Of a DNA stretch of 64,000 nucleotides, positions 1-64,000 are shown one piece after another. Below the pieces are notes generated by a model. It was not told the origin of the DNA and did not search any database. It was given only the letters and a program-made list of their open reading frames with translations. The DNA lies in NCBI GenBank assembly GCA_965207455.1, contig CBDBMJ010000003.1, positions 288,001 to 352,000 of the forward strand, in the 5' to 3' direction. Position 1 is the stretch's first letter, and each line of letters starts with the position of its first letter. Origin of the DNA: Bdellovibrionota bacterium. Its GTDB lineage: Bacteria > Bdellovibrionota > UBA1018 > CAIPTA01 > JAALKR01. The position numbers were made by a program, and so were the translations under genes.

Positions 1-1239
1 CAAATATACGCTAATGTCCTTAGATGGTATCTGCCTATCTATCTTCCAAAACTCCTCGTCATCTCCAGTCGTGAGCAAGAGCCTAGAGAATACACCTGTA
101 AGCAATAACGATTGGAGGCACAGGAGAATAAACAGAGCCAAGTCCACTGACCCTATCCTATTGAAAAACAAAAATAATGCTGAACCCGGAAATCCTACAA
201 TAATTAAATGGGCAATGCTGGCCACAAGTAGTGGGATTTTCCTCTGAGCACCTCGCAGCTTCACATTAGATAAAGTTAAACAGATACATTGCAGGGATAG
301 TAAAACAAGACAAATAGCGAAAGCTATATTAATGGCATTATCAGGTGAAAAATGGATTAAAAAAATAAGATTTAAGGACAGGACGGACAGAATATAATTT
401 TTAATGGAATGGGTTCCTTTACTAGCTAGGAGCGCACGCACAGCACAGAAGATAGAAAATATAGCTAGTAGATAACTATACACACCCAGATAAATATCAT
501 CCAGACCTGTGCCAATGGCTTTCCTCTGTAAAGCAAAACAAGCTAAAAACAGGAGAACTTGGGGAAGATGATCAAACCAAGAAATATATTTCGAGCGAAA
601 GGAAATTACTGTAATAATGTATAGTAATAATCCTCCGTTCATAAAATTCCAGATGGAAAATATCTCTTCAAAGGAAAGTATAAAAACTAAAAAAATAACT
701 AAAAAAACAAATATTTTTTGCTTGAAGAAATCAAGCATCTCCACCCCATGAGACATTTTTCCCTCAGCTCTCATACCAAGAAAATAAGCTAGAAATATTA
801 GCAACTCCACGAATACTAAAACAGGCACCATCGTTGTGATAAGAATGGATAGGTTACTAAAAATAAATAAACATAATAATACGGGAAACCGAGATACTCT
901 GTTTTTCTCTTTATAAAAATCAGGGAATGCCAATGTGCCAAAAAATAAAAGGAGAGAACTTCCTAAAATCCAACACACACTTTCCTCATTCAGTAAAAAC
1001 TGGAGTTCAAATTGCGAAGGAATTTTCAAAAAATTCAAGGAAAGGGCGAGGGGAGAAAAAAAAGAATCCACCCCCATCAAGGCAATGGCACTGACTAGAA
1101 TAGGTATAAGAAAAACCATCAAGGAAAGGTAGTAAGAACTAAGCCATGACGCTCTGTTGGGAAAGAAAACCATAGTAATTCCATAGATCGCCGGTACGAT
1201 AATGGACGCGCCAAAGATAAAATAATGAATTAGACTCAT
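1..1239 (-). CDS. Diverged NuoL/NuoM-like antiporter-type membrane subunit; runs off the window edge and is absent from the ORF track
   Basis: Manual translation from ATG at 1239 (MSLIHYFIFG...) is open to base 1 and very hydrophobic; 'FVELLIFLAYFLG' resembles the TM5 Glu motif and 'LIIVGFPGS' the L.G.P motif of NuoL/M/N; lies directly after nuoK. Confidence 0.65.
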   Translation of the reverse strand, partial: MSLIHYFIFGASIIVPAIYGITMVFFPNRASWLSSYYLSLMVFLIPILVSAIALMGVDSFFSPLALSLNFLKIPSQFELQFLLNEESVCWILGSSLLLFFGTLAFPDFYKEKNRVSRFPVLLCLFIFSNLSILITTMVPVLVFVELLIFLAYFLGMRAEGKMSHGVEMLDFFKQKIFVFLVIFLVFILSFEEIFSIWNFMNGGLLLYIITVISFRSKYISWFDHLPQVLLFLACFALQRKAIGTGLDDIYLGVYSYLLAIFSIFCAVRALLASKGTHSIKNYILSVLSLNLIFLIHFSPDNAINIAFAICLVLLSLQCICLTLSNVKLRGAQRKIPLLVASIAHLIIVGFPGSALFLFFNRIGSVDLALFILLCLQSLLLTGVFSRLLLTTGDDEEFWKIDRQIPSKDISVYL

Positions 1240-1256
1240 ACTCCTAGCACCTCAGA

Positions 1257-1559
1257 CTATCCCTCTTTTCCATGATCTGTTTCTCTATCTCTTGTCATCA
1301 AAGACAGACTTGCTATAAAAAATAAAATACAGAAAAAGATACCCACAAAAACTAAAATGGAAAGCATTTTAATTTTTTCTGGAAACATGGTTAACCATAT
1401 GATAGCTGCGTATGCGCAGGCTTTGAGAGAAATAATTTGACCCAGAACGATAGAAATAAATGCCTGCCTTGCCATCATCATTCCCAGACCAATGCAAAAA
1501 ATTCCCGCTGCAATGATAAGATGAATTTTCAAAAATAATAGATCCATACCACCTATCAA
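1257..1559 (-). CDS. nuoK: NuoK-like subunit (diverged)
   Basis: 100 aa, three hydrophobic segments, 'AGIFCIGLGMMMARQ' similar to NuoK TM1; operon position after nuoJ. Confidence 0.6.
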   Translation of the reverse strand: MIGGMDLLFLKIHLIIAAGIFCIGLGMMMARQAFISIVLGQIISLKACAYAAIIWLTMFPEKIKMLSILVFVGIFFCILFFIASLSLMTRDRETDHGKEG

Positions 1560-2047
1560 TCTTTAGAGCCAACAGTGGCAAGCGCGCCTATGGAAGCCGG
1601 TGCAACAATGAACATACAGAGAAGAATAAATTTCCAGTTTTCTCCCAAAAAAGAATTTTCCGAATATGCCAAAACACTTCCAGATGCCGTATCTATTTCA
1701 GGAATACTCATTCCATTCCAAGCACCCCATACCACTAAACACCCGATAAAAGAAACAAAGCACATCATGACTACTAGATAGAATCGCTCCCAACCTTCGA
1801 TTTTTATCTTATTTTCTGGCAGCAAATTTGTGGAGAATATAAAGAATAATAAAATCAAATCTAAGATTAAAAAAATTGGTGTTACCCAGAGCAGGATACT
1901 TACTTTTAATAAAAAATAAGCTAGCAATGATATATTGCATGTTAGGATAGCAGAAGAGATAAGTACTGCAGATTTAGATGGTGAAAATGCCATTGCTAGA
2001 GCAACCACAATCGCCACAACACCAAATAGTATGAGAATAACCTGCAT
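1556..2047 (-). CDS. nuoJ: NuoJ-like subunit (diverged)
   Basis: 163 aa, about five hydrophobic segments, C-terminal 'IGALATVG'; between nuoI and nuoK. Confidence 0.6.
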   Translation of the reverse strand: MQVILILFGVVAIVVALAMAFSPSKSAVLISSAILTCNISLLAYFLLKVSILLWVTPIFLILDLILLFFIFSTNLLPENKIKIEGWERFYLVVMMCFVSFIGCLVVWGAWNGMSIPEIDTASGSVLAYSENSFLGENWKFILLCMFIVAPASIGALATVGSKD

Positions 2048-2052
2048 TTTCC

Positions 2053-2544
2053 CTATCTCCTTATCTCGTAATAACGAATCAATTGTTTTTTCTTCTTTTG
2101 ATAGGACTTATCTGTAACCATTCCTGAAAAATTAAAAACAAGACCAGAGCGATAAAAAGCGCCTATTTCATAATCATTAGTATGAACGATACTTTTCACA
2201 GGGCATATATCCACGCAAATGGAGCAAAAAACGCATTTTCCAAAATCTATCCAAAAATCATTTACTTTCATAGAGCCGTCCATCTTAATTCCAGAATCCA
2301 TGCCAATGGCTTGCGACGGACATGCCTGTACGCATTCATTGCAACCAGTACATACCTGAAGATCATTTTGTAATAGCCCCCTTGCCCTAGAGTTCGGGCC
2401 CTTAAACATTTGCAAGGAGGAAACTTCTGGGTAGGCTTCTGTGAAGCGCTGGAATTTTGCCTTCCTAGAAAAAGTGTATGGCAATAATGACAAAACAGCA
2501 GTCCATATTTCTCTTATCTTATAGATTATATTAGATTTCTCCAT
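2053..2544 (-). CDS. nuoI: NuoI-like 2x[4Fe-4S] subunit
   Basis: CTGCNECVQACP and CVFCSICVDICP, 'YPE', 'IDFGKC'; ATG at 2544 preceded by GAGGAGG. Confidence 0.85.
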   Translation of the reverse strand: MEKSNIIYKIREIWTAVLSLLPYTFSRKAKFQRFTEAYPEVSSLQMFKGPNSRARGLLQNDLQVCTGCNECVQACPSQAIGMDSGIKMDGSMKVNDFWIDFGKCVFCSICVDICPVKSIVHTNDYEIGAFYRSGLVFNFSGMVTDKSYQKKKKQLIRYYEIRR

Positions 2545-2551
2545 ATCCTCC

Positions 2552-3439
2552 TCAAGCACCCAAGTAAAAAACAAGCCAAAAAAGTTCTCCCACAAAAGCT
2601 AAAAAAATAGCTGGCAAAATTTTCTTAAATCCAAACTCCCATGCATCTTTTGTTCTCATAAAGGGAAAGGAATTTTGTATCCACAGGAACGCAAACAATG
2701 TACTCACTAAAACCAGGAAGAAAACGGAAAGTCCCTTTATGGTATATATGGGGAAAATAATATTAATATGTAAAATGACAAGCAGGGCAGCAAGATTAAT
2801 TATCCACAGGATAGTGGATAGATGATAAATCCCATCCCACATCCCATTAAATTTCCTTCCGCTGCCATCGATGAACGGGGAAGAGGGAACAATAAAAAAT
2901 AAAGAAAGAAACCCACATAGAAAAGACAAAACGCTAAACGGACTAAAAATTACTTCATTGCTTTTATTATTCAAGTACAGCAAGGCCGGAAGCGTGGAAG
3001 GAATATACAAAGCTATACCAAATACACGAGATAAACCCAATCGTTGTGAGAAAATAAAAACATCTTTATTTTTAAAATAAAACAAAAACAAACTATCTAT
3101 CATAATTGCAAAAAGTAAAATAGAATACAAAGATAGGACTTTCTCATAGAGCAGGCGAGCTTCCTGCGTAAAGGAAAATAAGATAAAGCAGAATAAATAG
3201 GGCAGTGCAAGCCCCAGGAAAATGGCAAAAATAAAGAAAATACTTTCTTTTCCTCTCGTCTCTGCTCGTCTTTTGCTCATTTGTTTTATAAAATCTAGCA
3301 ATACTTGATAAGTGCCTCCAAAACCCGATCTACTAATTCCAATTCTCTGCTGCGTTTTTGCTGCCAGACCTCGCTCCATGGATAAATACAAATAGGCTGC
3401 CATATTGAGTGCTAAAAATAAAAAGAAAATAAAACTCAT
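2552..3439 (-). CDS. nuoH: NuoH-like membrane subunit (diverged)
   Basis: 'ERGLAAKTQQRIG' and 'QVLLDFIKQMSK' match NuoH N-terminal motifs; C-terminal 'WIQNSFPFMR...GFKKILP'. Confidence 0.75.
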   Translation of the reverse strand: MSFIFFLFLALNMAAYLYLSMERGLAAKTQQRIGISRSGFGGTYQVLLDFIKQMSKRRAETRGKESIFFIFAIFLGLALPYLFCFILFSFTQEARLLYEKVLSLYSILLFAIMIDSLFLFYFKNKDVFIFSQRLGLSRVFGIALYIPSTLPALLYLNNKSNEVIFSPFSVLSFLCGFLSLFFIVPSSPFIDGSGRKFNGMWDGIYHLSTILWIINLAALLVILHINIIFPIYTIKGLSVFFLVLVSTLFAFLWIQNSFPFMRTKDAWEFGFKKILPAIFLAFVGELFWLVFYLGA

Positions 3440-3441
3440 TA

Positions 3442-4536
3442 CTACCGCTCCACCTCAGACATGGAAATATCAAAATTATGAATAATTAGAGGAGCATCTT
3501 CCAGCGCTTCCTTTAATAACACTTGAGGCAAAAACTTCAGCATAAAAAAAGAAGGTGTAGAAAATTTCACACGAGCTGGCTTACTGGACCCATCACTAGA
3601 AACAAATACACCCAAAGCTCCTCTGGCACTCTCCACCTCTGCATAAGCACCCCCACGAGGAGGGCAAAAATCCATGCCAATGGAAACGAAAAAATTCCCT
3701 GGCGGTATTCGACTAGCCCCTTGCCGGATGATGGCTATGCTCTGCTGGATTTCCCGAAACCTATAGAGAAAGCGATCAAAACAATCCCCATCCTGTTTCT
3801 TAGTCCAGTGGATGGGCACAAAAAGATCGGAGTACGCTGCGTAGGTTTTTGCCTTTCTAATGTCTAACTCTCCTCCTGAGCATCGAGCGTTTGCGCCGGT
3901 AATACCATGTTCTTTTACTTTCTCTGGAGACAAAATAGCTAAACCGGTTAATCTCTCATAAAAAATAGGATTTTTTACTAAAATATTATCTAATTCTAAT
4001 AGAAAAGACTCCGTATCACACAAGGTCTTTTCTATTCTATGTAAAAGACCTTCACTCATATTATTCCTAACTCCACCAATACAAATGGAGCCAAATGGAA
4101 TTCTAGAACCACAATACATCTCAAATATATCTAAATACTTCTCTCTTTCTCTTAAGCTAAAATGATGTATGTTTTTTGAACCAACACAGAGAGAGACCTG
4201 AGAAATATAGTTCAAGTGACTAACAATCCTGCTCAATTCCAATAATATAACTCGAATAAAATCTGCCTTCAACGGCACTCGTATGCCTCCCAGCTTCTCC
4301 ACAGCTAGAGCAAAAGCAAGATTGCAGGCTGGAGCAGATAAATAATCCACTTTATCAGAATAAACAAGGCCCACCATATAGGGCACTTTTTCAAAGCACT
4401 GTTCGATTCCTCGATGACAATACCCCAGATCAATCTCGGCACTTTGGATCAACTGCCCATTCACCTGTGTTTTTAGCACAAATGGTCCAACTGTACTGGA
4501 ACTCTGTTTTATTCCTGGTATGATATTTATTTCCAC
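3442..4536 (-). CDS. nuoD: NuoD-like subunit
   Basis: 'GYCHRGIE', 'DYLS', 'ELSRIVSHL', 'VESARG', C-terminal 'DISMSEVER'; no CxxC NiFe motifs. Confidence 0.85.
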   Translation of the reverse strand: MEINIIPGIKQSSSTVGPFVLKTQVNGQLIQSAEIDLGYCHRGIEQCFEKVPYMVGLVYSDKVDYLSAPACNLAFALAVEKLGGIRVPLKADFIRVILLELSRIVSHLNYISQVSLCVGSKNIHHFSLREREKYLDIFEMYCGSRIPFGSICIGGVRNNMSEGLLHRIEKTLCDTESFLLELDNILVKNPIFYERLTGLAILSPEKVKEHGITGANARCSGGELDIRKAKTYAAYSDLFVPIHWTKKQDGDCFDRFLYRFREIQQSIAIIRQGASRIPPGNFFVSIGMDFCPPRGGAYAEVESARGALGVFVSSDGSSKPARVKFSTPSFFMLKFLPQVLLKEALEDAPLIIHNFDISMSEVER

Positions 4537-4538
4537 AA

Positions 4539-4943
4539 CTAAGGCAAGTCCTCTCTCAATAAAAACGGCTGAGGATGGAGCATATCTTTAAATTTCACCT
4601 TAAACATTTCCCGTATCTCCCGTTCAAACCAATTTGCAATCGGCCACACTTTCTCCACGCTGGAAATAGATTTTGTGTTTGGAACACTAGTACATACACT
4701 TAAATAATTATCCCAAAGGGAGGAACTCAACCCTGTAATTATTAAAGTTTTGGAGTCACTTTCCTTCATCGCTGTCAAAAAACACAAACGATGAAATAGA
4801 AGCTTTTCTTCTTTATATAAGAGCTCCAATGATTGCACCCAATCCTTATCATCCACATCTATGATTATATGCTGATTCTCTTCACGAATATTCCAAGCAC
4901 TGTTTGCTTGCTGGAGTTCTTTAATTAGATCTGCTTGCTTCAT
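4539..4943 (-). CDS. nuoC: NuoC-like subunit
   Basis: 'WPIANWFEREIREMFKVKF' NuoC signature. Confidence 0.8.
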   Translation of the reverse strand: MKQADLIKELQQANSAWNIREENQHIIIDVDDKDWVQSLELLYKEEKLLFHRLCFLTAMKESDSKTLIITGLSSSLWDNYLSVCTSVPNTKSISSVEKVWPIANWFEREIREMFKVKFKDMLHPQPFLLREDLP

Positions 4944-5397
4944 CTAGCTTACGCCCCATAAAAATTTTCTTTTGTAATGCGTGTATCCCGTGGATTAGGG
5001 CTTCTGGCTTCGGTGGACACCCAGGAATATAAACATCCACGGGCAAAATAAGATCCACCCCGTTTATTACTGTGTCGCTATGAACAGAAAAAATTCCTCC
5101 TGTATTAGCACAGCTTCCCATGGAAATTACATATTTAGGTTCCAACATTCCATGGTATAGTTCTTGGACTTTTCTCGAAATAGCTTTAGTAATAGGGCCA
5201 GCCACAATTAAAAGATCCGCGTTTCTATAATCATCTTGTGGCAAAAGGCCAAATCGCTCCAAATCATAACGAGGTCCTGTGCTTGCTGTAAACTCCAAGG
5301 CGCAACAAGATAAACTGAGAGGAAAGGCCCAGAGAGACCGGCCATGCACTTTTGAAAAAATCTTTGATGTATTAGAAAGAAAAAGATCCGTTTTCAT
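4921..5397 (-). CDS. nuoB: NuoB subunit (N2 cluster)
   Basis: 'SCCALE', 'RYDLERFG', 'MGSCANTGG', 'IPGCPP'; ATG at 5397 overlaps the nuoA stop (ATGA). Confidence 0.9.
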   Translation of the reverse strand: MKTDLFLSNTSKIFSKVHGRSLWAFPLSLSCCALEFTASTGPRYDLERFGLLPQDDYRNADLLIVAGPITKAISRKVQELYHGMLEPKYVISMGSCANTGGIFSVHSDTVINGVDLILPVDVYIPGCPPKPEALIHGIHALQKKIFMGRKLDEASRSN

Positions 5398-5771
5398 TTT
5401 TGCAACCAATGAATACTCATGATCCAGTTCAAAAATTTTCTCCTAGATCCATAAGCAAAAATCAAACCCAAGAGAACTGGCCCCAATACTATTTTTATTA
5501 ATGTCAAAGTGGAATCTTCAACTCTTAGTGATAAATAATTCTGAAAGCTTAGGGCCATGGGAACGATAAAAATAAGACATGCCCAGGTGATTAAAACATA
5601 GATAAGAAAATAAATATCCTGCGGAGCTTCTCCATGGTTTCGAGCCTTCTGGAAGCGAGGTGAACGATAAAAATAGCCTAAGGGGCTGGAAAGGGAATAG
5701 GTGGCAACGGCTACGATCAAAAGAACGAATAACGCAAATAGTAAAAAACCAGAATCTATGAAAACTTGCAT
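5394..5771 (-). CDS. nuoA: NuoA-like three-TM subunit (diverged); start uncertain (frame open to 5876)
   Basis: Three hydrophobic segments, C-terminal 'YGSRRKFLNW' similar to NuoA 'Y.WRKGAL.W'; first gene of the operon. Confidence 0.55.
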   Translation of the reverse strand: MQVFIDSGFLLFALFVLLIVAVATYSLSSPLGYFYRSPRFQKARNHGEAPQDIYFLIYVLITWACLIFIVPMALSFQNYLSLRVEDSTLTLIKIVLGPVLLGLIFAYGSRRKFLNWIMSIHWLQK

Positions 5772-5901
5772 ACTTACAGCGTATGCAGGTTGTGCTATAG
5801 AGTCAACCGCCAGCAAGAGCTCACCTTGTTTCTTTCCCACAAATATCCTATATGTGAAAGAGGAAGAACAAAGCATAGCTTGAGATTACGCGGAGCATTG
5901 A

Positions 5902-8900
5902 ATGGACTTTTTTTTACCCAGTTTTACTAACAGCCATCAATGGATCAAAAGCAAGCAAACAATTATTATTTCTGGCCTATATGGATCTAGCCAAGCCCTC
6001 GTTTTAGCCCAACTTTTAGCAAAGGAAAAAAGGAATTATTTAATTGTTTGCGATAAATCTAGTACTGCCCATACTTTGGTTCAAGAACTCCACACCTGTT
6101 TAACTTTTTTTCCAAACACTGTCCAAGTTTTATTATTTCCTAGCTGGGAAATTTCTCCCTATAGCAAACTTGCACCCAATCCCACCAATCGCTTGCAACG
6201 TTTGCGTTGCTTAAATGCTTTACACTCTTCCAGCAAAAAGTCCGTAGCTGTGATTGCTCCCATTCAAGCCATTACTCAACCCACACTTAGTCCTACGAGT
6301 TATAAGAAAAGAATTATTCCCTTACAGCCGGGAAGCGTGTACGAAATTCCATCTCTTGAGGAAAAACTTCAAGCCCTAGGCTATACCCAAGCGGATCTAG
6401 TAGAGGATCCGGGCACCTATGCAATACGAGGTGGAATTATGGACATCTATTCCTGCGTGGAACCCTACCCCATTCGACTAGATTTTATGGACAATGAAAT
6501 AGAGAGTATTCGCCTCTTTAATCCCATAAGCCAACGAAGTCAGGAAAAATCTTTCTTGAACATTGCTCATATTGGACCCACCAGAGAAATAGAATTATTC
6601 CCAGAAGAAGTGGAAACAGCAAGATCAAAAATACGAGCTTGGTGCGATCAAAACCATATATCCAGAGCCAATCGGGAACGACTCAATAATCAACTTAAAG
6701 AAAATATTATAACCCCAGAAATGGATTTCCTCATCCCGTTCTTTAGTAAAACTCCGGGCTATCTATGGGAATACTTTTCCAGCGACTCTTTGTGGACCTG
6801 GGTATCTGCCGACGATGTAAGAGTGCGCTTGCTGGAAAGACAGGAGAAATTAAAACTGGAATATGAGATGGCACTTACAGAACAGTCAATTATAGCGCCC
6901 AATGAAGAAATTTCCCTAGATTATGCTTCTCTTGTGGAAGCCAGTAAAAAATTTCAAAATCTCCGCCTAGAACCTCTAGACATACGAAGTAAAGAAGAAG
7001 CACAAAGAATCCATTTGAAAATCACACCTAATAATAAGGTACGTGGAATAACAAAAAGAAATAAAACGGAGAGTGCAGATTTCGACAAAGTAACAGAATA
7101 TATAGAGGAGTTGCTAGAGCTAAACTATAGCATCTTTTTTATGGCAAACTCAAAATCCCAATTGGATAGACTTTCCTTCCTTTTAGCGCAAAAGGGCATA
7201 CCAAACAAACAACTAAGCCCCAAAGAAATGCCTCAGAAAAAAATGCTAACCATGGTTTTGGGTACCTTAGAATCTGGATTCCAAATGGATGTAGACAGGG
7301 TGGTGTGCCTCACTGAGGATGAAATTTTTGGAGCAAAAAAACATTCGGAAAAACAGCGCACTCGCCCGAAAGATTTCTTCTCCAAGCACCTTGCCAAAAC
7401 GAGCTTAGATAATTTATTTAAAGATGACTTTCTAGTTCACATAGAACACGGCATCGGCAAATACAAAGGACTCATTAAATTAATTACTAGCGGCATTCCA
7501 GGAGACTATGTCCATATAGAATATGCCGGAAAAGACAGGCTCTATCTCCCCATATATAGATTAGAACAAATACAAAAATATATCGGGCCTGCGGATTCTC
7601 GCCCACCAGTAAATAAATTAGGCTCCCAGCATTTTGTGAAAGCAAAAAGTAAAGCAAAGGCAGCAGTAAAAGATATTGCAGCCTCTTTATTAAAACTCTA
7701 TGCCCAACGAGCTTCCGTATCCGGATATGCCTTCCCTGAACCGGACGATGAATACAAAAAATTTGAAGCCTGTTTCCCCTACGATGAAACCCCAGATCAA
7801 CTGCAAGCAATTGAAGAAACAATTAAAGATATGTGCACACCTAAACCCATGGATCGATTAATCTGTGGAGACGTGGGCTATGGGAAGACAGAAGTGGCAA
7901 TGCGAGCTGCTTTTTTAGCTGCCTATTCAGGAAAACAAGTGGTCATTCTAGTTCCAACCACTATTTTAGCTGAGCAACACCTGTATAATTTCAAAATAAG
8001 ATTCCAATCAATCCCCTTTGTTATAGAATCTCTTTCTCGATTTAAAAAACAAAAGGAACAAAAAGTAATTCTAGAGCAACTAAAAAATAAAAAAATAGAT
8101 ATTATAATTGGCACCCATCGCCTACTTTCAAAAGATGTTGCCTTCAAAGATTTAGGTCTACTGGTTATTGATGAAGAACAACGTTTTGGTGTGGAAAATA
8201 AAGAAAGACTCAAAAAATTTCGCCTCTCTGCTGATGTGCTAACTCTCACAGCAACACCCATACCCAGAACCCTACACCTTTCACTGGTTGGTATGCGAGA
8301 TATTAGTATTATCCACACCCCACCCGCAGAACGTCAATCCATCCGAACTTACCTTGCTGAGTTTGATAAAGAAATAATTAAAAAAGCCATTATTTTCGAG
8401 TTGAGCCGAGGAGGGCAAGTTTTCTTTATTCACAACAGAATACAATCCATGCCCATCATTCTAAATGCATTAAAAGAAATATTGCCAAAAATTAAGATAG
8501 CTGTAGCTAACGGAACTTTGCCTGAAACTCAACTAGAAAAAATAATGACCGGCTTTTATAAAAAAGAATTCGACGTACTCCTATCCACCGCTATTGTCGA
8601 AAATGGACTCGATATACCCAATGCTAATACCATTATTGTGAATCGAGCTGATGCTTTTGGCTTGTCACAGCTCTACCAAATCCGAGGACGAGTGGGTCGG
8701 TCGAAAAATCGAGCCTATGCCTACCTATTAACCCCTAAAGATATTACTCCTAGTGCAAGAAATAGGTTGCAAACTCTCCAACAACATACTGCTTTAGGTA
8801 GCAGCTTTTCCATTTCCTCCCGAGATTTAGAGCTTCGAGGTTCTGGGGATATTGTTGGCGGGGCTCAGTCGGGCCATGTAACCTCTATCGGTTACGATAT

Positions 8901-9405
8901 GTATATTGAACTTTTAAACGACGAAATTAGCTCTCTCAAGGGAGAGGAAAAGGAGTCCAAAGAAAACATTGAGATCAACTCATCTTTTCCTGCTTATTTT
9001 CCTGAAGAATACATCTCAAGCCCATCTTTACGACTCTCCACTTATAAACAACTCTCCAGCCTGAACCGATTAGAGGAAATAGAAGAAGGTAAGAAAGAAC
9101 TGGAAGATCGCTACGGAACTCTTCCCCAAACGGCACTGGGCTTGCTATGGTTATTAAAAACAAAAATAATATTGCAAAACGCTGGATTTCAAGGTCTGAA
9201 TATCGGCAAAGAGGTACTTACACTGAAAGCAGGTAAAGAACCCAAGATAGATACCCATAAGCTATTAGATCTCATCGCAAGGAGGCCCAAGGAGTTTAAT
9301 CTACAGTCCGAATCTAAATTGATCATTCGAAAAAAGACAGAAGATTTGGAATCTGGCTTCAACACAGTGCAGCACCTCTTGCATACCATCGCCATAAACC
9401 CTTGA
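5902..9405 (+). CDS. mfd: Transcription-repair coupling factor
   Basis: UvrB-like N-terminus, RID 'HIEHGIGKY', 'CGDVGYGKT', 'DEEQRFG', 'QIRGRVGRS', TRG 'DLELRGSG'. Confidence 0.97.
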   Translation: MDFFLPSFTNSHQWIKSKQTIIISGLYGSSQALVLAQLLAKEKRNYLIVCDKSSTAHTLVQELHTCLTFFPNTVQVLLFPSWEISPYSKLAPNPTNRLQRLRCLNALHSSSKKSVAVIAPIQAITQPTLSPTSYKKRIIPLQPGSVYEIPSLEEKLQALGYTQADLVEDPGTYAIRGGIMDIYSCVEPYPIRLDFMDNEIESIRLFNPISQRSQEKSFLNIAHIGPTREIELFPEEVETARSKIRAWCDQNHISRANRERLNNQLKENIITPEMDFLIPFFSKTPGYLWEYFSSDSLWTWVSADDVRVRLLERQEKLKLEYEMALTEQSIIAPNEEISLDYASLVEASKKFQNLRLEPLDIRSKEEAQRIHLKITPNNKVRGITKRNKTESADFDKVTEYIEELLELNYSIFFMANSKSQLDRLSFLLAQKGIPNKQLSPKEMPQKKMLTMVLGTLESGFQMDVDRVVCLTEDEIFGAKKHSEKQRTRPKDFFSKHLAKTSLDNLFKDDFLVHIEHGIGKYKGLIKLITSGIPGDYVHIEYAGKDRLYLPIYRLEQIQKYIGPADSRPPVNKLGSQHFVKAKSKAKAAVKDIAASLLKLYAQRASVSGYAFPEPDDEYKKFEACFPYDETPDQLQAIEETIKDMCTPKPMDRLICGDVGYGKTEVAMRAAFLAAYSGKQVVILVPTTILAEQHLYNFKIRFQSIPFVIESLSRFKKQKEQKVILEQLKNKKIDIIIGTHRLLSKDVAFKDLGLLVIDEEQRFGVENKERLKKFRLSADVLTLTATPIPRTLHLSLVGMRDISIIHTPPAERQSIRTYLAEFDKEIIKKAIIFELSRGGQVFFIHNRIQSMPIILNALKEILPKIKIAVANGTLPETQLEKIMTGFYKKEFDVLLSTAIVENGLDIPNANTIIVNRADAFGLSQLYQIRGRVGRSKNRAYAYLLTPKDITPSARNRLQTLQQHTALGSSFSISSRDLELRGSGDIVGGAQSGHVTSIGYDMYIELLNDEISSLKGEEKESKENIEINSSFPAYFPEEYISSPSLRLSTYKQLSSLNRLEEIEEGKKELEDRYGTLPQTALGLLWLLKTKIILQNAGFQGLNIGKEVLTLKAGKEPKIDTHKLLDLIARRPKEFNLQSESKLIIRKKTEDLESGFNTVQHLLHTIAINP

Positions 9406-9473
9406 CCTCAACACATTATCCAGCGACAATTAAATCAGTAGAAAACGCTATTTATTGCAAGCTAGGAGGACTC

Positions 9474-10304
9474 ATGAACTATTCACTTATTATACTATTT
9501 ATTTCCACACTCGCCATTCTCTCTCCTGTACAAGTCCAGGCAAGGATGAGTCGAAACACAGTGGCCATTATCGATGGTGCTCCCCTAAGTAAAAAGGAAT
9601 TTGATCGTCGGTATCTTGAAAATATTAAAAATTTCAAATTCGTCACACCAACGAAATCCGTTATTTTAAACGACATTGTAAATTTCGAGCTAGGCCTAAA
9701 GGAAGCCAAACGACTGGGGCTCCATAAAAGAGCTTCTGTGCAAGAGAGAATGAATTATGTGTTATACGAGTCTTTAATCAAAGAAGTGCTGGGCAAGCGA
9801 ATCAATAATATTCAAGTCTCAGACAAGGAAGTGCTCTCCTTTTGTAAAAGATTTCCAGAACTGCGCACCAGCCACATCTATATTCCCCTGACAATAACCC
9901 CTTTAAGTGTAGAAAAAAGGGAAGCCCGAAAAAAAGCCTCCCAAGCCTTACGCAATATCAAAAGCGGCATGTCTTTTAAAGACGCTGTTTCCAAATACTC
10001 CACTGGATACGCGGTTCCCGTTGGCGGAGATATCGGCTACCAAATGAAGGACAGACTGGATCCGGCTTATTATGCTGCCGCTCGAAAACTGAAGGTGGGA
10101 CAATACACGAAAAAAGCAATACGAAGCCAATTTGGTCTCCATATCATAAAACTAATAGAGAAAAAGCCTTGTAAAAGGGTAAATATGGCCGAGTGGAAGC
10201 GCATGATTTATGACGAAAAACGCTCTAAAATTCAGAGACGCTACCTAGCTAAGCTACGATCCAAGGCTAAGGTAGAAATAAATCATCAATTAGTGAAAAA
10301 ATAG
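9474..10304 (+). CDS. Parvulin-type peptidyl-prolyl isomerase / PrsA-SurA-like exported foldase
   Basis: Signal peptide, 'SHIYI', 'GGDIG', 'SQFGLHIIK'; RBS AGGAGG before ATG 9474. Confidence 0.85.
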   Translation: MNYSLIILFISTLAILSPVQVQARMSRNTVAIIDGAPLSKKEFDRRYLENIKNFKFVTPTKSVILNDIVNFELGLKEAKRLGLHKRASVQERMNYVLYESLIKEVLGKRINNIQVSDKEVLSFCKRFPELRTSHIYIPLTITPLSVEKREARKKASQALRNIKSGMSFKDAVSKYSTGYAVPVGGDIGYQMKDRLDPAYYAAARKLKVGQYTKKAIRSQFGLHIIKLIEKKPCKRVNMAEWKRMIYDEKRSKIQRRYLAKLRSKAKVEINHQLVKK

Positions 10305-10333
10305 ATGACTTTTCCCTCCATAAAACATAATTT

Positions 10334-11287
10334 ATGGGGGCAATGAAAATACAAAAAACATGCCTCCTGGTTGCCCTTTGCTGTACCTTTTTCTCCACAC
10401 AGCTAAAAACAACTGCTCAAGCTAAAGTCATAGATCGCACCGCAGCCACTGTGGGGAATACCATCATCACCCTGTCCGATATTAATCGTTTTAAAAGAAA
10501 TCTAAAATCTCGCAAGAATTTGGACCCTTTCTTCTCACTTGGCATAACTCCAGGTAGTAGCAAACAAACTATTAAGTTTCTTATTCAAGAAGTTCTTATT
10601 ACAAAAAAATTTCCAGCCTCAGACAATGAAATAAAAGCAAGCATCAACGATATTCTTCAAAAAAATAATATCAACCGTACTACCTTGAAAAAATTTCTTA
10701 AGAAACAGGGTATTCGCTATGCAGATTATCGTCGGCTCGTAGGCGTAAACATCTCCAAGCGAAATTTCATCGAAAAAGAAATCAAACCACAAGCAAGGGT
10801 AACAGAGGATGAAGTAAGAAATTATTATTATACGGAACCCAAGTATGCAAAACATAGAAAGAAGCGCACTCTCCTGTTAAGCTATAAAATTTCCCAATTA
10901 AAAATCCCCAATAAGCGGTTAGTGAGAAAAGTGACTGCCAGACTCAAACGAGGCCAGAGCTTTCGTTCTGTGGCCACTGCTCTCAAAAACAAAGGCGTGG
11001 AGTTCGTCTCCTTAGGAACTCTGCGAGAGGACACATTATCAAAAACTATAAAGAAAGCCCTGCTTGGGCTACGAGTGGGAGAATCAACAAGGCCCATATC
11101 CATGGGTATTCGAGGTGCACGACAAATCCTGAAAATTGATAAGATCAATGCTCCCACAGATCCCGTGTTCGAGAGGTTAAAGAACCAAATTTATAAATTA
11201 TTTTACCAAAAAGCTATTGTAAGGCAGATTAAATCATGGACGGAGGTTGAAATGAGTCAAGCCTTTGTATATATTCCCAGACGCTAG
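10334..11287 (+). CDS. SurA-like chaperone with degenerate parvulin domain
   Basis: Signal peptide then 'IDRTAATVGNTIITLSD' SurA N-terminus; 'LRVGESTRPI'. Confidence 0.75.
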   Translation: MGAMKIQKTCLLVALCCTFFSTQLKTTAQAKVIDRTAATVGNTIITLSDINRFKRNLKSRKNLDPFFSLGITPGSSKQTIKFLIQEVLITKKFPASDNEIKASINDILQKNNINRTTLKKFLKKQGIRYADYRRLVGVNISKRNFIEKEIKPQARVTEDEVRNYYYTEPKYAKHRKKRTLLLSYKISQLKIPNKRLVRKVTARLKRGQSFRSVATALKNKGVEFVSLGTLREDTLSKTIKKALLGLRVGESTRPISMGIRGARQILKIDKINAPTDPVFERLKNQIYKLFYQKAIVRQIKSWTEVEMSQAFVYIPRR

Positions 11288-11365
11288 CTTCCCGTACTCT
11301 ATACTCCATGAAAATTCAATATTTTAATACTATGGGTGCACCTCTTCGTGTTAAATTAAGATTAG

Positions 11366-14356
11366 ATGGGAGCGGGAAAAAAATATAAGATTAGACTAAA
11401 GTCTGGAAAAATTCTCCGGCACCTTAGCGAAAGTAAAATAAAACTCCTTTTATCCAAGAATGAACTTTTAGGCTCTGAGCCAACTTGCTTAGAGTCAGGA
11501 GGAGAATGGGCTCCTTTCTCTTCCTTTCTTAACCTGGCAGACCTTGCTCTAAACGTACTGGACCAAGGCACAAAAACCACAGAAGATGTCATAAACCAAG
11601 GAGAAGCACAAAAAACAAAAAGTCTTGTTAAAGATCCACTTAAGCAAAAGCCTGATCAAAAGCCCGATCAAAAACGATCCACTCCAAAGGAAAGTATAGA
11701 AAAAGGAAAGCAAGAATTTATAGAAAAAGATATCTTTAAAGACGTACCTACGTTAGTAGATATAGTTCGTCCCTCTGATCCAGACTTAGAGGTAACAAAA
11801 ATCACAACCGCCAATGCCTCAGGCACAACAGCAGATTTCTTAGACAGCCGAACAAAAATAATGACGACCAATCAAAACCTGCCTCTATATCAATCAAAAG
11901 GTCAAAGAAAACCTGTTGCTGAAGCTATTGGTTTAACGGCAAAGAGGATGATATCTAAAACTACTTTCCTAGTACTTGCAGTCTCCCTCATGATAATTCT
12001 TTTGCTTGACGAAGGAGAGGAAAAAACTTTTTTAGAGGAATTAGAACCCAAAATATATTCATTTAAAGAAATTCCAATAAACACCCTCCCAAAAGTAAAA
12101 AAAATAAACAAGGCAATGAGTGGGAACTATCTGGAGAAAGGTATTATTCACTATGATAAGGAAACTCCCAGAAATTATATAAAGGCAGCCGTACTCCTAT
12201 CAAAAGCAGTAAACTTAAACCCAAAAAATATTATAGCTCGATCTTTACTTGCCAGAACCTATATTCAACTTCTTGAGATTCTACCAAGGAACGAAAAATT
12301 ACATACCAGCCTAGTAAACCTATTGGGGATGAAGCGAAAAACTCCATTGCCACGAATACCAGAATACCTCGCTGCCAAAGCAGAATTTCTCAGCATACTA
12401 AATCGAACCGATGAAGCCATAGAAGTAATAGAACCCACTGTAAAAAGATCCCCTAACCCGGAACTCCTATATGTACTCGCCAAACTATATAAGAAAAAAG
12501 GAGAAAAGAACCGAGCCATAAGCCTTATAACCAGAGCTATTAGATTAACACCCGAAGGAGAAAAAAGAGCAAGTTATGGCTTATTATACGCACAACTACT
12601 ATCCGGAAAAAACAGACTGCAATCTGCTATCAGGATTTTAAAAAACAATATAAAGAAAAATAATGAACACGGAGATTCCATATATGAGTTAGCTAAAACT
12701 TATTATAGGATTGGAAAAACAAGTGCTTCCTTAAAAGCTCTTTCCTTTATTATCAAAAATCCTCAATTTGTAGACGAACTAAAGTTAGCAAAAACATTTC
12801 TTCTGGCTGCAACAATACTAAGAGGGGAAAAAAAATATAAAAAATCCATGCAATTTGCTCTCGCCTCCAAGCATTTGCTTCCAGAAAATCAAGATGCCGA
12901 GGATATTATATTTGATATTCTTGCAAGGCGCTCCGGTTCTAAAAAACTATATAAATACATGAAATCTGCTAAAGAGAAAGAAAAGGCAAAAGAGTATCAA
13001 GAGGCTCTCAACCTATATACCCGAGCAAGGGAAATGCAATCTAGTAATCCTACTCCTTTATACTATCTGACAAAAATGTATGAAAAAACAGGTCGACGGA
13101 GCCAAGCCATAGAGTTTTATAAAAAATTAATCAAACTCCCTAAAAAAAAGAAAGAAGCTTTTTTTGACCTAGCTAAATTATATATAAATATTTTTGAATT
13201 AAACAAGGCAAAATCTTTGATGAGAGCTGTCCGGCATATACCGAGAACTGAACAAAGAGCTGCATACACACTCGGGAAAATAGCTCTACGGCGAAAGAGA
13301 ATACAAAAAGCGAGAAGCTTTTTCATACGAACATTGAATCTCAATAGCAGAATTCCTGAGCTGTATGTGGAAATGGGAAATCTTGAGTTGAAGAAAAAGT
13401 CTTATGGACTAGCTGAGTTTTATTACTCCATTGCTGTTCGTTACAGCTCCTTCCATCCAGAGGCAACTCTGGGTTTAGCTCTCAGCAGATTTTATCTGAG
13501 CTCTCCCACAGATGCTATACAGTTCTTGAAAAACAAACTATATACCAATCCTGACTCGCCAGAAATTTTAACAAATTTAGCAATTATTTATCTAAAATCT
13601 GGTGATAAGGTATCAGGAAAAATGTTCCTGCATCAAGCAATTAAAAATAGTCCCAGTTATGGTCGAGCTTATCGGCTCATGGGAGATTTTGTAAAAGAGG
13701 AGGGCGATGAAAGCTCAAACTTCGACAAAAAACAAAAAAGCTACCGCTTCGCCATGGCCAGTTACGAGGCCTACGTAAAACTAAACCCAAGAGAACCTGA
13801 TGGATTTATGGCCATCGCAGAACTATATTTCTTCATCCGTGATCTGGGAACTGCTGCAAAAAATTATCATAAGGTATTAGATATTGCTCCCAATTATCCA
13901 AATGTGCGAATACAGCTCGCGAAAATCGCCTTAAATGGAGGGAATACAAAAAAATCACTTAAATTCACAAAAGAAGAAATAAAACGAAATCCTAATAATT
14001 GGAGAGCCTACTTGGAACTTGGCAAAATTCATATAGTGAAAAAAGAATATCACCTTGCTCTAAAAAAACTTACGGTAGCTTTAAAGATAAAACCGAAAGA
14101 ACCGGAAATTATTATTTATCTTGGATATATTAACTACCTAGATAATAATTTTCCTATAGCTATTGCTTTGTTTGAGCGAGCTCGTACCATAGATCCAACC
14201 AGAGCGGACATTTACTGGAAGCTGGGGCTAGCTTATGAAAGAAATAAGAATCTTACAAAGGCAAGAACAGCTTATAAAAACTATCGTGGGTTAGCCAGTA
14301 CAGAAGAAGACGCCCAGCGAGCCGAGGCGAAGCTCAGGAGAATTGGTGGCAATTAA
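11366..14356 (+). CDS. Membrane-anchored TPR protein with N-terminal GYF-like domain
   Basis: N-terminal 'YKIRLKSGKI...GEWAP', one TM 'FLVLAVSLMIILLL', many TPR-like helical repeats. Confidence 0.8.
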   Translation: MGAGKKYKIRLKSGKILRHLSESKIKLLLSKNELLGSEPTCLESGGEWAPFSSFLNLADLALNVLDQGTKTTEDVINQGEAQKTKSLVKDPLKQKPDQKPDQKRSTPKESIEKGKQEFIEKDIFKDVPTLVDIVRPSDPDLEVTKITTANASGTTADFLDSRTKIMTTNQNLPLYQSKGQRKPVAEAIGLTAKRMISKTTFLVLAVSLMIILLLDEGEEKTFLEELEPKIYSFKEIPINTLPKVKKINKAMSGNYLEKGIIHYDKETPRNYIKAAVLLSKAVNLNPKNIIARSLLARTYIQLLEILPRNEKLHTSLVNLLGMKRKTPLPRIPEYLAAKAEFLSILNRTDEAIEVIEPTVKRSPNPELLYVLAKLYKKKGEKNRAISLITRAIRLTPEGEKRASYGLLYAQLLSGKNRLQSAIRILKNNIKKNNEHGDSIYELAKTYYRIGKTSASLKALSFIIKNPQFVDELKLAKTFLLAATILRGEKKYKKSMQFALASKHLLPENQDAEDIIFDILARRSGSKKLYKYMKSAKEKEKAKEYQEALNLYTRAREMQSSNPTPLYYLTKMYEKTGRRSQAIEFYKKLIKLPKKKKEAFFDLAKLYINIFELNKAKSLMRAVRHIPRTEQRAAYTLGKIALRRKRIQKARSFFIRTLNLNSRIPELYVEMGNLELKKKSYGLAEFYYSIAVRYSSFHPEATLGLALSRFYLSSPTDAIQFLKNKLYTNPDSPEILTNLAIIYLKSGDKVSGKMFLHQAIKNSPSYGRAYRLMGDFVKEEGDESSNFDKKQKSYRFAMASYEAYVKLNPREPDGFMAIAELYFFIRDLGTAAKNYHKVLDIAPNYPNVRIQLAKIALNGGNTKKSLKFTKEEIKRNPNNWRAYLELGKIHIVKKEYHLALKKLTVALKIKPKEPEIIIYLGYINYLDNNFPIAIALFERARTIDPTRADIYWKLGLAYERNKNLTKARTAYKNYRGLASTEEDAQRAEAKLRRIGGN

Positions 14357-14362
14357 GCCGGG

Positions 14363-15643
14363 GTGCATATGCTAGATCTACGATGGATTATAGATAATGA
14401 AGATTTTGTAAAAAAGTGTCTAACTATGCGAAACCATAATTCAAAAGTAATAGACCTTGTTGTCGAAAAAGATAGGGAACGCAGAGTTTTTATTATCGAA
14501 AAAGAAACTCTGTCTGCTAGAAGAAATTCCATTGCAAAAGAGATAGCAACAAAGAAAAAAAATAAAGAAAACTCAGAATCTCTCTCAAAAGAATCTAAAG
14601 AGAATAAGGAAAAAATTTCCAGCATAGAGAGCCAACTGGAAATAGTAGAAAATATTATTTATGACCACCTATTAAGAATACCCAATATTTTAGACAAATC
14701 CGTGCCCTTGGGCAAAGATGAATCGGACAATGTGGAAATAAGTCAAAATGGAATACCTAAAAAATTTCAGTTTGAGGCAAAAAGTCACCATGAACTGGGG
14801 GAAAATCTTGGCATTATAGATTTTAAGCGTTCTAGTCGAATCGTTGGATCCAGGTTTTCCACGCTCATAGGCAAGGGTGCACGTTTAAACCGTGCTATCC
14901 GGGAGTTTATGCTGGACTTGCAAACTACAACACATGGCTATACTGAGATGCTTCCGCCGTTCATTGCTAATTCAAGCTCTCTTGTGGGAACAAGTCAATT
15001 GCCTAAATTTCATGAAGATCAGTTCAAGCTAGAGGATACGGATTACTATCTTATTCCAACGGGCGAAGTGCCTGTAACGAACTTCCACCGGGAAGAAATA
15101 CTACCAGAAACAGATCTTCCTATTCGATATGTGGCCTATACACCCTGCTTCCGTAAAGAGGCAGGCAGTTACGGTAAGGACACTCGAGGTATGATGCGAC
15201 AACACCAATTTGAAAAAGTAGAGCTAGTTATGTTTAGTCACCCAAGCACGTCGGAAGAAATGCACGAGATGCTAGTGGGGCATGCGGAAGAAGTTCTTAT
15301 CCAACTGGAGCTTCCCTACAGAAAGGTTCGTATCTGCTCTGGCGATATCGGATTTGGTGGAGCAAAACAATACGACCTGGAAGTCTGGCTACCAGAACAA
15401 AAACAATATAGAGAAATATCTTCCTGCTCCAATTTTTTTGATTACCAAGCTAGGCGAGCAAAGATACGTTTTCGACCACAGGAGGGGGGCAAACCAAAAT
15501 TTGTTCACACTTTAAATGGTTCAGGTGGTGCCATAGGAAGAACCTTTCTAGCTATTTTAGAAAACTACCAGCAGGAGGACGGAAGCATACTAGTTCCCAA
15601 AATTCTGCAAAAATATACGAACTTTAGCTCAATTGATAGATAG
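14363..15643 (+). CDS. serS: Serine-tRNA ligase
   Basis: 'MLDLRWI', 'LIPTGEVP', 'FRKEAGSYGKDTRG', 'EISSCSN', 'HTLNGSG'. Confidence 0.98.
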   Translation: MHMLDLRWIIDNEDFVKKCLTMRNHNSKVIDLVVEKDRERRVFIIEKETLSARRNSIAKEIATKKKNKENSESLSKESKENKEKISSIESQLEIVENIIYDHLLRIPNILDKSVPLGKDESDNVEISQNGIPKKFQFEAKSHHELGENLGIIDFKRSSRIVGSRFSTLIGKGARLNRAIREFMLDLQTTTHGYTEMLPPFIANSSSLVGTSQLPKFHEDQFKLEDTDYYLIPTGEVPVTNFHREEILPETDLPIRYVAYTPCFRKEAGSYGKDTRGMMRQHQFEKVELVMFSHPSTSEEMHEMLVGHAEEVLIQLELPYRKVRICSGDIGFGGAKQYDLEVWLPEQKQYREISSCSNFFDYQARRAKIRFRPQEGGKPKFVHTLNGSGGAIGRTFLAILENYQQEDGSILVPKILQKYTNFSSIDR

Positions 15644-15783
15644 GGGACTTTCCTTATTATTAATTAACTACATATGACGCGGCTTATCAAGACTAAATTA
15701 TAACCGTCTTACTCGGTATTTTTTTGTTAAAAAAAATTAAAAAATAGCTTTTATTTGAGCGCAGTGCGGTGTAACATTGCGCA

Positions 15784-18700
15784 ATGTATTATTCAGATGA
15801 GCATAGGCGAATGAAAATAAATCCGACAAAATTAATTCTTTATAGTGCTCTACTGTCCTTATTGTCCCTCACCTCCTGTAAAAGCGACACCCCCGACCCC
15901 CCTCTAAAACTTATGACACAAAATCTGTATTTAGGGGCAAGCCTGCATCCCCTATTAAGCGACCCAGCCGGCCCAGCCGACCCAACAGCAGTAGCAAAGA
16001 TACTAAAAGCAATGGAGAAAACAAATTTTCCAGCAAGAGCACGGGCACTTGCAAAGATAATCCATAGCACTCGCCCAAATGTATTGGCTCTTCAGGAAGT
16101 CAGTCACCTTCGTATTGTAGATGCTGCTGGCAAAACCACAATGAATGTGGATTTCCTCAGTATTTTACTTAATGAACTTAAAAACCTTGGCATGGAATAT
16201 ACAGTTGCAGCCAATGCCTTAGGCCCCGACATTATGGTTCCTCTATTTATAAGTGGTGCCTTTACTGCTTCAGTTCATTACAAAGGCTACAATACTATTT
16301 TGATTGATTCTAGTCTAACGGCAAGCGGAAGCAAAATAAAGAACTACGACAAACAACAGAGCACTCCCATTGGATTAACATTTACTAGAAACTACGTGAA
16401 AGTTACTCTATCAAAAATTCCAAACCCATGGGAGTTGGAAGAGATAAATGATATTGTTATTGTAAACACACATTTAGAGGCTGGATCCAAAGAAGTACAA
16501 GAAGCACAAGCTAGTGAACTTGTGAATATGCTTGGTACTATTGATGAGCCTATCTTTCTTCTAGGAGATATCAATAGCGCCGCAAACAATGTAGTAAAGA
16601 AAAATCAAACAAACAGTTACCCTCTTTTGATCAGTTCTTCTTTTAAAGACCCATACCTCGAACTTAACCCCACTGCCCCCCCTATTAGCACTTGTTGTTA
16701 TGACGAGCATTTATCTTCCAACAAATTTGTGGGAGAAGGACGCATTGACCACATTCTATATAAAAACAATTCTTTTTCACAAGCAAGACCTACTCGTTTT
16801 TCCCTAACTGGAAACAAACTGGGAGACAAGACAATAGTCAGCGATGAAGCGAAAGAACTCAGCCTGTGGCCATCGGATCATCTCGGCGTTGTGGTTGAAT
16901 TTACGAACGTTTTTTCAACTCTTATACAAGAAAAAACAGACCTCAGTCCACCCCCTCCTCCACCATCAGCGCCTAATACCGATCCAGAACCAACTACCAG
17001 TCCAGAGCCGATGATCGATACACCTCCAACCATACAAGTTCCTAAATTAGAGTTAACCACCACAGTAACGACAGATTCCCTTCCCCATTTTCGTACAACA
17101 ACAAGCCGTAATAATCCAGGAACAGTTTTTCTTTATACATCAGAAGACTGTACGGGCAATATCGCTTCTAAAAAATTTTTTATAGGCGATGCGGGAACAG
17201 TTGTCTCTTTCACATCCTTCGTATACAACCCAGGCACATACGATTTTTCAGCAAGAATTTGGCGAGGATTTGAAGAAGACCCCTACACACCTTGTTCCAA
17301 CAGTGTTCGCTATACCTATGACCCACCTCCTGTACCCTTGAATGCTCCAAAATTAACTGGATTTGACCTTAGCAGCACACCATCACAGTACCCTAGTCCT
17401 AGATTTCTTGTAACCACAACAAATGACAGGAAAGGTGAGGCTCTTCTGTATCAGTCAGAGGATTGTACAGGTGAGAGCATTTCCAGTAAAACTTTTGACG
17501 GGCCTAAGAATACATTTCTAACGTTCACATCGTTAATCCTTGAACCGGGTATATATAATTTTTCAACGGAAGTTCAGCGAGGTAGTGCAAAAACACCTTG
17601 CTCCAACAGTGTTCATTACCTCTACCATTCCATTACTGCCCCTAAATTAATACTAGCCCCCGGCTCTTCATCATCGAAAACCATACCCAGATTTCTTATG
17701 ACAACAACAAATGATGGTAAAGGTGAAGCTCTTCTTTATCAGTCAGAGGATTGTACGGGTGAGAGCATTTCTCAATCCTTCACAGGTGATGCAGGCACTG
17801 TGGTAACTCTTCAATCCCTTGCACTGGATCCAGGGACTCATACTTTTTCAGTGCAAGTACAACGAAGCAGCGATCAAACACCCTGTTCTAATAATGCTAA
17901 TTACAGCTACTCCCCTTTAAATGCTCCATTACTTGCACTGGATGCCGACCCAATATCATTGAACCCCAATCCTAGCTTTCAGGTAACCACAACAAATGAT
18001 GGAGAAGGAAGAGCCTTCCTTTACAAATCAGAAAATTGCACAGGTGAGAGCATTTCTAATAAAGTTTTCACTGACAATAGTGGTACCATTGTCACTCTTA
18101 TATCTCCGGCGCTTGAGTACGGAGAACATATTTTTTCAGTACAAGTCCAGCGAGGTGATGACAAAACACCCTGTTCTAATAATGTTAATTACATGCGCCC
18201 ACTCCTAAATGCCCCCACATTGTCATTACTTTACAACGGGAATCCATCGGATTCTCCAATAGATAGTACTTTTAACTTTCTTGTGACCACAACAAATGAT
18301 GGTAGAGGCGAAGCCTTTCTTTATCAGTCAGCAAATTGTAGTGGTAAGAGCATCCACTCCTTCACAACTAATAGTGAAACAGATATAAACTTCAAAATTC
18401 CAGAACCCGATCCAGGACGCCATACTTTTTCAATGCGAATCCAGCAAGATGGTAATTGGACATCTTGTTCTAATAATGTCAGCCAGTACGTCAACGGCGA
18501 TATAAACACTCCAGATTTGTATCTTCATCTTGGATACAGAAAATCTTCATATAGCCTAAATTATCCTTTATTTCTTATTCAATTAAATAATATCTCCAAT
18601 GGAAATATCTTTCTTTATAAATCAGAAAACTGTGAAGGTGAGATTGTCGCAACAAGAACCATTATCCCTGGTTTCGATAGTACAATGAATATTAAATCTC

Positions 18701-20784
18701 CAGCACTTGAGCCTGGTACCCATACTTTTTCGGTAAACATTCAACAAGGTAGTGCTGGAAATTACACATACACACCGTGCTCTAATAAAAAAAATTATGT
18801 TTTCCTTTTCTTAAATGCTCCCGAGTTTACATTGGACGCTGTTAGTAGTTCGCCATCAGCAAATTCCAAACCTAGCTTTCTTATAACTACAACAAACATC
18901 GATAACGGAAGAGCCTTTCTTTATCAATCAGCAGATTGTAGTGGAGAAGGAATTTCCAAAAACTTTACTGGTGGTTGGGGGAAAGATATAAGTTTCAAAT
19001 CCTTAGAACTCAATCCAGGTACTCATATTTTCTCCGCACGAGTCCAGCGAGCCCGTGGTTGGACTTTTTGTTCTGATCCACTTACCTATACTTACCAACC
19101 CCTAACTCCCCCAGTGCTCGCACTGCCTCCTGACTCCAACCCCTCATCGTTGGAAACCACACCCAGCTTTCTTGTAACCACAACAAATGATGGCATAGGA
19201 GAGGCATTTCTTTACAAGTCAGCAAATTGTAAAGGGGAGAGTATTTCCAGTAAAATTTTTGCTGGCAATACGAATACGGATATAACCCTTAGATCCTCAG
19301 AGCTTACCCCAGGCACCCATACCTTTTCTGTCAAAATTCAGCGAGGAAATTCTTGGACAGCTTGTTCCAATTCTTTCACTTATACCCGTGTTGTTCCTGT
19401 TGCCACTCCACCGACGTTAGCACTGGTTTCTGGATCCACATCAATGTCACTGGACGCTACTCCTAGTTTTCTCCTTACAACAACAAATGATGGGCAAGGA
19501 AGGGCTTTTTTATACAAGTCGGCAGATTGTAGCGGCGATACTGTTTCCAGCCGAACTTTTTTCGGTAATACGAATACCGTTCTTACTCTTCGATCCTCAG
19601 AACTTACTCGTGGTGACTATAAATTCTCAGTGCAAGTGCAACGAGCTAGCGTGAAAACACCTTGCTCTAATAGTGTTCCCTATACCTATACGCCCTCCCC
19701 CTTTAAAGCTCCAAACCTAAACCTGACCAATAGTTCACCATCCAGCACAAAGAATACCCCTAAGTTTATTATTACAGCAAAATACAACAAAGAATGGGAT
19801 GGAGAAGTCTTTCTTTATCAATCACCAGACTGCTCCGGTGAGAGTGTTTCTAACCGAACTTTTACAGGCGGTGGCGTGGACACCGATGTGAGTCTCAGAT
19901 CCCCCAAACTTACCCTTGGTGCCTATGCTTTCTCAACAAGGGTACAATGGCGTGGCATTCAGACATCTTGCTCCAATAGTGTAGGCTATACCCATAGTAT
20001 TCCCAGACGATGGTGGCAAAGCAATATCTTAGGTCTCAATATGAAAATTAGTGACTACTTTAGCGACAACTTGGAATCCACAAAAGGCAACAGACCATAC
20101 AATCTCTTTGAACAGATGATGATAGCTTGGAATGAATCAAGCCCTAAATATACTTTCTTTAATATCCCCGATTTTCCAAGTAATGCTAATGATCATGCCA
20201 CTCCCAACCTTCAATACAGTAATGTGAAAAATTATAAAGATAATGTAATGGGGATTTATGCCCATGAAACTTGGTTTAACTATGTGGGTAGTGAGTCAAC
20301 CATCGCTGTAACCCTGTTCTTTTTTAATAGAAAAAATATTGGCACTACTAATGAATATAAAGAGTACACACATGCGGATATTCTTTTTAACTACCGAGAC
20401 CATAAATTTACTTTTAACAAATCCGGTCCAGCTTACTTGAATATTACATCTGTCCTACTCCATGAGCTAGGACATGTTATTGGACTCGATCATCCACCAA
20501 AAGGAAATATTGAAGAAACAATTATGAGTGAAGACTTCCAAAAATTCCTTTCCACATCTCCAAAACAAACGCTTAGCCCTTACGATATTAATTCTGTTCT
20601 CCAGCACTACGATGATAATCCATTACAAATCACCACATCCTCCCAACAACAACGCTCATTTATACAAAAAAAGGAAGGATTTGGAATCATTCAACTCCAA
20701 AACAACGGAGATTGCCTCTACTATGAAAATGGAAAATTAATGCATAAGCATTCTGTTGATCTAAATCCTCATAAGAAAAAGTAG
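15784..20784 (+). CDS. Large lipoprotein: EEP (endonuclease/exonuclease/phosphatase) domain, Pro-rich linker, ten Cys-paired repeats, matrixin-like metalloprotease
   Basis: Lipobox 'LLSLTSC' (likely start ATG 15811); EEP motifs 'TQNLY', 'LQEV', 'NTHL', 'GDIN', 'RIDHI', 'SDH'; metzincin 'HELGHVIGLDH' and Met-turn 'TIMS'. Confidence 0.85.
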   Translation: MYYSDEHRRMKINPTKLILYSALLSLLSLTSCKSDTPDPPLKLMTQNLYLGASLHPLLSDPAGPADPTAVAKILKAMEKTNFPARARALAKIIHSTRPNVLALQEVSHLRIVDAAGKTTMNVDFLSILLNELKNLGMEYTVAANALGPDIMVPLFISGAFTASVHYKGYNTILIDSSLTASGSKIKNYDKQQSTPIGLTFTRNYVKVTLSKIPNPWELEEINDIVIVNTHLEAGSKEVQEAQASELVNMLGTIDEPIFLLGDINSAANNVVKKNQTNSYPLLISSSFKDPYLELNPTAPPISTCCYDEHLSSNKFVGEGRIDHILYKNNSFSQARPTRFSLTGNKLGDKTIVSDEAKELSLWPSDHLGVVVEFTNVFSTLIQEKTDLSPPPPPPSAPNTDPEPTTSPEPMIDTPPTIQVPKLELTTTVTTDSLPHFRTTTSRNNPGTVFLYTSEDCTGNIASKKFFIGDAGTVVSFTSFVYNPGTYDFSARIWRGFEEDPYTPCSNSVRYTYDPPPVPLNAPKLTGFDLSSTPSQYPSPRFLVTTTNDRKGEALLYQSEDCTGESISSKTFDGPKNTFLTFTSLILEPGIYNFSTEVQRGSAKTPCSNSVHYLYHSITAPKLILAPGSSSSKTIPRFLMTTTNDGKGEALLYQSEDCTGESISQSFTGDAGTVVTLQSLALDPGTHTFSVQVQRSSDQTPCSNNANYSYSPLNAPLLALDADPISLNPNPSFQVTTTNDGEGRAFLYKSENCTGESISNKVFTDNSGTIVTLISPALEYGEHIFSVQVQRGDDKTPCSNNVNYMRPLLNAPTLSLLYNGNPSDSPIDSTFNFLVTTTNDGRGEAFLYQSANCSGKSIHSFTTNSETDINFKIPEPDPGRHTFSMRIQQDGNWTSCSNNVSQYVNGDINTPDLYLHLGYRKSSYSLNYPLFLIQLNNISNGNIFLYKSENCEGEIVATRTIIPGFDSTMNIKSPALEPGTHTFSVNIQQGSAGNYTYTPCSNKKNYVFLFLNAPEFTLDAVSSSPSANSKPSFLITTTNIDNGRAFLYQSADCSGEGISKNFTGGWGKDISFKSLELNPGTHIFSARVQRARGWTFCSDPLTYTYQPLTPPVLALPPDSNPSSLETTPSFLVTTTNDGIGEAFLYKSANCKGESISSKIFAGNTNTDITLRSSELTPGTHTFSVKIQRGNSWTACSNSFTYTRVVPVATPPTLALVSGSTSMSLDATPSFLLTTTNDGQGRAFLYKSADCSGDTVSSRTFFGNTNTVLTLRSSELTRGDYKFSVQVQRASVKTPCSNSVPYTYTPSPFKAPNLNLTNSSPSSTKNTPKFIITAKYNKEWDGEVFLYQSPDCSGESVSNRTFTGGGVDTDVSLRSPKLTLGAYAFSTRVQWRGIQTSCSNSVGYTHSIPRRWWQSNILGLNMKISDYFSDNLESTKGNRPYNLFEQMMIAWNESSPKYTFFNIPDFPSNANDHATPNLQYSNVKNYKDNVMGIYAHETWFNYVGSESTIAVTLFFFNRKNIGTTNEYKEYTHADILFNYRDHKFTFNKSGPAYLNITSVLLHELGHVIGLDHPPKGNIEETIMSEDFQKFLSTSPKQTLSPYDINSVLQHYDDNPLQITTSSQQQRSFIQKKEGFGIIQLQNNGDCLYYENGKLMHKHSVDLNPHKKK
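17035..19995 (+). repeat. Ten tandem ~95-105 aa beta-rich (Ig-like) coding repeats
   Basis: Consensus 'aPxL...PxF.vTTTNDG.G.aFLY.S.dC.G...L.pG.htFS..vQrg...T.CSn...Y' recurs ten times, each with two Cys. Confidence 0.85.
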
Positions 20785-20807
20785 AGAAAAGAAATCAGAG
20801 CCACAAT

Positions 20808-21266
20808 TTAACCAAAATTCTCAATAAAGCTTCTTATATTTTTCAAGTGCTTCTTTATACTTCTTGTCGATCTTGGAGCAATAAAAATTGTATCGTCCCC
20901 TGCCACTGTTCCAACAATCTCAGCGTTACAATAGTGGTCTATGAACCCGGCTAAAAACATAGCAGAGCCGGGCTTCGTCTTAATTACAATTTGACTTTCA
21001 TTGCACTCCATACCTATCATCAAATCAACTAAGGATCTAGAATAACTAGGTCTTACCTCCTGAAGTCGTATCTCATAGCGAACCTTACTTTTCCCCATCA
21101 CCTTGCTTGCACCTATATTTTTTAGTGCTCTTGAAACCGTGGACTGGGTCACCTCAAATCCCTTTTTATTGAGGTATATGCATATATCTTTTTGATTGCC
21201 ATCAAAGCCGCTTCCCACAAGCCCTCGCAACACTTCTAACATCTTTCTTTTCTTTCTAATATCCAC
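20808..21266 (-). CDS. argR: Arginine repressor
   Basis: 'VTQSTVSRAL', 'IKTKPGSA', 'GTVAGDDTIF'; GTG at 21266 preceded by AGGAG. Confidence 0.93.
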   Translation of the reverse strand: MDIRKKRKMLEVLRGLVGSGFDGNQKDICIYLNKKGFEVTQSTVSRALKNIGASKVMGKSKVRYEIRLQEVRPSYSRSLVDLMIGMECNESQIVIKTKPGSAMFLAGFIDHYCNAEIVGTVAGDDTIFIAPRSTRSIKKHLKNIRSFIENFG

Positions 21267-21275
21267 GCTCACTCC

Positions 21276-21317
21276 TGCATTATGCATATTTATGCATAAT
21301 AATGAATATTATGCAAG
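21276..21317. promoter_or_regulatory. ARG box operator(s) in the argR/argG divergent promoter
   Basis: TATGCATATTTATGCATA (21281-21298) matches the TGMAT-N4-ATKCA palindrome; a second imperfect box follows (TAATGAATATTATGCAAG). Confidence 0.75.
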
Positions 21318-21373
21318 ATAATAATTGCCAGACCCCTAGATTTTTGAGATACCAAGAAAAAGCGAGGTGACCA

Positions 21374-22558
21374 ATGAAATCAAAAATAATTTTAGCATAT
21401 TCAGGAGGCCTGGACACATCTGCAATTATTCCTTGGCTCAAAAAGGAATACCATGCAGAGGTTATCGCCTACTGCTGTGATGTAGGCAATCTACCCAATG
21501 AAAAATGGTTGGAAGACAGAGCACTTAGCCTAGGAGCCAGTCAATTTATTTTTGAAAACCTAAAGGAAGAATTTGTGACAGATTTCGTATACCCAATGCT
21601 TCGAACGGGAGCCACGTATCAAGAAGACTATTTACTTGGAACTGCCATAGCACGCCCCCTGATAGCTCAAAAAATTGCCATCAAAGCAAAAGAGCTAAAT
21701 GCGGAAGCCATTGCCCATGGAGCCACAGGCAAAGGCAACGACCAATTAAGATTTGAAAAGGCTTGGGCATACCTCGTGCCCAATATAAAAGTCATTGCCC
21801 CTTGGCGCTCTTGGGAATTCACAGGCAGGAATGATCTGCAATCATTTCTCAATGAACAAGGGGAATCCAACGTTAAATCGGCTTATAGCATCGACAGTAA
21901 CTTGCTCCACACATCAACAGAGGGCTCAGTGCTGGAAGATATTGAAAGAAACTATAACATAGAAGAAATTCAAGCATTGTCCATACCATCTAAATCCCTA
22001 ACAACATCTCTCGAAATCGAATTTAAAAATGGAATACCCATTGCATTAAACGGCAATACTTGTGGAGCAGAGAAAATGCTGACCCTATTAAATGAAATTG
22101 GACAAAAACATGGGCTTGGCATTGTTGACCTTGTTGAAGAACGAGTCAATGGTATCAAAAGCAGAGGAATATACGTTACACCCGGCGGAACACTTCTTCA
22201 ATTTGCATTAAAGCAAATAAAACAAATTTGTTGGGAGAGATCCCTTTATAGATTGGCACAGAATCTTGGCCAAGAGTATGGACAACTTATCTACGACGGA
22301 GATTGGTTTTCTGAGTCCCGACTTGCACTAGAAGAATTCTTCAAAAAAGCTTGTTGTTCTTTAACAGGAGCAGTTGGAATAAAGATTGTGGATAATCAAA
22401 TATTTGTCACAAAACGACATAGCAAATTCAGTCTCTACAATAAGAACCATGTGAGCTTTGAAGAAGATGAAATTGGTTTCAATAAAGCTGCCTCAGGTTA
22501 TAGTGTCTTTGCCACGTATTCCAGCAAGATGGCTGGTCTCGTGAGGAGATATACATGA
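21374..22558 (+). CDS. argG: Argininosuccinate synthase
   Basis: 'LAYSGGLDTS', 'HGATGKGNDQLRF', 'GIKSRGIY'. Confidence 0.96.
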   Translation: MKSKIILAYSGGLDTSAIIPWLKKEYHAEVIAYCCDVGNLPNEKWLEDRALSLGASQFIFENLKEEFVTDFVYPMLRTGATYQEDYLLGTAIARPLIAQKIAIKAKELNAEAIAHGATGKGNDQLRFEKAWAYLVPNIKVIAPWRSWEFTGRNDLQSFLNEQGESNVKSAYSIDSNLLHTSTEGSVLEDIERNYNIEEIQALSIPSKSLTTSLEIEFKNGIPIALNGNTCGAEKMLTLLNEIGQKHGLGIVDLVEERVNGIKSRGIYVTPGGTLLQFALKQIKQICWERSLYRLAQNLGQEYGQLIYDGDWFSESRLALEEFFKKACCSLTGAVGIKIVDNQIFVTKRHSKFSLYNKNHVSFEEDEIGFNKAASGYSVFATYSSKMAGLVRRYT

Positions 22559-23895
22559 AGGTATTAAACTCAAATGTTTCAAACCCGTCGAAGAATGAAT
22601 TATTCAATTTCACCAATGGATTGGATATGGATATATTACTCTACAAACAGGAAATTAAAGTTCAGAAGGCTTGGCTTGCTCAACTAGTAAAGACCAGAAT
22701 TATACAAACCAAAGAGGGAGAACTAATTCGTTTAGCACTCTGCGAAGCCAAAGAACTAATGGCATCGGGGGATTTCAACTGGAAGGTTGAAGATGAAGAT
22801 ATTCACATGAACATCGAGAGGTTTATTATTGAGAAATGTGGTGAGGTGGGTAAAAAAATTCATTTAGGTAGATCAAGAAACGACCTAATCGCAACCACAT
22901 TAAGACTTTACGTTTATGAGTGCATAAACAAAATTCAACAACTTATCTCAAACGTAGGACTAGAGATAAAAAATCAATCATTGGAATGGATAAATGTACT
23001 TGTACCAGGAATGACTCATCTCCAATTCGGTCAACCCATTAGGCTAGGCCATGCATTTTCTTCCCATGGATACGCCCTAATGAGAGATCAAAAACGATTA
23101 CATGACGTAACAACAGAATGTTTATCCTATTGCCCTTTGGGAGCAGCAGCTTTTGCCGGCACACATTTATCTATTGATCTTAAATCTCTCGCAAACGAAC
23201 TAGGATTCTCAAACCCACTACTACATTCTTACGATGCCGTAGGAGATCGTGATTTTATCTTAGATGCCTTGAATAGCTTTTCTCTTCTATCTGTTCACCT
23301 CGCAAGGCTATCCGAGGAAATAATGTATTGGTCATCCACTCCAATGGGAGTATTGGACTTACCAAATCAATACTCAACTGGCAGTTCAATTATGCCAAAT
23401 AAACGAAACCCAGATGTGCCAGAACTGGTGCGAGCAAAAATGGCAAGGGTGATGTCTTGCGCCCAAGAGGGCTCCATTATTGTAAAGGCCGTTGTTCCAA
23501 GTTACGGAACAGATCTACATGAATTGAAAAGAACTTTTGTATTATCCTTTAAAGAATTAAGCGCATCACTTAAAATTTTATCTCCATTCGTAAATGGATT
23601 AAAATGCAATACAGGCGCAGCTAAAGAAAAATTAATGTCGGGCCATATTCTCGCAACAGATGTGGCTAATAAGCTTTGCCAGGAAGGCGTCCCTTTCAGA
23701 GATGCCTACCTAAAGACAGCAGCCTTTGTTCATGAAGCCAATAAAAATAATAAGCAAGTCCATGAAATTGCTACTACGAAAATGGGATTCGATTTTTCTG
23801 CTGAAACCGCTGTTGAAGATAGAAAAAACCTCGGCGGAACCGCCCATAACCAAGCCCTTTCTGCTGTAATGAACCTCTCTTTTGGCTCCAGTTAG
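22555..23895 (+). CDS. argH: Argininosuccinate lyase
   Basis: 'EDIHMNIE', 'GRSRND', 'GMTHLQ', 'TGSSIMPNKRNPD'. Confidence 0.96.
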   Translation: MKVLNSNVSNPSKNELFNFTNGLDMDILLYKQEIKVQKAWLAQLVKTRIIQTKEGELIRLALCEAKELMASGDFNWKVEDEDIHMNIERFIIEKCGEVGKKIHLGRSRNDLIATTLRLYVYECINKIQQLISNVGLEIKNQSLEWINVLVPGMTHLQFGQPIRLGHAFSSHGYALMRDQKRLHDVTTECLSYCPLGAAAFAGTHLSIDLKSLANELGFSNPLLHSYDAVGDRDFILDALNSFSLLSVHLARLSEEIMYWSSTPMGVLDLPNQYSTGSSIMPNKRNPDVPELVRAKMARVMSCAQEGSIIVKAVVPSYGTDLHELKRTFVLSFKELSASLKILSPFVNGLKCNTGAAKEKLMSGHILATDVANKLCQEGVPFRDAYLKTAAFVHEANKNNKQVHEIATTKMGFDFSAETAVEDRKNLGGTAHNQALSAVMNLSFGSS

Positions 23896-24221
23896 ATTTC
23901 GGAGTCTAGCTGATTTTTAGAAAACAAGATTTTGCTATAACGATCAATATGATCCTTCAGCGGTGGATAGGTGATTAAATGGTAAGCATTGACGTCGACC
24001 TTGTAAGGAAGGCTGCTTTCATGAAATTGCGTCCACAGACTGCGAATATCCTTATCAGTTATATCACCGTAGACAACTAAATCTATATCTGAATAATTTT
24101 TATAAGAACCAGTGGCCCTTGATCCAAACAAGGATATTTTATCAATACGACTAACAAAATCTTTACAAATATTTTTGATGAGTTCTAGTTGCTGTTTTTG
24201 TAGCCCATGATTGGCACTCAT
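23892..24221 (-). CDS. Minimal nucleotidyltransferase (MNT antitoxin-like)
   Basis: 'LFGSRATG...SDIDL' (GSX10DXD) and 'LPYKVD'. Confidence 0.9.
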   Translation of the reverse strand: MSANHGLQKQQLELIKNICKDFVSRIDKISLFGSRATGSYKNYSDIDLVVYGDITDKDIRSLWTQFHESSLPYKVDVNAYHLITYPPLKDHIDRYSKILFSKNQLDSEI

Positions 24222-24643
24222 GTTTTTTCCATATATTTTTCTGCTAACGTTTCATAAAGCTCACTAAAGCAATTAAGATACTTCTTTCTTATTTCTTCTA
24301 TTGCTCGCTCAAACGCTTTAAAGTCATAGGTGTGGCTCATGGCATTGCGCAGGTCTAGTGCCTCCATCCAACCCTGTTCGTGAGATATTAACTTACTAGC
24401 AATAGCCTCTTTCAGTACGGCTCTAGGTGTAATCTGAGCAAATACCACCCCCTGACCCTCTAAATAATCTTTAATAGTTTTCCACGCCAACTTACTACAA
24501 TACTTAAACCTTCTTATAGTTCCCTCTTTTTCCAGTTGATTTAAGTGCCCACTCTCAATCTGGTCTATCGCCTCTGCCAGTAAAATATAGGCTCTCTTGT
24601 AATTATCAAATCTATATTGCCAACGCTCCTTGCTTTTTTTCAT
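24218..24643 (-). CDS. HEPN / HI0074-family nucleotidyltransferase substrate-binding protein
   Basis: 'RWQYRFDNYKRA', 'LAWKTIKDYL', RX4H motif 'RNAMSHTY'; ATGA-coupled to the MNT gene. Confidence 0.9.
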   Translation of the reverse strand: MKKSKERWQYRFDNYKRAYILLAEAIDQIESGHLNQLEKEGTIRRFKYCSKLAWKTIKDYLEGQGVVFAQITPRAVLKEAIASKLISHEQGWMEALDLRNAMSHTYDFKAFERAIEEIRKKYLNCFSELYETLAEKYMEKT

Positions 24644-24813
24644 AACTTCCTCTCAAGCCTTTCTTTTCTATTCTATCGCACAGTCCCTACTGTAACCGCT
24701 AATTCCCCCAATTTAACCATTTGATCACGTTTAGATCACGCAGAAATAGATTCAGCCTTCCGTAGACTTTGTTAATATTTTACTATAATACAGTCAGAAA
24801 TTATCAAGTTTCG

Positions 24814-25824
24814 TCAGGGACTAGCGGGAGACTTTTTATTGCTGCTCGTAAGAGATTCCATAGCTTTTCCAAAACCACCATCAGAGCTATCTAGATCCAT
24901 TACACCTTGGGCAACAGGTTCTTTACTAGTATCTGCTAAAAAGGTCTTAGGCTTACCTTCGAGGTATTTTATGTAGTCCTCCATAGAAGCCCCATGGTTA
25001 TCCTTGACATATTCTCTATAGTCGGCTTCTTTTGAGCTTTCTATTCTGACTAAAGTAGCTTCACCTATTATTGGATGGGTTCTCCTCCTTGAGAGAGATT
25101 CAAATTTATATATAATATCCTCAACGTCACCTAGTAAATCAGCTTTTCTCTGAGAACTTTTTCCTATTTCTATCGCCATCAAGCCACCAGCTATCTTAAT
25201 TCCACCCATTAAATAGGCTTTTCCCATTGCCTTTTGGATTTTTCCTTGTGCATTAGCTTTTTGAGTCAAACAGTTAGAATTTGTGGGAGCACATTGAATG
25301 CTGTCGATTCTTTTCTTTTCAGACAACAATGCTTTTAAGGCCAAACTTATATCGACTGCTCCGGCTACGTTAAGGGCAGTACCAGCTGCTTTATGGAGTT
25401 TCGCTGATGATTCTAAAGATTTTCTGTCATTGCCTTTTTTAATAAGGTGTTTAGACACGCTTGCTCCTACTGCCACAAACCCAGCACGTTGTGACCATTT
25501 ATGAATTTGCGAAGAATTTTTCAGTCCCTCACTCGCCTCTTTAGCTTTTCTTAGACAGTCCGCTTGGGCTGCAGGGTTAGTAGAGGTGCAACCAGTCGTT
25601 ACCAGGGTAGTATCTATCTCTTCTGCTGCTTCCTGAAAATCATTACACTCATCTGGCCAGACTCCATCTAAGAAACCAGATGACATTGAACATTTAGACG
25701 CTGCTATAGCTCCATTTGGAAATACCACTAGTACGAGACCGAAAATTAAAGCAGTGCCTAGTGTTTGCTTTGAGCGGAATAATACAGCGGACTGTGGTGA
25801 TAAGTGTTTCTCTCTAGACTGCAT
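24814..25824 (-). CDS. Hypothetical secreted helical protein with Cys pairs
   Basis: RBS GGGGAGG before ATG 25824; signal-like hydrophobic segment ending 'AIA'; six Cys; Gly/Ala-rich helices. Confidence 0.65.
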   Translation of the reverse strand: MQSREKHLSPQSAVLFRSKQTLGTALIFGLVLVVFPNGAIAASKCSMSSGFLDGVWPDECNDFQEAAEEIDTTLVTTGCTSTNPAAQADCLRKAKEASEGLKNSSQIHKWSQRAGFVAVGASVSKHLIKKGNDRKSLESSAKLHKAAGTALNVAGAVDISLALKALLSEKKRIDSIQCAPTNSNCLTQKANAQGKIQKAMGKAYLMGGIKIAGGLMAIEIGKSSQRKADLLGDVEDIIYKFESLSRRRTHPIIGEATLVRIESSKEADYREYVKDNHGASMEDYIKYLEGKPKTFLADTSKEPVAQGVMDLDSSDGGFGKAMESLTSSNKKSPASP

Positions 25825-26093
25825 AAATAACCTCCCCAAGGTGTTATGGTTAAAAAAACCTATATAGTACTATTTTAATACGGTATTGGGGTTTTGGCAA
25901 GAGGTATTCATCAGAGAAAATCCTTAAAAATCAATAAAGATGAAATGTGACTAAATACTTTGCACCTTAATTTTCGAGGTTGTTGCATAAATACCCTGTA
26001 CTGCTCATATTTTTGAGTTGAGAGATTTTAGCCTCCCTCAAGTTATATCTATAATGCGTATCATAAAAGTGTCCGTTTTTTCGGGAAAGATCA

Positions 26094-26223
26094 GTCTCAC
26101 CAATGCTCGTATTGAAGGATTCAATCGAAAGTGTAAGCTCCTTCAGCGGCAGGCATACGGTTTTCAAAACTTTGAGAACTATAAGGCTGCGAGCACTCTA
26201 CAAATGTAGTTAGGGCCAACTAG
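26094..26223 (+). pseudogene. 3' relic of ISL3 transposase
   Basis: Near-identical to about 28526-28656 (GTCTCACCAATGCTCG...TAGTTAGGGCCA), with an extra A in 'actataaggctg'. Confidence 0.85.
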
Positions 26224-26309
26224 GGGTCTCCTAACTTGATGGTGTACGCGCCGCTTCCTGACCATTTTACTTAGATGAGACATAGGTACCAACTTTCAGT
26301 AAGATTAAA

Positions 26310-27449
26310 GGTGTTGTTGCATAAATAGCTCCAAATTGAGTCTGTGAGAGACCTCTAGTGCCCTCTGGGGCCTTCTGACGCGCCTAACTATATACCTTCA
26401 GCAAAAATATACTTAAATTGAAAGAAGGCAAGGAGGCCGACTATGAGTAAAAGAACGAAGAAAAACATCAATTGGTCAGAATATAACCGAGCATTGATAA
26501 AGCGTGGAGATATAAATTTATGGCTCGATGACGATATGATAAAAAATTGGTATGCTCCTAGAAATCCCAACCCCCAGCGAGGTCGTCCATTCATATATAG
26601 TGATCGCTGTATAGAGCTAGGACTTATCTTTCGTAGCCTATTTCATTTACCCTTGCGTGCAACCCAAGGGTTTATGTGTTCGATGTTTAAGCTCATTAAA
26701 ATAGGAGCATTAAAAATTCCAAACTATAGTTCATTTTCTCGACGTTCAAAAGATTTAAAAGTAAATATTTCCTATAAAGCAAAGACCCAAGGAATTACTG
26801 ATATCGCCGTAGACTCTACCGGAATAAAAATCTTTGGAGAGGGTGAGTGGAAGATGCGAACTCATGGTAAAGGGAAGCGAAGGACTTGGAGAAAACTACA
26901 CTTGGCAGTAGACCCCGATAGCCATCAAATCGTGAGCATGGAACTGACAAAAGCCACTGTCCACGACGATCAAATGATGAAGCCATTACTAAAAGGTTTA
27001 AAAAATATAGGCAGAGTATATGCTGATGGCGCCTATGTCTCTAGAAATTGCTTTACTGCTATCGCAGAAACTGGAGCAAAGGCCAGCATAGCTCTCAGGA
27101 CAGGTACATCAAAGTCTCAGGTCAGAGGAGACCCAGGTCTTAGTTTAAGGGATAAATTAGTTGAAGAGATTTGGAGTTATGGAGGAAGGCGAGCGTGGAA
27201 AAAACAAACAGATCATCACAAGCGATCAAATGTAGAAACTTGCATGTATCGCTTCAAAAAAATACTAGGGAATACGCTCTCTAGCAGAAAATTTGAAAAT
27301 CAGCTCACTGAAGCAAGAACTAAGGTCTTCATTCTCAATCGGATGACTCATTTAGGAATGCCCCATTCCTCTACTATTACCTAAAAGATATGTGGATAGG
27401 CTCCCTATACCTCAAAATCAATCCTTACAAAATATTACGCAACAACCCC
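26310..27449 (+). mobile_element. IS5-family (IS903 group) insertion sequence
   Basis: IRs GGTGTTGTTGCATAAAT / GGGGTTGTTGCGTAATA; perfect 9-bp TSD AAGATTAAA at 26301-26309 and 27450-27458. Confidence 0.93.
26443..27384 (+). CDS. IS5-family DDE transposase
   Basis: 'NWSEYNRALIKRG', 'VDSTGIK', 'WRKLHLAVD', 'ADGAY', 'RSNVET'. Confidence 0.95.
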   Translation: MSKRTKKNINWSEYNRALIKRGDINLWLDDDMIKNWYAPRNPNPQRGRPFIYSDRCIELGLIFRSLFHLPLRATQGFMCSMFKLIKIGALKIPNYSSFSRRSKDLKVNISYKAKTQGITDIAVDSTGIKIFGEGEWKMRTHGKGKRRTWRKLHLAVDPDSHQIVSMELTKATVHDDQMMKPLLKGLKNIGRVYADGAYVSRNCFTAIAETGAKASIALRTGTSKSQVRGDPGLSLRDKLVEEIWSYGGRRAWKKQTDHHKRSNVETCMYRFKKILGNTLSSRKFENQLTEARTKVFILNRMTHLGMPHSSTIT

Positions 27450-27495
27450 AAGATTAAATTGTAAAAGCTTAATTTTATTAAAAGAAAGGACACCT

Positions 27496-28644
27496 ATGTC
27501 TCCAGAAAATCATCTCGTAAATCGCTTCATTTTGCCAGACTTGAAGTTCAAAAAATTCATAAAACAATCTAACAAGACGTTTCTCTTCTTCTGCGTTAAG
27601 AAGAGCCAATGGGAAGTATGCCGGAAGTGCCCCACAAAATCCTTCTCCGTTCATGACAAGAGAATGGTAACCATCAGAGATGCTCGGCTTCAAAACAAGC
27701 ATGTGAAGCTCATTATTGAGAAACGGCGGTTCCGCTGTCCAAGGTGCAAATCTGTATTCACTGAATCTATTGATGGTATTAAGGTTGGATTTAGAACCAC
27801 AGAGAAGTATCGTAATGAACTCCTTTATGACTTCAGGCAATCGTCTTGCGCAACAACTGTTGCTAAAAAGCTAAGATGCTCCACCTCTTTTGTGACTTAC
27901 ACTGTGAATGAAAGGCTTGAGCTTGAACTTAGAAAGTCAAGGAACGCTCCTTGGTCTAAAACAGTCTTAATTGATGAGCATGCTTTTGGTCGCAATAAGA
28001 AATTCAGGATAAAAGATTTTGTTACTTGCTTTGTCGATAATCCTCGTCGATGCCTAAGAGAAATGGCATCTGGTCGTAATCATACTGATCTTTATGAAGC
28101 TATTAAACACATCCCTGGGAAAGAAAATGTATCTCATGTTGTTATTGATATGAGTGCAAACTATAAAAATTTTGCAGAAAGTTATTTCACAAATGCTCGT
28201 ATTGTTGTTGATAAGTTTCATGTTTTAAGACTTCTCCAGCCAGCAATAAGGAAATATAGGAAAGAGGTTACCGGTGATGACAGGAAGAATCCCATAAGGA
28301 GGCTTCTCTTAAGGAACGGGAGAGATTTAAAAACCTATCAAAAAAGGGCGATTGGAAGATTTTGTAGAGAAAACCCTACCCTTGGTGAGGTCTATAATTT
28401 CAAAGAGCGAATAAATAACTTTTATAGAATAAAAGGCTTCAATCAAGCATCAAGAATTTTAACAAAGATCACTGATGATATGGCCTTATCCAAAATAAAA
28501 GAGATTAGAACGATGCGTAGAACAGGTCTCACCAATGCTCGTATTGAAGGATTCAATCGAAAGTGTAAGCTCCTTCAGCGGCAGGCATACGGTTTTCAAA
28601 ACTTTGAGAACTATAGGCTGCGAGCACTCTACAAATGTAGTTAG
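27496..28644 (+). CDS. ISL3-family transposase (probable internal in-frame deletion)
   Basis: Zinc finger CxxC...RFRCxxC, 'IDEH', 'IDMS', 'DKFH', 'TNARIEGFN', 'YGFQNFENY'. Confidence 0.9.
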   Translation: MSPENHLVNRFILPDLKFKKFIKQSNKTFLFFCVKKSQWEVCRKCPTKSFSVHDKRMVTIRDARLQNKHVKLIIEKRRFRCPRCKSVFTESIDGIKVGFRTTEKYRNELLYDFRQSSCATTVAKKLRCSTSFVTYTVNERLELELRKSRNAPWSKTVLIDEHAFGRNKKFRIKDFVTCFVDNPRRCLREMASGRNHTDLYEAIKHIPGKENVSHVVIDMSANYKNFAESYFTNARIVVDKFHVLRLLQPAIRKYRKEVTGDDRKNPIRRLLLRNGRDLKTYQKRAIGRFCRENPTLGEVYNFKERINNFYRIKGFNQASRILTKITDDMALSKIKEIRTMRRTGLTNARIEGFNRKCKLLQRQAYGFQNFENYRLRALYKCS

Positions 28645-28884
28645 GGCCAGAACTAGATGCCTTTGAAGGGCCTAAGGTTCGTTTTGGAGTATAGGAAGCA
28701 CTGATTTTAAAAAATCAGCTGGATAGCTTTATCTTAAATCCTATAAATATGTTGAAAATGACTATAAATCATGCGATATCCATGAACAGAAACTGAAAGT
28801 TGTTACTCGTGTGAGCCTCTAGGACTGTGTTTTGGAATGACTTCCACCATTAACTTTAGAGACCCGATATAACGCATTAATTTT

Positions 28885-29273
28885 TGGCGGAGAGAGAGGG
28901 CTCGACCCACTACAGGAAATCCCTTCCAGAGGATTTCCCTGCGTAGGCTCTCCTACGCAATTTAAAAAATCTTCCACGATTTTTTTCCCCTCACTAGTCC
29001 CTCGCTAGCTCGGAACCAGCGCGGGTCATTGCTCCGTGTTCGAATCCCTCTGCTTATTTTCCTATGTGTGGATGCAAGGGTTTGAAAGGTTTTTATTCCA
29101 CTTTGTATGTGGCGGAGAGAGAGGGCTCGACCCACTACAGGAAACCCCCTCCAGGGATTTCCCTGCGTAGGCTCTCCTACGCAATTTAAAAAATCTTCCA
29201 CGATTTTTTTCCCCTCACTAGTCCCTCGCTAGCTCGGAACCAGCGCGGGTCATTGCTCCGTGTTCGAATCCCT
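28885..29273 (-). repeat. Two ~165-bp tRNA-3'-end-linked direct repeats with distinct 57-60 bp spacers
   Basis: 28885-29049 and 29110-29273 are near-identical; on the minus strand each ends in CCCTCTCTCTCCGCCA, the 3' end of the adjacent tRNA. Confidence 0.92.
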
Positions 29274-29330
29274 GCTTGTTATCGCATTTTGTTGGAGCAT
29301 ACTCACCTTTAGATACAACGCATTAATTTT

Positions 29331-29418
29331 TGGCGGAGAGAGAGGGATTCGAACCCCCGGTGCCTTGCGGCACACCGGTTTTCAAAACCGGAGCATTCGG
29401 CCACTCTGCCATCTCTCC
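29331..29418 (-). tRNA. tRNA-Ser(TGA)
   Basis: GGAGAGATGGCAGAGTGGCCGAATGC...CCGGT-TTTGAAA-ACCGG, long variable arm, GGTTCGAATCC, encoded CCA; 88 nt. Confidence 0.96.
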
Positions 29419-29621
29419 TGCTTTCAGTCCTAGAATACCGTATAGCACTGAAATCATCAAATGAATGTGTGCTCCCCATCCATTCACTGAACAAAAATTC
29501 GTATGTTTTTGCAAAACTTTAAAAACCACCCCACTTGTCAACGTCCTTTTTCAATATTATAGTGGAATTTGGTCTTGTGCCGAAAAAATAACTAGAAGCA
29601 ACAAAAAAGGACTTTAAAATC

Positions 29622-29882
29622 ATGAAAAAAATAAGCATACACACAACAGACTACTGCTCGTTTTGTACGCGCACTAAAGGCTTGCTCGATAGTCTTGGTC
29701 TTGCCTTTGAAGAATATAAGGTGGACCGGGAGGACATACAGGCGTGGCAGGATTTAGAGAAAAGATCTGGACTGAAAACAATGCCACAAATTTTTATAGA
29801 TGAGCTATGTATTGGTGGCTTCCAAGAATTACATGCCATGAACGAAAGTGGCGAATTAAAAAAAATATTAGCAAAGGAATAA
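29622..29882 (+). CDS. Glutaredoxin (GrxC-like)
   Basis: 'YCSFC' dithiol, 'TMPQIFI', 'IGGF'. Confidence 0.9.
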   Translation: MKKISIHTTDYCSFCTRTKGLLDSLGLAFEEYKVDREDIQAWQDLEKRSGLKTMPQIFIDELCIGGFQELHAMNESGELKKILAKE

Positions 29883-29884
29883 AA

Positions 29885-30424
29885 ATGAATGCATTAGACA
29901 ACCTTGTTGAAAAACTCTGCAACTCTTCTCCCACCATGGAGAACCATGTAAAAATCTTAAACTCAAGCCCCATGCCTTCCGTTGAGGAAGTGGAAAAATA
30001 CACTTTCTGGCAACCAGGCGTTTATGTCCGGAACTTGATCAAGCGCACAGAAGACTTTGAATTAATTCTTTTCTGTTGGGATACAAACAGCGTTGCTCCG
30101 ATACATAACCACAGCGCTCAGTGGTGTTGGATGTCCATTCTACAGGGTGAATTGAAAGAAGTTTATTATTCTACCCAATCTATCGAGGAAAGAAATCCCA
30201 AAGTTATCAAAACAATAAATCATACTCCAAGTGCACGCACCTTCATCGATGATACTATTGGCTGGCATTCAGTCCAAAACGTAAGCCAAGGAAGATCGAT
30301 TAGCCTAAACATATACAATAGACCTATTGATACTTGTAAATTCTACTGCCAAGAGACAAATGCTTCTCAAAATACTGATCTGTCCTATCACTCCATGGAT
30401 GGAAAAGTGCTCAGTGGTACTTGA
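29885..30424 (+). CDS. Cysteine dioxygenase family cupin
   Basis: 'YVRNLI', 'FELILFCW', 'IHNH', 'GWHSV', 'SLNIY'; ATG at 29885. Confidence 0.87.
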   Translation: MNALDNLVEKLCNSSPTMENHVKILNSSPMPSVEEVEKYTFWQPGVYVRNLIKRTEDFELILFCWDTNSVAPIHNHSAQWCWMSILQGELKEVYYSTQSIEERNPKVIKTINHTPSARTFIDDTIGWHSVQNVSQGRSISLNIYNRPIDTCKFYCQETNASQNTDLSYHSMDGKVLSGT

Positions 30425-31095
30425 ATAAAGCATTTATGATTTCTTCCCAAATCCCATATTTAAAAACTCTTTTTTTACCTCCATTCAGCACGTCGACTCC
30501 AAAAGAAAAAGAACAAAAATCGCCTCTCATTATTGTGCTTCATGGACTGGGAGATTCCATAGAGGGTTATCGCTTCTTACCCCAGTTTTTAGACATTCCC
30601 AACGTCGCCTATCTCTTAGTAAATGCTCCTGATACATACGTTGTTGGCTATTCCTGGTTTGATTTAGATTGGGGGAACGGTCCAGAACCGGGGATTGCGC
30701 GCTCCCGTGATCTTTTGTTCCGACTATTGGGAGACTTAAATAAAATGGGCTGGGATCGTTTGGCCGTATTTGGTTTTTCCCAAGGTGCTCTGCTTGCTTT
30801 GGATGTTGCCACACACTATCCCTCTCCGCTACATGCCATCGTGGCCGTTAGTGGTTATGCCCATAGTTTAGAAACACTGAAATTAGTCCCTGCTGCTAAG
30901 GAGCAGAAAATTTTTGCTAGTCATGGAAGGCAAGACCCCATGCTTCCCATACAAAACACTCGTCAACAAATAGAAACCCTGCAACGTATGGGATTGAATA
31001 TATCGTGGAAAGAATACGACAAAGACCATACGATAGACCCCGTTCAAGAGGCAAAAGACATCAAACTCTTCCTCCAATCCAATCTACTTGCCTAA
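30421..31095 (+). CDS. Phospholipase/carboxylesterase (alpha/beta hydrolase)
   Basis: 'LHGLGD', 'GFSQG', 'HGRQD', 'DHTI'. Confidence 0.9.
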   Translation: MNKAFMISSQIPYLKTLFLPPFSTSTPKEKEQKSPLIIVLHGLGDSIEGYRFLPQFLDIPNVAYLLVNAPDTYVVGYSWFDLDWGNGPEPGIARSRDLLFRLLGDLNKMGWDRLAVFGFSQGALLALDVATHYPSPLHAIVAVSGYAHSLETLKLVPAAKEQKIFASHGRQDPMLPIQNTRQQIETLQRMGLNISWKEYDKDHTIDPVQEAKDIKLFLQSNLLA

Positions 31096-31124
31096 ACGCT
31101 ACTTTTATGGGATAAAAATAGATC

Positions 31125-32558
31125 ATGGAAATAAAAAATATACTTTCTAAAATACAATGCCCTGACGCGGACTGGATCGGTCTTCGTGAGGTACGCGAAA
31201 ATGCCCGTTGGCGCATGGCCCGAAATGGAAAAATCTCTACCTGTAGTGGAGATACTAGCCACGGTATAATGGTGGAAGTTCTAAAGAATGGCCATATAGC
31301 CTACAGTGCCACTGCCGACAGGAGTGCAGCTTCTGTGGAGTTGGCTGTACAAAAAGCTCTTTCCCTTATTCAAAGGGAGTCGAAGTACAAGGTTCATCAC
31401 TTCACCACAAAACACCGCCCACACACCACGGGAAGGTACCATTCACCTTCGGCTAGTGACGCAATCTCCTCCAGCGATTTAAATACTCTCTTGATAGATG
31501 CTTGTAGCACATTGCGAGTGTCTCCAAAAATTCAAGAAGCTCAGGCCGCTACTTACCTTATAAACAGCAAGCACCGGATGGTTTCCACCGACGGCATGGA
31601 TATTGAACAAGATTTTTCCCATGTGTCTTTCGGCTACGGTGCCACTGCGGTGGACGGTTCCTTGGTGCAAGAGCGTTCCTCTGGAGGATTCCTATCCAAT
31701 AGCTTTCAAGGAAATTTTTCACTCCCTGAACAGGCGTCGTGGAAGGAGAACTTAACTAGGACTGGGCAAGAGGCCTTAGAGTTACTCCAAGCCGACGAGT
31801 GCCCCACAGGCAAAATGGATCTCGTGCTCATGCCCGATCAAATGATGCTACAAATTCATGAGAGCATCGGGCATCCATTGGAAATTGATCGCATACTGGG
31901 CGACGAGAGAAATTACGCTGGTTCCAGTTTTGTTGCATTAAACGATTTTGGAACCCTTACCTACGGTTCTCCCTTGATGAATATAAGTTTCGACCCGACG
32001 ATAAAAGAGGAATACGCTTCCTATGCTTTCGACGACAACGGTCAGCCTGCGAAAAAAGAATATTTAATCCAAGAAGGAAAACTCCTACGCGGACTAGGTG
32101 GACTGGAAAGTCAATCCAGATCAGACGTTCCTGGAGTAGCGAATGCTCGAGCCAGCCTATGGAATCGTCCTCCCATTGACCGTATGGCAAATATCAACCT
32201 AGAGCCGGGCACCAGTTCTTATGACAACATTATTAGCGGCATCGAGCACGGTGTAATCATGCACTCCAATTGCTCTTGGTCCATCGATGATTTTCGAAGG
32301 AAGTTTCAATTTGGCTGTGAGTACGGCAAGCTTGTTAAAAATGGAAAAGTTGTAAAAACACTACGCAACCCGAACTACCGGGGAATTACCGTTCCTTTTT
32401 GGAAGAATCTTAAGAAGGTGGGAAATGAAGAAACTTGGTCCGTTCTTGGAACTCCCTTTTGTGGTAAGGGGGAGCCGAACCAAGTAATTCGAGTGGGCCA
32501 CGCCTCTCCTGTATGTTTATTTGAAAATGTGGACGTTTTTGGAGGAGCAGAGAAATGA
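31125..32558 (+). CDS. tldD: TldD metalloprotease subunit
   Basis: 'IHESIGH' HExxxH, 'PPIDRMAN', C-terminal 'CGKGEP'. Confidence 0.93.
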   Translation: MEIKNILSKIQCPDADWIGLREVRENARWRMARNGKISTCSGDTSHGIMVEVLKNGHIAYSATADRSAASVELAVQKALSLIQRESKYKVHHFTTKHRPHTTGRYHSPSASDAISSSDLNTLLIDACSTLRVSPKIQEAQAATYLINSKHRMVSTDGMDIEQDFSHVSFGYGATAVDGSLVQERSSGGFLSNSFQGNFSLPEQASWKENLTRTGQEALELLQADECPTGKMDLVLMPDQMMLQIHESIGHPLEIDRILGDERNYAGSSFVALNDFGTLTYGSPLMNISFDPTIKEEYASYAFDDNGQPAKKEYLIQEGKLLRGLGGLESQSRSDVPGVANARASLWNRPPIDRMANINLEPGTSSYDNIISGIEHGVIMHSNCSWSIDDFRRKFQFGCEYGKLVKNGKVVKTLRNPNYRGITVPFWKNLKKVGNEETWSVLGTPFCGKGEPNQVIRVGHASPVCLFENVDVFGGAEK

Positions 32559-33943
32559 CAAAAAAGATGCCAAACAAAATGACAGACGAAACCCCCAACC
32601 ACCCCTGCGTAACCAAACCTTATTTTGAGTCTTTAAAGGATTTCATTTTCTCAAAACTCCAGAGCGACGAGTACGTCACTTTAAATCTTAGGGGAGAGAG
32701 CACCCATTTTTGTCGCATGAATAATGCAAAGATACGACAAAACGGAACCGTAATGGACCAATCTCTCTCCATACAACTACAAAAAAACAAAGCGGGCGAG
32801 CTTCGCACAGCCACAGAAGATTTTTCTCTAAGTAAAAATTTTGACCAAGATTCAGATCAAACTGCCTCAGCTCTGCGCACATTACGAAGCGAAATAGAAA
32901 CATTGCCTGCGGACCCTTTTACCAGTTTGCCCGAATCCACCTCCACCAGTGAATCCGTGGAAAGCGGCACCTTGCTTAACCCATCGGACGCTCCTGAAAA
33001 AATTCTATCGAAACACACAGACCTGGACTTAACGGGGATTTACTCCAGTGGAAGCATGGTTCGTGGAACAGCTACCTCAACGGGAGCCATGCATTGGTTT
33101 TCCACAGATTCCTTCCTTCTAGATTATTCTATCTCCGGAGCGGAAGAACGTGCCTATAAAGGTTTTTACGGCGGTAGTTCTTGGGACACAGACGAGTATG
33201 AAAAAGAAATACAAAAAGCCCAAGAGCAACTCAACGCTTTAAAAAAACCTGTGCGTAAAATACCTCCCGGCAACTACCGCACCTACCTTGCCCCCACCGC
33301 GGCTTGGGCATTTTCCCAGACCCTTGCAAGAACATTTAGCGAAGGTAGTATTCGACAAGGCAGCTCACCCCTTCGCCTTGTCCGTAGAGGAGAAAAAAGT
33401 TTTTCCCCTAAACTTACCCTGTTAGAAGACTTTCAATATGGCGATACTCCTCGATTTACTTCAGAGGGAGAACTCTCCCCAGAAAACACGCCTCTTATCG
33501 TCGACGGCAAGCTTAAAAACACCCTTATCAGTAGGCGAACAGCAAAAGAGTATGGCTTGGAAGCCAACGGCGCCTCTTCAAATGAAGAGGTACGTAGCTT
33601 TGTTATTTCCCCAGGAAACTTAGCCGAAGAAAAAGTATTGGATCAACTCCACACCGGTTTATATATTTCTAACTTGCACTACCTCAATTGGAGCGATCAG
33701 AATCAAGGTCGAGTAACAGGCATGACCCGTTTTGCCTGCTTCTGGGTAGAAAACGGAAAGCTCGTGGCCCCCATCGAAAATCTTCGCTGGGACGATACTA
33801 TCTTTCGTTGCTTTGGATCGGAACTGGAAGACTTTACACAAAAAGTCCATGTATTTCCCAACACTGGCTCTTATGGCAACCGCTCTGTGGGAAGTGACCG
33901 CTGCCCAGGCATGCTACTAAAAAGTATGGCGTTCACGCTCTAG
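32555..33943 (+). CDS. tldE: TldE/PmbA family subunit
   Basis: Coupled to tldD; 'TGMTRFACFWVENG', 'NLRWDD'; no HExxxH. Confidence 0.88.
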   Translation: MTKKMPNKMTDETPNHPCVTKPYFESLKDFIFSKLQSDEYVTLNLRGESTHFCRMNNAKIRQNGTVMDQSLSIQLQKNKAGELRTATEDFSLSKNFDQDSDQTASALRTLRSEIETLPADPFTSLPESTSTSESVESGTLLNPSDAPEKILSKHTDLDLTGIYSSGSMVRGTATSTGAMHWFSTDSFLLDYSISGAEERAYKGFYGGSSWDTDEYEKEIQKAQEQLNALKKPVRKIPPGNYRTYLAPTAAWAFSQTLARTFSEGSIRQGSSPLRLVRRGEKSFSPKLTLLEDFQYGDTPRFTSEGELSPENTPLIVDGKLKNTLISRRTAKEYGLEANGASSNEEVRSFVISPGNLAEEKVLDQLHTGLYISNLHYLNWSDQNQGRVTGMTRFACFWVENGKLVAPIENLRWDDTIFRCFGSELEDFTQKVHVFPNTGSYGNRSVGSDRCPGMLLKSMAFTL

Positions 33944-33993
33944 CGCTGATAGCTAATGGATTGTCTCACTAAAATAGTACTTACTTGAAGGAA

Positions 33994-34872
33994 CTATAAA
34001 TAATAAATAGTATAATCATCTAACGCTCGATAACGAATAGTTCCTGCTGTCAGACCGAAGGCGGTTTTATACTTATTTTCAATTTTCTCACCTTCGCTAC
34101 TGGGCATCGATAGATTAAAATTCTTTAAATCATAATATGATTCAACACCGCTCTGCTCACCAACCATTAAATTAACTTGGTGTATATTGGCTCTTCCTCG
34201 TAAAAAAGGAGGGATAAGAATGTCTTTTTTATGATCTGCTAGTGAACCATATATTTTTTGTTCAATTTTCTTGTTTTTCTTGTACAGTGTTAGTCCAATA
34301 AAATTTTTCTTGCTAGAAAATTTATTTAGCTTCTTTTTCAACATCATCTGTGTTGTAGATAATCCTTCAGCATCAGGGTGATAAGTATATACCTTAAAAT
34401 GTTCTTCCTTAAAATCCCATCCTAGACCATAAAAATATTTCAATTCATTTTCCGACAGTTCTAAATTCCGTTTTTTCATAACCTTATGAACAATATCTAA
34501 AATATTTTTCTTGTTCCCCAAGTGTCCGCAGGCAAAGCGAGAACTATTAATCGAGCCTTTATATATCTTATGGCTGTACGTAGCTGACCTCAACCATGGA
34601 GCTTGATGAATATCATAACGCCAGAGAGTCATCTGCTGAGTACAAGCATCAATATATTCTTTTTCTTCTGTTGAAAAAGACTTTTGAAAGTCAAAATAAT
34701 TTTCACAATGCCACTGATAAAGAGTATGCATAATCCGAGAAAAATAACCTGATCGTCCTTTCCCAAAAGAACGATTCAACTGTCTCGATAACGCCATTGG
34801 ATTAAAAAAAATAATCCCCACAATACTTATAAGGATATGCTTTAAAAAATTTCTGCGATTCTGAGTAAACAT
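33994..34872 (-). CDS. Tat-exported hypothetical protein
   Basis: 'NRRNFLK' twin-arginine motif followed by a hydrophobic stretch. Confidence 0.7.
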   Translation of the reverse strand: MFTQNRRNFLKHILISIVGIIFFNPMALSRQLNRSFGKGRSGYFSRIMHTLYQWHCENYFDFQKSFSTEEKEYIDACTQQMTLWRYDIHQAPWLRSATYSHKIYKGSINSSRFACGHLGNKKNILDIVHKVMKKRNLELSENELKYFYGLGWDFKEEHFKVYTYHPDAEGLSTTQMMLKKKLNKFSSKKNFIGLTLYKKNKKIEQKIYGSLADHKKDILIPPFLRGRANIHQVNLMVGEQSGVESYYDLKNFNLSMPSSEGEKIENKYKTAFGLTAGTIRYRALDDYTIYYL

Positions 34873-34880
34873 TATTAATC

Positions 34881-36500
34881 CTAACGAAATTGAATGGGTC
34901 TAAAAATAGAGTTCACATAAGCATCTTTAATAAAAACAGTTCCTAGCTGGTCAGTTGTATCTACAAAACTCATCATAGTTGATGTATGTATTTTTTCTGG
35001 TATTATATCATAATCAAAGACTAGTGTTCTCTTTGTTGGAGATATTGCAAAAAATGGCTCGAGTTTTCCAAAAGGCAAAACTGAGGGGAATCCTGCAGCT
35101 CGCAACGTACTTAATATGATGTCCTGGGGCGTGGGTCTTGGAGGATCTTGACCATTAAGCATTTTATCCTTTCTGAGTAAAATAACAGGTGCATCAAGAA
35201 TTGCGATCCCATCAGGTGTAAGTCGATCATGTAAATAAGTATAGAATTCTACACTATATAATCTAGAAAGATCATAATTATCAGGAAAAGGAAAATCTAC
35301 AAAAATCAAATCATATTTTTCCTTAGACCTCTTCGCATAAGAAAATGCATCACCAATAATTAAATTTAAACGTTTATCTTTGAAAACATTTTTATTGAGT
35401 TTAGAAAAGGACTCGTGTTCACTGACCATCTTTACAACCATAGGGTCCAATTCAATAAGAGTAATTTCAGGGACATCAAAGAAGTCAAAAAGAGTCCGCG
35501 CCAATAAGCCATCTCCTCCTCCTAAAATAAGAACTCGACGGACAGGTTTATTTTTACGCAAATTGAAGCCGGCCATTACTGCTAGTTCATGATAGATGTG
35601 CCAATCTATTGTAGCAAACTGAGAATGTCGATTCAAATACAATGTTTTTGATGATGGTCGGTCTAGAAAATTCTTGAAAAAACTGTCATTATCAATGATA
35701 TCAATGCTCTGATACATGGATCGAGTGTGGGGGACATTGCCCACACTATGAAGTAATTCCCAAGCAAGAGACCAATCTTGCAAAGAAAAAGGATTAACTC
35801 GAAGATTGAGGTAATGGCGCTTAAGAAAATACTGATGGATCACTGCCGTATATTGACCTACTACAAAAAGAAATGCTGCAATAGCAGGGGCTAGGTAGAG
35901 ATACTTTAATGAAACTGATCTTCTCCATATAAGATAAATGAAAGTAACTAATAATAAATTTAGAGCGCCTATTAATAATGCTATATTTATTCTATGGAAG
36001 TGTGGCTCTAGGAAAAGAGGCAACAAAAGTGCGGCTAAAAGTCCACCGCTGTAACTTATTGCCCAGAAACGCCCTTCATTCCCGGTCTTACGTCTTACAA
36101 TCTGGCTCAGTAGTGTAACTTCGATACCAGATAAAAAGCCGACAAGCATAGTCAAAGGCTGAACAGAAAGTGCTGCAAGATAATTGCCAATTGAAACACT
36201 TCGAGTGATCTTGTAAATCACTCCTAGATCCATTACTCCAATAATAATCAACACGAGACTAGCTGAAATACCTCCCAAGCAAGCAAGTAGTATTTCTAAC
36301 GATAACAATTTCTTTAGTTCTTCCCCTTGCTTTATTCGACGAGAAAACCCTGCGCCAATACCAAGGGACAGCAAATAGCAGCCAAAGGTCAGGCTTTGAC
36401 TGAAAATTTGTTCTTGTACCGCTGCTGATACAGTATGCGCTATTAATAATTGGTATGACATGCTACAAAAGCTTGCGATAAAGACAATCACTAAGATCAA
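34881..36500 (-). CDS. Membrane-fused spermidine-synthase-like (aminopropyl/methyltransferase) protein
   Basis: About seven N-terminal TMs; 'SMYQSI', 'YHE', 'LILGGGDG', 'IELD', 'GDAF', 'LYSVEFY'. Confidence 0.85.
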   Translation of the reverse strand: MILVIVFIASFCSMSYQLLIAHTVSAAVQEQIFSQSLTFGCYLLSLGIGAGFSRRIKQGEELKKLLSLEILLACLGGISASLVLIIIGVMDLGVIYKITRSVSIGNYLAALSVQPLTMLVGFLSGIEVTLLSQIVRRKTGNEGRFWAISYSGGLLAALLLPLFLEPHFHRINIALLIGALNLLLVTFIYLIWRRSVSLKYLYLAPAIAAFLFVVGQYTAVIHQYFLKRHYLNLRVNPFSLQDWSLAWELLHSVGNVPHTRSMYQSIDIIDNDSFFKNFLDRPSSKTLYLNRHSQFATIDWHIYHELAVMAGFNLRKNKPVRRVLILGGGDGLLARTLFDFFDVPEITLIELDPMVVKMVSEHESFSKLNKNVFKDKRLNLIIGDAFSYAKRSKEKYDLIFVDFPFPDNYDLSRLYSVEFYTYLHDRLTPDGIAILDAPVILLRKDKMLNGQDPPRPTPQDIILSTLRAAGFPSVLPFGKLEPFFAISPTKRTLVFDYDIIPEKIHTSTMMSFVDTTDQLGTVFIKDAYVNSIFRPIQFR

Positions 36501-37153
36501 AATTCACCTCTGATCATGCTGGAGGTTATTTTTCTTTTCATCTTATCATGGCGATTGAAAAATATATCTATAGCAACAAGAGCATTGAGCATTGCTGTGA
36601 AAAATCCTATCCAAAAAATTCCTAAGCTAGGTAAAAGCAGTAAAGGAAATAAAACCGCGGCTAAAAACATTCCCACATAATCATACACTATCAATAATGC
36701 TTTACTTTTTTCCTCTTTCTCAAGATATAATAGTATTGGTAGTTCAAAACCAGAAAAAAATCCACATGCGACTACAGGTAAATAATAAATTGGCAGCAAA
36801 AAGAAAAGTACAGTAGAGGATGCTTTTATTAACTCCTGATCCAAAAAATATAGCAATACCGGGCTAAGCCCTCCTATAAAAATCAGTAGAGATTCAATTT
36901 TAAATAAATAAAGAGAAGGTTTTTTGGAGAGTATAATATAATCGCTCACATAAGCCCCAGCACCAAGTGAAAATGAAAATAATCCAATCACGAGCGAATA
37001 TTGTAGAATGGTGTTACCGAGAAGCGCAGAAAGCAATTGACCCAAGTTTAACTCATAGAGGAAGCTACAAAATGCTAATAGTAAAGAATATAGATATAAG
37101 CGAGAAAACCCAGCATGCCGGTTTGGTCGATTTTTACTAGAGACCACCGACAC
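36497..37153 (-). CDS. Standalone copy of the spermidine-synthase N-terminal membrane domain
   Basis: 'FCSFLYEL', 'SLGAGAYVS', 'GFELP', 'DYVG' parallel the TM region of the downstream gene. Confidence 0.8.
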   Translation of the reverse strand: MSVVSSKNRPNRHAGFSRLYLYSLLLAFCSFLYELNLGQLLSALLGNTILQYSLVIGLFSFSLGAGAYVSDYIILSKKPSLYLFKIESLLIFIGGLSPVLLYFLDQELIKASSTVLFFLLPIYYLPVVACGFFSGFELPILLYLEKEEKSKALLIVYDYVGMFLAAVLFPLLLLPSLGIFWIGFFTAMLNALVAIDIFFNRHDKMKRKITSSMIRGEF

Positions 37154-37159
37154 ATTTAA

Positions 37160-37723
37160 TTAAATAGATTTTGCTTTTATTTGCATAAAGATTTTTTCAA
37201 AATATTCTTCTTCCTTATCCATAATCTCAGGCGGCATCCGAACAGCCAAAACATAACTTCCCGCACCGTCTTTCCTGATAGCGTGCACAACTACCATTGC
37301 TTGGCTACCATTGCAACCACTGTGAAAAGAAATTTTACTAAAACCTTTAGTATTATAAAGTTCCTTAGTCTGTATTACCACATGCATTAGTGGTTGGGAA
37401 AAAGCTGGCATAAGATGGGGATTGCCTTCCAGCCAGTCCAGCATTGCTTCAAAATTTTTATGATTTTTTTTGATAGCAAGTACTGCAAAATAGCCCCCTT
37501 TTTTAGCGTCTTTTCCAAATAACACCTCAGAGCTGCCGTCCTTGACGGTGCTATAATGAAAGGTTTTTGGTAATTCAACGGATATTTGCTGACGGGCAAG
37601 AAATTTGGAGGTTATGTGCTTAAATTCAGGTTGATGAACCCCCGCACTGAGAGCGGCAGGAAAAAGTATAAAGCATAACAGCACTTCGCATAAAAACATT
37701 TTTTTCAATTTTTTTAAAGTCAT
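37160..37723 (-). CDS. Hypothetical exported protein
   Basis: Signal peptide ending 'ALSA'; same strand and tightly spaced with the operon. Confidence 0.6.
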   Translation of the reverse strand: MTLKKLKKMFLCEVLLCFILFPAALSAGVHQPEFKHITSKFLARQQISVELPKTFHYSTVKDGSSEVLFGKDAKKGGYFAVLAIKKNHKNFEAMLDWLEGNPHLMPAFSQPLMHVVIQTKELYNTKGFSKISFHSGCNGSQAMVVVHAIRKDGAGSYVLAVRMPPEIMDKEEEYFEKIFMQIKAKSI

Positions 37724-37963
37724 ACTCAAAAAATAACAGAAAAAAAAAAACACGCAAGTATTTTTACTTCAATTTTAAGCTTTTATTCAATAATGCTCGT
37801 TTAAAAGAAGTGAATTTTTGATATTAGCAGACGAATCGGGCTGTTTTAATTATAAAACCGTGTTAGCTTAGTGCTTTAGGGGGCTAGGACATAGTAAAAA
37901 AATGGGTCATTTAATTAAATGCACGCCAATTAATTAGAGCATAACCTAACATAATAAAAACCG

Positions 37964-39283
37964 ATGATGCGCATTAAAAGTAAAAAAAATAATAGTGAAT
38001 TCACTATAATAAAAACAACGCCTGCGGTTCCTCGAACGAACCTTGCAGGTAATATTTCTCATGCTGGAGAGCAATACTGCTACAGACACACCAGCGGTAC
38101 TTGGGTAAAACAAAATAACCTATGCTGGAATAAGAATGTACAAAAATTCATTAAAAATTCAACGGGACTTGCGCGATCTTCCTCAGGCATGTCCCTTCTA
38201 TCTGTAATAATGGCTGCAGGATTGCTTGGGCTGATCGCCCTAGGTGCAGCAAAGCTACAGCAAAACATGATATCTGGACAAAAGGATGTGGAAAATAGAT
38301 TTGAAATCAATAAATTATACTCCAATATTCGAGGTGTATTGGGAAATGCAGGGGCATGCGCTCAGACTCTAGGTAGAAATAATAGTAGAACTATAAATAA
38401 TACGCCCATAACCTCAAAGGGGGTTCATGGAACACCGGTTCTTATCGGAGCTATAAAAGATTCAAATGGAAATAAAGTATATGAAATAAATAGGACCTAC
38501 GATGATGTAAAGATAACAAAAATAGAGCTTTCTACATTTACGGTGGATGCCACGCCTTCCCGAGACGTTACAGTTCCTTCTACTACACCAGGTGGAAATC
38601 CTCAGACACTTTCCGTAAACGATGGCAGCACAAAAATAATCCTTTCTTTTACAAGAGCCAGGGCAAATAGTCAAGGTCTTTCTCATTTTAAAACAAGAGA
38701 GATTCAATTAAAGGCTGCTAGATATAATGGTGGAGGTGCGAATGTGGTATTTACTATTCATAGTTGCATCGCTTTATTTGCAGCCGATACTACAGTCCTG
38801 CGAAGAGAAGCACTGGCTGGCGTGAGCTGTACAGGAAATCAAGTCCTTACAGGGTTTGACCAAAGCGGTAATCCGCTCTGCAAGGATTTTGCGGTTCTCA
38901 CTGATACACAATGTGCTCCAGGAGAAGCCGTAACGGGAATTACTCAAGGAGCGGTTATATGTGCGGGTCCGCCACCGCCACCTCCTCCCGCTCCTCTCCC
39001 ACCGCCACCTCCTCCCGCTCCTCTCCCACCGTCCCCCGGTACTTATGTAACTCTCTCCTGTACCCCATCCGGCTACACTTGTGTTGGTAAGTCACGCGTT
39101 AATCCCAGAACCGGTAAGTATTCTTGTCCGTCGGGCTACGCATCCGCAAGAATTGCACCAACTAGAACTAGAACAACCACAGTAGACGAGTCCGTATGCA
39201 CACAGACGGGGCATGGTGGGCAAAATTGCAATACCCAATCAATTACAATAACGCACGTGGAAAGAACATATAAATGCATATAA
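37964..39283 (+). CDS. Pilin/pseudopilin-like protein with Pro-rich linker and Cys-rich tail
   Basis: 'G|MSLLSVIMAAGLLGLIALG' class III-like signal after residue 75; Cys repeats 'CTGNQVLTGF', 'CAPGEAVTGI'. Confidence 0.65.
   Translation: MMRIKSKKNNSEFTIIKTTPAVPRTNLAGNISHAGEQYCYRHTSGTWVKQNNLCWNKNVQKFIKNSTGLARSSSGMSLLSVIMAAGLLGLIALGAAKLQQNMISGQKDVENRFEINKLYSNIRGVLGNAGACAQTLGRNNSRTINNTPITSKGVHGTPVLIGAIKDSNGNKVYEINRTYDDVKITKIELSTFTVDATPSRDVTVPSTTPGGNPQTLSVNDGSTKIILSFTRARANSQGLSHFKTREIQLKAARYNGGGANVVFTIHSCIALFAADTTVLRREALAGVSCTGNQVLTGFDQSGNPLCKDFAVLTDTQCAPGEAVTGITQGAVICAGPPPPPPPAPLPPPPPPAPLPPSPGTYVTLSCTPSGYTCVGKSRVNPRTGKYSCPSGYASARIAPTRTRTTTVDESVCTQTGHGGQNCNTQSITITHVERTYKCI
38972..39031 (+). repeat. 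27-bp tandem duplication encoding PPPPPAPL
   Basis: CCACCGCCACCTCCTCCCGCTCCTCTC twice plus a partial copy. Confidence 0.85.
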
Positions 39284-39360
39284 AAAATGAATTTGAGGTA
39301 ACTTTTGGCGAAACAGACCTAAGTAACTTTTCCATAATTTATTAAAACAAGGAGGCATTA

Positions 39361-41049
39361 ATGAAAAGAAAAATAATTTGTCCAGTAATTTTAGCGGCAT
39401 TTTTACAGATAAACCCTGCTATGGGGGTTAAAAGCGAAGCCAGTTGCCAGTTCGAAAAACAGAAGCGCAAAAAAATATCCTCAAATATCCTTTCACCTCA
39501 AATGAACCTGTGCAATGCCAACTTAAAAAGAAAAAATTTGAGCAGTATAAATTTGAGTAAAGCAAACCTGAGCTATTCCGACCTAACAAACTCAGACCTG
39601 CGCCAAATAAACCTTATTAAAGCAACTCTGCGCAAGACAATACTAAAAAATACCAACTTAAACTACAGCGATCTATCATTCGCCAACCTAACAAACGCAA
39701 ACCTAAAAGGATCCACTATTTCAAGTGCTAGACTGTTTCAAACTATTTTGAATACAGCAGATTTGAGTCATGCCTCTCTTCAGCAATCAAATCTATTCCA
39801 AGCAAAGTTAGTCGGAACAAACTTAAGCAATGCAAATCTAGAAAGAGCAAGCTTAGTTCAAGCGGACTTATCTAAAGCAAACTTATCTTCAGCTAAAATG
39901 AGTCGCACCGACTTTAGAAGAGCGCGCTTAACTGGAGCCAACCTGTCAAATTCAGATATGACACGAGCTAATTTACAAAACGCAAGTATGACTAACGTCA
40001 ATCTTCAAAAAGCAAAGTTGTTGCGAGCGGTCCTTAATGACGCGGACTTATCTGGATCCGATCTTTCTTTCGCAAACTTATACCAAGCAGATTTGCACAG
40101 AACAATTATGAAAAAGGCAAACTTATCCGGGGCTATCCTGATAAAAGCAAATTTACATAACTCCAACCTGAGTAACGCCAATTTAACCAAAGCTCGTTTA
40201 CATAATGCAAATCTAAATGGTGCAAATCTAAGTAACGCAACTCTCACCGCAGCCGAGCTGTTCGGCACTGAATTAAATCACGCCAACCTGACAAATATCA
40301 ATCTTGATAATTCTAAAGCCACGCGTTCTTATTTCCAGAAGTCTAACATCAGCAACGCCAGTCTTAGGTATGCAGATATATCAGAGTCAAATATGTACAA
40401 AGTTAATTTAAAAAATACCGATATGACTGGGGCTAAATTATATTATACTTATTTGGCTCATTCCAACATGGCCGATTCTATTCTGTCTGACGCCAATCTT
40501 TACGCCGCAGACTTAAGTGATGCCTCGATTAAACGAGCCATAATCAAGAATGCCATACTTTCAACAGCAAAACTTACTAATGCAAATTTAGAAGGAGCTG
40601 ATTTAACCAATACGAAGCTGACAAGGACAAATCTTGTCTGGGCCAAAATGAATAGAGCAAATTTAAAAAATGCAGCTTTAAATAGAGCTGATTTACGTAT
40701 GGCTAGCTTAATAGAAGCAGTTCTAATTTCGGCAGATTTAAACAACGCAGACTTGCGTAGAGCAAATTTTAAACAAGCGAACTTATATAAAGCAAATCTA
40801 ACTAAAGCAAAATTAAGTAATATTCACCTAAATAATGCCAATCTTTCTTTAGCAGACTTCACAGACACCACAGGACTGGACGAATTAAAATTATCCCATT
40901 TCAAGGGAATCTGGGCTTATGAAAAAGAGCTTCCAAAGAATCTACCAACCGCTATGATGAAGGAGCTTCGAAAAAATTTAAGGCGGGTACAGTATCAAGG
41001 CTCTAAAAAAATAACGCTTCGTGCGGAAAAAGAGGTAACCCATCGATGA
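39361..41049 (+). CDS. Secreted pentapeptide-repeat protein (long)
   Basis: Signal peptide; roughly 450 aa of A(N/D)Lxx repeats; RBS AGGAGG. Confidence 0.93.
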   Translation: MKRKIICPVILAAFLQINPAMGVKSEASCQFEKQKRKKISSNILSPQMNLCNANLKRKNLSSINLSKANLSYSDLTNSDLRQINLIKATLRKTILKNTNLNYSDLSFANLTNANLKGSTISSARLFQTILNTADLSHASLQQSNLFQAKLVGTNLSNANLERASLVQADLSKANLSSAKMSRTDFRRARLTGANLSNSDMTRANLQNASMTNVNLQKAKLLRAVLNDADLSGSDLSFANLYQADLHRTIMKKANLSGAILIKANLHNSNLSNANLTKARLHNANLNGANLSNATLTAAELFGTELNHANLTNINLDNSKATRSYFQKSNISNASLRYADISESNMYKVNLKNTDMTGAKLYYTYLAHSNMADSILSDANLYAADLSDASIKRAIIKNAILSTAKLTNANLEGADLTNTKLTRTNLVWAKMNRANLKNAALNRADLRMASLIEAVLISADLNNADLRRANFKQANLYKANLTKAKLSNIHLNNANLSLADFTDTTGLDELKLSHFKGIWAYEKELPKNLPTAMMKELRKNLRRVQYQGSKKITLRAEKEVTHR

Positions 41050-41792
41050 ACAATAAAATAATTATAATCACAATACTTTCATATATTTTGCCCCTTGATT
41101 CCAGTTCAAGTGTGAAATCTCCGAATTGCTATATAAATAAAAGTGCGATCCAGACTGTTGGACCAGGAGCTATGCTACATAAAGCTTCTTTATGCGGTGC
41201 TGACTTGAAAAAAACCAATCTAGCTAATTCTGATTTAAGCTATGCAAATCTAAAAAATACAAATTTTTATAGAGCAAATCTACATGCAGCAAATCTATAC
41301 TCAGCAAACTTGGAAAATGCGTCGTTGTCCAAAGCTAGATTATGTAATGCTACGCTAGAAAAAACTTCTCTTTATAAGGCAAATTTAGAATATTCTCGCT
41401 TATATAGGACAAATTTAATGGGAGCAGACCTGCGCAGCGCAAATATAAGGCGTGCTGGACTTATCGAGGCTAATCTTACAAAAGCTAACCTAAGTGGAGC
41501 AGACCTATTCGGTTCAAAACTTTATAAGGCGAATCTTAGAGATGCGAATTTAACTGGAGCAATATTACATAAAGCAGATATGAGATATGCAGACCTTCAT
41601 AATGCAAATCTTAATGGGGCAAACTTATCTTTGGCAGATTTTACTAAAGCTACCGGGCTTGATAAACTTCAAAGTTTTAAGAATGTCTGGGCATACGAAG
41701 GGGCAGAACCCAAAGGACTGCCTCTTACTGTAATGAACGAGTTAAGGAAAAACTTAAAAATTCGTCATAGAAAAAAAAATATAAGACACTAA
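41046..41792 (+). CDS. Secreted pentapeptide-repeat protein (short paralogue)
   Basis: A(N/D)Lxx repeats; C-terminal cap shared with the upstream gene; ATGA coupling. Confidence 0.92.
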   Translation: MNNKIIIITILSYILPLDSSSSVKSPNCYINKSAIQTVGPGAMLHKASLCGADLKKTNLANSDLSYANLKNTNFYRANLHAANLYSANLENASLSKARLCNATLEKTSLYKANLEYSRLYRTNLMGADLRSANIRRAGLIEANLTKANLSGADLFGSKLYKANLRDANLTGAILHKADMRYADLHNANLNGANLSLADFTKATGLDKLQSFKNVWAYEGAEPKGLPLTVMNELRKNLKIRHRKKNIRH

Positions 41793-41811
41793 AAGTAGTA
41801 CTCGTTCCGAC

Positions 41812-42810
41812 TTAAAAATTCTCATCAAAGCGCACTTCGCCAGTAATATTCGTCTGATAGGCAGAAACACGCCTTTCAAAGAAATTTGCTAACTCTTGGG
41901 TGTCTTGAAGTTCCATAAAAGAAAAAGGATTTCTCACATTGTATTGACGAGGAATATTTAAACGATCCAATCTCAGGTCGGCCACATATTGTAAATATGT
42001 ACGCATGTCATTCGAGCTCAAACCCGCTAACCCTTGATCCAAAACATCATGGGCAAAAATCATCTCACAAGCAATGGCTTCTTCCATCATAATACAAATC
42101 TGTTGTTTCACGGCATCGTCCATCAGATCCGGCTCTTCTTGTAGTGCCACCTTAATGACTTCAAAAGCAAATTCAATGTGACAACTCTCATCCCTAAAAA
42201 CCCAATTGGTTCCTGTGGCAAGCCCGTTGAGCAATCCCTTGGAACGAAGGAAATAAACGTAGGCAAAAGCGGCAAAGAAGAACAACCCCTCAATGATCCC
42301 TGCAAAGCAAATAAGGTTCATTAAAAATCTTCTGCGATCCTCTTTCGTCCGTATGGCTCGCAAATCATTAATGGAATCCATCCAATGAAAACTAAATGCT
42401 GCTTTTTTAGAAATGGAAGGAATAGTATGAACGGCTGCAAACGCCGCTTCTCGTTCCTTTGGATCTGAAATATAATTATCCAAAAGAGTTAAATAAAACT
42501 GAACATGGAGAGCCTCTTCATACAATTGTCGGGAGAGGTATAGGCGCGCCTCTGGAGAATTGACATGTTGGTAAAGATTTAAAACTAAATTATTACTAAC
42601 AATGGAATCCCCTGTGGCAAAAAAAGCCACCAAACGGTGAATAAGAAACTGCTCAGCTGGCTTGATCTTGGAATGCAGATCAATAAGGTCTGAACTAAAA
42701 TCTACCTCTTCCACGGTCCATGTATTTTTAATGGCATCCTTGTACATCTCAAAAAACTGAGGATATTTCATGGGCCTTAGGGTAAGTGAAAAACCTGGAT
42801 CTAAAATCAT
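41812..42810 (-). CDS. nrdB: Class Ia ribonucleotide reductase beta subunit
   Basis: 'FFATGD', 'EALHVQFY' (radical Tyr), 'IEGLFF', 'RDESCH', 'NFFERRVSAY'. Confidence 0.95.
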   Translation of the reverse strand: MILDPGFSLTLRPMKYPQFFEMYKDAIKNTWTVEEVDFSSDLIDLHSKIKPAEQFLIHRLVAFFATGDSIVSNNLVLNLYQHVNSPEARLYLSRQLYEEALHVQFYLTLLDNYISDPKEREAAFAAVHTIPSISKKAAFSFHWMDSINDLRAIRTKEDRRRFLMNLICFAGIIEGLFFFAAFAYVYFLRSKGLLNGLATGTNWVFRDESCHIEFAFEVIKVALQEEPDLMDDAVKQQICIMMEEAIACEMIFAHDVLDQGLAGLSSNDMRTYLQYVADLRLDRLNIPRQYNVRNPFSFMELQDTQELANFFERRVSAYQTNITGEVRFDENF

Positions 42811-42820
42811 ATATCTTCTC

Positions 42821-45280
42821 CTATTGACAAGCTTCGCAGGATTCAGGATTTTCCAGTACGCAAACTTCTTGTTCCGTGGGTGTGATTTTTTTCGACGGCT
42901 CCTGGACCGTAACCTTTGAAATTCTTGTGGCAGGTCGGGAGCGTAAATAATAAGTGGTCTTTAACTCCTTTTGCCAAACATACATATACATGCTGGAAAG
43001 TTTTTCAATGCTTGGACTCTCTATAAAGAGGTTCAGCGACTGACTCTGATCCACGTATGGTCCTCTGGCTGCTGCCATGTCGATAAGATTTTTTTGAGGA
43101 ATTTCCCAAGTGGTTCTAAAAATATTTTTAAGACTCGTTGGTATCTCCTCAATACCTTGAATGGAACCCTCGGATGCTTTAATTTTCTCACGAATCGTGT
43201 TGTTCCAGAGGTTTACTTTTTTAAGCTCTTTTACCAAATGGTGGTTAATCTGAATGAACTCTCCAGAAAGGGTTTCCCGTTTAAAATAGTTAGAGATTTG
43301 AGGTTCAATGGATTCATATACACCCGCTATGGAAGCAATGGTTGCGGTGGGTGCGATGGCAATGAGAAGGGAATTTCTTAGACCGTATTTTTCTATGTCG
43401 GCCTTTAGTTTTTTCCATCGCTTGGCAGTGGAGGCGTGGTGCTGTTTGTCTTCTGATGACCAAAGATCAAATTGTAATTGCCCAAGACTTGCCCGTGTTT
43501 TGGAAAAGGCATCGTGCGAGCCACTCACCTTGGCTAAATTACAGGAAGTGAGAGTTGCATGATAATAAATTTCTTCCTGTATCTTTACAGATAACTCCCG
43601 AGCCTCTTCACTATCAAAGGCCCAACCCATTTGGAAAAAAACATCCTGCAAGCCCATAAGACCCAAACCCACCGGTCGCCATTGACTGTTGGAGTTCTTG
43701 GCAGAATCGATAGGATAAAAATTAATATCAATTACCCTGTCTAAATAAGTAACTGCTGTCTTAACCGTTTCTCCCAGTTTTTTAAAATCAAAGGCTAGGC
43801 TACCATCAGAAGGATCCCGTTTTACGTGACGGCTCAAGTTGACAGAACCCAAGTTACAAACTGCCGTTTCTTTCTGAGAAGTAACCTCTAAAATTTCTGT
43901 ACATAAATTGGAAAGATGAATAACATTTTCGCTATTTAGCGTCTGGTTAGATTTTCGGTTACTTGCATCTTTAAAATTCATCCAGCCATTACCCGTCTGT
44001 GCTAACGTTTTCATCATACGGCTATAGAGATCTCTTGCCCGAACCTGCCTCACATATTTTTTCTCTTTTTCCGCTGCCGTGAAGGCCGCTTCAAATTCTT
44101 CACCATACATGTTCACAAAATCTGGCACTTCTTTGGGGTCGAAGAGAGACCACATGGCATTATCCCGCACTCGCTTCATAAAAAGGTCGGAAACCCAAAG
44201 GGCAAGATTTAGGTTGTGGGTCCGCTGGGCTTCGTCGCCCGTATTGTCCCGTAACTGCAAAAATTCTTCCACATCGGAATGCCAGTTTTCAATATAAACA
44301 CAGGCAGCACCTTTTCTCCTACCACCTTGATTAACGGCAGAAATGGAAGAGTCTAAAATCTTTAACCAAGGAATGAGACCATTGGACTGACCATTTGTTC
44401 CCTTAATTAAAGACCCTCGAGAACGTATCTGAGAGAAGGAAACCCCGATGCCTCCAGCAAACTTGGAGAGAAGAGCTATCTCTTTGTACTTGTCGTAAAT
44501 ACTCTTAAGACTGTCTTCGGGAGAATCCAAAAGATAACAAGAGGATAACTGAGTACGCCTCGTTGCGGAATTAAATAGAGTGGGAGAACTGGGCAGGTAA
44601 TCTAAATTGGAAATAAGATCGTAGAAACCCTTTGCTTCCTTAAAGTCGTTTGCCAAACCGCACGCCACACGCAAAAAGAAATATTGGGGCGTTTCCATTA
44701 CTTGTCTTGTTCTCGGATGTCGTAACAAATAACGATCATAGATAGTCTTTAAACCAAAGTATTCAAAAGATTCAGTGCGGGAATTATCCACAATAATAGA
44801 AAACGCCTCTTTATTCTCTCGAATCAACTGAAACTTTTGATCTGAAATGAGCTCCTCTCTATGAGCCAACACAATATAATCAAAAAAGGTATGTATTTTT
44901 TGATTGCGAATTTCCTCGGAAATATAACGACTCAATAAACGCGCTGCCAACTTAGAGTAATTGGGCTCTTCAGAAATTAAAAACGATGCCGTTCGTATGC
45001 ACAACTCATCTAATTCCTTGGTGGTAGCACCATCATACAAACCGCTAATAGCTTTTGTGGCCACTCTCATGGGATCCACCTCGGCTAAACCTGTGGAGGA
45101 CGCTAAAACCACATTAATAATTTTATTTACATCCACGGGCTCAAGAGTGCCGTCTCGTTTCATTACCCGCATGATCTTATGGGTATGAGTCTCTCCCGTG
45201 GGCAGAGGAGTGGCTAGTGTGGTTGGAATGTGCTTTAACTCTTTCGTTGCTTCTGTTCCATGAGGCTGAGTGATCTCCAT
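42821..45280 (-). CDS. nrdA: Class I ribonucleotide reductase alpha subunit with ATP cone
   Basis: 'VMKRDG', 'PTLFNS', 'SSCYL', 'SNLCTE', 'KTTYYLRS', C-terminal 'CEACQ'. Confidence 0.96.
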   Translation of the reverse strand: MEITQPHGTEATKELKHIPTTLATPLPTGETHTHKIMRVMKRDGTLEPVDVNKIINVVLASSTGLAEVDPMRVATKAISGLYDGATTKELDELCIRTASFLISEEPNYSKLAARLLSRYISEEIRNQKIHTFFDYIVLAHREELISDQKFQLIRENKEAFSIIVDNSRTESFEYFGLKTIYDRYLLRHPRTRQVMETPQYFFLRVACGLANDFKEAKGFYDLISNLDYLPSSPTLFNSATRRTQLSSCYLLDSPEDSLKSIYDKYKEIALLSKFAGGIGVSFSQIRSRGSLIKGTNGQSNGLIPWLKILDSSISAVNQGGRRKGAACVYIENWHSDVEEFLQLRDNTGDEAQRTHNLNLALWVSDLFMKRVRDNAMWSLFDPKEVPDFVNMYGEEFEAAFTAAEKEKKYVRQVRARDLYSRMMKTLAQTGNGWMNFKDASNRKSNQTLNSENVIHLSNLCTEILEVTSQKETAVCNLGSVNLSRHVKRDPSDGSLAFDFKKLGETVKTAVTYLDRVIDINFYPIDSAKNSNSQWRPVGLGLMGLQDVFFQMGWAFDSEEARELSVKIQEEIYYHATLTSCNLAKVSGSHDAFSKTRASLGQLQFDLWSSEDKQHHASTAKRWKKLKADIEKYGLRNSLLIAIAPTATIASIAGVYESIEPQISNYFKRETLSGEFIQINHHLVKELKKVNLWNNTIREKIKASEGSIQGIEEIPTSLKNIFRTTWEIPQKNLIDMAAARGPYVDQSQSLNLFIESPSIEKLSSMYMYVWQKELKTTYYLRSRPATRISKVTVQEPSKKITPTEQEVCVLENPESCEACQ

Positions 45281-45332
45281 TTTATTTTTTTCTCCTGTAG
45301 GTAATCTGTTTTCTTATTTTGTATTACTGTAA

Positions 45333-45360
45333 ATTATAGTTTGTGCTGGTAGACTGTCAA
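45333..45360 (-). promoter_or_regulatory. Sigma70 promoter for nrdAB
   Basis: TTGACA-N16-TATAAT on the minus strand, about 50 bp upstream of the nrdA start. Confidence 0.75.
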
Positions 45361-45561
45361 GCAAAAGAAAAAGTGAATGTCGATTAAGAAACAAGCGTCA
45401 AAAATAACGAACGAAAGCCTGTGCAGATGGCACGCTGAGATAAATATTTTTCATTTAGAGTGGCTTCTCGTGAACTTTTTGCACAACATAACGCCACACC
45501 CTTAGAGTAGCAAAGCCCCATGACCTTTCCTAGAAAAAAATCCAATGAAAGAACTTGTTAG

Positions 45562-45589
45562 TTGACCGACCGTGGCTTGTCGGTATGAT
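45562..45589 (+). promoter_or_regulatory. Putative sigma70 promoter for the protease gene
   Basis: TTGACC-N16-TATGAT with an ACCGAC/GTCGGT inverted repeat in the spacer. Confidence 0.45.
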
Positions 45590-45656
45590 CTATATATATA
45601 TATTATAAGAAAGTGAGAGTTGCGTTGTGTAACTTTCATAATCAAGGAGGTTTACA

Positions 45657-46556
45657 ATGATTCTATTACGATCCGTTCTATTTTTTCTTTTTGTCTCGCT
45701 CACAATAAGCACACAGGCACGAGCTTTCCCCCAGGCACCCTTTAATGCACTTGGGTCTTCGCACGAGATAGTCTCTAGCCTAGCCTCAGTTGTCGCACTG
45801 GACTCGTCCGCTGATATCTACGATTTTAACGGCATTGTGAGACTATCCAACTGTAGTGGATTTCTAATAATGTTCGAGGGACAACCCTCTTCGTCAAACG
45901 CGCTGGTCCTCACAAACGGACACTGCTACCGCCGTTTTATCCGAGCCGAAGCAATCGTTCTCAACCAACCCTCCCGACGCACCATGCGAGTTAGTGACGC
46001 TAACAAGCGCTTTCACACCGTACGCGCAACCACTGTTGTATACGCCACAATGACGGGAACCGATGTACTCCTCTACCGACTAAAAGAAACATACGATGAG
46101 CTTGCCACTAAAAACATCACCCCGCTAATGCTAAGTCCAGTACGGCCTCAGCCCAACGCGGCCATTCAAATTATCTCCGGCTACTGGAAAAGAGGATACT
46201 CCTGCTTCATTGATGGCTTTGTCCATAAACTTTTGGAGGCCTCTTGGGAGTTCTACGATTCTTTGCGCTATAGCACAAAGGGTTGCGACATTATTGGCGG
46301 CACCAGCGGATCCCCCGTTATTCTCAAAGGAACGCGACAGGTGGTTGGTATCAATAATACCCTTAATGAAAATGGCCGACGGTGTAACATGAATAATCCC
46401 TGCGAAGTTGATGAAGACGGGAACGTAACCGTGGATCATAATCGAGGCTACGGACAACAAACCTATATATTTTATTCCTGCCTAGATTCCGACTATGAAA
46501 TAGATCTCACGCTGCAAGGATGTCAACTCGCTAAAGGTGCCTCTTCTCTAGAGTAA
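45657..46556 (+). CDS. Secreted trypsin-like serine protease
   Basis: Signal peptide; 'LTNGHC', 'TDV', 'GTSGSP'. Confidence 0.92.
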   Translation: MILLRSVLFFLFVSLTISTQARAFPQAPFNALGSSHEIVSSLASVVALDSSADIYDFNGIVRLSNCSGFLIMFEGQPSSSNALVLTNGHCYRRFIRAEAIVLNQPSRRTMRVSDANKRFHTVRATTVVYATMTGTDVLLYRLKETYDELATKNITPLMLSPVRPQPNAAIQIISGYWKRGYSCFIDGFVHKLLEASWEFYDSLRYSTKGCDIIGGTSGSPVILKGTRQVVGINNTLNENGRRCNMNNPCEVDEDGNVTVDHNRGYGQQTYIFYSCLDSDYEIDLTLQGCQLAKGASSLE

Positions 46557-46568
46557 ATAGAAAAAGCA

Positions 46569-47366
46569 ATGCCAAACAATCAAAACTCTTTGTTTGAGGG
46601 GGATTGCCTAGACGTAATGGGCGCATTCCCCGATCAATCTGTGCACATGATCCTGAGCGACCTCCCTTACGGAACCACCCAAAACAAATGGGATTCTATT
46701 ATCAATCTCGACAAACTATGGTGCGAATACAAAAGAATTATTAAGCCAAACGGCGCCATCGTACTCACCTCACAGGGACCCTTCACTGCCAAACTCATCC
46801 TCTCCAACGAGGCTTGGTTTAAATATAAAATCGTCTGGGAAAAGTCCAAAGCTACAAATTTTTTGAACGCCAAAAGACAACCCCTGCGAAAGCACGAAGA
46901 CATTTGTATTTTTTATAAAAAACAACCCACCTATAATCCACAAATGCAAGACGGCGCCCCCTACGACAAAGGTAGGAGAAAAGAACAACTCTCAGGTAGC
47001 TACGGCGACTTCGATTCCTGTCATGTGAAAAGCACTGGCGCACGTTATCCCGTGGATATTGTTTATTTTAAAACGCCAGAAAGCGAGCCAGAGAAAACGG
47101 TTTGGCATGCCACGCAAAAACCAGTTGCCCTAGGCCGCTACCTAATACGAACATTTACAAATCCCGGCGACCTGGTCCTCGACAACGCCTTTGGCAGTGG
47201 AAGCTTTTTAGTTTCTGCCCACTTGGAAAAGAGAAACTACTGCGGGATAGAAAAAAACCAAGAAGTTTGTCGATTTAAAAAAGAACCCATTGACTATATC
47301 TCTGTTGCGGAGAAAAGACTGATGCAGCACGGCGACTCTCCCAGTATTGTTCGTAGCCATAAATAG
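46569..47366 (+). CDS. Orphan N6A/N4C DNA methyltransferase (beta class)
   Basis: 'SDLPYG' precedes 'HATQKP' and 'DNAFGSGS'. Confidence 0.92.
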   Translation: MPNNQNSLFEGDCLDVMGAFPDQSVHMILSDLPYGTTQNKWDSIINLDKLWCEYKRIIKPNGAIVLTSQGPFTAKLILSNEAWFKYKIVWEKSKATNFLNAKRQPLRKHEDICIFYKKQPTYNPQMQDGAPYDKGRRKEQLSGSYGDFDSCHVKSTGARYPVDIVYFKTPESEPEKTVWHATQKPVALGRYLIRTFTNPGDLVLDNAFGSGSFLVSAHLEKRNYCGIEKNQEVCRFKKEPIDYISVAEKRLMQHGDSPSIVRSHK

Positions 47367-47546
47367 AAATTGCGACAAGCGTCGCGTTAAAAAATATTCT
47401 GTAAAAGCAAAGTTATCTAAAAGATGCATTGCATTTAAATAAAATTCAATACTGCGCAAAAAAAGATTGACGTACTGAGCTTTTTTCTTTAAAAGAATCA
47501 CAGTTAAGCAATAATGCTTAACATTAACAATAAAGGAGAATAGAAA

Positions 47547-48125
47547 ATGAAAATAAAAAATATAAACATTATGTACTTAGTATGCGCACTTACTATGCCA
47601 GTACTAGCCGAGGCTAATTATTATGATCTGGAGGATGCTTTTTATAAAGCGGGAACAGTATCTAAAGAAGAAGTTGTTGGCTGGATGGGTGGGCGATGCT
47701 TTCCTGCAAATAATCCATATCATTCTGAAAACTCATTACTGGTTGGAAGTCCCGTTCGGTATAGTAATGATGGTCCCGCATTTGGAGGAACGCATCACTT
47801 TATGATGTGGCATGCCATAAACTACGGTCCAACCTATTATGATTACATGTCTTCGCGTGAGATAGCAGGAGTGAAAAGGGTTGTGAATTGGGTTTTTAAT
47901 AACACTCAGAATCCATCGAGACAAAGTGATGGGAGCCTTACTGTCCATTTTTATTCAGACTACACTCATAATGGTCGGAACCACTATGTTAGTAATTCAG
48001 TGTACTCACTTAGAAAGGGATCAGTGGCAGGATCAAAAACGTCCTACCTTATTGCAAAACTGGATCTTAAAAACCTCCCTTCTAAATATTGCTACCAGTT
48101 TGAGCAAATTCGAAGCTACTACTAG
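47547..48125 (+). CDS. Hypothetical secreted protein
   Basis: RBS AAGGAG; signal peptide ending 'AEA'; 'GWMGGRCF' and terminal 'YCYQF'. Confidence 0.7.
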   Translation: MKIKNINIMYLVCALTMPVLAEANYYDLEDAFYKAGTVSKEEVVGWMGGRCFPANNPYHSENSLLVGSPVRYSNDGPAFGGTHHFMMWHAINYGPTYYDYMSSREIAGVKRVVNWVFNNTQNPSRQSDGSLTVHFYSDYTHNGRNHYVSNSVYSLRKGSVAGSKTSYLIAKLDLKNLPSKYCYQFEQIRSYY

Positions 48126-48145
48126 TCCAATCGAGTCGTTTCAAT

Positions 48146-48179
48146 GAAAACCCCCCTCCCATGGTGAGGGGGGTTTTTC
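48146..48179 (+). terminator. Rho-independent terminator
   Basis: AAAACCCCCCTC-N7-GAGGGGGGTTTTT hairpin 20 bp after the stop. Confidence 0.8.
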
Positions 48180-48197
48180 TAGCCGGGGGGAATAAGA

Positions 48198-49088
48198 ATG
48201 GCGCACAAAAATAATATAGTAAACAATCTCGGGTTTCGCTCCATTCTATTTTTCCTTCTTGCCTCGCTTACTGTAAGCATACAAACACAAGCGTTTCCCC
48301 ATTCGCCTGGTGATCGCTTCAAAGATGTATGGCCGAAGAAGTGGGCCACAAAAGATAACTATAATTTTAATGGTATCGTGAGTATTGCATACTGTAGTGG
48401 ATCTTTAATAATTTTTGAGGGGCAGCCTCGCTCATCAAACGCACTGGTTCTCACAAATGGACACTGCCACAAGAATGATATTGCACCCCAAGAAGTGCTT
48501 GTGAATCAACCATTAAAACTCACCATGCGGGTGGGTAATGCCAACAGGCGAACCTACTCCGTGCATGCAACTACTATTGTATACGCCACAATGACGAAAA
48601 CTGATGTACTGCTCTACCGATTAAAAGAAACATACAATGAACTTGCCGCTAAAAACATCACCCCTCTAGTGCTCAGTCCATTCCGACCTCAGCCCGGATC
48701 AGAAATTGAAATTATCTCTGGTCTCTGGAAAAAAGGATACTCCTGCTCCATTGATGGTTTTGTCCATAAACTTTTAGAAGGAAACTGGGAGTTCCAAAAC
48801 TCCTTACGCTACACTCGACCGGGCTGCCACACTACTGCCGGCACCAGTGGCTCCCCCATTATCCTCAAGGGAACACGACGGGTGATTGGTATTAATAATA
48901 TTTTGAATGCGCCTGGCCTACCATTGGCTAGCGAGGTTGCGGAGGATGGAACCGTCACTGTGGATAGGAATAGGGGCTACGGGCAACAAACCTATATATT
49001 GTATTCCTGCCTGGACTCTGATTATAAAATAGATCTTACGCTGCAGGGATGTTGGCTCAATAAACCGAATAAAATCAGATACTTATAA
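48198..49088 (+). CDS. Secreted trypsin-like serine protease (paralogue of 45657-46556)
   Basis: 'LTNGHC', 'TDV', 'GTSGSP'; long near-identical stretches shared with the first copy. Confidence 0.92.
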   Translation: MAHKNNIVNNLGFRSILFFLLASLTVSIQTQAFPHSPGDRFKDVWPKKWATKDNYNFNGIVSIAYCSGSLIIFEGQPRSSNALVLTNGHCHKNDIAPQEVLVNQPLKLTMRVGNANRRTYSVHATTIVYATMTKTDVLLYRLKETYNELAAKNITPLVLSPFRPQPGSEIEIISGLWKKGYSCSIDGFVHKLLEGNWEFQNSLRYTRPGCHTTAGTSGSPIILKGTRRVIGINNILNAPGLPLASEVAEDGTVTVDRNRGYGQQTYILYSCLDSDYKIDLTLQGCWLNKPNKIRYL

Positions 49089-49175
49089 ATAACCGACAAA
49101 ATATATATACATTGACATATCGTCGCATAATTTAGTGTATAATTACATTGTTATAATTGTCCTAGGAGGTCTTCA

Positions 49176-50719
49176 GTGTTCAGAGAAATAGTTCGTACTT
49201 TTGTAATTCTAATAATCATATTCTTTTCACTCACTCCATCTTTTGCTCAAACAGCAAAGGCCGAAGCAACTGTCGCATTAAAGAAAGCTTATGGACCTTG
49301 GTACAAGTATCACGAGGTGGGGAAGGCTCTCCTGTGCAAAATTGGTATTGAGCCTGGGACTTCAAACTCTGGTTTATCTTCTCCAGACACAAGCAAAATT
49401 AAAAAAGAAGTAAAGAGATTGTCAGGAAAAGAAGTACTCTCGGTTGATTTTCATAATACAGTCCAAGAATATTCTGGCGGGTATGAGAAAAGCGTCCATC
49501 TATCGCTTCAGCATTCTCACCCCTTAAGCATCAATATTGTTTCTGAGTTTGATTCCTCTGGTGTACAGAGTTCTACTCCGTATTCGATTCTAACTGTGAT
49601 TTCGCCGGTGCCACGATCTGGGAATACGACGATCAAAGAAAAAAGGTTCTTACAAATTTTGATTCAACCGGTAATATTGCTCAAATCATTTACACAAACA
49701 GAGAGGCACTCTCGCTTGAAGAAATTTATGGCAATAATAAACATCACAGGTCATTTAGCGAGTTAGCCGAGGTTGCTACAAGAACTGATCGTATATTGGT
49801 CACAATATTCGATACAGGCGTAGACTATAATCATCCCGATCTTGCGTACAAAATCCATAATATGCCTATTGATAAATTGACAAGAGAATCAAATAAACAA
49901 AAGGAAAATATACTTGAAAGTGAAATACAAAAGCTGCAATCTACGGGTGAGCACGAATCTAAATTAGCAGACCTTTATAAAGAACTTCAAAAAATTAGTG
50001 TCGGGTGGGACTTTAAGGATAAAGACAATAAACCCTATGATTACGCCTTCGATTTCGCCTCCCTCTCTCACGGTACCCCCATTGCTGGTATAGCATCTAA
50101 AGAAAGTGATGACATCTCAATATTGCCCATAAGACTCTCATTTTCTGAAGCAAAAATATTTTATAAAGCAATTGAATTAGCTCATAGCAGGGGTTCGAGG
50201 ATTGTTAATATGAGTTTTGGAGGCTTTGATAAAGATAGTGATAATATGAAGTTTCTAGACACTGCGATGAAAGATAACCCTGATATGCTTTTCGTTGTTG
50301 TTGCAGGAAACGACGGCGAGGACCTGGCTAATAGACCTACATATCCAGCGGCTTCTGATTACTCGAATGTGATTGTTGTGGCATCCGTTGACGAGAATAA
50401 TGAGCTCTCAGATTTTTCAAGTTATAATAAAACTATGATTGATATTGCCGCTCTTGGTAGAGATGTGCTTTCTCCTGAACCTGGAAATACTTATAATAAA
50501 CGATCTGGAACTTCCTTTGCAGCACCTCAAGTTACTAGAGTTGCCGCTAAAGTAAAATTTATTAATCCAGATTTAACTCCAGAACAAATTATTGCCATCA
50601 TTAGAGATAGCGTTACCCCAATAGAATCCTTAAAAGATACGGTTACGTTTGGTGGTGTTCTTAACGAAGAAAAAGCAATAGAGTTAGCTAAAATGACTTT
50701 GCAACAATCTCCGTCATAA
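49176..50719 (+). pseudogene. Frameshifted secreted S8 subtilase (ORFs 49176-49766 and 49553-50719)
   Basis: First frame has the RBS and signal peptide; second frame, open from 49553, has 'FDTG', 'HGT', 'AGND', 'GTSFAAP'. Confidence 0.75.
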
Positions 50720-50840
50720 TGCGCCTCACCAATACAATGCCCTGCAAAATGCCATGCTATCTGAGCCACAAATGTCTGTTAAAGAATAAGAACAAAAAAT
50801 CTTACTATACTACTGACCCCATGATTAATTGGAAAATTGA

Positions 50841-51968
50841 TTATGGGGTTGGACTTATCACTTTTGGACTGAACTTTTTCTCTAAAATAACATTCACAAC
50901 AGAGCTCACTGCAATTAATAACAGCACAACGCTTGCCAGTTCTTTAGAAATAATTTCTTTTTCTATGGCGTAGATCGCACCCACGATGCCAAAGCTCAAT
51001 CGATAGTTAAACAGTATGCCGCCGTACAGAGGGAAATCTTTATCTTTCTTAAAAATAAAGGCAATGGAGTACTGTGTGGCTAGCTGTTTAGAAATAAACG
51101 CCACAGAGCCTAGTATTAAAAAGAGTAGAACGGAATGGCCGGTGAGAGAATCAAAGACAATTAAAGTGCCTGCATGAAAAAAGAATAGGGGAGCGAGGAG
51201 GCTATATACCACTGCTGATAATTTTGCAATAATCTCCTCATGCTCTGGATCTATGTCGGATAGGGTCATCCCCAGCAAAAAAGCAACAATTGCGCCATGG
51301 AGTCCGGCGCCTTCTGCAATCAATCCAATCACAGGCAGGAGCAATAGTATGGTCTTTAGTTCCAGCTCGGCACGGTTGCCCTGGTATTTATTAAATACAA
51401 AGATAATAATTTTTTTAGAGAACCAGAAAATGGTGGCTAGGCCCAGTAAAAAGATAGCGTTTTGAATTGTATATTCAAAGAGAGTGACTCCGAGAACAAG
51501 CATGGATAACATATCCACCACCATGGCAGCACCAAGAAATATTTGTCCCTGCAAACTATGGAGGGTATTCCTGTCCCTTAAAATCATAAAAATTATAGCC
51601 AGTGATGTTGTGGACAAGCAAGCCCCAATAACAAGACTCTGTTTTACGGTAAGCCCGATAAGCAAACAAGTAACTGTTAATAATAAGTAAGGAACAAAAA
51701 AGGAATTGCACCCAATGAATAGGTTCGCTTTCAGATTTTTTTTAAGAATTTTTATATCTATCTCAAACCCGGCCAAAAACATAATGGAGAGCAAGCCCAG
51801 CTGGGAAAATAGTTCCATCCAACCTGTCTCATCGGAGCTAAGAAAAGCGCCGCCAATAATGCCAGCAATAAATTCACCGACGGCAACGGGAAGGGAAAAT
51901 TCCAGGCACACAAAGCCAGAACTGACGATAAGTAAGGGAACTAATAATTGTTTAAAACTCATCCACAT
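50841..51968 (-). CDS. CPA2 cation:proton antiporter
   Basis: 'VGEFIAG', 'MFLAGFEID', 'STTSLAI', 'AMVVD', 'PLFF'; highly hydrophobic. Confidence 0.88.
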   Translation of the reverse strand: MWMSFKQLLVPLLIVSSGFVCLEFSLPVAVGEFIAGIIGGAFLSSDETGWMELFSQLGLLSIMFLAGFEIDIKILKKNLKANLFIGCNSFFVPYLLLTVTCLLIGLTVKQSLVIGACLSTTSLAIIFMILRDRNTLHSLQGQIFLGAAMVVDMLSMLVLGVTLFEYTIQNAIFLLGLATIFWFSKKIIIFVFNKYQGNRAELELKTILLLLPVIGLIAEGAGLHGAIVAFLLGMTLSDIDPEHEEIIAKLSAVVYSLLAPLFFFHAGTLIVFDSLTGHSVLLFLILGSVAFISKQLATQYSIAFIFKKDKDFPLYGGILFNYRLSFGIVGAIYAIEKEIISKELASVVLLLIAVSSVVNVILEKKFSPKVISPTP

Positions 51969-52037
51969 GGAAGAAATCCCCTCGTTACTTCTATGTTTCC
52001 ACAGTCGGGGTGAATAGAAAACAAAAAAGAATTTTTT

Positions 52038-53000
52038 TTAAAAAAAGATAGAGGCAGCTCGCCGTAATCGGTCCCATATCGCCTCCCATCTATCCCCATT
52101 CATAAATTCTTCCTTATGGGTATACAAAAAATCAACCTCTGTGCTGGATAGTTCGTGGAGTTGACTATAGAGGAACCTAGCCGCTATTTGCGGATCCTTG
52201 TTTAGGATCAGTTCTGCTCCTTGGGCAGAGGCAGATAGATTTAATTTTTCTAGGATCTCTGGCAGTGGCGATTGCGAATTTGTAAGAACCACCAAGGGCT
52301 TTATGGGTTGGTAGTGTTGGGCAAGGTGACCCGGGCTAGCCACGCTATTTTTTGCTTCCTCCACTCGCACTGAGCCCTGATAATCTTCTAAGTGTTTTCT
52401 TACATCGTTTGTGGTGATCACGCCTGGTCGTAGTACGGATATTTTTTCGTTCTTTTCCTCATCCGTGCCTTTTGGGGTGTGGATTTGAATAACCGTGGAC
52501 TCTATTCCAACGGAAGAAGCCCCTCCGTCCAATATATAGAGTTCTGGAAATACTTTTTTTACATGGTCGAAACATGTGGGGCTCGTCTTTCCAAACTTAT
52601 TTGCACTGGGAGCTGCCAACGGCTTACCCACATATTTTAGTAATGCCCTAGCCATGGGGTGGGCAGGCACACGAACAGCAACCGTATCTAGTCCCGCTGT
52701 AATTAGGGAATTTAGAGTCTTTTTTTTGGGCAACACCATGGTCAATGGTCCTGGCCAAAACTTTTTCGCAATAAATTCTGCCAAGGGCAGCCACCTATCC
52801 ACCACCTCGCCCACTTGCTCTTTGCTATATAGATGAACAATTAGAGGATCAAAAAGGGGGCGCTCCTTTATAGCAAAAATTTCCCGCAGCCCTTTTTCAC
52901 TGGAGGCTAGGGCCGCAAGACCGTAGACCGTTTCCGTCGGCAGCCCAATAATACCGTCGCTCTCTAAAATTCTCTTGGCTGTTTCTAAACTTTGCTCCAT
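52038..53000 (-). CDS. sua5: Threonylcarbamoyl-AMP synthase (Sua5/TsaC2)
   Basis: 'PTETVYGL', 'KERP..DPLIVH', 'APSAN', 'GIEST', 'SPG...HY'. Confidence 0.94.
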   Translation of the reverse strand: MEQSLETAKRILESDGIIGLPTETVYGLAALASSEKGLREIFAIKERPLFDPLIVHLYSKEQVGEVVDRWLPLAEFIAKKFWPGPLTMVLPKKKTLNSLITAGLDTVAVRVPAHPMARALLKYVGKPLAAPSANKFGKTSPTCFDHVKKVFPELYILDGGASSVGIESTVIQIHTPKGTDEEKNEKISVLRPGVITTNDVRKHLEDYQGSVRVEEAKNSVASPGHLAQHYQPIKPLVVLTNSQSPLPEILEKLNLSASAQGAELILNKDPQIAARFLYSQLHELSSTEVDFLYTHKEEFMNGDRWEAIWDRLRRAASIFF

Positions 53001-53098
53001 AGGTAGGGAGCCTACCCTAAAAATGCTCGTAAGCAAAAGCCCTTTGCGGTGATATGAGTCTTTCCAGTGCTTACGTTTTGGGATAAAGAAACTATTAG

Positions 53099-53551
53099 AT
53101 GTATTCTTTTTTACCCCATCGAATTTCTGTGGCAGAGACGGACCTCATGGGAATTCTCCACCACAGTAACCACATCAATTTATTGGAGCGAGGAAGAATT
53201 GAATTTATGCGTCAAATTGATATAAGCTACGCAGCCATTTCTAAAAATGGTTCCCATTTTCCCGTTCTCGATTTGGGGTGTCAGTATCGCTCTCCCATAC
53301 ATTTCGACGAGATTGCTTTGATTGAAACCCACCTATCTTTTATCAGCCCGTCCAGAATGGCTTTCTCCTACCGCATACTTGGAGGCACAGGCCTATCCCA
53401 GATAGATTTATCCCCATCGCCCCACGCAACAGGAAAACTTTTAGCGACTGCCTCCACCGAGCATTGCTGCGTTACGGAAGAAGGGCGACCCAAGCGAATC
53501 CCCGGTAACCTATTAAAAATATTTGCAAAATATTGTGTCGAGGACCGATGA
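53099..53551 (+). CDS. Hotdog-fold acyl-CoA thioesterase (4HBT/YbgC family)
   Basis: 'ETDLMGILHHSN', 'ERGR', 'YRSP'. Confidence 0.88.
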   Translation: MYSFLPHRISVAETDLMGILHHSNHINLLERGRIEFMRQIDISYAAISKNGSHFPVLDLGCQYRSPIHFDEIALIETHLSFISPSRMAFSYRILGGTGLSQIDLSPSPHATGKLLATASTEHCCVTEEGRPKRIPGNLLKIFAKYCVEDR

Positions 53552-54297
53552 TTACCATAAAATCTAGTCGAGAAATAGAGCTAATGCGAAGTGCGGGACG
53601 GTTAGCCGCAGAGTGCCTTTCCGAGATGGGAAAACTTATTGCTCCTGGCATAACCCCACTGGAAATTGACAAGGCTTGCTATGACTGGACCCTAGCACGA
53701 AACGCTGTGCCTGCTCCCCTAAACTATCGGGGCTTTCCCAACAGCTTATGCGTTTCTATAAACGATGTGGTTTGCCACGGTATTCCCGACAAGCGTCCAT
53801 TCAAAGACGGTGACATTGTTAATTTGGATGTTACACCCAAGCTTCAGGGTTACCACGGAGACACGAACCGCACCTTTTGTGTGGGAAATGTTTCCCAAGA
53901 AGCTAGGGATTTAATTTCTCACACAGAGAGGGCCATGTGGGAGGGAATTCGTGTGGTTCGACCGGGAGCTACTGTGGGAGATATTGGTCATGCCATTGCC
54001 TCCTTCACAAAAAAGAAAAAATATTCCATTGTTGTGGAGTACTGTGGTCATGGAATTGGACAAGAGTTCCACGAAGATCCGATCATTGTTCATGTGGGAA
54101 CTCCGGGGAGGGGTCCTGTATTAAAAGAAGGAATGACCTTTACCGTTGAACCCATGATCAATATAGGTTCTCGCCATATAAAATTAGCCGACGACGGTTG
54201 GACCGTCCACACCATAGACGGATCCCTGTCTGCTCAATTTGAACATACCCTGCTAGTAACCTCCGATGGTTATGAAGTGCTCACACTACTGGACTAA
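53548..54297 (+). CDS. map: Methionine aminopeptidase type I
   Basis: 'CHGIP', 'NLDVT...HGDT', 'CGHGIG..FHEDP', 'VEPM', 'AQFEHT'; ATGA overlap with the thioesterase. Confidence 0.96.
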   Translation: MITIKSSREIELMRSAGRLAAECLSEMGKLIAPGITPLEIDKACYDWTLARNAVPAPLNYRGFPNSLCVSINDVVCHGIPDKRPFKDGDIVNLDVTPKLQGYHGDTNRTFCVGNVSQEARDLISHTERAMWEGIRVVRPGATVGDIGHAIASFTKKKKYSIVVEYCGHGIGQEFHEDPIIVHVGTPGRGPVLKEGMTFTVEPMINIGSRHIKLADDGWTVHTIDGSLSAQFEHTLLVTSDGYEVLTLLD

Positions 54298-54308
54298 ACG
54301 AGGAAATT

Positions 54309-55598
54309 TTGACTATCTCTTTCCGACGAACAGATTGGCCACAAAATAGAAAAGACACCATTTCATTTGTTAGCTCCTTATTAAGGGATCATAAACAACA
54401 GAATCCTCTTTTTTTTCTACTCTCTCAAGACCAAGAGCTTTCCCTTGCTTGGGGATCGGTTCACACCGTTTTTGCTTCTGGAGAAAATCGAACGGATCAG
54501 TTGCGGGAAAAAATACATCATTGCGAACAAGGTATGGATTCTTCCATACCTCCTTGGTTTGGTGGTCTCTCTTTTTTTTCTGCCCCTTCGAAAAACAAAA
54601 AAGATATATGGGAAGATTTTCCCAATAGCGTCTTTTTTCTTCCAAAAAACTTTATTCATTTCTCCCCGAATAATGAAAATGGCTATGCCCTATCGATGGA
54701 AAAAGACATGCCTAACTGGAATAAAGCACAGGAAAAGACTTCTCCCATGGGTTTTGGCAACCCTGTGGATCAAGATCAGGACAAAGAACAATGGGGGCAA
54801 TTATTTCAATCCGCTGCCACGTTGCTGGAGGAAGGGAGGATAAAAAAAATTGTCCTTTCCCAGAAAAAGACATTTCAAATACTAGAGAAGGCTTCTCTAG
54901 AAAATTATTGGAAACATTTTTATCCCCTGCTCGATTCCTCTCCCCACACAAATCTATTTTGCTTTCTCTGGAAAGATTCCCTGTTTATGGGTTTAAGTCC
55001 AGAGCATTTATTTCTTCTGGAGGAAAAAACCTTATCGGTTCCGGCTATTGCTGGCACGGCTTCACGAGGAGCCTCTCCTACCGAAGACAAGGAACTAGAA
55101 AAAAAATTACTCGCTTCCTCTAAAGAGCGCCTAGAGCACGATATTGTGGTTCAATGGATTCAAAAAAAATTTGCTGGGTTCGGAAAAAAATTTCCCCACT
55201 GTGTGCCTAAGATTTTAAAATTGCAGCACATCCAACACCTATACACAAACCACCAAGCTATTTTGGAAGAAAACCCAGACCCCTGGGATTTATTAAAAGC
55301 ATTTCACCCCACGCCTGCCATGTGCGGGCATCCTCAAAAAAAAGCTCTCGCCTTTTTGGCCGACAAAGAAAACTATAACAGGGGGCTATACGCCTCTCCC
55401 ATTGGTTACGTTTCTCCTCGACAGCACAAGGCACGCTTCGTAATTGGTATTCGTTCTGCTCTCGCACAAAAAGAGCAAGTCCATGTTTTTGGAGGAGCAG
55501 GAATTGTGCCCAATTCCCAAGTGCAAGAAGAATGGAGAGAAATAAATAAAAAAATGCGTCCCGCTGTGGACATTTTCACTCGAGGTAACCATGGATAA
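54309..55598 (+). CDS. menF: Isochorismate synthase
   Basis: 'KIVLS', 'SPEHL', 'IAGT', 'KERLEH', 'HPTPA', 'IGIRS', 'GAGIV'. Confidence 0.88.
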   Translation: MTISFRRTDWPQNRKDTISFVSSLLRDHKQQNPLFFLLSQDQELSLAWGSVHTVFASGENRTDQLREKIHHCEQGMDSSIPPWFGGLSFFSAPSKNKKDIWEDFPNSVFFLPKNFIHFSPNNENGYALSMEKDMPNWNKAQEKTSPMGFGNPVDQDQDKEQWGQLFQSAATLLEEGRIKKIVLSQKKTFQILEKASLENYWKHFYPLLDSSPHTNLFCFLWKDSLFMGLSPEHLFLLEEKTLSVPAIAGTASRGASPTEDKELEKKLLASSKERLEHDIVVQWIQKKFAGFGKKFPHCVPKILKLQHIQHLYTNHQAILEENPDPWDLLKAFHPTPAMCGHPQKKALAFLADKENYNRGLYASPIGYVSPRQHKARFVIGIRSALAQKEQVHVFGGAGIVPNSQVQEEWREINKKMRPAVDIFTRGNHG

Positions 55599-57288
55599 CT
55601 GGGGAATTTTTCAAGCACAGTGGGCTTTTTCTGCTCTCGACGGGTTAAGCAAAGCTGGAGTGCGCACCGTATGTGCCGCACCTGGATTTCGAAATTCCCC
55701 TTTGATTCTGGCAGCAAAAACAAATCCCAATATTCGTTGTGAATTAGCTGTGGACGAGAGAGGGCTTGCTTTTTTTGCTCTTGGGATAGCAAAAAGCACA
55801 TCCACGCCTGTGGTGGTTTTGTGTACCTCGGGCACTGCCGCTGCAAATTTACATCCCGCTATTTTAGAAGCTTACTACGATGATGTGCCACTGATCGTTA
55901 TCACTGCCGATAGGCCCCATGAACTTATTGGTAGTGGTGCGAACCAAACCATGGATCAGATGCATTTATTTGGAAAGCACGTTCGATTTTTCCAAAACAT
56001 TCCCGTTCCTGAAACTTTTAGCGATTTCCAGTACCGGTTTTTAGCTCAAATGATGAATAAGGCTTATTGTTTTTCCATGGGTCCTAGTCCGGGCCCTGTG
56101 CATATCAATATGTCATTCAGAGAGCCGCTCCTACCCGAAAGTGAGCAAGAATTCTCTTTGCCTTCTCACACTTATGACGATTTTCCCTTCTCCCCTACTT
56201 TAGCTATTTGTCCTAAGCGAGCTAAAGAAGCGGCTACGCTTATGTCCTCCAGTAAAAATCCTGTTTTTCTTTTGGGTCCGGGTCACTATACGGAAGATTT
56301 TTTTCAAGTTATTGTCCGTATGGGAGAAGCTCTTTCCTGCCCTGTAATTGCAGAAGCGGCTAGTGGACTCCCCTTCAGCTACGCTGCTCAAAAAACAAAA
56401 AATATTATCATCGCTAACGACAGTACCATAAAACCGCTGACTCAAATCTTTTCGCCGGACTTACTAGTTCGTTTTGGTCGTCCCATGACCAGCAAATTAT
56501 TCCAAACCTGGGATAATAAAAATATAAAAACATTACTTTTCGATAGGGGAACAGAGGTGCGAAATCCTTCCTATTCTCCTAGCATGCATTTCAATGGTCC
56601 CTTGGAGGGATGGGGCAAGGAAGTGCTCCGTTACCTACCGACAGTAAAAAATCCTTTGGGATGGAAGGAAGAGCTTTCCCAAGGAATTCAACAAGAAACT
56701 CAAAAGATAAATGCTTCCATTTCCAAGCAAACAAAACTAACGGAATGGTTTATCAGTAATTACCTTTCTTGTAATAATGAGCACACCACAGCGAATTTAT
56801 TTCTCGGCAACAGTATGCCCATACGGGATTTTAACTCCACTTGCACGCGCTACGGAATAAAAAAAATGCGAATTTTTCATAACCGGGGGCTTAGTGGTAT
56901 TGATGGAATACTTTCCACTGCAATGGGCGTTGCACTAAATAAAGGCCAACAAGAAAAAACAACACTCCTGTACGGAGACCTTTCCGCCCTTCATGATCTC
57001 AATGCCTTTGCTTTGTTAAAAAAAATGGAGTCGAGACTAAACATGACTGTTATTTTAATTAATAACAACGGAGGAGAAATTTTCCGTCAAGTGGCCACAA
57101 ATTATCCAGAGGATTGGTTTGTCCTGCCGATGGAAATAGACTTTCAAAAAATTATCCAGGGTTTTGGATTAGCTTATTATAAAACAGACTGTCCAAAAGA
57201 TTTTGCACGCGCAGTGAACAGTGACGGTGTGCAGGTAATAGAAGCCATCTGCTCCAGTCCCCACAACCAGTCCGTTCGGAATATATAG
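55591..57288 (+). CDS. menD: SEPHCHC synthase
   Basis: 'PGFRNSPL', 'DERG', 'TSGTA', 'TADRP', 'NRGLSGIDG', 'GDLSALHD', 'NNNGG'. Confidence 0.95.
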   Translation: MDNWGIFQAQWAFSALDGLSKAGVRTVCAAPGFRNSPLILAAKTNPNIRCELAVDERGLAFFALGIAKSTSTPVVVLCTSGTAAANLHPAILEAYYDDVPLIVITADRPHELIGSGANQTMDQMHLFGKHVRFFQNIPVPETFSDFQYRFLAQMMNKAYCFSMGPSPGPVHINMSFREPLLPESEQEFSLPSHTYDDFPFSPTLAICPKRAKEAATLMSSSKNPVFLLGPGHYTEDFFQVIVRMGEALSCPVIAEAASGLPFSYAAQKTKNIIIANDSTIKPLTQIFSPDLLVRFGRPMTSKLFQTWDNKNIKTLLFDRGTEVRNPSYSPSMHFNGPLEGWGKEVLRYLPTVKNPLGWKEELSQGIQQETQKINASISKQTKLTEWFISNYLSCNNEHTTANLFLGNSMPIRDFNSTCTRYGIKKMRIFHNRGLSGIDGILSTAMGVALNKGQQEKTTLLYGDLSALHDLNAFALLKKMESRLNMTVILINNNGGEIFRQVATNYPEDWFVLPMEIDFQKIIQGFGLAYYKTDCPKDFARAVNSDGVQVIEAICSSPHNQSVRNI

Positions 57289-57293
57289 AGGAT

Positions 57294-58079
57294 ATGAAGA
57301 AACAAATTATTTTTTTTCACGGCTTTGGCGGCAAGGATTCGGATTGGAATTCTGTTATTTCCTTCCTTCCTTATACCGCTCACAGCCTGCTCCTACCCGG
57401 ACACGCAAGTGCCCCCAGCCTAGAGGATTTAAATATACATACTCCCATGGACATGGGAAAATATTTAGCAGAAAAAATAACAAGGCTGGTATCCGGCAAG
57501 GTTTATTTATGCGGTTATTCCATGGGAGGGAGGCTTGCCACACTTACAGCGGAGCATTTGCCTATGGTTCTGGGTTTAGGTTTAATCTCCAGTGGTGCGG
57601 GGGAAAATACACAGCGACAGCTCTCCGACCAAAGATGGGCCAATTTGTTGCGGAAAAACAAAGCTCGCTTCTGGAAAGAATGGTTAGGGCAAACACTTTT
57701 TTCCTCCCTTCGTCGCGACGCACAGTTATCAGAGCGCTGGCTCGAGGAAAGAATGTGTCACGATCCTCAGTCCCTTGCCCAAGTTTTAGAAAAGCTTAGC
57801 CCCTCTGCCCATCCGTCGCTCTTAAAGTACTGGCACAAACACCAAGATTTGCTGTACATTGTGGGAGAGCAGGATAAAAAGTATTGCAGATTACTGGACA
57901 GGGTGGAAGCAACATTGCCCCTAGCTACCACAAGGATTGTCCCTGGAGCATCCCATAATATCTTAATGGAACGCCCTCAGGATCTAGCGCAAATACTACA
58001 AAACTGGATAGAGGAAACTGAACATGGAAAGAAAAATACGTCAAGCGGATATCCCTTGGAAAAGCGTCAAAGACTTTGA
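57294..58079 (+). CDS. menH: SHCHC synthase (alpha/beta hydrolase)
   Basis: 'HGFGG', 'GYSMGGR', 'GEQDKKY', 'SHN'; operon position. Confidence 0.85.
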
Positions 58080-58863
58080 AGATATTCGTTACGAAAAAGC
58101 GAACGGCATTGCAAAGATTACTATTAACAGGCCTTCTGTGCACAATGCTTTTCGCCCCGCTACTGTAAAGGAATTATCTCTTGCCTTTTCAGATGTGAGA
58201 GAAGATCAAGAAGTGGGTGTGGTTATTCTCACAGGGGATGGCTCCGATGCTTTTTGCAGTGGCGGAGATCAAAGGATCAGAAGCGACAAGGGATATGTGG
58301 GAGACGACGGAGTTCCTCGACTAAACATATTGGACCTGCAAAAACAAATTCGAACACTACCCAAACCTGTAATTGCTATGGTTGCAGGCTACGCCATTGG
58401 TGGTGGTCACGTGCTACATATTGTTTGTGATTTAACAATAGCCGCAGACAATGCTCGCTTTGGTCAAACGGGTCCAAAGGTGGGAAGTTTCGACGGTGGT
58501 TTCGGTGCCGGTTATTTAACTCGACTAGTGGGTCAGAAAAAAGCACGGGAGATTTGGTTTTTGTGTAAGCAGTATAGTGCCCAAGAGGCCCTTTCCATGG
58601 GACTTATCAACACTGTTGTTCCTTTGGAAGAGCTGGAAGAAAAAACTGTGGACTGGTGTAGAGAAATATTACAACACAGCCCTATGGCTTTGCGCTGCTT
58701 AAAATCTGCTTTTAATGCAGAACTGGACGGGCAGTCCGGAATTCAGGAGTTAGCAGGAAACACAACACTTTTATACTATATGAGTGAAGAGGCTCGGGAA
58801 GGAAAAAATGCTTTTCTGGAAAAAAGAACCCCAGATTTCTCCAAATTCCCCCGCCTTCCATAA
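58024..58863 (+). CDS. menB: 1,4-dihydroxy-2-naphthoyl-CoA synthase
   Basis: 'FCSGGDQ', '[13 protein letters not shown]', 'KKAREIW', C-terminal '[10 protein letters not shown]'. Confidence 0.97.
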
Positions 58864-59758
58864 ATGGCTTGTTGCCATTCGAGGGAAAACACTGAGTGCC
58901 GCTCTTTCACCTATCATTCTCTCTGGAGCTTTTGCTTTTTATGTAAACTCCTTTCACTTGCTATCTTTCCTAGCCTGTATTTTTTGCGCCTTCACCATTC
59001 AGATAGCCACTAATTTTATTAACGACGCCGGAGATTTCGCCCGGGGAGCGGACACAGAAGATCGCCTTGGTCCACCAAGAGCCGCGCAAAGAAAACTTCT
59101 AACAGTGCGACAATTATATACTGCCGCTGCTGTGCTGTTAAGCCTCGCTTTCCTCGTGGGTACCTATCTTATTTTTCGTGGTGGAATGCCCATATTTATT
59201 ATAGGGATTTTATCCATTGCCTGTGCTTTTCTCTATACAGGCGGTCCCTATCCCTTGGCCTATTATGGTCTCGGAGATTTTTTTGCTTTTGTTTTTTTTG
59301 GCGTATTTGCGGTTTGTGGCTCCTTCTATGTACAAACCCATTTTTTAGATAAAAACATCATCCTGCTTTCCTTTGCCATAGGGTTTCTAGTAAGTTCTTT
59401 AATCGCTGTTAATAATACAAGAGACATTCCAACGGACAGGAAGGCAAATAAGAAAACCCTATCCTGTTATATGGGAGAAAAAATATCCAAAATATACTGC
59501 TCCTCCTTAATGCTGTTTCCATATGCTATTTATTTATTTCTGATTTCCCGAACGTTAGAGCAAGAGAAAAATATCTCCTGGCTTTTGCTCCCCATCCTCG
59601 TATTTCCCTTTTGTATAAAAAATATTTTTTTACTCCATGGAGCAAGAACGGGGGCAAGTTACAATCTTTTACTGGGCAGAACTTCCATTCATCTGCTTCT
59701 TTTTTCTTCCACCCTGGCTCTCGCACTTCTTCTCTTTGATGGATCCTTAGTGGTATGA
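58784..59758 (+). CDS. menA: DHNA polyprenyltransferase (start uncertain: GTG 58784 or ATG 58808)
   Basis: 'RGKTL', '[14 protein letters not shown]', 'YTGGP', 'GLGD', 'NNTRDIPTD'. Confidence 0.93.
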
Positions 59759-60744
59759 AAATTTCTCTGGCTCCATTTTGTCGAAAGCTCACACAACCAT
59801 TTCGCTTTGGCAATACCACCCTCACAGAACGAAGTGGTTATTTGCTAAGGGCGACATCTAAAAATGGTGAAACATATTTTAGTGAAGCGTCTCCACTACC
59901 CGGATTTTCTAAAGAGTCACTGGAAGAGGTAAGGAAATATTTACTAGATTTTCGTTGGGAGAGTTGGCAAGAAAAATCTCAAGACCTTTCTCTTTCAATT
60001 CCCTCCAGCGTTCGAATGGCTTTAGAGTTTTTAGGTCCGCATCCCTCCTCAACTGTAGGAGCAAAAAGCCTTGCTGTTAGTGGAGTAATTCCTCTCTTGC
60101 CTGAGCCTCAAAAAGAAATAAGGAACTTGTGGCAGGAGGGGTTTCGCACATTTAAATTTAAAATCACACCGAAATCTACAGAGCTTGTTTGTTGTCTTAT
60201 TTCTTTTCTTGGATCCATTGCTAATGAGAAATATTCCATCCGACTGGATGCCAACCAAACATTAAGCTACTCCCAGTTCTTGCTTCTAGAAAAACGCTTG
60301 CCCCTAAACCTTGTGGAGTATATGGAAGATCCAATGCCTCTTGAGGATACTACTTATCTTCGCGCCAAAAAAGAACAGGCCATACCTATTGCCATCGATC
60401 AACCTCTCCATTCCATAGAAAGCCTGAGACATTTTTTAGATAAAGATCTATGCAATGTTTTTTTATTAAAACCCATGTGCTTTGGTGGTTCCTTGCTTGT
60501 CAACACAGCAGCTCAGCTTATCCGACAGCACGGAAAGAAATATACCATTGGGAGTGCCCTAGAAACAGAGGTTGGCTTGCGCTCCACCCAAAGAGTTTGC
60601 TTGTCCACCCCCTGTGCGGACTATGCTTATGGTGTGGGCACAGGTGGTTTTTTTAATTCTTCCCCCCGTCAACCGATAATAAAAACAGGCGTCTCTCAGG
60701 AAGAAAAAATTTTTGTCAATAAACTACAATGGTGCGACTTATGA
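59755..60744 (+). CDS. menC: o-Succinylbenzoate synthase
   Basis: 'EASPLPGFS', 'FKFK', 'RLDAN', 'EDP', 'AIDQ', 'LKP'. Confidence 0.87.
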   Translation: MKISLAPFCRKLTQPFRFGNTTLTERSGYLLRATSKNGETYFSEASPLPGFSKESLEEVRKYLLDFRWESWQEKSQDLSLSIPSSVRMALEFLGPHPSSTVGAKSLAVSGVIPLLPEPQKEIRNLWQEGFRTFKFKITPKSTELVCCLISFLGSIANEKYSIRLDANQTLSYSQFLLLEKRLPLNLVEYMEDPMPLEDTTYLRAKKEQAIPIAIDQPLHSIESLRHFLDKDLCNVFLLKPMCFGGSLLVNTAAQLIRQHGKKYTIGSALETEVGLRSTQRVCLSTPCADYAYGVGTGGFFNSSPRQPIIKTGVSQEEKIFVNKLQWCDL

Positions 60745-62110
60745 GAATACCAAATATTTTTTTAGCGTCACGAAAAATAAACCAGGAGAAAGTAGAGAAA
60801 AACATTAATCGAATCTCTGCCACTCTCCATATAAAAGGAATACAAACCAAAGATTTGCTTCTCATCCGATCCGATCAATCCCTAGAAACCCTCTACTGGA
60901 TCATTGCTTGCTTTCTGCGGAAGCAACATTTTTCCATCCTTCCCCACACACTTCCCCAAGAAGAGTTTTCCCAAAAGATAGAAGTTCTTTGCCCCAAAGC
61001 CATTGTGCACGCTGGATCAATAACCTCTAAAGCACACTCAGCCCAGGGTGGAAAAAACAACGCTATGATATTGCTTCCCACATCCGGTACCTCTGGAAGA
61101 TCTAAAATAGTTGCTTTAAGCTGGGAGAATTTCAAGCACAGCGCTCTAGCCTATGGAAAGCGCTACACCATTACCCACAAAGACCTATGGCTATGCGCCC
61201 TTCCTTTTCATTTTATTGGCGGTCTCTCCATCGTTGCAAGATCCTTGCTATTGGGAATGGACATTGCTTTTACTCCCAAGTTTACAATAGACGCCGTGGA
61301 AACATTTTTAAAATCCCATAAAATTACAGGGCTATCCCTGGTTCCCACCATGCTGGACAAGCTATTAAAGGCAGATAGTTTCTCCCTGCCCTCAAGTATT
61401 CCCCGCTGGATACTGGTGGGGGGGGATGGAATTACAAAGCACGTCCTAAACCAAGTCCAACAATATAAAAAGAAGCTCCCCATTTACGGTGTGTACGGAA
61501 TGACAGAAACTTGCTCCCAAATTGCCTGCACTCAAAACCTAACAACCCAACAAAACCCACGCCTCCAACCATTCCCCACCATATCCCTGCGAACAGACAA
61601 AGATGGAGAACTCTGGGTGAAAGGAAATACCCTAGCCTTAGGTGAATACTACAAAGGGACAGTAAAGAAACAAACCGACACAAACGGCTGGCTTCCCACC
61701 GAAGATTTTGCCACGATCTTTAACGATGGATCTTTCTCCATCCAGGGAAGAAAATCCAATATCATTATTAGCGGAGGCATCTCTCTCACCCAGAGGAAAT
61801 AGAATCTAAGATACTGGAATCTAATGTGTTTGCAGATTGCTTTGTATTTGGTCTTCCCGATGACTATTGGGGAGAGTGTGTTGCTGCTATCTATACAAGT
61901 AAAAGCGGAAAACCTTTGGAAGAAGAGGAACTCACAAACCTCTCCCTTGATCTAAAAAATAGATTGAGTAACTCACAAATACCTAAAAAGTTTTTCTTTG
62001 CACAAAAACTACCACAAACACCTTCAGGAAAAATAAGCCGACAACAATTGCTAAATTACAGCGATGTAGTTACACCGCCAAGAAAAAATGGCAGCATAAC
62101 TACACTATAG
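60729..62110 (+). pseudogene. menE: o-Succinylbenzoate-CoA ligase split by a frameshift (ORFs 60729-61802 and 61826-62110)
   Basis: 'TSGTSG', 'YGMTET', 'GRKSNIIISGG' in one frame; 'PEEIES...DDYWGE...TPSGKI' in another; one base missing near 61779-61790. Confidence 0.8.
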
Positions 62111-64000
62111 TCTTGGTGACTCCACTATCTGTGTTGTCTTGAGCACCTCAATTCCATCTGCAAATTTGGAGAATGCATCAATATTTTCAAAAACCATTCT
62201 GGCACCATTATTATTAATAATTTCACCTAGTTTGTCATCTTTATACACTCCTAGCCACACGTGCCCCGCTCCTTCACTTCCAGGTTTTCTTCGGTTTTCA
62301 AAGACATTGCCTCCAATAATTTTTGTTTGTATACCATATTCTGAACAAACGCCCACACATTTTTCTAAGGAACGCCCCAAATCTGATTTTCCTTGATTCT
62401 TCGTCTGTTCCATATCTCTTGAGAACCCGTAGGCACCATGGCTGCGATCTGAAGGATTTTCAATTTTGGGAACTATATCTTTCAACCAAACTTGATAAAT
62501 CATTCTTCTATCCGAATCAAAAAGAGGCTCATGCTTCCCTGGAGTTATACCAGTTTTTCTCCTAATTATATCTATCGACCTATTCATCCATTTTTGTAAT
62601 GATGGAGAATTAAAATCAACTAGTATCACGCCCAAGTCGGATTCACCAAGATTGAAGTCACTTAACTTTTTACTTAAAAAGTTATAGGGGCGATTTTCAA
62701 AGTAATCTTTGGATCCTTCATGCACTTCTAATTCCATCTGGTCGTATTACATTCACAGATAAGTTTTTACCAATTTGTTCGATAAGCTCTCCCTCTAATT
62801 TTTTCCCTCCATATTCTATTAGAATATATGAATAATACTTTTTAAGAGTCCCTTTGTTATATTCTTCCATGAGTCTCTCGCTGTCTTACTCTGAGTAAAT
62901 CCCTGTCTTTTATAATAACTCTTGAATCAAGCACACGATCTATTCGTGCCATAAGCCTAAAATCATTCAATACAATAATCCTCCCTTGTACTTCTTTACC
63001 GGCTTTATCTCTTAGCATTATCGGTTGGTTTATCTTAATAATCTCCAAATCTATTCTGACCCAAGAATCTATCATGATGGTCTCGATTATTATCAAGATA
63101 TCTCTCGTCTTCCTTTGCTACATAAGAAGCCTCATCAAGGATTTCTTTCGCCTTTATATCTATTCGCATATAATTTAAATTTTTTATCTCTTTAACAGTG
63201 TGTTCTTGACCAAAAACATTTCTAACGACTACTTTGTTTTTATCTGAAGATACAATTTTAACTGCTATCTCTTCGCCATAAAGATTTTTATAAAATCCAT
63301 ACTGATTATCTTCTTGAAACCTCCCTCTCTCGTTAAAAATAGTTCTAAATTTGTTAACAGAAGCATCGGGCGACTTTTTAAGAACGGTTGGTCGCGTAAA
63401 CCAAGGGAAGCTGACGCCAACAATTCCATTGTTCATTAAAATTCTTCTTTCTTTTTCAGGGAAGCCGGCTTTCTTTAATATTTCTGCTTTTTTCCCCAGT
63501 TGCGCCAAGGTGTAATCGCCAATACTAGCAGTTTCTGTGCGCCTTCCCTTTTCACCTTCTCCCACACGATGGGCCTCCTCTAAAGCACCCTGTTCACTAT
63601 TATTCAATTTCCTCTGCAAAACACTTTCCGCAGAGCTTATTCGCTGGTGATCTGAGGCTTTTGTCTCCGAACTATTTTCTATCTTCTCTCCTTGCCCCAA
63701 GAAGAAATTCTTTACTCTTTGACTTTCTATTGTGCTATAAAAACGTCTCTCCTCTGACTCTAAATATTCTATTGGTAGGTTTTTTTTCACAGTTCCCTTA
63801 CCATAAGTGTCGTAAGAAACCACATCAAGCAAACCGTTCTGGTTTATGAAAAGTCTTTGCATCACCTCCGACCCTGTTCCTAAAAGCCTTCCTGTGGAAA
63901 CATAAATGATGCTTCCCTTTCCATTGCCCGCCATTGCTTGATTATAAAATTTCCAGAAGGAAAAAATACTCCGCAAAGAGTTACTGCGCCTATTAGTAAT
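62105..64000 (-). pseudogene. Fragmented large hypothetical gene ending in a transglutaminase-like domain
   Basis: Overlapping ORFs 63035-63976, 62857-63096, about 62718-62870 and 62105-62737 in successive frames; last piece has 'GVC...GI.TKIIGG...GHVWL'. Confidence 0.55.

Follow-up and report, generated by a model that had tools for sequence, protein, structure and literature searches.

The tRNA-Ser(TGA) gene of a Bdellovibrionota bacterium (assembly GCA_965207455.1) is followed by two near-identical repeats of about 165 bp, set apart by unrelated segments and bearing pieces of the tRNA gene at both ends. This locus raises the question of what such an array is, how its repeats came to carry parts of their neighbour, and whether it belongs to a known class of elements. 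A first-pass annotation had left two readings side by side: co-transcribed, CCA-ended structured small RNAs, or a non-autonomous element that integrates serially at the tRNA 3' end with a variable segment. Here, we compared the array with the rest of its genome, its class and known repeat systems. The array most probably represents a non-autonomous element that takes its ends from the tRNA gene it targets. Below, "the window" refers to the whole stretch of 64,000 nucleotides in which the array lies, and C1, C2 and C3 denote contigs.

A two-unit array behind tRNA-Ser(TGA)

Read in tRNA sense, the array consists of the tRNA with its CCA, trailer A, a repeat, trailer B, a second repeat and a remnant of trailer A. 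The first-pass annotation had given this order with coordinates that agree with ours throughout, and the period of 221-225 bp that it reported was measured as 221 and 225 bp. The parts are as follows.

29331..29418 (-): tRNA-Ser(TGA) with encoded CCA, host gene of the array (ARAGORN; Rfam RF00005, 57.8 bits)
29343..29354 (-): T-loop and 3' T-stem strand of tRNA-Ser(TGA), from G53 onward, copied by the inverted arms
29274..29330 (-): trailer A, 57 bp; a trailer 86-88% like it is repeated at tRNA-Ser(GGA)
29110..29273 (-): unit 1, a 164-bp repeat
29262..29273 (-): unit 1 inverted T-arm, 12/12 complementary to tRNA-Ser(TGA)
29131..29261 (-): unit 1 core, with hairpins H1, H2 and H3 and helix P4
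29110..29130 (-): unit 1 tail, a degenerate T-loop followed by the 3' strands of T-stem and acceptor and the CCA of tRNA-Ser(TGA)
29050..29109 (-): trailer B, 60 bp, whose last 2 bp lengthen the unit 2 arm
28885..29049 (-): unit 2, a 165-bp repeat
29038..29051 (-): unit 2 inverted T-arm, 14/14 complementary to tRNA-Ser(TGA)
28906..29037 (-): unit 2 core, departing from unit 1 in H3 only
28885..28905 (-): unit 2 tail, with CCA at its end
28866..28884 (-): start of a trailer-A copy, 19 bp, cut by the ISL3 end
27496..28865 (+): ISL3 insertion sequence (transposase PF01610 at 27496-28644, end at 28865), which truncates the array and is otherwise only a neighbour

Each unit starts with the reverse complement of the T-arm, exact over 12 nt in unit 1 and 14 nt in unit 2, and both tails end in a T-arm variant, the acceptor 3' strand and CCA, as had been described from the sequence. 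The further suggestion that these two ends pair with each other needs to be qualified: the arm fits the tRNA gene better than its own tail, whose T-loop copy is degenerate. The two copies are identical over their first 119 bp and their differences are confined to the last hairpin; the first-pass annotation had placed them in the second of its two hairpins. The 19-bp remnant resembles the start of trailer A at 18 of 19 positions. Both units fold better than all of their shuffles (200/200 each; z -3.55 and -3.89). In an Rfam scan of the window, the tRNA alone reached a gathering score, and at E-value level no family fitted the core in the window stretch or in 20 homologous loci; sX4 matches among the homologous loci fall on the tRNA-Ser part.

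Contigs of sequencing run X1, which may be the source sample, cover all 30 bins of the region and contain other arrays of the family, and one exact contig spans trailer B with its flanks. Among the X1 contigs listed, none spans the array, and the window's version of trailer A and one core position are absent.

The insertion sequence that truncates the array shows a pattern of its own. All three copies of the ISL3 end in the genome lie 9-19 bp behind the CCA of a tRNA or of an array, at window position 28865 and at C3:370503 and C1:1515920 (an array of tRNA-Ser(GCT) and tRNA-Gly(TCC)), which suggests a preference of ISL3 for tRNA 3' flanks. In run X3, a related ISL3 is longer by 39 bases near 28523, and the window transposase may therefore carry an in-frame deletion. 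Elsewhere in the window, at 23892-24643 (-), upstream of IS5 and ISL3, a nucleotidyltransferase and a substrate-binding protein (PF18765, PF08780) form a pair that resembles an MNT-HEPN toxin-antitoxin module.

Units and trailers across the genome

The array is one of several in this genome. An nhmmer search with the core returned 24 matches, all of them (24/24) at 10 tRNA loci among the 33 tRNA genes, in keeping with an element of tRNA 3' ends. The occupied genes are those for Met, Arg(CCT), Gln, Glu and Trp, three for Ser and two for Pro, with one to five core matches per locus. Complete units all finish with the 3' tail of the tRNA at their locus. The cores at eight of the loci are 81-96% identical. 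The T-arm sequence GTTCRAATCC, to which the common arm corresponds, is found in 9 of the 10 occupied and 6 of the 23 free tRNAs (Fisher p 0.0015); the Gln and Pro(GGG) arms match just 10 nt.

In eight arrays the first unit starts 58-65 bp behind the tRNA gene. The tRNA-Gln array lies 11 kb from its gene, beyond an island with a tyrosine integrase. This island (C1:1228300-1239092, about 10.7 kb) sits at the tRNA 3' end and has displaced an array of three units; since it stands between gene and array, the array predates it. The copies at tRNA-Pro(TGG) are partial and lie 1.2 and 4.6 kb from the gene. Behind this tRNA, C3:34600-40660 holds repeated modules interleaved with the partial cores, and the open reading frames of these modules share a common upstream region and a signal-peptide-like start but have differing bodies. 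Pieces of the modules match contig C2, the same stretches of which match many sites on C1. Contig C2 (C2:1-5588, 5.6 kb) encodes a tyrosine integrase and is 74% like the integrase region by tRNA-Leu(CAA) on C1; it is possibly an excised or unplaced element.

The segments between the repeats had been regarded as spacers that are unrelated to each other and variable. Trailers A and B are indeed unrelated, but neither is unique to this array. Trailer A recurs at tRNA-Ser(GGA) (86-88%), and trailer B recurs at tRNA-Ser(GCT), where it is 93% like the first trailer and 83% like another, at tRNA-Trp (88%) and in the tRNA-Gln array (80% over 46 bp). In most arrays of the genome one trailer is repeated within the array. 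The "spacers" are thus locus trailers, usually repeated within an array, and the window array is a mosaic of trailers from the other two serine tRNA genes. Compared with phage sequences, the spacers gave no convincing match (best E 0.4). The notion of a conserved repeat with a variable acquired spacer is therefore dropped, and with the recurrence of the spacers behind other tRNA genes a CRISPR-like reading falls. A CRISPR-like array was also rejected on the length of the repeats (164-165 bp) and the lack of linked cas genes: the sole cas1 of the genome lies at C1:455.6 kb, more than 300 kb from the closest core match on C1.

A conserved and covarying core fold

The fold of the core is conserved and covaries across related units. 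It comprises a closing helix of arm and tail, three hairpins and a helix, P4, joining CCTAC-like and GTAGG-like strands, in which CCTAC pairs with GTAGT(A/G)GG directly before the tail. Two adjacent hairpins had been proposed for the repeat. The first of these, TGCGTAGG-N4-CCTACGCA, is present in the window but is lineage-specific: its central motif, GTAGG-N3-5-CCTAC, occurs in 7 of 80 distinct units, and we rejected the TGCGTAGG hairpin as part of the conserved fold.

The fold was examined in units outside the training set of the covariance model R1, which was built from 18 units. In 29 such distinct units, aligned by fitting to the model and, being related, not independent of each other, 92% of cells are paired (33-42% in slid controls) and 33 of 38 pairs show two-sided changes. 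None of 500 shuffles of these units was as high in paired cells and covariation score. Families whose cores are about 60% identical share both the four-helix fold and its covariation.

Across 74 units, G-T pairs (132) outnumber A-C pairs (20), and we therefore take the tRNA-sense strand to be the strand that folds. Two of the hairpin loops follow C-N-N-G-A-N-G, and CAGGATG and CAGGAG are the most frequent loop sequences; among 341 loops on perfect stems, GGA occurs in 108, CGA in 49 and TGA in 37. The G-T bias and the GGA-rich loops suit RNA equally well, and the bias does not tell RNA from single-stranded DNA.

Distribution across the class and phylum

R1 found the core in 51 of the 127 class genomes searched, and in 5 of 80 further genomes from the rest of the phylum. 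Occupancy is patchy, with 76 of the 127 class genomes lacking an R1 match. BLAST against 40 relatives returned one weak match, and an exact motif was present in 6 of 400 other genomes of the phylum. Scans of sequence collections gave 15 and 12 loci, the named records including Bdellovibrionales, Bacteriovoracaceae, Oligoflexia and Deltaproteobacteria MAGs; two of the 15 have no R1 match and were set aside as chance matches.

Linkage to tRNA and tmRNA genes extends beyond the genome studied here. In a subset of 72 units, taken from the best-scoring loci with duplicate records removed, 53 have the end of a tRNA or tmRNA gene on the same strand no more than 700 bp away; of the remaining 19, many are close to a contig end or beyond an island. 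First units stand behind at least 21 tRNA types and tmRNA. The trailer measures 17-213 bp, and 48-65 bp in 21 of 45 loci. The long trailers of seven loci (106-171 bp) each form an extended hairpin, whose loop contains a palindromic insert of a second kind. Cores often differ between adjacent units of the same tRNA, and truncation or scrambling affects many units.

Local ends and genome-tracking cores

The usual layout is a tRNA gene (once tmRNA), a trailer, an inverted local T-arm, the four-helix core and a local tail from T-loop to CCA. The ends of a unit match the gene beside it. On average the arm matches the local gene over 10.7 nt, compared with 3.7 nt when partners are shuffled (n=53; 2000 shuffles, the highest reaching 5.3), and 38 of 53 homologous units have tails matching at least 16 nt from G57. 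The local tRNA is strictly the best target of the arm in only 27 of the 53 units, because many T-arms are alike. Exact arm inversions of at least 20 nt occur in 4 of 53 units, reaching 44 nt and in some cases running through the CCA into the trailer. With X standing for the host tRNA 3' end, from T-loop through CCA, plus some downstream sequence, these 20-44 nt arms suggest an original form X - inverted X - core - X. Long arms tend to accompany short tails (5/8 versus 9/45, p 0.023).

At positions that distinguish the tail from the tRNA, the arm follows the tRNA in 42 cases and the tail in 1; at 20 further positions tail and tRNA agree and the arm alone deviates. On the 42-to-1 count we rejected the idea that arm tracking stems mainly from correction of a quasi-palindrome formed by arm and tail; correction of the arm against the tRNA gene itself is a possible alternative.

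The cores, on the other hand, track the genome and not the tRNA type. In 27 of 28 testable units, the core is closer to that of another tRNA type in the same genome than to that of the same type in another genome. Mean core identity across tRNA types is 87% here and 68% within other genomes, against 61% for the same tRNA type across genomes. Cores at tRNA-Phe and tRNA-Met of two congeneric genomes are 97% identical, while their arms and tails are wholly local. An orthologous tRNA-Phe locus is occupied in three congeneric genomes with differing cores and, in two of them, a homologous trailer, a pattern to be expected from gene conversion of the core just as from a new insertion. At tRNA-Met in these three genomes, one gene is occupied, one stands directly before unrelated sequence and the third has no full match.

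The junctions show a recurrent offset of 2 nt between the end of the arm and the start of the tail (42 of 53 units). It occurs in the registers G53/T55 (21 units), favoured by a search pattern demanding GGTYVA, and T54/C56 (18 units), which came from model matches; three units, two of them scored poorly, have other registers.

Search for a partner enzyme

GIY-YIG nucleases leave 2-nt 3' overhangs. The genome, which is 94.7% complete, encodes a single GIY-YIG protein, of 610 aa, and contains no match to Y1/RAYT transposases (PF01797) and no RVT_1 reverse transcriptase. None of the 136 open reading frames beside units encodes a GIY-YIG, Y1 or reverse transcriptase protein, and one of the 136 is a tyrosine integrase; the genome has nine tyrosine-integrase matches, one of them beside the displaced Gln array. 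Among the best 30 of more than 250 GIY-YIG matches in the class, none has a unit nearby and one has a tRNA. A GIY-YIG partner is thus not supported by the genome, the neighbourhoods of units or the best 30 class loci. Viral contigs yielded no match to the unit pattern, and phage and plasmid collections gave just short matches (E 0.1 and E 0.009 or worse).

Origin of the array

Of the two readings left by the first-pass annotation, that of a non-autonomous element at tRNA 3' ends has gained from the loci in this genome, the class-wide family and the covariation alike. Our preferred account, held with moderate confidence, is that the array consists of two copies of a gene-less tRNA-linked repeat (TLR) whose core was inserted through a cut in the T-loop and copying of the target. 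A trans-acting enzyme would open the T-loop of a new tRNA gene by a site-specific staggered cut and so admit the core; the target would then be copied in a fold-back manner, yielding both the inverted arm and the duplicated tail with the tRNA left intact. The inverted copy would then wear down to the 10-14 nt adjoining the core. As the T-loop copy within the unit decays, the arm would still be complementary to the intact T-loop of the gene, and it may for that reason help to choose targets. Two ordinary steps could follow: recombination between direct copies of X would amplify units in tandem, and units or cores would be swapped between tRNA loci with similar tails. Such exchange between loci would explain why the window array mixes trailers of the other two serine tRNAs. 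ISL3 would have inserted later, 19 bp behind the last CCA. The lack of a candidate enzyme in the genome or beside the units counts against insertion, as do the units for which the local tRNA is not strictly the best target, the 20 positions at which the arm alone deviates and the Gln and Pro(GGG) arms with their match of just 10 nt.

Units of this kind could instead be kept as functional RNA, co-transcribed with the tRNA and CCA-ended like rtT, in which the arm tunes tRNA folding or processing, the GGA loops titrate CsrA, or both, while selection preserves the match of arm and tRNA and conversion keeps the cores uniform. CCA-ended small RNAs are plausible, and so is a pre-tRNA whose T-arm pairs with the arm of the unit. 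Once transcribed, the arm is predicted to pair at equilibrium with the tRNA T-arm, with p 0.98 in the window and p >0.5 in 44 of 49 loci; the prediction takes no account of tertiary structure, modifications or kinetics of the tRNA, and some bases of the arm can pair with the tRNA alone. No terminator-like site lies between the window tRNA and the array, nor in the array, whereas in the wider family a terminator-like hairpin stands ahead of the arm in 10 of 45 first trailers. Strong covariation with a G-T bias on the tRNA-sense strand would be expected of such an RNA. The most frequent loops of the family, CAGGATG and CAGGAG, contain GGA, and this genome has csrA; many loops, however, carry CGA or TGA and not GGA. 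In the accessible text of PMC8144298, the rrn-linked E. coli TLRs bind CsrA but the 19 TLRs of tRNA operons score below 0.01 as CsrA binders, and an excerpt of PMC4986893 reports Northern signals for the RtT family in Actinobacillus. Arrays moved 11 kb by an island nevertheless persist, occupancy is patchy and many units are truncated or scrambled, and overall we consider a functional RNA rather doubtful. A neutral by-product appears less probable still. Template switching corrects inverted repeats at quasi-palindromes, and an old hairpin-rich insert might have been spread from one tRNA locus to another by gene conversion and by RecA-type recombination at short stretches of T-arm homology, its arm corrected in this manner to the adjacent tRNA. 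This would require no linked enzyme, and none was found; it would agree with orthologous loci that retain a homologous trailer while the core changes, with trailers common to tRNAs of similar T-arm and with the one T-arm sequence shared by occupied tRNAs. Yet it leaves unexplained the conserved four-helix core with its covariation, the recurring 2-nt junction offset, the 48-65 bp trailer mode (21/45 loci) and the same layout around another core in E. coli.

Two further explanations carry little weight. The units might be att scars: tyrosine or serine recombinases could have left behind mini-elements or a tandem series of attR sites, for which the Dehalococcoides ssrA islands offer a model. Direct repeats of a tRNA 3' end that start in the T-loop are typical of such islands (PMC3146451, in the part available) and one of the nine tyrosine-integrase matches in the genome lies by the displaced Gln array. 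But the units have no cargo and do have an inverted arm, near-identical cores stand at tRNAs with unrelated acceptor stems, a single one of the 136 neighbouring open reading frames is an integrase, the Gln island lies between gene and array and so displaced an older array, and the phage, plasmid and viral collections held no convincing match; we regard this origin as very improbable. Hardly credible is a CRISPR-like array with acquired spacers, or an assembly duplication. A near-identical pair of repeats around unrelated segments, in a genome with a cas1 on another contig, could give that impression, but related segments stand behind other tRNA genes and are repeated inside arrays, the best phage match has E 0.4, the two units differ in H3 and trailer, and the family is present in 51 of the 127 class genomes.

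Comparison with known systems

TLRs were described in E. coli in 1978 and still lacked a function in 2021, according to the portion of PMC8144298 that we drew on. As defined there, they lie behind a tRNA or rRNA gene in one to five copies per locus, and their 3' 18-19 bp equal the 3' end of the upstream RNA gene. The copy number of rtT varies among strains (PMC2658671, in extract), and raised coverage at tyrT has been ascribed to RNA/DNA heteroduplexes and not to circles (bioRxiv 2024.07.17.603846, in extract). The Bdellovibrionota units likewise are tandem, non-coding and placed behind tRNA genes, each with the 3' end of its host tRNA: in this genome they occupy 10 tRNA loci with 1-5 core matches each, and the window tails are exact over their last 16 nt and preceded by a degenerate T-loop.

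The tandem repeats of E. coli tyrT had been named as a precedent, and the likeness proved closer than was claimed, as the tyrT and lys repeats of E. coli also bear an inverted T-arm about 60 bp behind the CCA. In MG1655 the order is CCA, about 60 bp, inverted T-arm, hairpin-rich core and tail, both in the 178-bp repeats of tyrT/tyrV, where the arm extends over 22 nt at 86%, and at lysQ, where it is exact over 13 nt. The mode of trailer length is common to the class-wide units and tyrT. There are also differences: the tail starts at A58 in tyrT and at T55/C56 in Bdellovibrionota units, the arm spans the whole T-arm in the two E. coli cases and stops at G53/T54 here, and units here also stand behind tmRNA. 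R1 gave E 0.2 or worse on two E. coli TLR regions, detecting no homology of the cores. The Rfam RtT model (RF00391) had no match in the genome at its gathering threshold, with a positive E. coli control, and none in the window or the 20 homologous loci. The array therefore counts as a TLR, whose definition and layout it shares, but with cores that are not detectably homologous it falls outside the Rfam RtT family. The literature we searched holds no account of this core family or of an inverted T-arm in TLRs, and the words "inverted", "mobile" and "duplication" are absent from the main text of PMC8144298; the primary papers (Egan and Landy 1978, Bosl and Kersten 1991, Rudd 1999) may describe the arm.

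Other systems share single features with the units. In the available part of PMC3146451, the ssrA islands of Dehalococcoides carry tandem direct repeats of the 3' end of an RNA gene with a T-loop junction, and such repeats accumulate in tandem as they do here. Those repeats, however, flank multi-gene islands with a serine integrase module, whereas the units here measure about 220 bp, include an inverted arm, place one core behind many tRNA types and are gene-less, with neither integrase nor cargo between the repeats as in an att array. CsrB/RsmZ sponges and the rrn-linked RrA/B/F RNAs have GGA hairpin loops. Loops with GGA, often CAGGA(T/A/G)G, also occur in the units, and csrA is present in this genome; each unit has about two such loops, however, and CGA or TGA often stands in place of GGA. 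REP/REPIN sequences are non-autonomous hairpin repeats that go with a RAYT (Y1) transposase gene, which they flank. The units resemble them as non-autonomous hairpin repeats with GTAG-like motifs in the core, but their copies are confined to tRNA 3' ends, their ends derive from the target, and PF01797 is absent both from the genome and from the 136 neighbouring open reading frames.

The family offers comparative data beyond a single genome, namely local ends, cores that move or convert, full-length fold-back forms, the 2-nt offset and a mode of trailer length in common with tyrT. These data make the origin of TLRs testable and give clues to the spread of such repeats. If a dedicated enzyme exists, it would represent a tRNA-gene-specific insertion system steered by target-derived sequence. 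For annotation, it is relevant that such arrays are easily confused with CRISPR arrays, att scars and pseudo-tRNAs. A wider view, which we offer tentatively as possible but on balance unlikely, is that TLR-type repeats in general are a widespread but overlooked class of self-programming non-autonomous mobile elements, with the E. coli tyrT and lys repeats and the present family as separate core families served by one trans-acting nuclease or recombinase pathway. A structured single-stranded core would be joined into a tRNA T-loop cut with a 2-nt stagger, fold-back copying would write a new arm, and the arm would guide recognition of matching T-arms. Whichever route the core took, the array behind tRNA-Ser(TGA) is a TLR-type repeat with its own class-wide core, in a layout known from E. 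coli.
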